Under the pieces are notes generated by a model that had not been told where the DNA came from, ran no database searches, and was given only the letters and a program-made list of their open reading frames with translations. This document shows positions 1-64,000 of a DNA stretch of 64,000 bases, piece after piece. Every line of letters starts with the position of its first letter. The first letter of the stretch is position 1. Position numbers and translations under genes: made by a program. The stretch comes from Fimbriosthenelais zetlandica (Eukaryota): NCBI GenBank assembly GCA_977030845.1, contig OZ365110.1, positions 25,482,001-25,546,000 of the forward strand, in the 5' to 3' direction.

Positions 1-32
1 ATTCTACAGAATTGTATGATTTGAGAACTTAC

Positions 33-1254
<1,222 letters not shown>

Positions 1255-1297
1255 TTTTCCTTCTTGTACATGGAACGGCCTTTCCCTCCAAAACAAA

Positions 1298-1530
1298 CTT
1301 TCCCGGCTTTTTTCAATGCATGCCGGGATCGCTTCGCTGACCTCGACCTTTTTTTATCCACATTCAAATGCATTCCTAATAATAGAATGAAATTTGTTCA
1401 TATATTTTTTCGCGCATGAGAAAATTATATTTAAATAAAAGTATGATAGATAAGTGTTTATTTGAGATTGATTCATCTTTGATGTATTTCCCGCCATGAT
1501 GCCCATATATGGAAAGCATGACGTCATGAG
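1298..1530. promoter_or_regulatory. Bidirectional promoter between ZNF367 and SERBP1 with E2F, CArG and CRE motifs
   Basis: TTTCGCGC at 1408-1415, TTTCCCGCC near 1487-1495, CArG box CCATATATGG at 1503-1512 and CRE TGACGTCA at 1519-1526, all within the 400 bp between the divergent ATGs. Confidence 0.55.
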
Positions 1531-1654
1531 TTTAGATATCCCAGCATGCATCAGGTTTAGAGAGACCAATACGCCATATTGAAAATAGCAGGGTAAGCCT
1601 TCCACAGCCTCTCGGCTCTTAAATCCATTGCCATCCTCCACACAGAGGGCAACA

Positions 1655-4600
1655 ATGGAGAATCATTACGGTATAGCCGTCAAGAATAAGTATGACTTAT
1701 TCTTAGACGATGATTGTGACCCCTACGAGATCCTGAAGACGCAGGAAGAGGCAAAACAGAAGGCGAAAACGGACAAGACGAAAAAGGATGCCAAGAACGA
1801 AAAGGCCAAGTCTGGCAAGAGCAAAGCTCCGAAAAAGCCAGCTCCCCCCGCTGTAGAACAACCGAAAGGTGTCGACGTGAACGCCAACAAGAAAGAGGGT
1901 AAGGAAAATGCCTCCCAATTCTTTATTAAGTGCGTCATTAATTAGAAATGTTGAAAATATATATCTCGTTTGCTTGTCATTTTTGACGGCCATGCTGGAA
2001 TAAACTTCCCCATGCCTGAGCAACCCTGGGAATACACATCTTATTTTACGCCAATTAAAAGCTCTGCAAATGAAAGCAAACCTCATATCTGATGTAAAGG
2101 TGATCCATATACATAAAGCGATATATTTTAGTTGCATTAGTTGGTCGGGATGAGGTGTACAATGAAAAAAATATTTTGACAGCCGAGACCATGTGACAGC
2201 TCCCCATGCGCTCGTCATGGCGGACCAAGTCCAAGGTGAGGTAGAGCAGCTGTCAACATACTCCGTCTATATAAATACATTATGCATACATTCTAAAACC
2301 TCCCAGTTTTGCCCGGTGACCAGTTGTCAATGTAATGTTATGATTTGGAGTTAGTGGGATGCGTGTATTAGTTGGGGCTGGTGGTAAAACTGGAGCGGTC
2401 TTATTGTGTTGCTGTCTTATGGTCGTGTGGAGACTTGTTCCCTATTTCTTGGCACTCCCCATCAATGCTGGCACGTGCTCGCCCCTCATTTTGTATTTTA
2501 AAATGATTCGTTCACATTAGTTACCGTAATTAGTCTATAACAAGGACGTATCTTAGCTATTGTGTTTTAAACTGAGCCATTCCTTTAGTTAAATTAAATT
2601 TGAGCAGAATTATCAAGAATTATAATACTATAGTATGCAATGGTTACTTTATGGTGCATCTAGACTCTAGTTCTACGACGTACATTTCAAAATAATTCTT
2701 GGGTGGACTCGCATACCGGTACTCAGAACCTTGGATCAAAGGTCTGGATCTGCGAAAATATATTGGCTGAATATGCATTGAAGGTGGAATGGCTGTGTCC
2801 TAATGACTTTGAGATAGTCCCTCTAGGCTCTATGATAATCGCCCGCATGCATATTGATTTACTCTTTATTCAGTCAATATCATTGAACATGAAACGAGAT
2901 CACAAAGCCTAGCCCTACCATTCGCTGAATTAATGTATTCGACAGCCTAATGCGATTCTACATTTATCATAATGTATAAACATTGAATACACTGACAAGT
3001 CCCTCGAAGTAGTCCCTTTAACACTTCGAGAAACGGGTGCTTATTTTCCGGCTTTTTGAAATTTTAATCAGATATCTTTTTTTTTTAGAACAAAAGCCTC
3101 GGGGACGGGGTAAACCGACAGATGGAGAACGGACTGGAAGTGCCCGACCTTTCAGAGAATCAGGAAACAGAGAAGTGGACAGACCTCCCCGGCGAGAAAG
3201 ACAAGATAAGGAACGTGGCGAACGACCCCCAGCAGAATTTAGGTAATATATAGCCTACTAATATACAATCACAATTTTATACATTTGGCTTTTTCTAAAA
3301 GGTGCCAAATTCTTAGTCAATGATCCATCCTTCCAATGAGTCATTGACCGGTGAATTGTTACATTGGCAATGTATAATCTATTGTCGGGAAGGTGTACAT
3401 TCAAGATTTTACTGCAACGGATTAACTTAATAATGTATTGACATAATATGGTTACATACCCGAAACCCAGCGGCTCCAAGCCATTCCCAGCTGGATACAT
3501 AAGCCACTTATGTCAAATATTACATAATGATCATGTTGGTCGCTTGGTAATTTGCTTCTCTGGGTCAGTATACCAAGTGTTGTCCATATAAACCAGTATA
3601 ACAGAACAGGCAAAAATCCTTCGTCAAATGTTTACAATATATATCATTTATATTGACCTACATCAGTTAAATTATCTGGTTAAAGATTGTTTTAAAATCG
3701 AAAACCATTTGCTGCGGTTTGCCTGGTTCTTTTATGGTACCGGTACTTTGAAGAAACAAATTTGCAAACCAGTTATGTGGTCGGGTTTTTTTTTTACCTT
3801 ATTCCTGTATGCAAGTTTGTGTACCACTTTTCAATTAATACCTTTATTACCATTAGTAGGCCTACTCAAATTTAACTTCATCACAATTTTCAGGGACAGA
3901 TCTGACCGACCTGAGAGTAGCCGAGGCCGAGGACGTGGTGGTGAACGCGGCGGCCGAGGGCGAGGTGGTGGTCGAGGACGGGGAGGATTTGACCGCTTTG
4001 GCAAACGGGAATTTGAACGACACAGTGGATCTGACAAAACGTAAGTGCTTAACCAGGTTTGCATGCATTTATTAACCTTGGCTTTATTGTAGAAAATATA
4101 GTTGTTTTGCTAGAGATTTGGTTTGAAAAACCTAGGCATGACCTATGACACCTGCTTGAAATGAAGATAACTCGTATCAGCTGATAACCTGTGATGGCTT
4201 TACCGGATTCTGATCGAGCTTGGCGGTCTTGCTTTTTCAGTTATATTTCATTTATTTTGGTGTGTGTTTTAAGTCTTTACAACTACTGTGGCTCCTGGAA
4301 ATGACTTGATTAGAAAGGCAGATATAATAACCCTATTAAATTGCATCCAAATCCAATCCTTTAGTTCCATTTATTAATAGTTCAAAAACAATTTACCACC
4401 TGGCGCTTGTGCGCCCTTAAATGTTCTGGAATGAGTACTGATTATTTTTTGAGACATTTATGAGGAGTCTCTTTCCATGCCTTTGTTACTCATTTCCAGT
4501 GGCATCAAGGCAGTGGAGAAGCGTGAGGGTGGCGGTGCTCACAACTGGGGAACCATCAAGGATGATATGGAGTGAGTGAGGAATAAATCATTTAGCATCT

Positions 4601-6408
4601 TCATTAAAATTTAATTAAATTTAGTAATTTAATAATAAATTGAGGTCGCTAACATCGTCCTAAGTGTTGCTAATAATATGGCAATAGTTTAAATGTTCTT
4701 TTGGGGGTGAAATATAAGTGGTTAAATAATTTCACTGTTGGTAATTTATCACATTTCCACTAACACCTTAAATGTTTTGACTTATTTATGTGCAAGTAAG
4801 TAAAGGGATCGATATATTCAAACAAACATTTTCATTTCCATCATGCTTGCCACCCCTCCACAACAGAAAGGAAAAGGCCAGGTCAGTAGCATCCATTTAC
4901 ACAGAAATGTATCTCGATCTTCATTTCATGGGCAAAAATTCTTGATTTTTTTCTCACAATTCGTTGTTTGTGGTGGCAGGCCATGAACCTAAAATATTGG
5001 AAATGTAAATTTAAAAAACGGAGCAGAACTAACGATCTGCCACACTAACAAATTTTCCTTTTATGCTTCTCTATTAATGCTAGCCAATTTGTCAATGTAG
5101 CCTTTTTGAATCTATTAGATCGTTTTGTGCACCATGTCAATATTTGATTTCTGTAGTCAACTCGGCACAACATATGAGGGGCCTAATTATTTTCACTATA
5201 ATCCCCTGAATGTAAAGCAACTCCTGCAAATCTAAACTAACAAATAGACTTTGATTTATCTACGATTTAGCCAATCTATGCTATGCTATGTCTGCATGCT
5301 TACAGTTCTCTTGCCTTGCACTCCCTACCTTGTAAAAAAAAAAAAAAAGGTACTTGTTGGATTGAATACCTTCCCACAAATATTTTACTGATGTTGATGT
5401 ATTTCATTCTTAATTTTTTTAGCACTGAGCCCCTGAACGACTCGGTTAACGAAGAGAACCCAGAATCCGCTGACACAGAAAACCAGAACCCCAAGTAAGT
5501 AATAAAAATGAAAAGTTATACCAGAGGTTTTATCGGGAAGGGTTTTCATTCCACCAAGGCATAAGAGCCACATTTCTTGACGAGGAATGGCTGTATAGTT
5601 CCAGGATTATTTAATTATAATACTGTAAACCATGCGAAAATATCCCATACACGTATATTAAATGTCAGTATAAATTTCAGTGCCGAACCCGAGGAGGAGC
5701 CACCAGTTGAGGAGGAAGGACCCAAGGAGATGACTCTGGACGAGTGGAAGGCGCAACAGACCCTGGAGCGGAAAGCAAAGGCACAGTTCAACATTAGGAA
5801 AGCTGGCGAGGGTGTGGATGGCGGACAATGGAAAAAGACTTTCGTTCTACAGAAGAAACAACCCGAAATTGAGACTGACGAGGAAGAATCTGAGGACGAA
5901 GAGGTTAGTACAAATTTTGTCGTCTGAAAACAAAAGGATGTCCATTTATGAATACTTCTCATACTGTACGTCTGCATGAAACGCGTTCCTGCGCATCCTT
6001 CTTTTATCCAGGTTCACATTGTTTAAGACATATTTAAAAACTCATTTAGAAACCTATTAAAACAAACATAAATTATTTTGCCAGGAAGAGGACCCACGTC
6101 AGAAGAAGAACCTCCTGAATATCGAGATCACATTCAATGACCAACCACTGCGAGGACGAGGTGGACGTCGTGGTCGCGGTGGTGGCGATCGTGGGCGTGG
6201 AGGCGGCGGTCGCGGGCGCGGTGAAGAACGCGGTGGCGGCGGCGGCGGCGGCGGCGGCGGTGGTCGTGGCGACCGTGAACGCGGCGACCGCGAACGTGGT
6301 CGTGGATCGTTTGGTCCGCGGGGCGGTAATCGCGGCGGCGACCGCAGCAAGGAAGTGGCTCCTCATTTAGAGGACGAGAACGACTTCCCAAGCCTGGGAG
6401 CAAAGTAG
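1655..6408 (+). CDS. SERBP1: SERBP1/HABP4 (Vig, PAI-RBP1) family RGG RNA-binding protein; exons 1655-1898, 3089-3242, 3894-4040, 4500-4571, 5423-5494, 5681-5903, 6085-6408
   Basis: Contains [62 protein letters not shown] boxes and the terminal DENDFPSLG motif. Splice phases are consistent. Confidence 0.93.
4154..4219 (+). ncRNA. Candidate box C/D snoRNA in SERBP1 intron 3
   Basis: Terminal stem GCTTGA/TCGAGC, C box ATGAAGA (4161-4167), D' CTGA (4181-4184), C' GTGATGG (4191-4197) and D CTGA (4210-4213). The 12-nt guide GCTTTACCGGAT (4197-4208) is complementary to the conserved 28S rRNA segment ATCCGGTAAAGC (recalled sequence). Confidence 0.75.
6232..6262 (+). repeat. (GGC)n trinucleotide tract encoding poly-Gly within the SERBP1 RGG domain
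   Basis: A run of about ten GGC/GGT codons in the last coding exon. Confidence 0.9.
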
Positions 6409-9400
6409 ATCTTCTAAAGGCAGACCATTGTCATGGCTGAAGTTTACTTTACAGCCTCCGTACAAAGTAGTCTGGGCCTCGTTAATCTACAAAATACCTT
6501 AATGGATGATTAGCCTGCGCTGTGGAAGGGTAGGCGGCCAATGAGACCAGGTTGATGGAATGGCTTACCTTGTGGAAAGTGGAAAAAAAGAAAAATGAAA
6601 AAAATGACACTTTAATAGGAAACATGACACATCATGGATTTGAGATGATTTCTCTAGCGTGCATCATGGTTACTGATGTTTGTAATTATAATTGTAAGAT
6701 ACACACTACTGGACGTTTTGTTATACAATGAGTACATGTATTACAAACTCCATGAATTAGAAAATTGACCATGAGGACTAATGGTACCAAACTAGCAGAT
6801 GTTGGCAACTTCTAGGACCGTGTACAAAATGTTAAAAGTATTTGATTAATAGCAGGTGTCCCTGGTGCTCCGTGCCACATGGACTGACGACACCCACCCC
6901 CTGGTTATACTTTGCTATTTTTCTATATTATATTATGTACTTCCCTTCGGATTGATGTGACTGGGTACAAATGCATGTGTGATGTGCTGTCTGAAGGAAA
7001 CCAAATTTAAATGGATAAGAATGTCGTACCAAGAAAGCATATAGTAAACCTTTAAAAAAAACTGAAAAATTCCATGCAAGGGAGTCTCAGAAATAATAAA
7101 AAATGACCTTGTATATTAAAAGAAACAAGTGTTCTTCGTTGATCGACTTGGTTGCTCTCCATTTTCACAGTGGATGGAACACTTTACCTTGGCAATGAGT
7201 TGCTGGCTGGCCAGCCCCTGTTTTCTATCCATCTATATTTTCATTTATTATACCATTTAACAGGTAACACTTGTATGGGCTTACCTTAGATTAATCATAC
7301 ATTATGGACGTTGGCTAGCACCTTTTTTGGAGTATTTATTATTACGGCAGAGGCCGGCAAACATTGGTTCAGATAGCAGTCTCCATGGACAGTTAACTGA
7401 ATATCCAGAAGGCGCAGCATGATGTACTACTCTCCTCGCTCAGGTACCTTAGTACATGCACTGCTAGGTTCCCTATTGTTTTCGTGACATACGTATCCAA
7501 TTATGTATTATTTTCTACCAGTAATAAACATTACAAATTGAGATGTGGAATGGATTGAACGCTTCAATTTATCAAGATATTTCCTTAGCCAGTACAAACC
7601 ATAGTCTAACTGCTGGTCCGATGACCTTTTAGACCTCTAGTCCTTAATTTCGATTTTGCCCTTGAAGTTAGAATTTGTATTAAATTTAAAAAGACACTGG
7701 ATATATATAGTTGGCAATGTGCTCTTTGTAAGAAGCTGCCTCCGATAGACAGCAAATGCTATTTATTCTTAAATAATATTTAAGGACTCGTACCAACTCG
7801 AAATTCGAAGGTAGATAACTCGGCAAAATAGACTCACTGACTCCCTCCAGATTTTAGTGTTATACGTTCTTCAGATCCAGTACATATACCTGGAAATATG
7901 TGTTGCACTAAAGGCAACAGTATTAAAAGCTGCAGTAATACCCCCTCCCACTCCAAAACAAAAAAAGAAAACTACTAGGCTATAATTTTTACTATATGAA
8001 TTCTCGCATACATGCATAGGGGATAACAATGCTCTTCAAAAGGAATAACAACGATCCATATTTGTTTGCAATTTTAATTTGAATAAGACAACACAGGTGC
8101 ATCCACATGAATTTTATCATTCTATACACATGAGTCATCATGTCAATATGATGTATAGACACTAGATTCAAGTTCCAATCTAAGCATACACAATGCTGAC
8201 AGAGTATCACAACGTTATTTTCACAATACATTGTATATCTCCCCATTGAGTTCTGAGCACTATCAACAGCCAATGAATACTGGGTAAAGTAAATAAAATA
8301 TGTTCCTCCAAGTTGCGGGTCGTAATACCATGCAACAGTCAGGGATTGTGGAATAATGGATCCACACATTCTTGCCATTTTGGTATCAATTTTTTCTATG
8401 ATAACAAAAGCAATGTTTCCACATTATTGAAGTCGGTCGTTTTCAGCTAGACTCCTATACACTGATGTGAAGGCGTGATAAATAGACTATCACTAAGGTG
8501 TACTGGAAATTAAAAGATCAAATTTCCCAGCAGAATACCCACAAAAGGTAAATATTTTAGGTACCTGTACAAGTACTTTACTTCAGTTTTCAAGAGATGT
8601 ATGGGCCTTAGCCAAGGAGATAAAATTAACATATATATTATATTGGTGAACAGATTCTCGTTCTAAGATACATACAAGCCTACCTCCGATTTAAGTACAG
8701 TACATGGTATGTTGTACACATTTCACAGAAACACATTCAACAGATGGGATAAATGCTGAAGGAGATATATTTCAATATAACTTCATTTGAATCACGCTCA
8801 ATGAAAGGAAGAGATGGGAGGTTGTTCTATCCCAGATTTGAGGTAAAGTCCATATATACATGTATATAGCCTACAGTATATCCCTTGAAAGAATTATTCA
8901 TAATTGGTGTCAAAGTGAAATAAAGAAATGAAAAACTATCAGTGGGATTGGTTCTTTTATGTAACGGCGAACCCAACGTTTTGTTTATTTAAAAGAATAA
9001 TTAGAAAGAAAAGAAAAACGTAATTTAATCATATTCCTAGAATTGGAATTTTTCAAAAATTAAATGAAACTACGAGTCTCATTCCGGAAACATTTTGCTA
9101 ATAAAATATTTACTCACTTAGTATTTAATTAAATCTAAAATCTTATTTAAGTAGGATCCTTGTATCTCGACATAGAAATTAATCAAAGAAATAAATACAC
9201 ATGAAAGTAGAGCAATGGTACAAGAGAGTATATCTCAATAGATCATGAAATATAATGTAAATTAATATGGTGAACTTAGTAAGTAGAAGTGATCAATTAT
9301 GATTTATCATGGGACAATACAGCTTCGTAAACACCCTCATTAAGTAGGGTAGACCTCTGAATAGAGAACACTTTTGCACAGTCATGTCCTTGAGGTATTG

Positions 9401-9477
9401 TTTACATCCACCGCCGAATAGGGGACACCTCCATAGTGAAGATATTTATAGTGAAAATTTCATTGTAATTATTATTT

Positions 9478-12086
9478 TCATTGTGATTGAGGAATGGGGC
9501 AATATTGAACGACTTGTCTTTCAGCGATTAGAGATCTCGGTACCTTCATATGGCATAGTATAGGTAAAGTATTGGCTTTGGGTATAAACGGGGGAGGGGC
9601 TCTCCACTCCCATTTACACCGTCCCGGACACTGGTGATTCAGATGACAAAATGATTCTGACCAGTCCGAGACAAACTTGTGACCTTTATAGAAAACAGCC
9701 CCACCTGGCCAGGTGCAGCTAACGGTAGTGAACAGATCTTGTTTGGAATCAAAACTGGGAACTCCAGAAGATCTGCAGGTCCATAGACGATTATCAGGAT
9801 CATAGTGATAAGTCATTCTGAGGGTGGAAGGATCTGCGAGGATGATCTCACTATCTGAGGTGTACAAGGCATGATTCTGTGTGATGGGGATAGGGTTGCC
9901 CTCTTCATCAGAAGGCCCCTGTAACTGCTCCCATGTATGACTCTCAGGGTCATATCTATGGAACTGGGCTTCAGTGGCGAAGATAGCACCGAAAAGATCA
10001 ATTTTAAAGGACATAACTATGTAAATAAAATCTCCATGGGAGACAGCTTTGAGGATTTGTTTGGGAGGGCTGAGGAAGGCCGTGTTACGTTGGATTTGCG
10101 AGAGGGCGGTCCAGCGTTGTTCATCTAGATCATAGCTTTCACCAGGAGTGTCGCCACTGATGATATACAGTTTATTAGAGTGAGTGATGACTGATTGGAC
10201 GTTGAGGTGAGTGTGGGAGGTGGGAGGGATGGTTGACCAAGTCATCGTTTCCATGTTCAGGCAGTGTTCCTGTGGGATATAACCTCGCTGGCATCCTCCA
10301 ATTATGTAGAGCTGAAAATGAAAAAAACGGATATAATTTCATATAAAAAAGAAAATAGACCATAATAGAGAAAAGGGAAAATATAAGGACAATGTGGATT
10401 GACACTGTTGAATATAACTAATCCTAAATTTATCTCACTGGTTTTTAACATACCTTATGGCCATGCTGTACCATTCCATGATTCTTCCTTTTCTCGGGTA
10501 ATTCAGGTAAAGTAATCCAATGATCATCTTGTACAACATAAGCCATGTTATTTAGTTGATCCTCAAATCCATTGACTACAATCAAGTCTAATAGATCAGT
10601 GGTTGTGACATCCCTCGTTTCATTCTGTAATCTCTCACTTGGATCCACCCTGGACCTTTTCTTGGGAGGTCCATCTCTTTCTTCTACTAAGACCAAGCCT
10701 CTAGTGACGGTAGCAGGTGATGAAGTTGGGGAGTGAGTCTTCAGGAGATCATTTAGCAACATTTTGCATTTCTTATTTGTCACAATCAGTTCATGGGTCA
10801 GCATTTTGCTGATAACAGAGTTGATACCAGGAAAACTTTGTTTTTTCAGAGCATCATAGACAATATTTGGAAACATTTTGTCATGGAAAACAATTTCTCT
10901 GCCCCGCCTTTCATACAGCACCCACTGAGTTAGGAGATCAAGAAGGAGAGAAGGCTTGATGACTTCTTTCACTTTTTTATCACCAAGAATTAACTGGATT
11001 TCATCTGGGAAGATCGTACACAAATCACTAGAGTGTTGGAGGTAATCTTCTAATCGGGACATGACCACGCCCCTTGCAGCTTCATACACTTCTTGTAGGC
11101 AATACATATGAGCAGTTATCATGTATTCAACACAATTTTCCACATTGACTGAGTTGAGAAGAAGTTTTCTGATTTCATCTTTTAACTCGTCCATGATGAG
11201 GTAGTCAGCAGCGTGTAGTAAAGCTTTTAAGTCTTCCACATTCACAGCTTGGCATGTTTTCGTTGGTGAGGGTGTCTGACTCGTTGTAGATGAAGGTTGA
11301 GACGCATGTCTGGACCCCACAGCAGCTGATGTGCTTGCCGTTGGACCTGCATTTTGATTCCTGTGGCTGTTAAGATTTAAACAACCAGTGTAGACATACT
11401 CCAGGACCTGTTGGAGAGCGCCTGATGTGATTTCTGGAAGGTGGACGACCTGGGCATTGTTGAAGGATATGTCTTTCTCGGCATGTAGAGCTTCAAAATA
11501 TTGACTGCATGTGACCAGAACGCAAATATGGGCTCTGGATTCTTGACCTGCAATGGAAAATATTTAAGTTTTTTTTTTAATAAGCCTAAACTTGTGCATT
11601 GCATGGTTTAAATGTTTCTTTGCTTCTCCAACGCAATCACAGGCAAAGTCTTCACTTTACATTTTTATAGGGCCTACTTATGAAATTATGTAGGCCTACT
11701 GTAGGCCTACCTGTTGTCGTGTTGAACAGGTTAGAATATAAATAAATTAATTAAATAAAACAAACACATAGGCTAATCACCCTCCCCCTTTTTTGATCAG
11801 GATAGGTAGACTGGTGGTGGTTGTAAAAACATCATCTTATTTTTATAGTTATGCTATTATTCAACGCAGAGTCGAAGGTAGCTGCTGCTATACCGAAAAT
11901 GAAAGCTTTCTATTAAAAAAAAAAAAAATAGGGCCTACCTTGCGAGATGAGTGTGATGTCACACACTTTGCCCAACTTTCGCTGCTCATTCAATCTCCGG
12001 AGAACCACGGCCTCGTGTGTCTTTATCTCCTCTACTTCAGGACATTTTGTCGATCTATTATGTGGTTCAATCACCCGACCTTCCAT
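9478..12086 (-). CDS. BTB-BACK-Kelch (KLHL/KBTBD-like) protein, about 691 aa; exons 12086-11939, 11547-10454, 10311-9478
   Basis: Contains LRRLNEQRKLGKVCDITL, RAHICVLVTCSQYF, ALQQVLEYVYTG, LLHAADYLIMDEL, BACK NVENCV and degenerate kelch repeats (LYIIGG, RYDPESHTWE). Phases 1 and 0 join the three exons in frame. Confidence 0.88.
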
Positions 12087-12193
12087 AATTGGAGTGCATA
12101 GGGATAAAATTCACTTATAATGTACGTTTAGGCCTACTTACAGACTTGTCAGGAAGTAGCCTACTGAGTTTTGGGAAACCCCTTTCTCGTCAC

Positions 12194-12210
12194 CGGAAGT
12201 GACGCAATCA
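12194..12210. promoter_or_regulatory. ETS-CRE composite motif in the Kelch/GTF2F1 bidirectional promoter
   Basis: CCGGAAGTGACGCAAT lies between the divergent ATGs at 12086 and 12529. Confidence 0.5.
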
Positions 12211-12528
12211 AGAGGATTCCCCTGGATGGTTTGCAGGTGCCCGATAACTTTTTGTACATTTTCTCCATTATAATCACGAAGTTAGTGAGATAAACGACCA
12301 ATAATGTTATGATTCTCTTATTTTGTATTCATAAGACTATTTAATTAGTCAAATTTCCATTGATTCGTGTACAGATGTGCTCTGATTATGCAGGGCCTCA
12401 TGTTTACAACTGATGACGCGCGAAGAAGTTGCAGTGAACAGACCGGTGGAAAAGAAATCGGAGAAGAGAAATCGGGATTAACGTATTCTCCTGTTATTTA
12501 ACAAACTGTCTGTTTAGATCAGAACATC

Positions 12529-15500
12529 ATGGCTGCTAACCAAGTAGGTTTAATAGTGTCTTAATTATTATAGCTCTTTCGAAATAAACAGATCTACTGG
12601 GCCTACCATTACCAATGTACTACCATGTTGGCATGTAGCCTTGTTGTAAGTGGTGAGTACTCAGAGTAGGCCTAGATGCCATTTGGGCATATTATTATTA
12701 GCCTATGGCTATGGCTATAATTTAGCCTGTGTGCTAGTACTAGTAGGTAGGCTAGCCTAGTGTAGGCCTAGGTATAGATCACTCAGATTAGATACCGGTA
12801 TCTGAACAGCCTCAGGGATCATGTATCTGATTATGTGTACACTATATTTGTCCACATTACTGTACCGTATACAGTAATGTGGACAAATATATTATAATAA
12901 CTAAATAAGTCCATAACTATAAGATACAAATATTTGGGACTGTCTGGCCATGTTTTATACAGATTTTTTACAAGCACAATTTTACTTAAATTATCCTACT
13001 GTCACTGAGAGTGTTAATTTATAAATGTAGACTGTAGCTAACATGATAAATAAATGCCTACAATAATTAATGTGAAATTCACCTCCCACTCTATAGGCCT
13101 ACCTATACTAATTAAGCCTACTAGGCCTACTAGATATTAACATCTAGCCATCCCACTGTCCCAGAAGACTGACTACTGATTTGCCTTTTTCAGCAACCGT
13201 CCACCTCGGCCACTCCAGCCCAAGAATACACAGTAAGGGTTACTAAGTAAGTACCGTTCGGTAATAAATGAAAGGTATTTCTTTTTCTTCGTTTCTCTAG
13301 CTTAGGCCTCCTCCTCACACTAACCTATGCCAGGATAAATTAAATTAGATGTAGGCCTACTATTGTGGGACTATATATGGCATATACGACTACGTAAAGC
13401 ATTATATGTAATTTATAATACTAGGCCTAGCTAGCTTGTCTGCCTCAAGGCGAGGAATTTGTATTTAAATTTAAGGAAAGAACATGACATAAAATCTTTG
13501 AATAATTCCAGGGACACAAAGAAAAAAGTCAGTATCCTGAAATTTAATCCAGCGAACAACTTTGACTTCACGAAAGTTGCAAAGGTAAGACTATGTCACC
13601 TGATCATAACTGTATGTCTAATCCTGTTACAATAATCACCATGTATTTTATATAGACTTACCGGTACCGTACTAGCATAATTAGACTTCGAATATTACGT
13701 TAATTTAACACATTTGTTTGGTTCCCCTGCCTGACTAGATCATGATGGAGCGTGAAAATAACTACAAAGAGTTTAAACAAGCGTACGATGTTGACACAAT
13801 GCCTAAGTTTGGAGCTGGAAGTGAGTTTGGTCGAGAGGCGAGAGAAGAGGCCAGGAAGAAGAAATATGGGATGAAAACACGGGTTTATGATCCTGAGGAT
13901 CAGCCGTGGTCATTAAAGGCTGGAAATGACAGCAAAAACCTCAGAAAGTGAGTGACATTATAATATTCAGGAAAACAACAATAAAATAAAATTTTTGTTG
14001 TCAATATTAAGTGTCATTATTTATAAGTTTATATGTTCAAATTAAATATCTCCCAATATTATTTCAGATTTAAAGGTATCAAAGAGGGCGGTGTGTTGGA
14101 GAATGCTTCTTATTACATTTTCACACAATGTCCTGATGGGGCGTTTGAAGCGCTTCCAGTAGAAGAATGGTACAACTTTACACCAGTAGCTCGGTACAAG
14201 GTGCTTAATTCTGAGGAAGCAGAGAAAGAGTTTGAGAAGTAAGTACATACATGTATATCTTAACATTAACTCATGGAAAGCGCCTAGTTCTATCCTGACC
14301 CATAATATTTAAAATTGTTCACTATCCATTTCTGTTGCCTATTAAGAGGGGTCAATGTTCATTAATGAGAAGTGGTCACATTTGAATGTTTTACCTAAGA
14401 GTTGGTTAATTAATATCATTCATTTGTTCCAGACGTGAAAAAAATGTCAATTACTTCAATATCATGGTCCGGAAAAGAATGAGAGGGGAAGAGGATGAGC
14501 CAGATGTGGACGAGGATGGGAAGAAAGTCCAGAAAAAGAAATCTAAATCTAAAGACTTCGTAAGTGTTTCCACTTCTAAATTGATGTGCAAAATAAGAAG
14601 CTTGAAGCCAGTTTTATTTTTACCAGAATCCTGGGAAAATCACAGGAATAGTAGTGGTTATGTTAAGACAAATAAATATTATTTCCCCAGGATTTAATAT
14701 TTATAATCCTGGATATATTAATCTAATTGTATTGACTAATTTAGATGTTGACGGAACTTGATGAATGGGCTATTCTCAGTGACGACTCAGAAGGAAGTGA
14801 CAATAGTGAGGAAGGTAAGTGAATCACACCAAATTGTATTCAATTTTTTTTTTCAATATAAATGCACCAGATGGGAATATCCAAATCACTTCTTTTACTT
14901 GTAGAAGAAAAGAAACCGAAGAAGAAGGAGAAAAAGAAAAAGAAGCCAACGAAGAAGAAATCCAAGGCTAACTCTGATGATGAAGCATTAGAAGATAGTG
15001 ATGATTTTGATGAGGGCAAGGAGGTAGACTACATGACTAGTTCAGACAGGTAAACAACTGTTAATATTTCACGCAAGAAGCTGAAAGTATCACTAGTGAT
15101 CTCCCATCAAGAATTTGCAAGTCAGAAAATCATTGAAAATCAATTTATGAATTGGGATGAAACATATAATATAGGGGGTTTATTGTAATTGTATTCGCAA
15201 TTGTATTCCGAGCTGGTTCTCAATTATAGGTATTTCCTGCAGGACGTTATAAATATTGTAACGCTATTCTGTTTCAGTGAAGATGATGTGATGTTTAAAG
15301 AGGAGGGTAAAGTTACATCAGATAAATACGAGGAGAAGGGGGTAGTGGAGGAGGATGGACTCCGTGGACTCATCGACTCCGAGGACGAGGAGAAAGAAGA
15401 AGAAAACAAGGAGGGAGAGGAAGACAAGGAGGAAGAGGATCCAAATAAACCCAAAAACAGCAAGAAAGAAGGCAAGTTCCTCGATTTGTCTAATTTTAGT

Positions 15501-16747
15501 AAGGTAATTTTAAATGTCAAAAGTTTGTCAAAAATGAGGAAAGTTTTTTTGGTCGTTTTATTCTTAAAAAATAATTGGAATACATTCTTTGTTTTTGACC
15601 CATGTGACCAAAATATGAATTCATTGTTTTAAAACCATAGTTTCATTTAATTATAGATATTGAATATATTGATACAAAACCATGATATAAAATATTGCTA
15701 TGTGTTAAATTATATTTCTAAATCTAGGATCTGATAGTGAATCCAGTTCAAGTTCTGGTTCAGACTCGGACGTGGAGAAGGCAGAAAAGGACGGTAGCTT
15801 TGCTTCGGCATTATTCTTGGCTAAAGCCAAGAATGTAAAGAAGAGTAAAAGTAACGAGAGTACGCCCACCTCCAGCCGCTCAGGCACGCCAACATTGCGC
15901 GACGAGGAGAAAGGTATGCTTATTTTTCTTATAAAATTTCATGGAAGTTTTCATAGAACCATGTTATGGTTGATAGCTCATGCAGGCCCTTGATCCTCAA
16001 TTTCTGTGTCACAGATATGTCTCTTACATAGCTCTGAGACTGAACTGCTAACCTTTCAATCATTGGCGCTCTAACCAATTAACTTAACTCCCCTCCCTAA
16101 GAATCAACCCATAAAAGATCCTTCACCCATTAGATCATGAATTAATGTCTGTTAATTACACTCTGTAGGTAAGAAGAGGAAAGGCCCAGTTGGAGATACA
16201 GATTCACCGATGGCGAAGAAGACGAGAGTATCTACCCCCACACCCGGTACTACCTCCACACCCTCTGGTGCTTCTAGGTAAGTAAATGTTTCCTTACAAA
16301 TTTATGTCCTTTAGGGTTAGTAGGCGGTACAAATTGTGCATAACCTTTTAAATCTGATAATTTTTATTAAGCTGTTGGTCAAGCTACTAATTTTAAAATA
16401 TGCGGAATTTAGGAAAGAGAGCAAATAAATAAATCGAATTATTTATTTGCCCATACAAAATACCTAAAATTGTTGTTTGTGATATTGCGGCTTGCCTAAG
16501 AAAGTTGATCAGTTTACATATCGTCCCTTGTTTAATTATTTTCAGTGACGGCATTAATGACGAAACTGTGAGAAGATACTTGATGAGGAAACCAATGACA
16601 ACCAAGGAACTGTTAATCAAGTTTAAACACACAGGTCTCAGTAAAGAACAGCGAGTCACGACACTAGCTCAGATCCTTAAAAGACTAAACCCTGACAAGA
16701 AAAAGATTAAAGACCAATTATATCTATCACTCAAGAAACCTGAATAA
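12529..16747 (+). CDS. GTF2F1: General transcription factor IIF subunit 1 (RAP74); exons 12529-12543, 13194-13246, 13512-13584, 13739-13947, 14068-14238, 14433-14559, 14745-14814, 14905-15049, 15278-15471, 15728-15913, 16169-16277, 16546-16747
   Basis: Contains QEYTVRV, MPKFGAGSEFGREAREEARKKKYG, FKGIKEGGVLENASYYIF, FEALPVEEWYNF, an acidic/basic linker and the C-terminal winged helix VRRYLMRKPMTTKELL. One intron is GC-AG. Confidence 0.95.
16030..16095 (-). mobile_element. Degenerate tRNA-derived SINE-like head in a GTF2F1 intron
   Basis: The minus strand reads GGAGTTAAGTTAATTGGTTAGAGCG...AGCAGTTCAGTCTC, resembling Pol III A and B boxes. No intact cloverleaf forms. Confidence 0.35.
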
Positions 16748-17605
16748 CGCATGGAGCCCGAATAATCTTAATTTGTCATTGTATTTACTCGTATAATTTA
16801 TTCTTCTTGAATAACGAGAAATTAGAAAGGAATTAAGTTGGACACCTGTATATAGATCTATACATGTATATATCGTCATCAATAAGATCATCTTTATTCA
16901 AAATAATAAGAAAGGTATAAACATAAGTGTAATCTTTTAAATTTTATTTAAACCTAAATATTTATCGTTTAGATACATTTTAAGGACATTTGGGAACAAT
17001 TAACGAAGTAAATTTAGTCCATTCTTCACAATATTCCACCAATATTCATAAAGAATATTCAAATATGAGAAAAAAAACATATAAAGAAGTTTCAATATAC
17101 ATTTAGTTCTATATAGTAATATTTCCTTAACTCCCATTCCATGCGTATGTACTATCCATTGATTCTTATTAAATATTTTATAAATGTATCACAGGCATAA
17201 ATAAATAATTGAATGTCATATTTGTAATGAAAAATAAAATAAACTTTGTGAATAGAGATAACCAGTCGTGCTTTGAAAATATGCATGACATTGAATGTCA
17301 AACAATAAGATAACGTTAATCTCAACAAAAATCTCCATGGAATTAGAGAAAGTTAACAGACAACAGAAAGGGCAGAAATCTAACAGACAACAGTTTTTGG
17401 TCCTGCTCTGATGAACAGTTTACCTCATGGAGATAACATTTTGCAAAAATATTCCGGTTTCCTGTGGGATTTATTATCCAAATATGAGTGTCTATATTCT
17501 GAGCGTTCATTATTGTTGTTCGGTATAAGAAGTAGGGGAATTTCCTGCCTTTATTCACCGTCGGTCGGGTTATTCTTTCCGCTACAGAAAGTATCTTGTA
17601 ATGAT

Positions 17606-20155
17606 TTAACGCCGGTTGGTTTGTTCAATCAGCCATTGTATACCTTGTTGTACGCCAGCGAGTGAATCAACTACACAATCATGTACCTGTAAATAAGAGT
17701 CAATGCTCATCATTACTCATGACAGATCCTGTGATTCATATGAACGAAATATTATAACAATAGTATGTACAAAAAGCTGATGAACCACTATAAAAGTAGG
17801 AGCCTTTACAAATACGATACCTACCTGCCAGGGTCGGTTAAGTTTTCCTAATTGGAGTTCATTTACTATAGTAATACATGATACTCGGGCATCTCTGTAC
17901 TCGGGTACACAGGATAGTACAAGGAGAGGTGTAGTGGGTGTGGCCCACTTCTCCATGGCCATCAGTTCAGACCGTCCGTGCTTTACTACAAAACGAAAGA
18001 CAAGTCTGTTAATACATGTATATTTATTTAAATTGTTTCCACCAATATATATGGATAATTTCTACTCCGCAGATATAATCTGCATTTCATTTCAATGTGG
18101 ATCAGACTCACTGCTTTCTTCCTTTTGGTTAGCATCGATGACAAATATTAAGCCATCCAGTGTTTGACAGAGGTTTTTGATGGGGTCACTGAGTTCAAAC
18201 TCGGGCTCTGCTCCTTCAGCCTCACCATTCTGAGGTCGGGACACATGGAGACGACTGTGCTGTAGTCTGTGGGCCTGGGGACGATTCTCTCTCTCATGAC
18301 GAGTACTAGTGTACAGAGTTACTAGGTTAAATAGTAAGCTGGATGAAGTGATCTTCATCGTGAATCCTGAACCAACTCCTGTCAAATATTAAATCAAAAC
18401 TTACATTAAAATCTGCTAGACAAATATATGGCATCAGGTAAGAATATATATCTGATTAAGAGATCACAAATCCGAGTATCATTTGAAATGACCAAATGAA
18501 ATTGGACCCATAATAGTACCCGGAACCGTATATAAAATCTAAGGTTGGTACTGAGCCAAAATGAAAGACGTCACAAAATCAATGAAATTATAACTTACCA
18601 TCAAACTGTCCAGGGAACATCCCCGTGGCCTCAAACATTCCTGTTTTTTGTTCTATTATTTTACGTGTGATGCCACTGTTTTCTGATTCCAAGCCTGGCC
18701 CAAACATAGCTACACGGGGAGTCTTCCTAGGCCAGAGCGACCTGAGGATGGTGGATAGCTGATGAAAATTGATATTTTGTTGACGAATTAATCTGTTCAC
18801 TTCGGGTGAACATCTTAAATATCTGAAAAAGGGATGAATGCAAATATGAACAGCAAATTCTACAGACACCCGGTGAAATTTCGCAATTTATTTATTTTTA
18901 TATCCTATAAAAAATAATTGTATTAAAATATCTCTGTTTTTTAAGATTGATATTTGTGGAGGTGTTAAATAATCAGTTATTCAGTAGTCAAGATATAAAA
19001 TAAAAAGTAAAAAGAAAATAATTCATGTACGGTACCGGTATAAAAAAACTGTCGGTCTAACTTACATGTCTTTGTAACACCAATCTGATTGGCATTCCTC
19101 GTACATTGATGGGTTTGTGTTGTGTCCAATAACATGCCACTTTTTACAGTCCACTTGTAACTGATGCTTCCAAAGTAAATCATCAGAACTAAGCATCAAC
19201 CAATGACGACTAACTGTTGCTACCCGGCATAGATCAGAGGCGTTGAGGAAGGAGAAGATGTGAAGTTGCAAACTATCCTGTAAAATAAAAAATAGCAATT
19301 CCATCAGAAAAAAATATCAGAATCGATATGCATGTATAGCCTATTTCTGAACTTGATTTTCATCAATATTATTCACTGCAAAATATATATTCCATTAGCC
19401 TTACGGTACCTAATTGAACAATCCTTGGTGTGGGTAGAGGCCTATAAGCTAGGCGTATTGTAGATTTTTTTTAATTTCATGCATTTTTTAAACATTACTT
19501 TCATTTTTATCTCAGAGGAACTTAGAGGTAAATGATAAGGAAAACTGGTAGGCTTACTTACAGGTAGGTCATGGAATGTTGTGATGTCACTGTCTTTTCC
19601 TTTTCTTGGTTGTTCCGTCTCCACTCTAAATTTGTCCCTATTTCTAATAAGATATTGTTGGAATCCGCCAGAGATAACAAGTCCATCTTCGATCCCCGTC
19701 TCGTCTGTACCCTGTATATCTTTGTACATCTTTAAAATATGGCTAATTTCCGAGGTGAGAAATTGAAAATTGGTCCTACAATTTAAATGTCCTTGATTTG
19801 AATCGTCATATCCTTCTGTTTCAGTCTTAGAAGCTGTGCTGCAAATACTACAATTTAATGCAGAGTTTGGGCATCTTTCATACGGAAAATCTTTGGAATG
19901 TTCACTGCAGCTTGCACAATTATCACAGTCATTGTTGGATCCTGAAACTGGAGAAACACGAAAGGAATCAGTCCTGGTTAAAATTGTAGGTCTAAAATTT
20001 TGAGGGCCGTCCTCGCACCTGTCAAAACCAAGAGTGGAGGGTTGGGCTTCAGACCCAAATGTGTATTGAAGTAAAACATCCATGAATACTAAAATGACCA
20101 AAGCCAAAATGTCTCCAGGAGTTAAAATTGTGATTTACCTGTTTTCTTGCTTCAT
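17606..20155 (-). CDS. FBXO4: F-box only protein 4; exons 20155-20139, 20018-19562, 19277-19066, 18822-18599, 18378-18112, 17985-17825, 17686-17606
   Basis: F-box FHDLPDSLQLHIFSFLNASDLCRV...DDLLWK, followed by YLRCSPE, PRVAMFGPGLE, FNLVTLY, DGLIFVIDA, PLLVLSC, LNRPWQV and QGIQWLIEQ, matching the FBXO4 GTPase-like fold. Confidence 0.9.
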
Positions 20156-20253
20156 CCTTGCTTATATACATGGCGTGTTAACGATGACTGAAGGCTGGAA
20201 ACATTGACGTGGAGTGATCCAACGTGGCTGAAATTACAGATGTAAACAGAGAA

Positions 20254-20316
20254 ACGTCACTTCCTGCCTATGACCTCCGGAAGCGGAAGTTCTCCTTTGA
20301 CCTCTTCTTCTCTTAC
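20254..20316. promoter_or_regulatory. Very compact FBXO4/RPL37 bidirectional promoter with ETS sites and a TCT/5'TOP pyrimidine tract
   Basis: ACGTCACTTCCTG (ETS-CRE on the minus strand), tandem CCGGAAGCGGAAGT, then TCTCCTTTGACCTCTTCTTCTCTT just before the RPL37 ATG. Confidence 0.65.
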
Positions 20317-20328
20317 CAAGCCGTCAAA

Positions 20329-22098
20329 ATGGTGGGTACTCGACCTCCACATATTTTCATCCCCTTCCATCTAACTATTATAACCTGTTAAAGGGTGAAG
20401 TAATACACATATTTACACACGTAAAGATATAACCTATTGAGATCGGGCCTTAGTTTGTCGTCTTAATTCGTAACTTTCTAGGAAAATGGTAAGGAAATGA
20501 GGGTGTCCCCATGCTGAGAATGTATGTGGGCGATGATAGGGGTTTGGGCGAAATACTGTTGAAATTCCAGATAATCTGTAGGGAAATTCAATTTAATGTG
20601 TACCTTTTCTATATTCTGACGTACTTTGTGCTTCAATTTTCTTGTCAACTTGAATTATTGCTCAGAAATGGTCAGTTTTAAAAGTGTGTTTACATCTTGA
20701 TTCTTGTTGACAGATCATGGCCATGCCCATGGTGCTGGTTATCTGAAGATGGAGTTTCTGGATGTCTGACGTACTTTCTCCTCAATATCCACCGACTTCG
20801 CACCCGGTATTTTTTTGTGTCTATATTAAATGCTTTATTTTTACTTTCCAGACGAAGGGAACATCTAGCTTTGGTAAGCGGCACAACAAAACCCACACCG
20901 TCTGCCGCCGGTGTGGAGGACGTTGTTACCATATCCAGAAGTCCACCTGCTCTCGCTGTGGCTATCCATCTCCTAAAATGAGGAAATGTAAGTAACCTGT
21001 CTTATTTAATTTTTGTACCTTGATAAAAGTGCCCTTTGGTTGTGTGTTCTGAAGGTTTGACGTGTCGTTGTTAACTGCTAAACTGGAAATGCATGGTTTG
21101 AAGAGTCCCTGTCGGGCTGCCCAATAATTAATAGGCAATAGGTAGAATACATGTTACGTTCAGCCTGTAAACGTTTAGAAAAGGCAAAAGCTTGTATAAT
21201 AAATATGGGTTAACCGTTTTTATTTTTTAATTGTCGGCTGAAGTCGGCATGATTGCCATGAACATTTTAACATGCGCATCGGCATCCTGGACTATATTTA
21301 ATACTAATTCATAGCAGTAATGTAAGATGTCAGTGATGTCAGGCAGTGTCCAGAAAAATGTCTTCAAATATTTATATTTAAACCGTAAAATCTGTCCTGA
21401 ATGTAGCCAGTATATCCTGAATGATGCCCGACTAGGTAAGGTCGGTTCGAGATTTGTGTGGTTGCCAGACTAGCAATAGAATACAAAACGACCTAATACA
21501 GTATATCACTATTACCGATTTGCTTGCCCTATACGTCAACTTAGCACTTTTTCAGTACCTGGCCCAAATAAATTATTACCCCCTTTGTGAAACAGAACAT
21601 TTTTTGCATTCTCTGAAAATTTTTCATTTTTCAGACAACTGGAGTGAAAAGGCGTGCAGGAGGAGGACCCAAGGTGTGGGCCGCATGCGTCATCTTAAGA
21701 AAGTTTTCAGGAGATTCAGGTAAGCGTCGTCTAAAATTGATTAATCCCAGGAACTAATAATAATTGTAATATGTAATAGTTCATTTATATAGCGCAAGTA
21801 TCTTAATAATAATAAGTAACTAATAATAATTGTAAAAGACTGAATAGATACATGGTTTAGCACAGCTACATGAATTTATCTCGAACGTGTATGAATATTT
21901 AGTAAGGCCGAACTTTTAAAGTCGCTAAAGTAAAACTATTAAGTGCTGTCTATTTACCGGTATATATACAACACATTCCTACCTCTCACTAATGTAAATC
22001 TAAAAATCTTTTACAGAAATGGATTCCGTGAGGGAACACAGGCCAAGCCTAGGAGGAGAGTAGCTGCTGCCACCTCCACCGCTGTTGCCACTAAATAG
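20329..22098 (+). CDS. RPL37: 60S ribosomal protein L37; exons 20329-20331, 20852-20987, 21635-21719, 22017-22098
   Basis: [40 protein letters not shown]...[36 protein letters not shown], with an ATG-only first coding exon. Confidence 0.97.
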
Positions 22099-24082
22099 AC
22101 CGTTTAAACGAAAGATGCAAAGTGCTGTACAAAAGAATAAATTCCCTCAAACAAAAAAAAAATCGTCTTTTCATTTTATGCTACGATATGGCAAAATGAG
22201 AAAGCATTTGTATTTTGAACTAAATGGTACACTGCGCAACGATATTTCAATGAAGATCAAATAGCACAATCAGTCGGTATAGCTTTATTTTGTATAATCG
22301 TTAGTAGGTAAATAATATTTACATGGGTTTACATGGACTGTACAGCAAAGAAGTTTTCTACAAAATATTCTTCCTACACTACTAAATAAGAGGATCTATT
22401 ATTTAAAAACTTTACCTACATAAAGCAACTGGTTACAATCCGTGTAATAAGTGCATGTCAAATCGGAAGCAAGGATAATTTTGCCGAATTTACCGACATA
22501 ATTCATGATCCTAATTCTTCAAAACAAGGCAGCATAGTGTAATATTCTAATGATTAGCAAGACGTGTATATAGTAAAAACTCATCAGTGAACACCACTGA
22601 TTAGTGAACTTTCTTTAGGTGTCGACTGGTGTATATATATACGACCCCCTCCGATAAGAGAACACCTCCATGAATTAGATTGAATATCTGTCCCCAAAGG
22701 GTTCTATTTCACTATACGGAGATTTTACTTTACCTTCTTCATTGCACATTCAATCACATGCATAGCGATGCTAACATTTCTACTACTCTCAAATCAACGA
22801 ATTCAATTTACTTTATAGGGCTTACATTAAAATGAACCGAAACCAATAATGCAACAGTGAACAAAATTGTTTGATATAGCCGAGACAGCTTAGTATGCAT
22901 TCACTTTTAAATTTTGAACAAAACAAAATCCGTCAGGGAAAAAAACTTCTCAAGTCAAGTATTCGACTTAATAACTTCAAAACACGCGATTTTTTCAATT
23001 AGTTAATCAGTCAATTTAACCGCATGGTCGCGTGCTCCCTAAACCTACGGTAACCTAAACATTCAAGACAGTGTATTAACACTACTAGTGTATGTACAGG
23101 GGGATTGGGGAATAACATGGCACTGTATATATCGGTATATCTATATTACCGTATGTATGGGGATAGTCATGTATGATTCTAACAACAAAACGTGGAAATA
23201 ATACTGTGTACAAGGAATCAACACCTCACATACAATAAATTCATAATGAGTACATCACAGATGGTTCTCTTAATTACAAAAAAAATGTTATATGAATATT
23301 TCCACTTTCTCTCCAGGCAAATTACGAGTATTCCTACTTGAACTATAACGAGAAGGTACTCTTACAGTTGGAAAAAAGTACTCATACGGTTTCACAATTA
23401 AATCCTTATCGGATATATATTAAATGAGTTTCATTTTGGGGCAGTTACATGAAAAACATTATTCGAACTTTAAAATTAGGAATTTCTGGTACTTCATGAT
23501 GTCATAGGCATATATCCAATAGCCAGCCCTAAAACAGTAGGCCTACCATTCACCAAAACAAAATCCGGATAAATTGTATCCAAGAATAAATTGAAACTGG
23601 ATAAAGGGAATTAGAACAATGTATGGCAAACCTTTGAAGATATTTAATACATACCGTATTTACTTTTGTAAAGCCTTCACTTTTTCTTAGTGCCCTTGCT
23701 ACACTGCCCTCTGACAATATAATTTTCATGTATATCAAAACCTGTTGACGGATTACATTAGATTATATATGAAATTAAGAAAATTGTACGGTTTTATGGA
23801 ACATCATTACTTAGAAACTTCTAACAAATGCAGAATCAAATACTTATTTATCAGTATTTATTACAAAACTGTTTTAGAAAATGTCCCCCTTTCAAAATAC
23901 TGGGCAGTTGATTGACCAAATGATTGACTTACAAAGTATGCCTCTCTTTGTGCTCTTCGGTTTTGAATAACATTTGTAGTGCTTTTTGGAGTGAGAGGTA
24001 AACCAGCCCTGGTTTTTACACAATGTAGATGTGGTGTAGAACTAGTCCGGGCGTATAAATTGTCAGGTTTGGTACACACCTC

Positions 24083-28879
<4,797 letters not shown>

Positions 28880-29241
28880 CTAGGATCCTACTGATAAATG
28901 TAGATTCCTTTCGGTGCCTCGAGTTGTCAATGGCTGTATATGAATTAAACGCCAAGCAAATTTTGGATTGTGAAGTTTTTTGGGATGAGAATCTGGCAGG
29001 AAAACAACATGGTGTCAGAGCTCGGAAACACTCGGTTATTTCCGTCAAGGTGAAACATTTTTATGACACCGCTTCCCATTGGCTGCCATTAGAGGCGCTG
29101 TCCCATTCGGCAGCCAACCAGCAGTCTTGTAAGATTCCGTCACGGCAGAACATCAACAACAAGCATGGAGTGAGCGATAAAAAGGGGCAGCTGGAAAAAG
29201 GTGGTCGACTGGTCTTTTGATAAGTTTCGTTGTTTGTTGCC

Positions 29242-30846
29242 ATGTTTAGTTCCAAAGAATATCTCGAGAAGAAGACGGGACCTTATGGAATCGGCAGGTT
29301 CAGCTATCTACAATCGTTGGTTACAGAATTCCAGGACACGGACAGTGAAGGTAGGCCAAGCTCAAGGCAGGGGATGCTGCTTGAGGCCGGGCGGTCACCA
29401 ACCGCGGGGACCGCCGGTGTCAGGGTGTGTAGACAAAATATTCGCCCCGGGTCCCGCTCTGTGGAGTGGAGGGTGGCCTGGCTCAGTTTTAAACTTTGAA
29501 ACAACTTATCTTGGATTCTCTTGCTCTGATTATGAACAGATTTATCAATTTTACTAGTTTTAGCCTAAGCTTAAGACTTTTAATTAAATACAGATGACAA
29601 ATTAGTTACATGCGAATACCGTATTTAAATAAAATAATGGGGAAAGCAATCCATGTTTTATTTTCAGAAGCAAAGCTACAGGTCCTTGCTAACTTGGCAA
29701 ACTTTGCCTATGATCCAATTAATTATGATCATCTTCGGGTGTTGAAGGTGTTGGATCTCTTCCTTGGTAAGTTGTCATCTTAGTCTGTGCCTGCAGTAAT
29801 GTGGCATAATCAGTAAGGAACCTGTCTTGTGAAAACACTGCTAATCATAATTGATTGTAAACGGATTGAAATTAATATATAATTTCATGCATTATAGATT
29901 GCTTGACAGAGAAAAATTGAAATTAATATATATAACTTTATGCATTATAGATTGCTTGACAGAGAAAAATGAAGTCATGGTTGAATTTGCAACAGCAGGA
30001 ATTTGCAACCTTGCTCTTGGTAAGTATGACCCAGCAAATATCACCCCACTATTTTTCATTTCCAAGACAAATTTGACCTTTGATTTTGAATTCCTAGTTG
30101 CGGTGAAGCATTTAATCAATATCAAATGCATGGGTGAACACATCTCTTGTACCATATTTGCCAAATCATTGTGAAATTTGTCTTTTTCAGACAAAAGAAA
30201 CAAAGAATATCTACTGAAGAACAACGCTGTCAATGTTTTAATAGATTGCTTATCCAGGTAAATCGTGAAATTTTACAATGAGTTGATTGAAATGATTAAA
30301 TTTTCTACTGAGATATTTTAACATTTACTTATTTAATACAGTGCTAGAGAGGAGGCGGTCTTAAATGCTATAACAAGCTTGATGTTTCTCGTCACTCCAG
30401 AATCCAAATCAGGTAAAGACTTTGGGTCTTTTTCGATTTCATTTATCGTTTTTTCCCAACAATATAAGAAAACCGATTGTATAGACACTAAACTTTTCCT
30501 TTCCAGATATCACTGGCCTTCCTGTCATAGATGCAATGCTCAGATTTAGCCAGTCCAATAATACTCGATTGTCAAACATCGCTACAGTATTTTTAGAGGT
30601 AAGGTTAAGAAAACGTGGGAGATAGACCATAGATATCTTACCAACGTTGTTACTATATCTATGGGAGGACAGCCTCCGGGTTAGGGATTTGAAATTTTAA
30701 TCAAATCATTTTATTTACAGGACTATTGTTCCCCCGCCCAAATAGAGGAAGCACGGCAGATGTGGAGGGAAGAAGAGACGACTGAAGGGGACGTATCGTC
30801 AGAGATGTCTGCCATCACAGAACAAAATCTTCAGGATACGGGATAG
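29242..30846 (+). CDS. ARMC7: Armadillo repeat-containing protein 7; exons 29242-29350, 29668-29766, 29951-30019, 30191-30257, 30342-30412, 30507-30598, 30721-30846
   Basis: Contains GRFSYLQSLVTEFQDT, AKLQVLANLANFAYDPINY, VEFATAGICNL and VFLEDYC, which match ARMC7. Confidence 0.92.
29865..29968 (+). repeat. About 52-bp tandem duplication spanning the ARMC7 exon 3 splice acceptor
   Basis: Two near-identical copies of ATTGAAATTAATATATA..T(C/T)ATGCATTATAG|ATTGCTTGACAGAGAAAA, with acceptor AGs at 29896-29897 and 29949-29950. Confidence 0.92.
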
Positions 30847-31484
30847 TTGACTGAAAATAATAAATAATTATTTAATATTTTCCCAGTAGGCCTAACTATC
30901 AAATGTTCCATGCCTTATAATAGTAAATCCTCTGAATAGTGAACATACTTTTCTCCAGATTTCTCAAGAGCCTCGTATTTTTACAAGTCTCCAATATATT
31001 CACCATAATATGGATGTTATTCTGGAGTTTAATTGCATGGGAAATTGAACTTAAAATGTGTTGTATATATTAACAAAATCGAGTACATTATGTGTATTAT
31101 CATCATATTTGACTTTATTACACAATTTGTAAAAACCAGGGTGAACGACACTTTTTAATACATTTAATAGGTATGTGAAACTTGGGCATAAAATTGCTTC
31201 TTGCTACAGGTTTGGATTTCGTACGTTTTTATTAGAGTAAAGCTTACCTGTTCATAAAAACGAAGGTTATTTAATTATTAATTAATTTAAAATCTGACGC
31301 TGCTCATAAATACTTTATAAAATACAGTGTCTTTTCTATAAGCAATTTCCAAAAATGAAAATCCAATTATAGAATATTATTTTTCTACCGATATCCCTAT
31401 ATTTTTACCTTTAAAATGTGTTATTTCTATGGTGTATATTTAGTAAAATTCGTGTATATTTCATAAATAATATCTTTGTTATAT

Positions 31485-33781
31485 TTATTCTCGTGGTTGA
31501 GAAATTGCATCTGTCCTAGAATAGACTGGTGTCTGAGCTTTGAAGTGGGAGTTAGCATAAAGCCCGCTCTCGTCTTGCCATGTGTTCCTGCCCCGTCGTC
31601 TGTAGTCTGCTGTATCGGTGTACTGTGAATGACACCGTCTGTAGGCTGGAGTATAGTTAGAAGTGTCGGCCAACTTCTCCTACAATAAAGTGATTTTTTT
31701 TTTGTAAAATTAAAATAAGTTTCTTGAGTGGATGTGTTTCTTGCGCTCTGCTCTGTGACAAATTTCATGAATTTAAGTCAATTTTCTTTACCTGGGTTTT
31801 AACATACCGATTATCGGATACCACTGATTGTTTAGGTATCACATTTTTTCGTTGTTGTACCCACCTGATTGGGAGTGTAGAGAAATGGTGGTTTGTAATC
31901 TGCCTTGTTCGTAGTCTCCAGGTGAACTTTGTTATGTTCAGGGTGATGATGGGGCAGTACAGATCCGTACCCACGGGATGGCGCACCAGTATCTCTACAT
32001 GGATAGACCAGAAAATTGGTAAAATTAGTCCAAAATTGAGAGCTCGAATGATCTCATACACGCAAAGCATATTATATTAGTTTTCTTAATTGCCATGTAC
32101 AAGTAAGAATTAATACAACTGCAAACAAAAATGGTCACTAAAAGTTGGGACTCAAAAGGTATTTATTAGTGTCCAGAGGTGGTCAATATCTGAGGCCAAA
32201 AGAAGTAAATGGCTATTTACCGGTCTAGATTGAAAGTCATGCCGGTTTCAGTGTTGATCATGGGTTTCTTGGCATCTTTCTCCGTGAAGTCCTCTTTTAG
32301 GTTGTATTGATCACCCAAGTCTTGGTACGTGGTGTTAGGCAGGGTACCGTCTGTCACGTCACCAATTCTGTCATACGTGGCCTTACACAAGTCGCGTACA
32401 TTGTCATGACTGATGTCATAATCCTTGGGTTCTGCTTCACGTGCTTGATGCCTACAAATTAAATAAGGAAATTAAAACTTGATCTTGCTATGAAAATAAT
32501 TTTCTTTAATGAAATTTGAAATACTTAAATGTTTAAGCCTAGGCAGTAGTGATGGTAATAGGCTTTATGAAATCAGTATTCATCAGTACTGAAAATACGT
32601 TGTATTATTTCCCATATTTCTAGATTTTTAAAATGTCTTCCAACAAGTCTTCTATAACATTCATGTAATTTGTATAATATAATTACTTTTCATTGATCTA
32701 CTACCGATAGACATAAGGAATAGGCCTACGGCTCAAACAAAAATTGTATTGCAGCTAAAAGCAGATTGGAAATGAATTTTGTTGATGAATATCATTTACA
32801 TGTACGGTATCTGGAAACATATTCATCGCTTTCATTGCTACAATGCTAGGTAATCAAAGCAGATTATTATAATGGTTTCTAATTAAGCAGTGGTGTAATC
32901 AGTGTACATCTACTGATCTAGGGAATTTTCACAATTCCCTTTATGACACAGATTTTGCTGTATTTTCAGTTACTAAATAATTATTGTGCCCCATGCAGTT
33001 AAATACAAGTCAGGAACCTTTTCATATCATCTTCTTTTGTGCTGAAAAACAATGCAAATGTTTAGTAGAGATCTATTATTAAATCTTAAGTTAAATGGAT
33101 CATTCAATTCACACCTGAGCAAAAGCCTGTTACTTCACTGTCACACACACACAAAACTATTATACATGATGTATTGTGAATGAAAACGTCATTCCTGCAA
33201 ATCCAGATAGGGAAATGATTGTGCAAAATTTATCCCTTTCAAGTGTTCCATTCATTTCAAAATTTGTAGAAATCTTTCATAGATCTAGACAGTAAATGAT
33301 GTAAAAATGAGTTATGAAGTGAAGAAGTTCGAAAAATTTTATGAGATGTCATTACAACAACGCAGGTTACAACAAGTCAGAGTTAGTTTTTGCCTGGTGG
33401 TAAAGGTAAGGCAAGGCAGATTACATTCAGCGAGTTCCAAAAACCTTACCATTCCAAGCCAGTGCTAAAAATAAATTAGACTGCATCATAAATTGTATTT
33501 AATTCAACGATTCATAATAAAAATAATCCTATTCGAATAATTAAGTGGTACATCTGCATAAGGAATAAAGTAGCCAATAGTAGATAATATCTTTAACATT
33601 ATTCTCAAACCCATATCATAATCACAGATTAATAATGGCAGAGTCTCAGAACAAAATTAATCTCAGAAACTCACCAGTTAGAATTAAGAGTCGCCCGACT
33701 GTAATTCATATGTCCCGATCTAAGGAAAAGTGAACCTTTCCTCTCATTAAAATCCGGCAGGCTGGCGTAGTTTGTTGCCAT
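31485..33781 (-). CDS. CFAP95: Cilia- and flagella-associated protein 95 (C9orf135)-like; exons 33781-33675, 32451-32221, 31994-31865, 31679-31485
   Basis: Contains PDFNERKGSLFLRS, WHQAREAEPKDYDI, LCKATYDRIG, RDTGAPSRGYGSVLPHH and RRCHSQYTD..RRGRNTWQDESGLYANS, all matching the recalled C9orf135 sequence. Phases are consistent. Confidence 0.88.
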
Positions 33782-33870
33782 TTTGTTTTCGTCTGGGAAA
33801 TAACTACTATTCAAGAAAGCAGTTATTTTCTTGTAAAGACGAGGGAGAAGTGAAGCGGGGAAAAGAGGTG

Positions 33871-33905
33871 ATTGTTTACACCGGAAGTACTGGTTACCTA
33901 GCAGC
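33871..33905. promoter_or_regulatory. Forkhead (FOXJ1-type), ETS and RFX X-box-like motifs upstream of CFAP95
   Basis: TGTTTAC (33873-33879), CCGGAAGT (33881-33888) and GTTACCTAGCAGC (33893-33905) cluster about 100 bp upstream of the CFAP95 ATG. Confidence 0.55.
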
Positions 33906-34216
33906 AGGCCGCCATCAGTTAGTTTCCTCGCTGCCCTGGAGTGGCGCTCTGATCGCGAAGTAAAATTTTCCCGCCAGGCTCCAAAGAACCACTCATCCTT
34001 GTATTACAGGGATTTATCACACACATCCCCAGCTCACTCTCATCTCTTGGCTCTTTACCATTATCTAATCAGCCAAAAAGCACTTCATGACATCATAGGT
34101 CTAATTTCATACCTAACCACTCGGTTCAACAACGTCACACCCAATCTCTTTGGACAGATATATTTTCCACTCATTTGGACATAGACTGTTGACAGCGCGC
34201 TACTTGCCTATTTGAG

Positions 34217-37200
34217 ATGGCCTTGTTCTGGATATCTGTGTTAAATGTCTGCCTGATTTTCACTGTTGGCGCCACTTTTCCAGCCAATGAATATGAGTAT
34301 TCTGTAAAGCGGCAATGGCTATTTGAAGCGGAGGAAAAGTTTGAAGGGAAGATAAACGATTTAAATCAGGTAACGGTAGAACAGTTTTTTCAATCGTTAT
34401 TAGACCCGTCGCTTTTTTTTGCAGTTCGTTTTTATTTATGTTTTTCTCGAAATATTGTTTAATCGTAACTTATTTTGAGTAAGTCTGAGCAATTTTCTAA
34501 ATAAAAGAAATTCCCGGAAAAATCGTTTTGGGGTGTTTTAACATTAGGCCTAGGCCTACATAGATGGGCGTACATTTTTCAGGCAGGAGAATTATCCTAT
34601 ATTGTCTGGAGTATATTCAAATACTAGGCTACATACAGCCCTGATAGTCTGGACTACTTAAAAATTACGTAGCCCAGGCAGGAAAATACGCCTCATTCCG
34701 AGAGCGGGCAATATTGGCTTGAGAGGGGGCAATATGTGCTACTATTACCCGCTCTCAAACTAACCATATCTCATATCTGATTATAAATATGAGATATTTG
34801 TGATATATAGTCTCATGGAGCATTATATAACGTTCAGTCACAAGCGCTCAGCGCTACGCAAGCAGATTTTGTTTTTTTAATGGAAAAGAGGCCATAATTA
34901 TGTTATCAGAATGTTAAGCATACTTGACCAAAATTGTTTTGGGGGGACTTGAACAGTTTGCTTAACCTAGCCTATATTTATTCTATTTCGCTGCTAACCA
35001 CAAAGGATTCCCTGTACAAATAAAATAACGGAAAGTTAGTTAAGACGAAATGAGACATAATTCAGGGTAGCTCTTCAAAACCAGTCATATTGATCAATAA
35101 TATATTGACCGTACATTTCCCCTACTCATATACAATCTATAATGATTGATGATTTGACATAGATTTAATTCTCTGTCACGCTGATTTATGATCAATGACA
35201 TTCCCTAAGTCAGGTGCATGATGATAAATATAATGTCCTGATAATGATATTAGGTCCTTAGACTTGGAGGAATCAAGGATTACTAGGCCTATGCTATGCG
35301 AGAGGAATTCGTACAGTGTACTGGATAATTATTATGGCATAAAAACAGACAGAAAAAATAATGTTACAATTATTGCAATAAAAATTACCGTTTGTCAAAA
35401 CATAGCCTCAGCGACAGAGCCAGTTTCTGACGGACAATGGCGTATTCAAGATGTTATCTTATCAGACCGGTTTGACTACTTTTGATAGAGCATTATCATA
35501 GAACAATAAATGTAAATACATGTAACAATAGACCATTATAAGTATTTATCATCCAATATCTGTCTAAATTGAAAAGTGAACACATCCAACTCACAAGGGC
35601 CTCTAATTAATAATAATAATAATTTCTACAAAACCGGTACCGGTAATTTTCTTGTAGAATGAGACACTGGTAGATCATTATTTGCAATACCTGAAGTGGG
35701 CAGAGTTTAAAGCCACCCAGCACCGTTTTCTGCCTTTCTTACCTGTCAATCAAACAACCATGGTTGAAATTATGCAGTCATCCGTCTACAAGGCGTTAGT
35801 TCATCTCCCAAAGGGGGGTAGCATGCATACCCATGAGAGTGAGTAGTCTCCTAATGAATGCAAAGTAATACTTTTAAAACGACTACCGGTATTTATTAAT
35901 ATAGGCAGTAACATGTATATATATGATACCATACCAATAGTTTTTTTAAACTTAATCATAGACTTTATATTTTTGCTTTGTTATTTAACTGAAGTAGATT
36001 ATAACATAGACCAATTTGTAGGTCTATATGTTTAAAAGTAGGGCCTAACTAAGTTATGTAATGTTATAATATTCTATTTGACTCCTAGAATGATCTAAAA
36101 CATGCATTTCTGTTTGCTCAATATGGCTACCACCAGATCATGAAGTTAGTAGGGCTGACCTACTGGACATGCTGTGGGACTCTGATGAATTCCAGTATCT
36201 GTATGTGACTACAGAGGAATATGAGCGTGGTCCCTGGAGACTGGACTTCTTTGTTAGACCACCTGATGAGATAGGGTGGCTGAAAATGGATGAAAGCAAC
36301 GTCACTAAGGTTAAAATAATATATTTGAGATAATAATATAGGTACAGTGTAATATTATGTATACATGTATACATAAAAGTTATGGGTCTATCAGCTTAGG
36401 CCTCCAAATGGCTGAAATACAATTCAGTAACCTTTCTGATTTAAAGCTCCTGGTTTGTGGACTGAACTGGTTGTATACTTTAACTTAATATATTTTGTTT
36501 TGACAGGAGGAACTTCTATCAACCCAGACCCTGTTGGGAGTTATGACAGACTATGCCAAATCTAACCCCTCCAACTCCGGTCAGCGATGGATGGAAATGA
36601 ACCCACTCTGGGGCAGGGCTGCTGGTCTTCTAAATAACATCAATATTAAAAAAGCTTATATTCAGAAGATGTATGAGAAAAACCTAAAGGAGGGTGTCCA
36701 GTATTTAGAAACCAGGAAGTCAGTAGGCAGTTCACGTCTGTATAGGTTGGACCCAGATGAGGAAAGCAACGATGGAAAAGTTTTTCTGGAAACTAAAGAA
36801 AATGCAGGTGAACTGGAAATAAACATCACCATGGAAATACTTGAAGATTTCATTAAAGAGAATCCATCATTTATTGGTCATAAAACGATAACCTACACAA
36901 CAAGGAGTAACACTGACTTGAATTACAACTGGAAGAACATGGAGAAAGCACTCAGATTACACAAAATGTATCCAGACCATCTTGTTGGATTTGATTTGGT
37001 TGGTGAGGAAGATGCAGGGAACTCTCATTTGTTCTTCCTTGAAAACTTTATGAAACTTTATGATCCAAACACTGGAGAAACAAAGATACCATTGTTCCAG
37101 CATACAGGGGAGAGCAGCTGGCCTCAGGATCTCATTACGTCCCGTAATGACAAGGACCCAGTGTCGACAAACCAGAACACGTACGAAGCCATACTGATGG

Positions 37201-38066
37201 GTTCACGTAGAGTGGGTCATGGACTAGCTTATTACAAACACCCATACTTAATGAAACTCCTCAAGGACAAAGATGTAGCTATTGAGATATGCCCCGTGAG
37301 TAACCAGATTCTCGGATTTATTCCAGACATCAGAAACCACCCCGCTGTGGAATACATCAGAACTGGTCTTCCAGTCATCCTTGGAACAGATGATCCAGGA
37401 ACGTTTGGAGTGGACCACTTCAACCTGGATTGGTACATGGCATTCATGGCTTGGGGCTTAGACTTAACAGACATGAAGAAGATTTCATACAATGCTGTCA
37501 AATACAGTGCCATGACGGACGCAGAGAAGATAAATGCCAATGGAAAACTAGACGCAGCCTGGGAAAAGTACATTGATGAGATATTGGTCGACGCATGTTC
37601 AATCAGTTCTACTTCTGTTCCAGTAGTTGGGCGTCTATTACCAAGGGAAGGAGCCAAAATAGGTGGTACCAAAATCCACATCTTTGGTCACAATTTCGAG
37701 GCTGCCATCCAGGAGATGTGTGAAGGAAGATATCCAAGGTGTCGCTTTGGTGAAAAGGAAACTCCAGCTCTATACCTTAGTAACTACCATATTGTTTGTG
37801 AGGCACCCAAGCCAGATGCTGAGAATGTCACTGAGGTCGATGTGAGCCTGTCTCTCGTCCATGGAAAATGGTTAGAAACTGGACAGAAATTTGTCTACAA
37901 ATATGATGAATTTACAACTACCATAGACATAGAAACAACTACTGAACCACCCACAACCACCGAATCATACTCAGGAAGTAGATCCAGCCACAAACAAAAT
38001 ATGCTTCCTGCAATCTTCCTTTCATTCTGTCTTCTTAAAATATTTGCTAAATTAGTAACCTTCTAA
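34217..38066 (+). CDS. ADA2: Adenosine deaminase 2 (CECR1/ADGF family) with a C-terminal IPT/TIG domain, Thr-rich stalk and hydrophobic tail; exons 34217-34369, 35658-35838, 36137-36309, 36507-38066
   Basis: Signal peptide MALFWISVLNVCLIFTVGA, followed by LPKGGSMHTHE, GFDLVGEED, QHTGES, RRVGHG, IEICPVSNQILG and LGTDDPG. The TIG domain reads PVVGRLLPREG..GGTKIHIFGHNF...CRFG...IVCEAP. Confidence 0.9.
34700..34797. repeat. Paired inverted repeats (foldback or MITE remnant) in ADA2 intron 1
   Basis: GAGAGCGGGCAATA (34700-34713) pairs with TATTACCCGCTCTC (34743-34756), and ATATCTCATAT pairs with ATATGAGATAT (34766-34797). Confidence 0.6.
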
Positions 38067-38651
38067 TTTTGATAAGCCTCAGACATAATGATATTCAATA
38101 ATTCAAGCCTCATTGCAAAGTAAAATGCCGACTTAGTAATATCGTAGGAAAAACGGAAAAAAGAATATTTAATTTTATAACAAATATATTTTTGATGTAG
38201 ATATAAATTAACATAATTATATACCGTGATTTTTTATTCTATATACATACCGACAACCGATGAAAGCAAGAATAATGTCCCAGAACTATAAACGCATTTC
38301 ATTAACATTACATAATTATTACCTGTTATATTCAGGTAGATGTATATAATCTAATTCTGTGTGACTTCCGTTTGATATTGAATACAATATATTTTGAAAT
38401 GATCATCTTATTTCATTGGTTCATTCATATTGATTTCTCTTAGAGTGTCGCCCAATTCCGTAGTGACGTGATCTCACATGCATGCATGCAGTTTTCATCC
38501 AAGATATCCATAAAGAATGAGGTATAGTAGTTGTATGAGACGGCCAAATGGTAAGACCATCGAACCACTTCCTGCAAAGGCATATTGTTGTAATACCCGG
38601 TAGATTATAAAATTGGTAAAATTAATCATGTTATATGTCATAATTATTTGA

Positions 38652-41553
<2,902 letters not shown>

Positions 41554-42850
41554 ATTCTCACTCTGATGTGGCCGTGGTATTAGTTAGTCCAGAAATATAA
41601 AAGACTTGAATTATTCCTTGAGGCTGATGGAATGATGATCTACCGTTTGACACGCTTGGGTTGTTCTAGGTCACAGTGTCAAGGTTTTTCTAACATTAGA
41701 ATGGAGGAGGGGGTCAATTCTGTATTTCATTCCGACATGAGATCTTGGTAAAAGAGACCTCCTTGAGAAGTTTGAGAATCTACGGGAGATAAGTCCCTCG
41801 CTGTCCCATAATCATTCAACCTCAGAAATTAAATCAAAAACAGCGCTTCAGACATTCTGCTTTATTTTCCTGAATTCTTCTGCTCACATTCAGATCTAAG
41901 CAATCGTTTCCCTTTTGGCATCTGTCGATGTCTTTTAAAATAATATTATCAGAGATCGAGTGTTAGACTTCTTTTTGTATCACAAAAGAACGAGAACTAG
42001 AAATATAAATCAATAGCCATTAATTGTTACTTTGGATATAAACATACATACTGCTTCCACGAAAAAGTATAAATCTCACACACGGAAGAAATAAACAGAC
42101 GTATTCGCTCCTTGAAATTCACGAAACAAACAAGTTACATAAAGCACGCATCATCTTTACATTTACAATATAGCAAATGGAAGTACTATCTAGGATAATA
42201 TATACTCTTTGTTACCCCTTTATTATCAAGAAATATAATGGCTAGAATTTTGGCAATACATGTATAGTTTTAGCTTTTCCTTATTGTTTTAGGTAGCACT
42301 TGTAGTTAAAAAAGCAAATCCATATGGACTTTATTATTTAGATCTTCACACTCACTTAAATAAACAATTTTCACAAAACGAGAAGCAAACACGACAATTA
42401 TCTCATACACTGAAACTTACAATGCCATTATGCAATTTGCTTCCATAATAAACTGTTCTTCACTAAGTACCACTTAAAATAAAATTAAAGTTACAATGTC
42501 AAATAAATTAGCTGAGCAAGAACACTTAAGTGGCGGGATTTGTTAAGTAGAGATCCTTTCAATTTCACTGAACGACACACTGTTGTCTTTTCTTTGTATG
42601 TAAAATATACAAATTCAATATCTTGGAAAAGAACACACGCTAAAAAGTTTAATTACAAAAATCAGATGCCTTTATAGACAAGATGCACCCTCAATTTATG
42701 AGCCGTCGCACGAGACCTTTTTAGAAATGTCTTTTTTGTTTGAATATGGGAAAAAATTCCATTTGAAGGAACTGAAACGTCTGGGACACCTTGACTTATC
42801 GAAAAGGTCAATACGAGGATGGCCTTATTGACCTCTTACTCCAACGCCAC

Positions 42851-43570
42851 TTATTGGAGTATGTGGCTTATATGGCCCTGGAATAAAGATAAAAATAAGT
42901 ATTGAGAATAATACAGCGAAATCGGACCTCGAACTCAAATGTTCAGGAACCAATGACATTCTTTGTTATTTTTGAAATACCGGTACATGTATTGAAAAAG
43001 GCTAATTAAATTTGAATGAAAAAAGTATAATGCTTACCCCCTCCCCAGCAACACAGCGGAGACATCTTTTTGGGATGGCAGGAACAACATGTTTGGGTAG
43101 AGAGAGTCTGGCATTGAAAGAACCAGAGAGTTCAGTCCATACAGCCTGCTCATTGACACGGTCTGGGGTCTCCATTGGTTCCTCTGTAGGTGTAACCTCA
43201 GACGTGCGGTTACACGGACGCTTCTGTAACAATGAAAATACAGTAAAAAATGTATATACCGAACACTGTGGGAACTGAGACGTGTTATCCAGTCTTTCCC
43301 ACTGGCCCTTCGGACTGTAAATTCAGAGACATTTCCTAATGGAAGTTGTGCAATTGTTACAATACATTCCACCAGAATTTGTTTTAGTCAAGTTTGTACT
43401 TAGACTTATCTTCTCAAAGTTGCCCATGCAAAATTTGCCCATGCAAAATTAACAATTAAAATACCCAAATGGACATTATCCTCTACGACCGAGTCGACCA
43501 AAGGATGACTGAATCTCACCAAGATAGCTGCCTGTGGTGGAGCTTCACATTCAGACTTTCTTCTTCCCAT
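42851..43570 (-). CDS. 87-aa microprotein, C10orf143-like; exons 43570-43520, 43223-43038, 42877-42851
   Basis: Three phase-0 exons joined by GT-AG introns give MGRRKSECEAPPQAAIL-KRPC...PKRCLRCVAGEG-GHISHILQ*. The C-terminal CLRCxxGExGHxxH motif matches my recollection of C10orf143. TATAAA lies at 43758-43753 on the minus strand upstream. Confidence 0.7.
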
Positions 43571-44180
43571 AACTATTATCTCTCAAATATTAAAATAATA
43601 AAATATCTCCAATTAACAGATCAGTATGTGCACCACACTCCTAGTCTTCGAACAGTGATCTTCAGTCAATGACGGACCTATTGATGTGGAGACGAGAGTC
43701 TGAGTGAATCCTTTGTTTGAGAAAACTGGTTCACGCCGACTACTGCACTTCCTTTATATCCTTAATTAATGTACACACAGTCTCTGAACTATGTATGAAT
43801 AGGGAAACAGCTGATAGCCGATACACTGAAGGTGGATGGGTTAGTCACCCCTCTAGTGGATATTTTCTGTGCTAAGGATGCTTGAGAAATTGTTTTATAT
43901 GGGCATATGTGTGTGAACTTTACTTATCAGGGCCGGGGACAGAGTGAAGTGTTTCCTACAACAGGTGTGGTTAAAGTCGTTAATTCACTTATTTATCTAC
44001 GTGAGACAATTTAGCTCAGGCTTGTGGGTAGCCCGGCTAATATAATGTAAAGAAATATTTCGACATTAAGTGGTTTCCAAATCCGTGGATATGAATGTGG
44101 TTTCCACCAATCGTGCTATAATAAATGAGTTAAAACACCACCCAATATCTAGCCAGTATAACCAGCCCAATGAATACTAA

Positions 44181-44391
44181 GAGGGCCCGTCCTTAAGTCC
44201 TTATGTCCTTCCTTTTGTAAGTTATTAGTATGTAGGCCCTACTTAAATCTTAGGAAAACCTTTCCTAGATTTAAGTACGGTACAGATGAATTTTATACTG
44301 ATTTTGTGTCTAGCAGTTAGTACTGAAAACTAAGTAGGATTTAAGGACGCACCCGGTACTTAAAAGGAAGGACGTGCTTAAATCTGGGGGC
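44181..44391. mobile_element. Nested-palindrome MITE-like element
   Basis: GTCCTTCCTTTT (44205-44216) pairs with AAAAGGAAGGAC (44362-44373). An inner palindrome TACTTAAATCT (44240-44250) pairs with AGATTTAAGTA (44267-44277). The ends resemble GGGCCC. Confidence 0.6.
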
Positions 44392-45482
44392 GCTATGATA
44401 TCACTCAAAATGAAGCAGTCATTATCACTGGCGCCATCGTCAGCTATGTGTAGACAGTAATATTTCCGCCTGTTACATCTTTTGGAAAGTTTTTTTTATG
44501 TGAACCGTTTGTGTATTGGAGATCATGGCAATACACATCAACAGGATGTCGCAATGCCGACGGAAATAGTATTTTTCTTCATACACTAGGTGGCAGGACA
44601 ATCGATTTTGGCTATCTGTTATTGCCTCTATTTAGGCTATTAAATATAGGCCCTATTCAAAAATATGTGGGGCATCTCTAGGATGGATTTAGTTGCAGCC
44701 TAATTTTAACACACAATACTGGTATAGAATACAATATCAACCAGGAGATAGATAATGGTCTAGAGGAAAAATCAAACGCAAAAGATTATTACCTGGTATG
44801 TAAGAAATATACTATCAGCCATATGTCATCTCTATGAGCTCTTAAAATAATCTAAGGCCTATCTACTAGTAAGCTTCAGCGTGGAATCCTCAAGATAACT
44901 CTTACAAATGTTCAAGATATTGATAAGTGTAGGCCTACCGTACCAAGTATCAAAAGTTCTCTCAGGACTTTTTGTCCAGATGATATGGAGTTCGGTATGT
45001 CATGATAACAATTCAAAAAATCGCAAAATATTAAATGCCAGGCATTGCAGCCTAAAGGTTTAATTTGCATCATATTTGATATCGCAAATGGTCAAGTAGA
45101 CATACTTATATTTTATGTATAATTTCATGAATTCTTCATTAGGCTACCGTCCTTTTTTCCTTTGTTATATTTATTTACATGTAGGTCCTAACTTCTAACG
45201 CTCGTAAAACTCGTTAAAATTACAATCTTGCATACGCGGTATGTCGCTATATAATGACACATGCTCCACACCTGGCAGTTTCCCAAGTTACCAGCTCCTA
45301 TATGCAATCATATCATATGTACCAGGTATAATTATTGTATACATGTACTCTAACTATTGGCATCATTCTTCAGTTTTCCATGTGAGACATAGGCCTATAT
45401 AGCCTACCGGTATGCATAATTATACTAGGCTGCAGGCAGGCCTATATTTCAACTGTTACGGTACGGTAGCCTAATTGTTGGA

Positions 45483-45509
45483 GGGGGGGGGGGGGGGGGG
45501 GGGGGGGGG
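45483..45509 (+). repeat. G27 homopolymer; similar tracts are C16 at 47835-47850 and G21 at 55637-55657
   Basis: Counted directly from the sequence. Confidence 0.95.
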
Positions 45510-46729
45510 TATGATGTTCGGATACGATGATAGGCACAATGATTACACATTCAAAACAAACATCTGTACATAGTAGGCCTCAACCGCATGGTCGAAGTTT
45601 GTTACCAGTACCGTAGCCTCGTGCTCAGTCATAGATCCCCCCCTCCCCTAAATTTGAAACTGTGGGCGGGCTCGGATCAGATATAATGGTCATGGACACT
45701 GCTCACACATGATGATCATGACATCAATTCTGGGTGATAAATAACATAAGCTTACACTCTGTGGCGACACAATATCATCCGGACTAAAAGCCTGGAGATA
45801 GACACCTTGATGGGGGCAACTGGCTGTCCCTTCCCTCTCAGAAGTGCTTCTTTTTCTACCCGCATTCACCATCTTTAACACGGCCAAGTCCCAGGCCAAG
45901 GATTGTCCACCCGTTGTTACTTTACTTATCCTGTCTTACAGTCATCCTGGTACGGCATATTTTCTTTCCGGGAGAATATCTGAGTTTTTATAATGTTCAA
46001 TAAGATTTTCATTTAATGTCCGTTCCGTTATAAAGAGAAATCAACAAACTGGGGAGAGCATAGAAGAGTGCACAGGAGATTCAGCAAGCCTACTGAGCGA
46101 TAATTCAAGGAAGCGGAAGTAATAGAGTAACTCTTCATGATTTCAGTGGAGGTAGAAAACCTGTTTTCCGGTTTGAAGCCCGATGTTTGTTTACATTCGT
46201 CTCGCGGCAACGTGCAGGTGCTTGTAGGCGGGTACCAAGTGTGACAGGGTTGGAATGTGAGAATAAACAGATTAAATACAACCCTATTTGGCAGATAATT
46301 CGCTTTTTCCGCCAGGTTACAAAATATGGACATCTAGCAAAAGGTAGGCCTAGTAATATGAATCTAAATATCTTTTTCTTGGTTTCTTGGCGGTATAGTC
46401 TATTTGTTTTACTTCAGTAACGTGTTAGGTTAAATTACTGGTACCGTACCGACTACTGCCGAGGAGTGGTACCGGTAAATTAATTTTAAAAGAATGAAGT
46501 GTCTTCCCCTGTCCCTTACCGGTATTAAATTAATACCTACCGAATTAAGGCCTAGTCTCCATTTTTTAAAATATATTTGACATTATCTAGGACTGGTATT
46601 AATAATTAATACTAGATCTACCGGTAGTCCTAGTTTGTAAACACTTAGTTGTTTCTATAGAACTATATATTTATATTAATGATGTTGACAAACATGTATT
46701 TTATTTTTTGATATCTGATAGTGAAGAAG

Positions 46730-49700
46730 ATGGAGAGAGCCAAAGTGAGCCCCATCCGTCGTCGGCGTTTATCCACGACACAAGATGATTTGGATAATTC
46801 ATTTACAGAAATGAGAATACCTCATCACAGTTTCTCTAAACAACGCCTCTTCGACCAAGATTACCTGAAAGAACGAGAGGTAAGATAAAAATGCTAAATT
46901 GGGCCTAGATATCTCAAGCAGACCTTTCCGCTTAGCTTTTCTAAAAATCATGTGTCGTCCAATTTTGCTTGTTTGCCAATCATTTTTAAATGCACGAGCT
47001 TGAAAAAATAACATTAAAATATATCTATCTCTGGTAGTGGCTTTTCCCTCATCATCAGCAGACGCAACACTTCATCCAAGTTTAGAAATTGGTCTCCTCA
47101 ATTTAGAATTTTAAGCTTATCTTTAAACGATACAGATCATTTGATTTTTAGCACAAAATCTATGTGTAATTTATTCGATATAGTTTATGTACCGGGTACA
47201 TACATAGGCCTACATGTATAATACTAATTAATAGTTTCCTGATCAGAAGGGAGAAAATTGAATTATTTTCTTTTAATATCAATGACTATTTCAGCACACC
47301 AAACAAGTATGTGTTTTCTAGCTATTTTCTAGGTGACAGCCGGGAGTTGGGTTACCACATAATTATATAATATTACCAGATTCCATGTTTGTCTGAGTTT
47401 CCCATTAAACACTAAAGTTATGTGGAAAGGAGATTTGATACTTTCATTTTGCATGCGAGTGTTGAAAAAATTTATATAAGTTTTGAATAATAAGGTCCAG
47501 GACGGGCATTTTTCATATTAATAATGTATAACTCATTATTATTGACCATGAACTTCATAATAACAAACCACGCGAGGATCGGTATTGATATATAGGGCCC
47601 TTGCATGTTTCTCTTGCCTTTTGATAGGTCTTTGATAACTGCCTTTTACAATATCTCTTGAAACCAGTCATATCTACCGGTATAATACCTCAGCTTACCC
47701 ATAATTTTGTCTTACAGAATAACATCTACCCTTTTCCCTTAGCAGAGTTTTCTGGAGACCCCTGTTTTGGAGTCCCAATAGTTACCTCTCCCCAGAGAAA
47801 ATATTTTCCAAGACTATGACTCAATTACTGCACACCCCCCCCCCCCCCCCATCTCCCACACACATACACTTATTTTCAACTGGAATTCCCAGTTCCCACA
47901 TCTCCAGGAACTCCCGTTAACCCTCCTTCATTAACATTTTCTAAAGACAGCCTTTCTCTCCAGCTACAGGGCGTATTCTATTAGTTACGTGCAACCAGCA
48001 ATAGGCCACCTGCATGTAGGTGCAGGTCAAGCACATGGCATTTCCACTCTAAGTCTAAGGCTTTAAGACCGTTTGTTTTTCAATAATATATTTTTTATTC
48101 ACCTGATACAATAAAACTAACTTGTTGTTTCTTCACTGTACTGTCTTTTAAAACATTTTCCTATTTCATCTATTGCCAGCTGTCTCGAATAATAACTGTC
48201 TGGTGTTGAGATATGTCATATGGTCGTGGGAATCCACGCCTTGCCAGGTGATTATAATCATGCAAAAGTGGACAATATTTCTAAACAATGGAATACCATA
48301 CATAACCTATCAATCAACTCTGAATAGATGATTTTTCTACCTCAAAAATAAACTGAACTTTTAAATTTAAACATGAAAAAGGCCACAATCCCTGAAATAA
48401 GCACCCTGGAAAATGATTAAAAACATATAAAGCGGTGTAGGAATACATCAGGATTGGAACGACTGGCAGAAAATGGAGTTCATTCATTTACAAATTAATG
48501 AAGAACCGACTGGAGAATGATTTCCTGTGACGTATCAGATCATTAAATGATTTAAATATTCGGAGAAAAAGACCAACAAAAATGGCCAACAAAAGAAGCA
48601 TGGTGACGCCCTTGATGGACACATTTCTGATGAGTGAAGACAATCTTATCTTGTCTTCACGAAAGGAAAAATTTGGCTTCAAACTTACAACAATGGATTC
48701 ACTCAGTGATGCTTTTATCAGCCAATTTAGACAAGTGAGTCAATGAGAAATTATAGGCCACTACATATTTATATCTCACCTATACTTGGATCTAATGATT
48801 CAGTCCATTCACAAAATGCATGCAGCATGTTGTAAAATGTACTCTTGGTAGACCTTTACTGATTTACAGCTCCGAGTTTCACATGAAGCTAAACACAAAA
48901 ACATTTAATATAACGTTGTAAAACTTCACATCGTACATATTGTACATATTGCCATTGTTTGTTACACATCTTGTCAGGCGTCCGTGGCATAGTTTTTAAA
49001 TAGTTTATACATTGTCATATTACTATAATATATTTTTTTCTGATTTCTTCTGATATCGACTATATGTTTTATTATTCCAATATTTGCCTCGTGTCTATGC
49101 ATGTACATTTTTATGAAGCATTTCTCATTTCCATTCCTGTATTAGCTTTGAGATTTTAAATACTATCCTTGGATCTCTATTATACAGTATGTACAAAAAG
49201 GCATGTTATAACAGCACTCTTTAACAAACTTTATTTATATTTTGAATGCATGTGTTTTGAATTTGGTATTGATTTACACAAGAACTTGATAATCCTCCCC
49301 TATCATATAAAATTTCAGCAGATTATATGGAATAGATATTCTATACATTGATAAATTCCAATATTTTGTTTTTATCCCATAAATATATTTTAAGTAGAAG
49401 GTAATGTTGCTGACAATTATTATATTTTTTTCAGCAAAGGCAAGAAGCGCTGACGCAGTACATTCAAGAGTATATCCACAGGAAAGAATGTATTAATTAT
49501 ATCCCCAAGAAAGACCCCAAACGAAAACCAGATGACCCTGTAAAGTAAGTAAAAAAAATGTTTAATTCATTTTTTACCTAATGAATCTGTTATTGGGTTT
49601 CCTGTCATATTCAGTTTCAGTCAGTTCTTCACCTTCAATTTTGCTTGTTTTCTCACCACCAGGTGTCATTGTGGGGAGGTGGCAGAAAAACACATTAAGG

Positions 49701-52700
49701 GTACAGCTGGTGTCACAGAATTCTTCCAGGAGGACGCCATACAGAGTCTTCGTGCTTTACGTCAACGTGAGTTTTGTTTCCATGGAAACCACTTCATCTG
49801 TAATTTCTTCCATTCTTTCATTACTTCCTGCCTTCCCTCCCTTCCTTGAAGACATTTACATTTATTACAAATCTATAATATATATATATCTATATATATT
49901 ACAATAAATTAATGGATTATTGGTTGATATTGTTCCAGCTGCTGGGGGTCAATTCATCTCTGCAGAGACCACCGCCACACATGAGTGGAAGGACTGGAAG
50001 CCAGAGACGGGTATCAGAGAATTCCCCACTAATGGCTTTGGCAAGATCTCTTTTGTTAATGAGGGACTTGGCGGTCATAAACCATCCAAGGTCGGTTATA
50101 TGAATTTATTATGTCCTAGTAAATAGATACGGTACCACGCAGTTAATATAGAAATAATTTAGTCAATATTGGTAGGCCTAACCTATACATATTTTATTAA
50201 TATTCGTTAATCAATCAGCTGAAGCAAACTGATGTATATACCATATAGTATGATTTATGGTTTTAAAGTAATTCTAATTTTGATAATTTTTCAATAATTT
50301 TAATACAGATATCTTAAATTACAGTTCATCAGGATGGCAGACAACACACCCGTTGAGTTTATTTTGGATCTCATGCTGGATCATTGGCGTATGTTTCACC
50401 CTAAACCCGCACATCTGGTCATCACCGTTATTGGTGGTGCTAAAAACTTCAAGCTCGACGGAAAGAAGAAAGTTGTCTTCAACAGGGGTCTCGTGAATGT
50501 AAGAATGAACATCCGTGATACGATGGTCTCCAATGTGTCTTTTACATAACTTATTATGTAATATTATGTACTATCTTCTGGTAATTGAATAAGGTTCCTG
50601 ACACCTTTAAATAATGCGATATATTAACTCGGAGGTGTGAATTAGTTGATAATACCTTATAATATTACTTATCTCCCTTACAGGCCGCCACCACGACTAA
50701 CGCCTGGATTATCACAGGAGGATGTAACATGGGTGTGATGAAAGCTGTAGGTGAAGCTGTCGCTGAGGGACAAAGTTATACCTGGGATCACTTGGGTATG
50801 ACTCACTCATTACGATGTATTGGCATAGCACCATGGGGCTATGTCGAGAGGCGGGAAGCCCTAGTACACAAAGATGGAGGGGTAAGTTTTTTTTAATTTC
50901 CCATTATGTCGCACAGTAATACACACTAGCGGTCGTCCGGGTATTGGTCGGTCGAGACTGTCTACAATAAAAACCATACATTAATACACGCGTACTAGTG
51001 TGTTCTGCCCCTTTAGGTGAATCAAATTCATTTCGTTAAAGAAAAAACATGAGATGATGGTTTTAAGTTATATTTTTGTCTTTGCTTTATTCAGGGTTCT
51101 TGGAACGCTAGTTACAAAGTAAACAATGTGATACGTCATGGTCACCCAGTGTCACTGAACGCTGATCATACTCACTTCCTGTTGGTGGATGATGGCCATA
51201 GGGGGCGCTACGGCGGAGTCTCAGATTTCCGGGCGTCCCTTGAAAGAAAAATCTCACTTCCCAAGGAACCTGCCAATGGGCAAGGTAGGCCTAGAACTGT
51301 TCTATATAACTTGGATGCAAGCTTCCAGAAAGAACTACGATTGTGACTGGTTCTCCATGGCCTATTCTGTTCTCATCTATTCTATTCACATCCTGCAGAC
51401 GCTGGCCTAGGTGTTCCTGTCGTCTTACTGGTTGTTGAAGGCGGATATGACGCAATCATTGACGTCAGGAAGTCACTGAAGCAGCGAATCCCAGTGGTGA
51501 TCTGTGAAGGTACAGGACGTGCAGCAGACATCATAGCTTATGCCTTCAGGCACTTCATTACTACCAGGCAGTAAGTATAACGATTTGTTTTTTAAAGTCT
51601 TAGGCATCATACATTAGGTAGACAATATAATTGAAACTCTTGGCAGGGTTCTGTCGATTCTGGACTTTCAGATCGAGTCCTGGTTCTACATCTAGAGGTG
51701 CTAGCCTACTCGCTTTGGCAAGCGTTATACATGTATATATCTGTTCTGGGCTCAAACTTTTGAGGCCTTGGCAGGCTTAATATTGAATTCCTGCTAGTGG
51801 TGGCTTGAGCTTTCGGCTGGCATTCTGTTCTGGATTCAGATTTCAGAGGAGGCTCTGTCAGGGGTCTTTTTCGGGCAGAGGTTTCCTTTCCTGTAGTCTA
51901 ATTTCAGAGGATGTGTCAGAAGACTTTCTCTTCTGGACTCTTTTGGAGGTCTTGCATGGTAGCCGCTATCATAACTTCCATAGTTAAATTGATTTTACTA
52001 ATTGCAGAGGAGAGCGGGTGATGAAAAGCCGCCACCAAAATGTCTTAGAGGATAAGTTAAGGGCAGCCTTTGGTAAAACGTGGTCACAGCGTGGAGATGA
52101 GACCAAAGAGACGGACAAATTCATGAAAATTGTCATAGAATGCTGCCAGGATGACAAACTGGTGAGTTCCTTTAAGATTTTATCCACTCTCATAGCACCT
52201 CCTGAAAAAATAGTTGCAAGTGCAGATAATCATCAAGAATGGTTTTCAGAGTTTCTGTTTGAATTTTCACATGAAATATTCCCTTTCTTTAGATCACAGT
52301 GTTTGACATGAATCGTCATGAAGATCTAGATTTAGCCATCCTCTCAGCTCTTCTCAAAGGTAAGGACTTTCAAGCTTTTTCGTAACAATGTGAAGTTCTT
52401 TTGTAAAGTTAATTCTGTTTTCCTTGTTAGAACAAAACATACATATATGTTTACAGTTATGTGTTTTCATGAAATGAGTCCAAAATCGCTAAAATGGATT
52501 TGGACTCTTTTCATGAAATCGCATCACATATTTGGTATTAATTTAGGTGAGTTAGATTGGTTTCCCCTGTTTTGATTGTCAGGTCAGGGAGCAGAGAATC
52601 CTTCACAGCTCCGAGACCAGCTCAAGTTGGCGATCACATGGAACAGATCGGACGTGGCAGAGGAGAAAATCTTCAATGACCAAATTACATGGCCAAGTGG

Positions 52701-55700
52701 TGAGTTATATAAAACTACCCGAATACATGTGTCTCCTTCAGGACGCTCCTCTGATCAAGATAGCAGTTAAATAGTGCAATGATTTATTTACTGAATACTG
52801 GAGGAATTTTACTGAGTGTCTGGTACAAATTTCAGGTTTCCTGGACGATATAATGACTCAGGCATTGATAGAGGACAAAGTGGACTTTGTTCGCCTCCTC
52901 CTACAAAACAGTGTCGTAATGTACGAGTACCTGACTGTGCCAAAACTCCGCAAACTTTATAACTCTGCTCCCAAAATGTCCCACCTCCGTGACCAGCTGA
53001 CGAGGTATGCCCACTACAACCCACACTGCTCGGTCTTCATGCTTCAAGACGTACACAGGTTGCTCAGAAAACTGTTAGGTAAACACATGGACGACCACTA
53101 TAAGAATGACAATGATGTGGCGGCCGTGATGAGAAATGAGGAGTCATACTCAGGACCACCAGACAAACTCTACTTCCCCAAACCCTTCAGGGAGCTTTTC
53201 TTGTGGGCGGTGCTTATGAACAGGTAGGCCTGGGTTATTTTCAATGAATTGCACATGTTCAGGCGTTAACTGATTTTAGTTAGGAAATTCAATTCATAAT
53301 TGCTTTCGATTGCAAAAAATTCTTTTAGAAAAACTTTACATTTTTGGCATCAAATTGTTGGTATGCTATATAGCTAATGTTGATGAAAATACCGTTCTTA
53401 TGCAAAGGGTGGAGTGATTAAAATTGTGTTATAAATCCCATTTTGATCTATCAGACAGGAAATGGCTAAGTTCCTATGGGAGAGAGTGGGTGAATCCATC
53501 CCATCTGCTATAGCTGCCAGTAAAATCTACGATGCTCTGGCCAACTCTGTTCTTCAGTATGATTCAGAGCTGGTTTTCACCTACAAACAAAATAAAAAGT
53601 AAGATAAAAGTTTGGAGCTTGTCTTGCATCCTTGTTTTAGAGAGAAGTATTAAGGAACTGATTCGTTTGTAATTTTTCCCACCATTAATTTTCAGTGAGT
53701 TTGAAAGTCTGGCCATCTGTGTATTAGAAGAATGTCAGAACACAGACCCAGAAAAGGCGGCCTTCCTCATAGAGAGAAAATATAACAACTGGGGAGATCT
53801 CAGCTGTCTCCAAATGGCTGCTGCTGCAGATGACAAGGTCTGACATGTTCTTTATCTAATCTATGGTTCGTCAAATGTCTCCCTAATGATGGTAATGACT
53901 ATGAGAAGACCGATGCGCCGATGTGAAATCTATATTTGATTACCGGTATGGGAAGTCAAATGAGCCAATAATTGATCATGCGAAATGAAATATGGGCCTA
54001 TTATAATTGACGATGAGAAGTGAAATGGGCTTATTATAATTGACGATGATTAGTGAAATAGGCTAAAAATTGAGTATGAGAAGTCAAATTGGCCTATAAT
54101 TGAATATTAAAAGTCAAATTGGCTCATAATTGAATATTAAAAGTCAAATTGGCTCATAATTGATTATGAGAAGTCAAATGGGCCTATAATGAACTACGAG
54201 CAGTCGAATGTATTTAAACAATCAGAAGTGAAGAGATCATTACTGTCATTTAATGTGTTGCCAATCAATAAGCTAGGACTACATCCATCCCTGTTTGTTC
54301 AGTGAACCCCATCCTCATTTATGTTTTGTTTTTCAAGGAATTCCTGTCCACAGTTTGCTGTCAAAATTCACTGAACCTGATGTGGAAACGTGGCATCACT
54401 TCCGGATGGCCTAAAGTAAGTGGGGAATCAATGAATTTTGCATATGTCTGGATCAAAAATACTTTTAGGGAGTATTTGTGAGGATTTTTGAAGGATTTTA
54501 ATGAATGACCCTTTTAATTCGTTTCAAGATGGTAACCTGTCTCTTGTGCTTCCCACTCATCTTTTGCTGGCTGCGTTTCCAGCGTTATGGCGATAAGAAG
54601 CTAACGCTGAGTCCACTAGAGAAACTAGTGGCTTTCTACCGAGCTCCATGTGTCAAGTTTACTGCCAATGTGGTGAGTTAATTAATCCCATTTCCCCTTT
54701 ATGGGGAAAATGGGGTTGTAGATTTTGTGCTCGTTGTTCTACACTATTATTTTTTTTTTTTTTATTATTGTTGTAGTTAGACAAGTGATGAAAAACGGGT
54801 TTATATTAGAGCTAGGAATCTGGTTTTCACACATATTGTAGACCATAGTAAGAAATGGCCACATGTGATGAATGGATGTCGTACGTCATCAAATGACGTC
54901 GTCACATGACGTCACAAAACCAGCCAAATGTGTGAAATTTGATTGTAATTTTTCTGGACCTATGAGGACCTACAATAAGATGAATGGTATGTAGTGTATA
55001 GATACATGATGGATTATATGTTGACCTACATATTTGACCTTTGACCTAATAAGTTACCTGGAATTAGGTCAGGGGGATGAAATCACTTAAAATCAATCTC
55101 CTCCCTGGTTGTTATTGTGAGAAAAAAAGCACTTAGTACATGAGTTACCCTTGGGTGTTATTTATAAGGTGGTCATTTTTTTTTTGTTTATTTTCATGAC
55201 AAAACATGATGTAACAATGATGTAAAAAATAATTAACCCAATATTTTTAGTTTATTCAATCCAGCAAGTTTATTTTTAAAGATAGAGCTTGGAATGAATT
55301 AGATAAATGAAAGTACATAAAATGACCTGTTGATACCTATATTGCATTATGTATTCCACTCATAAGTTGATTTGTTATGAATTTTTTAATATTTTCCATT
55401 TTGGTCAATATTTTCATGTTTTTTTCACTGTGGCAAGTTTATTTTTAAAGATAGAGCTCAGTATGTATTAGACAAAAATAGACCTTTGCATACATGTATT
55501 GCATTATGCAGTCCAGTAATTTCTTCTATTTATACATTTCAATATACAAAATTTAAGACAAAGGTCAAGGTCACTTGGAGCTAGGGGATCAAGGTAGCAC
55601 CTGCAGCAGCCCCTCGCCCTCCACTGGCCACTTGGAGGGGGGGGGGGGGGGGGGGGGTCAGGATTATTGGAGAGAGACTTGCCTAAGTCTTTCTTTCATT

Positions 55701-58700
55701 AATCCTATTTTTTAATTGAACTGTTCAGTGAATAACTCTGCTGGTCAATCATAACAATGACCTCTATTTAATGAGAAGATTGATTGCAAAATGAAATGTT
55801 CAGCTTCTTTTGAATGAAAGCAATGAAACATCTCTGGTAATTGAAGCATTTGAGTCCACATGTAACAGTGAAACTTATATGCCTCTTGTGGCACTGAGAC
55901 AATTAAGTTAAGTATAAAATAGAGAATATCTGAATCTACAATTTATAATACATATCCAAAGTTTAGTTGTGTTCTCTCATATTTAAAAACATCAGCCTGA
56001 AATTGATTACTTTGACACAATAAGTGATTATCCAAAAGAATAAAGAATAAATATAGCCAAGGGGTTTGTGGTCAAGTCTAGGGGGGTGACTCTAAATGGT
56101 GAGTGTATGCTTAGAGGTCTCTGTTGCCATGGTAGCAGGTCGGCTGTGTGGGTGCAGGACTGGAGGATTAGTCGGGCCGTGTTTTGACAGTAATTAAGTA
56201 GGTCTAGTACAGCTTCCTTGCTTAGAGACAAGAGTGTAGAAAGAAGTTTGAAAATGTTCACTTTACACATAGTGGAATAGGAATTACTAAAAGATGGATT
56301 TAGGTGTGGAGTTGGTGTCTATGGGCCTAGAACTAAAGATTTTACTTTTTCTATGTTTGGAAAGCACTTAGTCCTTGCCTGAGGAATTATGTCAAAAAAT
56401 TAATTTTTGAAATATTTAAATTTATTTTAACATAGAGTAACAGGCATTAAGAAGCGATGGATTTATATATTATTAAGTTTTTAGGTTTTTAAGGTTTTAT
56501 GTAGGTTTTTTGGTACTCATCTATGATTTTCAGTCTACCTCTCAATACACATTTTTCTCTCACAGAGGGTCTTTGTTATGTACACAGGTTTTAGGGTGAT
56601 TGTATTTGGCGACCTTGACAGGAGGTAGATAATTGCCTTCAGTCTATTCCTATAAATTAATTCTATAATTATATTCTATATGAATCATCAACTGAATACT
56701 TGATCTCTAAAGATAAACGCTGCCTGATTTAACGAGGTTTATCATTGAGGTGTGAGGATGTCTAGTAAAACTCCTGGGTATGTCATGATGATATTATAAT
56801 GGCTTAGTGGAGTTTTAAACCTTAGTCTGGCAGGGGAAATGGGATTATTAATGATTACTGGTAACATCATGGCTAGTTTTAAGTGAAATGGAATCCCCAC
56901 TCCAACCTTTTTACAGTAAAACATCCATAACTTTCTTGCCAAATTGTCGAAAGGGAAGCCAGATGACACGTAACGTGCCAAGATGTTCCTTTCCTCTCTG
57001 AAATGTCAAATGTGTCCATATTTCGATGAACCATTTTTTTCAGGTAATGTACATGGTGTTTCTACTGGTCTACTCCTACATGCTCTTGTTTGAGTTCAGA
57101 CCAGAAATCCGTCCGCTGGAAATACTCACTCTCTTCTGGATTGGTACTTTCTTCCTGGAAGAAATGAGGGAGGTGAGTCTTGTTCTAAATTTCACAGAAT
57201 TTCTTTGGGAACCTGGAAATCTACTACATGTATTTGTTATTAAACTGACATAACAATGGCCTGTTTCTGTCTTATTTAAGATGATGTTCAGCTCACCCTC
57301 AGACCGCTTGAAGGAGCGTGTGTATGACTGGTGGCATTTCTCGTTTTTTAACCGTGTAGACTTGGTGATCCTGCTGGTGGCCATTATTGGGGTGGTCCTC
57401 CGTTTTGTACCTTTTTCTAATTCATTTATCGTTTCTAAAACGTTTTACACCATCAACTGTGTCCTCTTCTTCATCCGCCTGCTTAGAGACTATACGGCCA
57501 GTGCTTACCTGGGGCCTAAACTCGTCATGATCACCAAAATGGTAAGTCATTTTTAATCTTTATATAGCTCAGTTATTTTATTTATTGCATATATGAGGCT
57601 AATATGAATATCAAGGCTATGGTCTTCTTTCTGTCGGATCGAAGTTGAAAGAACAGTATTTTAGTGCAATTAGATTATTTGCAGATGAAGGAACTAATGT
57701 TCTATGTGGGGATTCTCATCGTTTTTCTCCTGGCTTACGGTGTATCCATCAACGCTGTAATGTTCCCTATAAGAGATGTTTACCCTAACATCCTAAAGGA
57801 TATTCTCTACTACCCTACCTGGCAAATCTCGGGTGAACTCTACCTGGAAGAATTAGAAGGTAGGTACACTTAAATCCGAATTTGTCTGTGGTTATTGAAA
57901 TATTCTTCCACATAAGAACTCCTAAATATACGCATAAACCTAAATTTAATTTTATTTTTCATCAATATTAGGGACCTCTCCAGAATGTACCTATGTAAAT
58001 GGGACTAAGATGAAGAGTAATGGAGAACTCTGCCCTGAGTTTAACTCACTTGTTCCCCTCCTCACTGCTGCCTACCTCCTCATGGGTAATGTGCTACTGC
58101 TCAACCTACTCATCGCCATCTTTACGTGAGTCTACACTTTGTAATTAACAGTTAAAAAGCCATATAATTCTCGTGATACACTCGTAACAATACAGTGTTA
58201 TCTCACTACGGTAGTAATTCCTACGAAATCTATATGATTTGGGTCAGGAGAACCTATTTTTCAACAATTCAGTATTGAATAATTGTTTTCTTCAGGAACA
58301 TTTTTGACGAGGTGCAGGCCAACTCGATGCAGATCTGGAAATATGGCATGTATTTCCTGGTTGTGGAGTATGAAACTAAACCAGTGTTAGCTCCGCCTTT
58401 CATCATTATTGAACACGTCATCAGATCCATTAAATTTCTCATCACCAGCAGCTGTTGTGTCAAGAAGAAAAAACGTAAATACCTCACTATATTCTCCGTG
58501 TTTGCAGGCAATTGCTTCGTTCTGGGATTTAGTAAATTTTTCCCTTTGTCCACTACATACTTATTGGCCCACTGAGTTACACAAAACTGAAAATTTTTAA
58601 GAAAGCCCAGTTGGATAAAAGAGTCTTTAGCCTCCATATATAGGCCTAGTAATTAGTCAAATTGAGTATTAAAGAAATAAATAGAGATTTATTGTTAGAG

Positions 58701-61700
58701 GGTTGCATTACATTGTATGGGATATTGTTGACAGGTGAGGAGATCTCACCACGAAGGGCTGAACTTTTACAAGTATTTGAGAAGGAGATGACACGATCTT
58801 ATATCAGAAAGCGGGATGCCATGCAGAACAAAGCTATGACAGAGGCTAACGTCGTTAAAGTACTTCATGGGTAAGTTACTTTATTCTTAAATAGCCTACA
58901 TCAGACCACAAGTAGTAGTAGGTGAGTGAAGATAGTCAAGATTTCCGGAATTCCATTTACCGCTCTCTAAAATATTTAATGGAGAACGCCCTGCATTCAC
59001 AGGTCAGTGTCCTGCATCTCCAGTGTAAAATAAAGGGTACCCCGACCGCCCGCCTTTCACTGTTTGACCCTTTGTACAAGGTGAAGATACAGAGCGCTCG
59101 CCATTACCTGGCGAGCACCCTGGAGAAATTTTTATAGGTCTACTATATTAACACTTTATATTTGACGGGTGCCTACTAAGCAAGACTCGGCTGGTTTAAA
59201 AAATATAATTGAAAATTTATCTTCTCTGTCATTGTTTATAGTAGGCATATAAGGTTAATTATGCTATATAAAGACAAATTCTAAGATAATCATTCAGTCA
59301 GTCGTCAGTCCCACAGATTTGTGGCTGATTTTGGTGCTTTCCTAGACGTATGAAAATTCCAAGCGACGACCACCGGCTTGGGCACTCAGCTGATGGTGGT
59401 GACAAGAAACAGAGCTGGCACCTGTTGGTTTCCCGAGGAAGTAAAGGCGCGGCGGAGCTTAGTTCACTTGCGACACACAAGGTGGCAGCACCGGATAGCG
59501 GCCAAATAACACATTTCTCACAATAACACTGCTTCCATTATCTTGACGTTAACAGCCATTGCAACTCAGTTCCTTTGGATGCGAAAGATTCTCCATGTAA
59601 ATCTACTGACTAAGTTCAGTTTGGTTGATTTGGTTGCGTTCCTAGATCTACAAAGGACGTCTGAAAATGCTGAGCGATGCACTGAGTGTAAGTTCCAGTT
59701 CTTGCCATAGCGCCCGTCTGCCAAATCCCCTATTATCGCTCACAACAACTGGTACTGGTACATTCTCTCGCCTTTTACAGGTTTTCAGACATCTTACCTC
59801 TGTTCTTTTACATGCGATGAATTTTTCATGAGAATCTACCGAGGGATTTCAATTTAGGCTCATTTTGGTGATTTCAAGAGATCTGCAAAATTTCATTGAG
59901 CGTTAGTTCTTCCTTTTGCCGGTGGTGGGGTAGTCGCATGGGGCCAGAATTGACTTTAATAATGTTAGTTCCTTCGTTTGCCGTAGAGGTCGCGAGGGCG
60001 TCGCCGGACGGTCATCTTTAATTCGAAAACGTTTCTTGTTCTAAATAAATAGCTAGTAGTTTCAGCCCATGCATTTAAGCATAAATGCATTCACCGTTAT
60101 GCATTTTTTCATGTTTTTGACACACTGAGTAACCCTTACAAACATTTCTTCCACTCTAATATCAGCTATATTTTTATTCAGCTTGATGCACTCAATCTAA
60201 CAAGGTAGCTAGTATATCAGTGCCATATTCCTTCAAAAAGCTATGGCTCTATGAAATTCAAGAAATTTTACAAAATTTTAGCAGCCTTTATCATAATATT
60301 TACGGGAAAACTGCAAAAAAAAAAATAAAAGTGACAAAAAACATCTTAAAAGCCCCTTCAATGATTTTTTCCAGACAATTCAAAGATATTATTTTTTTGC
60401 CAAAAAAATCATTTATATAATTGGGGATTTTCGTTGCCATGGCAACAGGATTTTCAGTAAAATAAAAGGTTCGTGCATTTGATGGTTACCATGGAAACGG
60501 TCAAAAAGTGAAATACTGAAATATCATTACATTCCCGAAGAAAATAATTTGACCTTCCGAAGAAAATTTATTTTGTAGAAATTGGATCAGAAATAAGGAA
60601 ATAGTGAAAGATTACATTATATATTATTCATTTTCCTAAAATTATATTTCCCAACTTTAGGCTCCTTTTTCGTTTAAATATCTCATACCCCAGGGAAATC
60701 CCTATTACAGAACAAAGTTGCGATTACCAAATCTAGAGGGCTGTATCTCTGCTTGTACTTGGAATTTTGAGGCAGGATTTTCACCAAAATATTGCAAATT
60801 TCCCATTCTATATTGATCAAAAACAGATAAAAATGCATAAATACATTCGCCCTCCTATAGCATGGCACCATTAATGTAGTCGCCGTCCACTGATTAGAAG
60901 CCTTAAATCATTGCCCGCCCCGAAAGGGTTAAATAGTTAAATGAATAGTTAAATACTATAGTTAAATGGATGTCTTAAAAATATATTGTCCCTTATGAAG
61001 CCTTTATTGAATTACAGAGTTAACCAAATAACGAAATTGTTGGAAGAAGAGAAACAACTGGAACATCAACATTACGAGAACCATCTAAGTCATGGCGACT
61101 CACTTGATGGTTCCACAACCAACCTCCGTCACGTCGACAAATCAAAACCACCACCGGGGCTACTAAAACGCTTCTCACGATGGCCTACATTGGAGAAAAT
61201 CAGGCAGCTGAAGGATAAACTCTCAGTGAGTATGACTTTTACTTATAAACATAGAACAAGTTTTAATTTATTTGTCTGTTGAAAATCAGATGTTTCTTTA
61301 AGAATCCATATCTATTCCAGAACAAAGTCTTGACTAAAATTCATTGTCTTGAATATCTGGATTCGTATCTTTCTAAAACTTATAGATCTCATTCCATTTC
61401 TCTGTCATTTTCGTCTTGAACAAATCATAGCTGCAAAAAACTGATTGGTACAAGTCCATGACAAATCTCGAGGTAACTGTTCAGGACTATGATCCTTTCC
61501 CCAACTAGTCTATATAGTTGATGTATTTTGTTCTAGTTACCCAATAAGTTAATTAACACACTGTAAAGAGCACTGCGTAGGCCACGTCTTGCATCAGTCC
61601 GATGTTGTAAAGACGAGTAAAGGGTGTTAGCTCAGTCATCAAAAGCACCAGATGATTCAAGGAACCAGTGGTCGATAGGTTGGTCGTTCCTTCACAGAGT

Positions 61701-62877
61701 TGTCTAAGGCATTCTGATTGCCTCCATGCTCGAGGTGTTGTACATATCTGTTCTAGAGCACCTGCACTTATAAAATATTATTTCATTGGAAAATCTGCTT
61801 GCTTGTTTTTTATGCTATCCCTCAAGAATTCATAGGAATTTGAATAAATTGTGACAGCTGTGCCTGAACAATTTGACTCATCTTTAGCAATGTATATAGA
61901 TGACCACTCACTGTTTAGTATCTTGGCCTTTTGAAAATTCACACTTCAACTTGAAGAAGAGACAGGAACCCACTTCTACCATTGCTAAAACTAAAAAAGC
62001 CCAAAAAATCATACAAACCGACACTTGTTTTCAGTCCATCAAAGAAGACTCGTCTGATGGACGTGGTAGCCATGGTTATGGGTCAGAGACCGGTCATGAC
62101 AGTCTGATGGAGGATAACATGCACCGAGTTGACAGCCAATCTGAGAACGACTTTTCCAAACTTTACGACAGACCAAAATTTGTCCTTGATTCTGAAACGT
62201 CAGACTCAACACGACCCAAAACAGCCCCAGTCGCTAAGGGGAAATCTGAGGAAACGGACAAAAAGAATTGGAGTAATGAAGTTAAGGAAGACGGAAATGC
62301 GGAGGAAATTAAAAGGAAAGTCAAGCGAAGGAAAAATCGCCCTAAGGTAAAGAAGTTCCTAGAGGCCAACCAAGAAGAGGTTGACCTTGAAAGTAGTGGT
62401 GCTGGGAGGGTGAGAGATGAATACCGAAAACTGCAGGAAGCGTCCACAGATGACGAAGAGGAAGAAGAAGGCGAGAAAATGGATGGAAAATCCAAGAGAA
62501 TATCCCTGAGGAAGCAATGGGCATTACAAAGGCAATTATCTGAGGTGAAAGAGTTAAACATAGCAACTGAGGAGGGTGCTTCATTGAGCAATCAGTTAGC
62601 TGTGAATGATGCAGTCGTTTCACGTATAGACAATATGGAACAACAACTGAATGAATTAAAGGATGAAACAAGGAGGTCTCTCTATAATATAGAGGCATTG
62701 CTCAGGAGTGCTGTTTTTGCACGTGGCCAGCAGTTGCCACCATTATCTGCTCAATCTTCTGTGGAGGCGTCCACTTTTACACCAGGTGACCCCTATAGGG
62801 CATTTGAGACCTTTTCTCCACCTCGTCCACAGGTGTCTCCCCCACCTTATAGGCGACAAATGAACTTCCCTCCATGA
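46730..62877 (+). CDS. TRPM: TRPM-family cation channel without a NUDT9-H or kinase domain; exons 46730-46879 (or alternative 48582-48734), 49435-49544, 49663-49766, 49939-50090, 50325-50498, 50684-50881, 51095-51284, 51399-51570, 52008-52161, 52293-52359, 52583-52699, 52836-53223, 53455-53598, 53696-53837, 54338-54415, 54529-54672, 57044-57172, 57281-57541, 57685-57859, 57972-58125, 58296-58474, 58735-58870, 61018-61225, 62035-62877
   Basis: SLOG/MHR motifs LVITVIGGAKNF, NAWIITGG, CIGIAPWG, LNADHTHFLLVDDG, VPVVLLVVEGG, GTGRAAD, QLKLAITWNRSD and PFRELFLWAVLMNR, six hydrophobic TM segments, LLLNLLIAIF and a TRP helix. All phases join in frame. Confidence 0.93.
48582..48734 (+). CDS. Putative alternative first coding exon of the TRPM gene
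   Basis: The ATG follows an in-frame stop (TGA 48528-48530). It opens 51 codons (MANKRSMVTPLMDTF...FISQFRQ) ending in a phase-0 CAA|GTGAGT donor compatible with the acceptor at 49434/49435. Confidence 0.6.
53950..54209 (+). repeat. About 29-bp minisatellite, roughly 8-9 degenerate copies, in a TRPM intron
   Basis: Units resemble GGCCTATAATTGANTATGAGAAGTCAAAT. Confidence 0.85.
54687..55660. mobile_element. Non-autonomous repeat with a terminal hairpin and internal tandem duplication (Helentron/DINE-like candidate)
   Basis: Hairpin CCCATTTCCCC/GGGGAAAATGGG (54687-54715), a TAT/T-rich tract, TTTGACCTTTGACC and GGTCAAGGTCA motifs, and a direct repeat GCAAGTTTATTTTTAAAGATAGAGCT at 55264 and 55433 (169-bp offset). 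Confidence 0.45.
59148..60931. mobile_element. Possible TTAA-flanked (piggyBac-like) non-autonomous insertion in TRPM intron 22
   Basis: The right end reads GCCCGCCCCGAAAGGG-TTAA and a possible left end reads TTAA-CACTTT...GACGGG. The interior is GC-richer with no intact transposase ORF. Confidence 0.3.
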
Positions 62878-64000
62878 ACTATGAATTGAACTCTCATGCA
62901 GGAAAGCTGCAATGGTTTAACCTTGGAACGGTTTTAAAGATTTATGATCATATTTTTAATTTTCATACCGAGGTAGGCCTACTTGTGATGGACTATTATT
63001 AATATACCGGCACATTGAAACACTGTGAGATAAATATGACATATTTTTGTACTTCACTTATACATACCAGTTAATGATTATCAAAATTACGGTACCGATA
63101 GTTAAATAATACTTAGTGTTCAGATATAAGAAAGCATAATATATGTACCGTAACCAAATTTAAATAGACAGGGGTTTGTAATTGCTACAAAGTGTATGTG
63201 ATACTGGTTTATTTTGTTTTTATCCTGTTATATTATGTATACACGTGAATGTAAAAGAGAATTTACTGTATTTACACTGCTAAAGAAATATTGCATTTTG
63301 CTCTGAGGTCTGAGAGGATGTGTTTTACTGGCATAAACTGCTGGATCTGGTGACAAATACTCGTTAATGAATTCACTTTAAACTTGCAAAACCTAATCAC
63401 TGTGATATTTTACACTCTCGTTTACTCATGAAATATATAACTGTTATCATGTAATCAAGTGTTGTGTTTACGCCTATTTATGATGTTCTTGTTTTGACAG
63501 TTATTTTAATATATTCTAATATTATCTTGGGGTACTTTTCTTGTGTGAAAGCTCAAAAGCCATGAGATTATCTTCAATGTTCCAGGGAGGGTTAATGTTT
63601 TTCTCTATAGGCTACACTAGTTTTATCTTCTCTTTGCCGCATTTGTCGTTTAGCAGATTATAGATCTAAGTTAGGCCTAATGCAATAATATTATTATGTT
63701 GATACCCGGTAGTAGTTTTGTAGAGATATATTTGTTTATGGTAATTTTTCTGATTGAATTTTCTAGTAATCTTTCTGATTTATTTTTCTCTAGTGTTAAT
63801 GGAGTTTTGTGTTTTATGGAACCTCTGAAGAATATATATTTATTATGTTATGGATTAGTATATTGCATTTAGTTGTATTTATTGGAGATGAACGAGGTTT
63901 GAGAAAAAACTGAAGTAATCATGTTACAATTCTTGCCTTGATCATGACTGAAATAAGGTCACGCAATAAAGTATGATACATCCTAATCATGAAATATGTA

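Follow-up and report, generated by a model that had tools for sequence, protein, structure and literature searches.

Can an adenosine deaminase of the ADGF/ADA2 family carry its own membrane anchor? To our knowledge, all ADGF/ADA2 enzymes that have been studied (human, insect, mollusc, Dictyostelium) are treated as soluble secreted or lysosomal proteins, and we know of cell-surface adenosine deamination only through the docking of ADA1 on CD26. The question is raised by a locus in the 64-kb window, that is, the whole stretch of 64,000 nucleotides analyzed here. A first-pass annotation of this window had described an ADA2/ADGF deaminase joined to an IPT/TIG domain, a mucin-like stalk and a GPI-type tail. 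We refer to this gene and its product as ADGF-TIG.

The predicted gene lies at positions 34217-38066 on the + strand. It has four exons, and all of its introns are GT-AG. The spliced model is a single open frame of 688 codons with a product of 688 aa. The exons are the following:

34217-34369, + strand: exon 1, with the ATG, the predicted signal peptide and the first portion of the putative ADGF N-terminal helical region
35658-35838, + strand: exon 2, with the remainder of the putative ADGF N-terminal domain and with strand beta-1, which carries zinc ligands
36137-36309, + strand: exon 3, an insertion between beta-1 and the remaining barrel
36507-38066, + strand: exon 4, with the rest of the barrel, the TIG domain, the linker, the hydrophobic C-terminus and the stop

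An in-frame stop is found 11 codons 5' of the ATG, and the donor site of exon 1 reads AATCAG followed by gtaacg. In the alignment, residues 8-650 of the model are collinear with residues 3-643 of the full-length Lingula homologue (P0006). The three introns are all located upstream of the large exon 4. The TIG domain and the C-terminal two thirds of the barrel are in one exon, and thus joining them needs no splicing. An intron-free reading frame into the TIG domain had been proposed before, and the exon structure agrees with it.

The N-terminal region was considered next to that of known ADGFs. A signal peptide is predicted at aa 1-19 (34217-34273), with a hydrophobic core and cleavage after VGA, as judged by eye with the -3/-1 rule. 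The predicted mature N-terminus, FPANEYEYS, aligns with those of the relatives. Exon 2 contains H108 and H110 (HTH, 35826-35834) followed by E111-N112, and through the Lingula homologue this region aligns to the 'HLHD' of ADA2 and of the Helix pomatia AMP deaminase (HPAMPD). Pfam and PDB searches of the short N-terminal exons taken singly gave no match; N-terminal homology is shown indirectly, via Lingula P0006. Against a PF08451 cut-off of 21.3 bits, the homologue P0006 scores 21.8 and the homologue P0076 scores 23.8, and both thus pass. Exon 3 is collinear with the relatives and with HPAMPD residues about 126-200. Its insertion has no cysteines and sits where the 'putative receptor-binding' insert of ADA2 sits.

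The remaining barrel and its motifs are encoded by the first part of exon 4:

36507-37616, + strand: remaining deaminase barrel, with PF00962, PDB and Foldseek matches
37101-37112, + strand: HTGE (H368, E371), zinc/catalytic motif
37215-37223, + strand: GHG (H407), catalytic motif
37389-37397, + strand: DDP (D464, D465), zinc/catalytic motif

PF00962 was detected in exon 4 with E = 1.1e-23 (84 bits, cut-off 27). The best PDB sequence matches were the ADGF chimera 9nti (5.8e-48), HPAMPD 9nte and ADA2 3lgd. The AF2 model has a pLDDT of 89, and ADGF structures rank top in Foldseek (E about 1e-21). The last barrel helix ends in C533. H108, H110, H368, E371, H407, D464 and D465 are all present, and they align to those of the ADGF chimera and HPAMPD; across an alignment of 51 sequences these positions show little or no variation. 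Intact HTH, HTGE, GHG and DDP motifs had been claimed from the letters, and every residue is indeed in place. On these matches, ADGF-TIG falls within the ADGF/ADA2 family, whose enzymes are secreted, depend on zinc and deaminate adenine nucleosides.

Human ADA2 (CECR1; 3LGD) has the TIM barrel of ADGF-TIG with the same zinc and catalytic residues, and its signal peptide and ADGF N-terminal region probably have counterparts in ADGF-TIG. The two match in structure with E = 4e-21 and in sequence with E = 1.5e-42. However, human ADA2 is soluble and ends after the barrel, without TIG domain, linker or hydrophobic tail. Its residue after the HxH motif is Asp115, whereas that of ADGF-TIG is Glu111. 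The best matches, with about 30% identity over the barrel, are Aplysia ADGF (AGSA/MDGF) and Helix pomatia AMP deaminase (9NTE-9NTK). These secreted glycoproteins have the family and the catalytic site in common with ADGF-TIG, but they are soluble dimers that end after the barrel.

On a different contig the genome carries a further ADGF gene, of the orthodox ADA2 type. It matches human ADA2 over 115 residues with E = 1e-47, is a much closer orthologue of the human protein and is only 39% identical to ADGF-TIG. Thus, ADGF-TIG is a separate paralogue and not the sole ADGF of this species. One TIG-type and one orthodox ADA2-type locus were counted in the genome, and the window holds one copy. Tandem ADGF-TIG paralogues, as found on the contig of one relative, were therefore rejected for this locus: the copy in the window is single, and the genome has one TIG-type gene.

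The first-pass annotation took adenosine to be the substrate. This is not secure, given Glu111 in place of Asp and the polar or charged residues at the phosphate positions. All structurally characterized ADGFs have Asp after HxH. Asp124 of HPAMPD (Asp115 of ADA2) has been described as invariant among characterized ADGFs (PMC12273558). Across 22 TIG-type proteins the residue is E in 16, H in 2, D in 2, Q in 1 and Y in 1. We take Glu111 as a signature of the subfamily, which gives no ground for excluding it from the ADGF family. The ribose-5' pocket differs in this way (Glu for Asp) from those of characterized ADGFs, and AMP may therefore be a substrate.

This leads to an alternative in which the enzyme is anchored as proposed and its main substrate is a 5'-nucleotide (AMP, dAMP or ADP). 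As an ecto-AMP deaminase, it would convert AMP to IMP before adenosine forms. The alternative overlaps our preferred explanation, and the substrate alone differs. One ADGF, the Helix pomatia AMP deaminase, does prefer AMP, and its Asp124, which adjoins the phosphate site, corresponds to Glu111. The phosphate positions T, R, Y, R and S of HPAMPD read N112, A, N, K and S in the alignment, so that four of the five are polar or charged in ADGF-TIG; R232 is matched by Lys and S256 by Ser. The phosphate-binding residues are only partly mirrored, however. Ser alone is identical among the five, Tyr227, which makes a direct phosphate bond, is Asn, and R223 is Ala. Moreover, short-segment swaps gave no AMP activity in the published chimera-1, and the alignment of the alphaH-alphaI loop is ungapped with modest conservation. 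We consider a 5'-nucleotide as main substrate unlikely.

The IPT/TIG domain follows the barrel directly:

37617-37901, + strand: IPT/TIG domain, aa 540-634, from PF01833, AF2 and Foldseek

PF01833 exceeds its gathering cut-off of 20.9 bits both in the context of the exon (29.1) and with the domain alone (32.2), and the full profile 1-84 was covered. The structure prediction gives a pLDDT above 90 and seven to eight strands. The top Foldseek matches are the IPT/TIG domains of EBF1/EBF3, the IPT domains of MET and plexin-A, and the TIG domain of CAMTA1, together with NF-kB dimerisation domains, all with a Foldseek probability of 1.00 and E = 1e-5 to 1e-4. Three cysteines of the domain are conserved (Cys574, Cys581 and Cys600). 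Together with Cys533 they make four, which probably form two disulfides. A word-index homology search with the TIG domain and tail alone gave nothing at E = 0.001 or better. When the alignment of TIG and tail was used as a profile, giant poly-TIG proteins of 10-58 repeats dominated the matches, and the search shows only that the domain is a generic extracellular-type TIG. The domain had been placed at about 37620-37900; Pfam puts it almost exactly there, and its fold is borne out by structure prediction and Foldseek. The other features named in the first-pass annotation likewise recur at their coordinates in the gene model, the Pfam results and the motif positions.

We then compared ADGF-TIG with its relatives. 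ADA2+TIG proteins are present in public databases from Lingula, Owenia, Paralvinella, Dimorphilus, Solemya, Brachionus and further assemblies, and the taxa comprise annelids, molluscs, brachiopods and rotifers. The whole architecture is alike, with 40-55% identity, in Lingula anatina 'adenosine deaminase 2' (P0006), Owenia fusiformis (P0028), Paralvinella palmiformis (P0010) and the AFDB entries R7UFG3 and A0A6J8D8E7. AFDB models superpose on ADGF-TIG over the barrel and TIG domain with TM 0.77-0.79. TIG is found in 84% of the 116 members of the ESM Atlas cluster. The TIG cysteines are conserved in these database proteins, and many of them have a linker and a hydrophobic tail; Lingula and most molluscs lack the tail. 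Judged from these comparisons, ADGF-TIG belongs to a distinct paralogue lineage found across Spiralia, to which we give the same name. The combination of ADA2/ADGF barrel, TIG domain, linker and GPI-type tail is thus backed by Pfam, structure prediction, fold search and dozens of relatives. The architecture is no one-off: it is already in NCBI, UniProt, AFDB and the ESM Atlas, with automatic annotation. The family is large and uncharacterized, and its database names are automatic. We found no paper on the ADA2+TIG architecture or on any anchored ADGF in the open-access literature searched.

A GPI-type tail, meaning a hydrophobic C-terminus with small residues upstream, was found in about 46 of 80 relatives. 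A TM helix followed by a charged cytoplasmic tail of 20-22 residues was found in at least three of the 80 (P0069, P0076 and P0078). About 24 have the TIG domain but no tail, mainly the mollusc clade (which is mostly tailless), Lingula and Dimorphilus. The closest relative, P0001 (55% identity), keeps the tail pattern LLPAC.F...LLIK. GPI-type tails occur in nearly all subclades of a quick tree, which leaves out fragments shorter than about 440 aa and leaves out P0021, P0026, P0032, P0042, P0044, P0047-P0057, P0059-P0066, P0068 and P0070. In the same tree P0076 forms a long branch beside the bacterial outgroup, and its placement is unsure. With GPI-type tails and TM anchors both present among the relatives, membrane attachment is a recurrent theme reached by two routes. 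The absence of the tail in about 24 of 80 indicates that the anchor is dispensable and that the TIG domain has a conserved role other than simply serving as a stalk.

The C-terminal end of ADGF-TIG itself has the following features:

37902-38000, + strand: disordered linker, aa 635-667, low pLDDT, rich in Thr, Pro and Glu
37914-37967, + strand: Thr-rich stalk TTTIDIETTTEPPTTTES, with 9 Thr in 18 residues
37965-37979, + strand: omega-site candidates S656, S658 and S660 in small-residue triplets, with SGS at 37971-37979
38001-38063 (stop to 38066), + strand: hydrophobic segment MLPAIFLSFCLLKIFAKLVTF, aa 668-688, a GPI-attachment-type signal

The pLDDT falls below 50 for exon 4 residues 476-496, which is the disorder of the linker. 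Thr-rich linkers recur among the relatives. Of the mucin-like Thr/Pro/Glu-rich stalk that had been described, the Thr-rich and disordered character is retained; its length of only about 33 residues makes it a linker and no mucin domain. The hydrophobic segment is preceded, at distances of 9, 7 and 5 residues, by the triplets SYS, SGS and SRS. S658-G-S660 is followed by a polar spacer of 7 residues, RSSHKQN, and the alternative sites are S656 (spacer 9) and S660 (spacer 5). These candidates come from a hand-made rule of small omega and omega+2 residues and a polar spacer of 5-10 residues. The segment MLPAIFLSFCLLKIFAKLVTF has 21 residues, the stop follows it directly with 0 residues in between, and its best 12-residue Kyte-Doolittle mean is 2.42. 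It is predicted to be helical and contains two lysines. SGS and a terminal hydrophobic stretch without cytoplasmic tail, as first noted, are therefore present. The arrangement suggests that ADGF-TIG may be GPI-attached and located at the surface, and the tails and TM anchors of the relatives strengthen the case for a putative surface tether.

The same architecture could also end in a permanent type-I TM helix without cytoplasmic tail, with no cleaved GPI signal. The 21 residues are long enough for a TM helix and are predicted as one helix, both lysines lie towards the C-terminal (cytoplasmic) end, and P0069, P0076 and P0078 are clearly TM-anchored. However, the charged cytoplasmic tails of those TM-type relatives have no counterpart in ADGF-TIG, which carries three small-residue triplets at the canonical distance of 5-9 residues upstream. 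The hydrophobic ends of most relatives are 12-17 residues, too short for a membrane span. A permanent helix is, in our view, distinctly unlikely.

Another explanation is that ADGF-TIG is a secreted or endolysosomal lumenal enzyme, and that its tail is removed or affects sorting only. Two recent papers report human ADA2 in lysosomes, with action on nucleic acids and a DNA-modifying model (PMC12060026, PMC13751445), and roughly 24 of 80 TIG-type relatives are without an anchor. However, luminal domains that are followed by a C-terminal hydrophobic signal normally become GPI-linked or membrane-bound. Deep branches retain the tail type, and true TM variants exist. Nor are the two explanations exclusive, as GPI proteins can cycle through endosomes. 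We regard a purely lumenal enzyme as very unlikely.

That the gene model is an artefact, with TIG, stalk and tail absent from the mature mRNA or protein of this species, is highly improbable: no AATAAA or ATTAAA is found within 530 nt of the stop codon, but the TIG domain and tail are in frame in the same exon as catalytic residues, the contig of the closest relative (L001) shows the same continuous exon, uninterrupted barrel-TIG-tail frames occur on contigs of 2.2-2.7 kb from other species (P0074 on L002; P0073; P0067), and the four Cys and the TIG core are conserved.

Taken as a whole, an intact four-exon gene for a GPI-anchored ecto-deaminase is the explanation that we favor and consider probable. 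The signal peptide would direct ADGF-TIG into the ER, and the catalytic domain would fold with an intact zinc site. The short linker of Thr and Pro would probably be O-glycosylated, and a GPI anchor would replace the C-terminal hydrophobic signal at S658 (or S656, S660). This would fix the enzyme to the outside of the plasma membrane; between barrel and membrane, the disulfide-stabilized TIG domain may serve as a stiff spacer or provide contacts. Extracellular adenosine, and possibly also or instead 5'-AMP, would be deaminated to inosine or IMP. Purinergic signals would in this way be ended locally rather than in the bulk fluid.

Two known systems may be compared with this proposal. The ecto-ADA of vertebrates, ADA1 on CD26/DPP4 (1W1I), is a functional analogy in which a deaminase is held at the cell surface. 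However, ADA1 is of the cytosolic type, has no signal peptide and is bound non-covalently to another membrane protein, whereas ADGF-TIG is of the ADA2 type and its anchor would be part of its own polypeptide. CD73 (ecto-5'-nucleotidase) is GPI-anchored and makes extracellular adenosine. Like the proposed ADGF-TIG, it is a GPI-anchored purine ecto-enzyme of the same pathway, but its fold is unrelated and its effect on adenosine levels is opposite.

A broader possibility, which we put forward tentatively and think rather unlikely in its full form, concerns an undescribed spiralian branch of the ADGFs. Its members would be self-anchored at the cell surface; GPI would be the ancestral anchor, and a TM helix would take this role in some lineages. 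With the TIG domain and a remodeled ribose-5' pocket (Glu for Asp, and Lys and Ser at phosphate positions of HPAMPD) they would be ecto-AMP/adenosine deaminases. By turning AMP into IMP at the cell membrane they would rival the ecto-5'-nucleotidase route to adenosine, and the orthodox ADA2 paralogue would stay soluble.

Many members are already in databases, and the value of this analysis is in recognizing the family rather than a single locus. The altered 5' pocket is a natural test of the substrate-specificity rules drawn from the Helix AMP deaminase structures. If the proposal is true, a self-anchored ADGF with an Ig-like domain would be a new component of invertebrate purinergic signalling, in which the spatial control of adenosine would be built into the enzyme itself.

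We identified a long open frame at 36534-38066 and three shorter coding pieces 5' of it, based on the ORF listing and the raw sequence. Four exons with canonical GT-AG joins gave a single frame of 2067 nt (688 codons), and a stop codon was found in frame 11 codons 5' of the ATG. The exons and motifs of this TIG-type gene are as follows.

34217-34369, forward strand, exon 1
35658-35838, forward strand, exon 2
35826-35834, forward strand, HTH motif
36137-36309, forward strand, exon 3
36507-38066, forward strand, exon 4
37101-37112, forward strand, HTGE motif
37215-37223, forward strand, GHG motif
37389-37397, forward strand, DDP motif
37914-37967, forward strand, Thr/Pro stretch
37971-37979, forward strand, SGS
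38001-38063, forward strand, hydrophobic C-terminal end, stop codon immediately after

All the motifs listed had been named in the first-pass annotation, and each lies where it was placed. The model was collinear with full-length relatives, with no pieces missing or extra; its residues 8-650 aligned with residues 3-643 of the Lingula anatina protein P0006 at 46% identity.

Pfam matched the last exon to A_deaminase (E 1.1e-23) and to IPT/TIG. The TIG score was 29.1 bits in the last exon and 32.2 bits for the C-terminal 162 residues alone, compared with a gathering score of 20.9. The best solved sequence relatives were an Aplysia/Helix ADGF chimera (5.8e-48), Helix pomatia AMP deaminase and human ADA2. 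For the last exon, an AlphaFold2 model built from 51 aligned sequences had a mean pLDDT of 89, with values above 90 in the TIG domain and below 50 in the Thr/Pro linker (last-exon residues 476-496); the hydrophobic end was modelled as a C-terminal helix. In Foldseek searches, ADGF structures ranked first for the whole model, and the solved IPT/TIG domains of EBF1/EBF3, MET, plexin-A and CAMTA1 and the NF-kB dimerisation domains ranked first for a separate model of the TIG domain alone. Together, Pfam, AlphaFold2 and Foldseek confirm the barrel-TIG architecture seen in the first reading, and we are nearly certain of it. The family conserves four cysteines, one (C533) where the last barrel helix ends and three (C574, C581, C600) within the TIG domain, a pattern that fits an oxidising, extracellular environment. 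The TIG profile also matched giant proteins (P0121-P0270) of 1,000-8,000 aa in which TIG is repeated 10-58 times in tandem; three of these were checked with Pfam and had TIG only.

The fusion is not confined to this genome, which scales down the claim of a unique architecture. Our homology search gave 449 proteins, and PF00962 and PF01833 were both present in most of the best 78 of them. Named members come from Lingula anatina ('adenosine deaminase 2'), Paralvinella palmiformis, Dimorphilus gyrociliatus, Owenia fusiformis, Solemya velum, Lamellibrachia satsuma and Brachionus plicatilis. An ESM Atlas cluster holds 116 members, all eukaryotic and for the most part molluscan, of which 84% carry TIG. 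The AlphaFold DB cluster representatives A0A6J8D8E7 and R7UFG3 superposed on barrel plus TIG with TM 0.77-0.79, which suggests that the orientation of the two domains is similar and fairly fixed. The closest relative, P0001, is 55% identical and likewise has barrel, TIG and tail in one continuous exon. On a quick maximum-likelihood tree, the protein encoded in the window grouped with P0001-P0003 within a clade holding the annelid Paralvinella. The gene belongs to a conserved, apparently undescribed ADGF subfamily that is visible in databases. Among P0079-P0120, many metagenomic ADGF-like proteins that carry A_deaminase_N and lack a TIG domain have N-termini resembling bacterial lipoprotein signal peptides, with Cys after a short hydrophobic stretch, and from this ADA2-type enzymes seem to be widespread in bacteria too.

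Papers on ADGFs treat the family as secreted (PMC10358891), and recent reviews give ADA2 a further role, in lysosomes and directed at nucleic acids (PMC12060026, PMC13751445). In open-access full text we found no paper that gives an ADGF, ADA2 or CECR1 protein a TIG domain, a GPI anchor or a transmembrane anchor, an absence that is not proof.

We classed the C-termini of 80 TIG-type relatives by a simple rule (best 12-residue hydropathy window, number of residues beyond it, and small-residue triplets 5-14 positions upstream) and checked the result against the sequences themselves. About 46 finished in a hydrophobic stretch 12-20 residues long, at the C-terminus or a few residues short of it, usually after a Ser/Thr/Pro-rich linker, which is the pattern of a predicted GPI signal. 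In P0069, P0076 and P0078 a transmembrane helix leads into a charged cytoplasmic tail 20-22 residues long. Some 24 stopped shortly past the TIG domain, mainly in the mollusc clade, Lingula and Dimorphilus. The GPI-type state appeared in almost all subclades of the quick tree, and at least seven state changes were needed. Several tail-less mollusc and brachiopod members (P0006, P0033, P0037, P0038, P0041, P0043, P0045, P0046, P0049) end in a recurring short hydrophobic plus Gly or Gly-Lys motif (PFIG, DIIG, VLVG, IIVG, IIIGK), perhaps a conserved C-terminal signal, perhaps the product of an alternative terminal exon.

The window's protein has S658-G-S660, a seven-residue polar spacer (RSSHKQN), 21 hydrophobic residues and the stop, on sequence a textbook candidate for a GPI-type tail. 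Its tail and that of P0001 have LPA..F...LL.K in common. Two lysines in the tail and the length of its hydrophobic stretch speak for the main alternative, a transmembrane helix lacking a cytoplasmic tail. The earlier interpretation of a surface-tethered enzyme is plausible and is strengthened by the tails of the relatives. We infer that the gene is transcribed and its product probably held at a membrane, and lean towards a GPI anchor as the specific form.

Helix AMP deaminase binds the 5'-phosphate via T125, R223, Y227, R232 and S256, beside an 'invariant' D124 (PMC12273558). By alignment, the counterpart of D124 in the window's protein is Glu111, and those of the other five are N112, Ala, Asn, Lys and Ser. 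The Asp is replaced by Glu, or by His, Gln or Tyr, in 20 of 22 TIG-type sequences. The deamination machinery is intact, and the pocket near the ribose 5' is unlike that of characterised ADGFs, its pattern fitting neither human ADA2 nor the Helix enzyme. Adenosine, the default expectation, is somewhat favoured as the main substrate; a nucleotide is possible.

Our search of the animal's own genome (447 Mb, 79 contigs) yielded just two ADGF loci, the TIG-type copy and a second one on contig 25.

G000:C25:1821868-1822209 (365-1863 of the locus sequence L005), second ADGF gene, orthodox ADA2 type, multi-exon

This gene matched human ADA2 with E 1e-47 over 115 residues, yet shared just 39% identity with the TIG-type protein. 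An orthodox ADA2 and a separate, divergent TIG-bearing paralogue are therefore both retained in this animal. Just 3' of the contig-25 gene lies a long tandem repeat (L005 2467-3342) whose period is close to 30 nt and which translates as KLPRSTKIYI repeats.

Two other ORFs in the window had Pfam matches.

40498-41553, reverse strand, 351-aa ORF, Folate_rec (E 1.8e-10), then a glucose/sorbosone dehydrogenase-like stretch (E 1e-4, below the Pfam cut-off)
9478-10254, reverse strand, 258-aa ORF, Kelch repeats

The first resembles part of an HHIP-like gene, one of its exons, and is unrelated to the deaminase. Pfam scans gave no match for the ORF neighbouring the second (10445-11320, reverse strand) or for a 325-aa ATG-started ORF (61900-62877, forward strand).

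A self-anchored ADA2-type enzyme would be a variant within a familiar enzyme family, new to specialists in purinergic signalling and directly testable.
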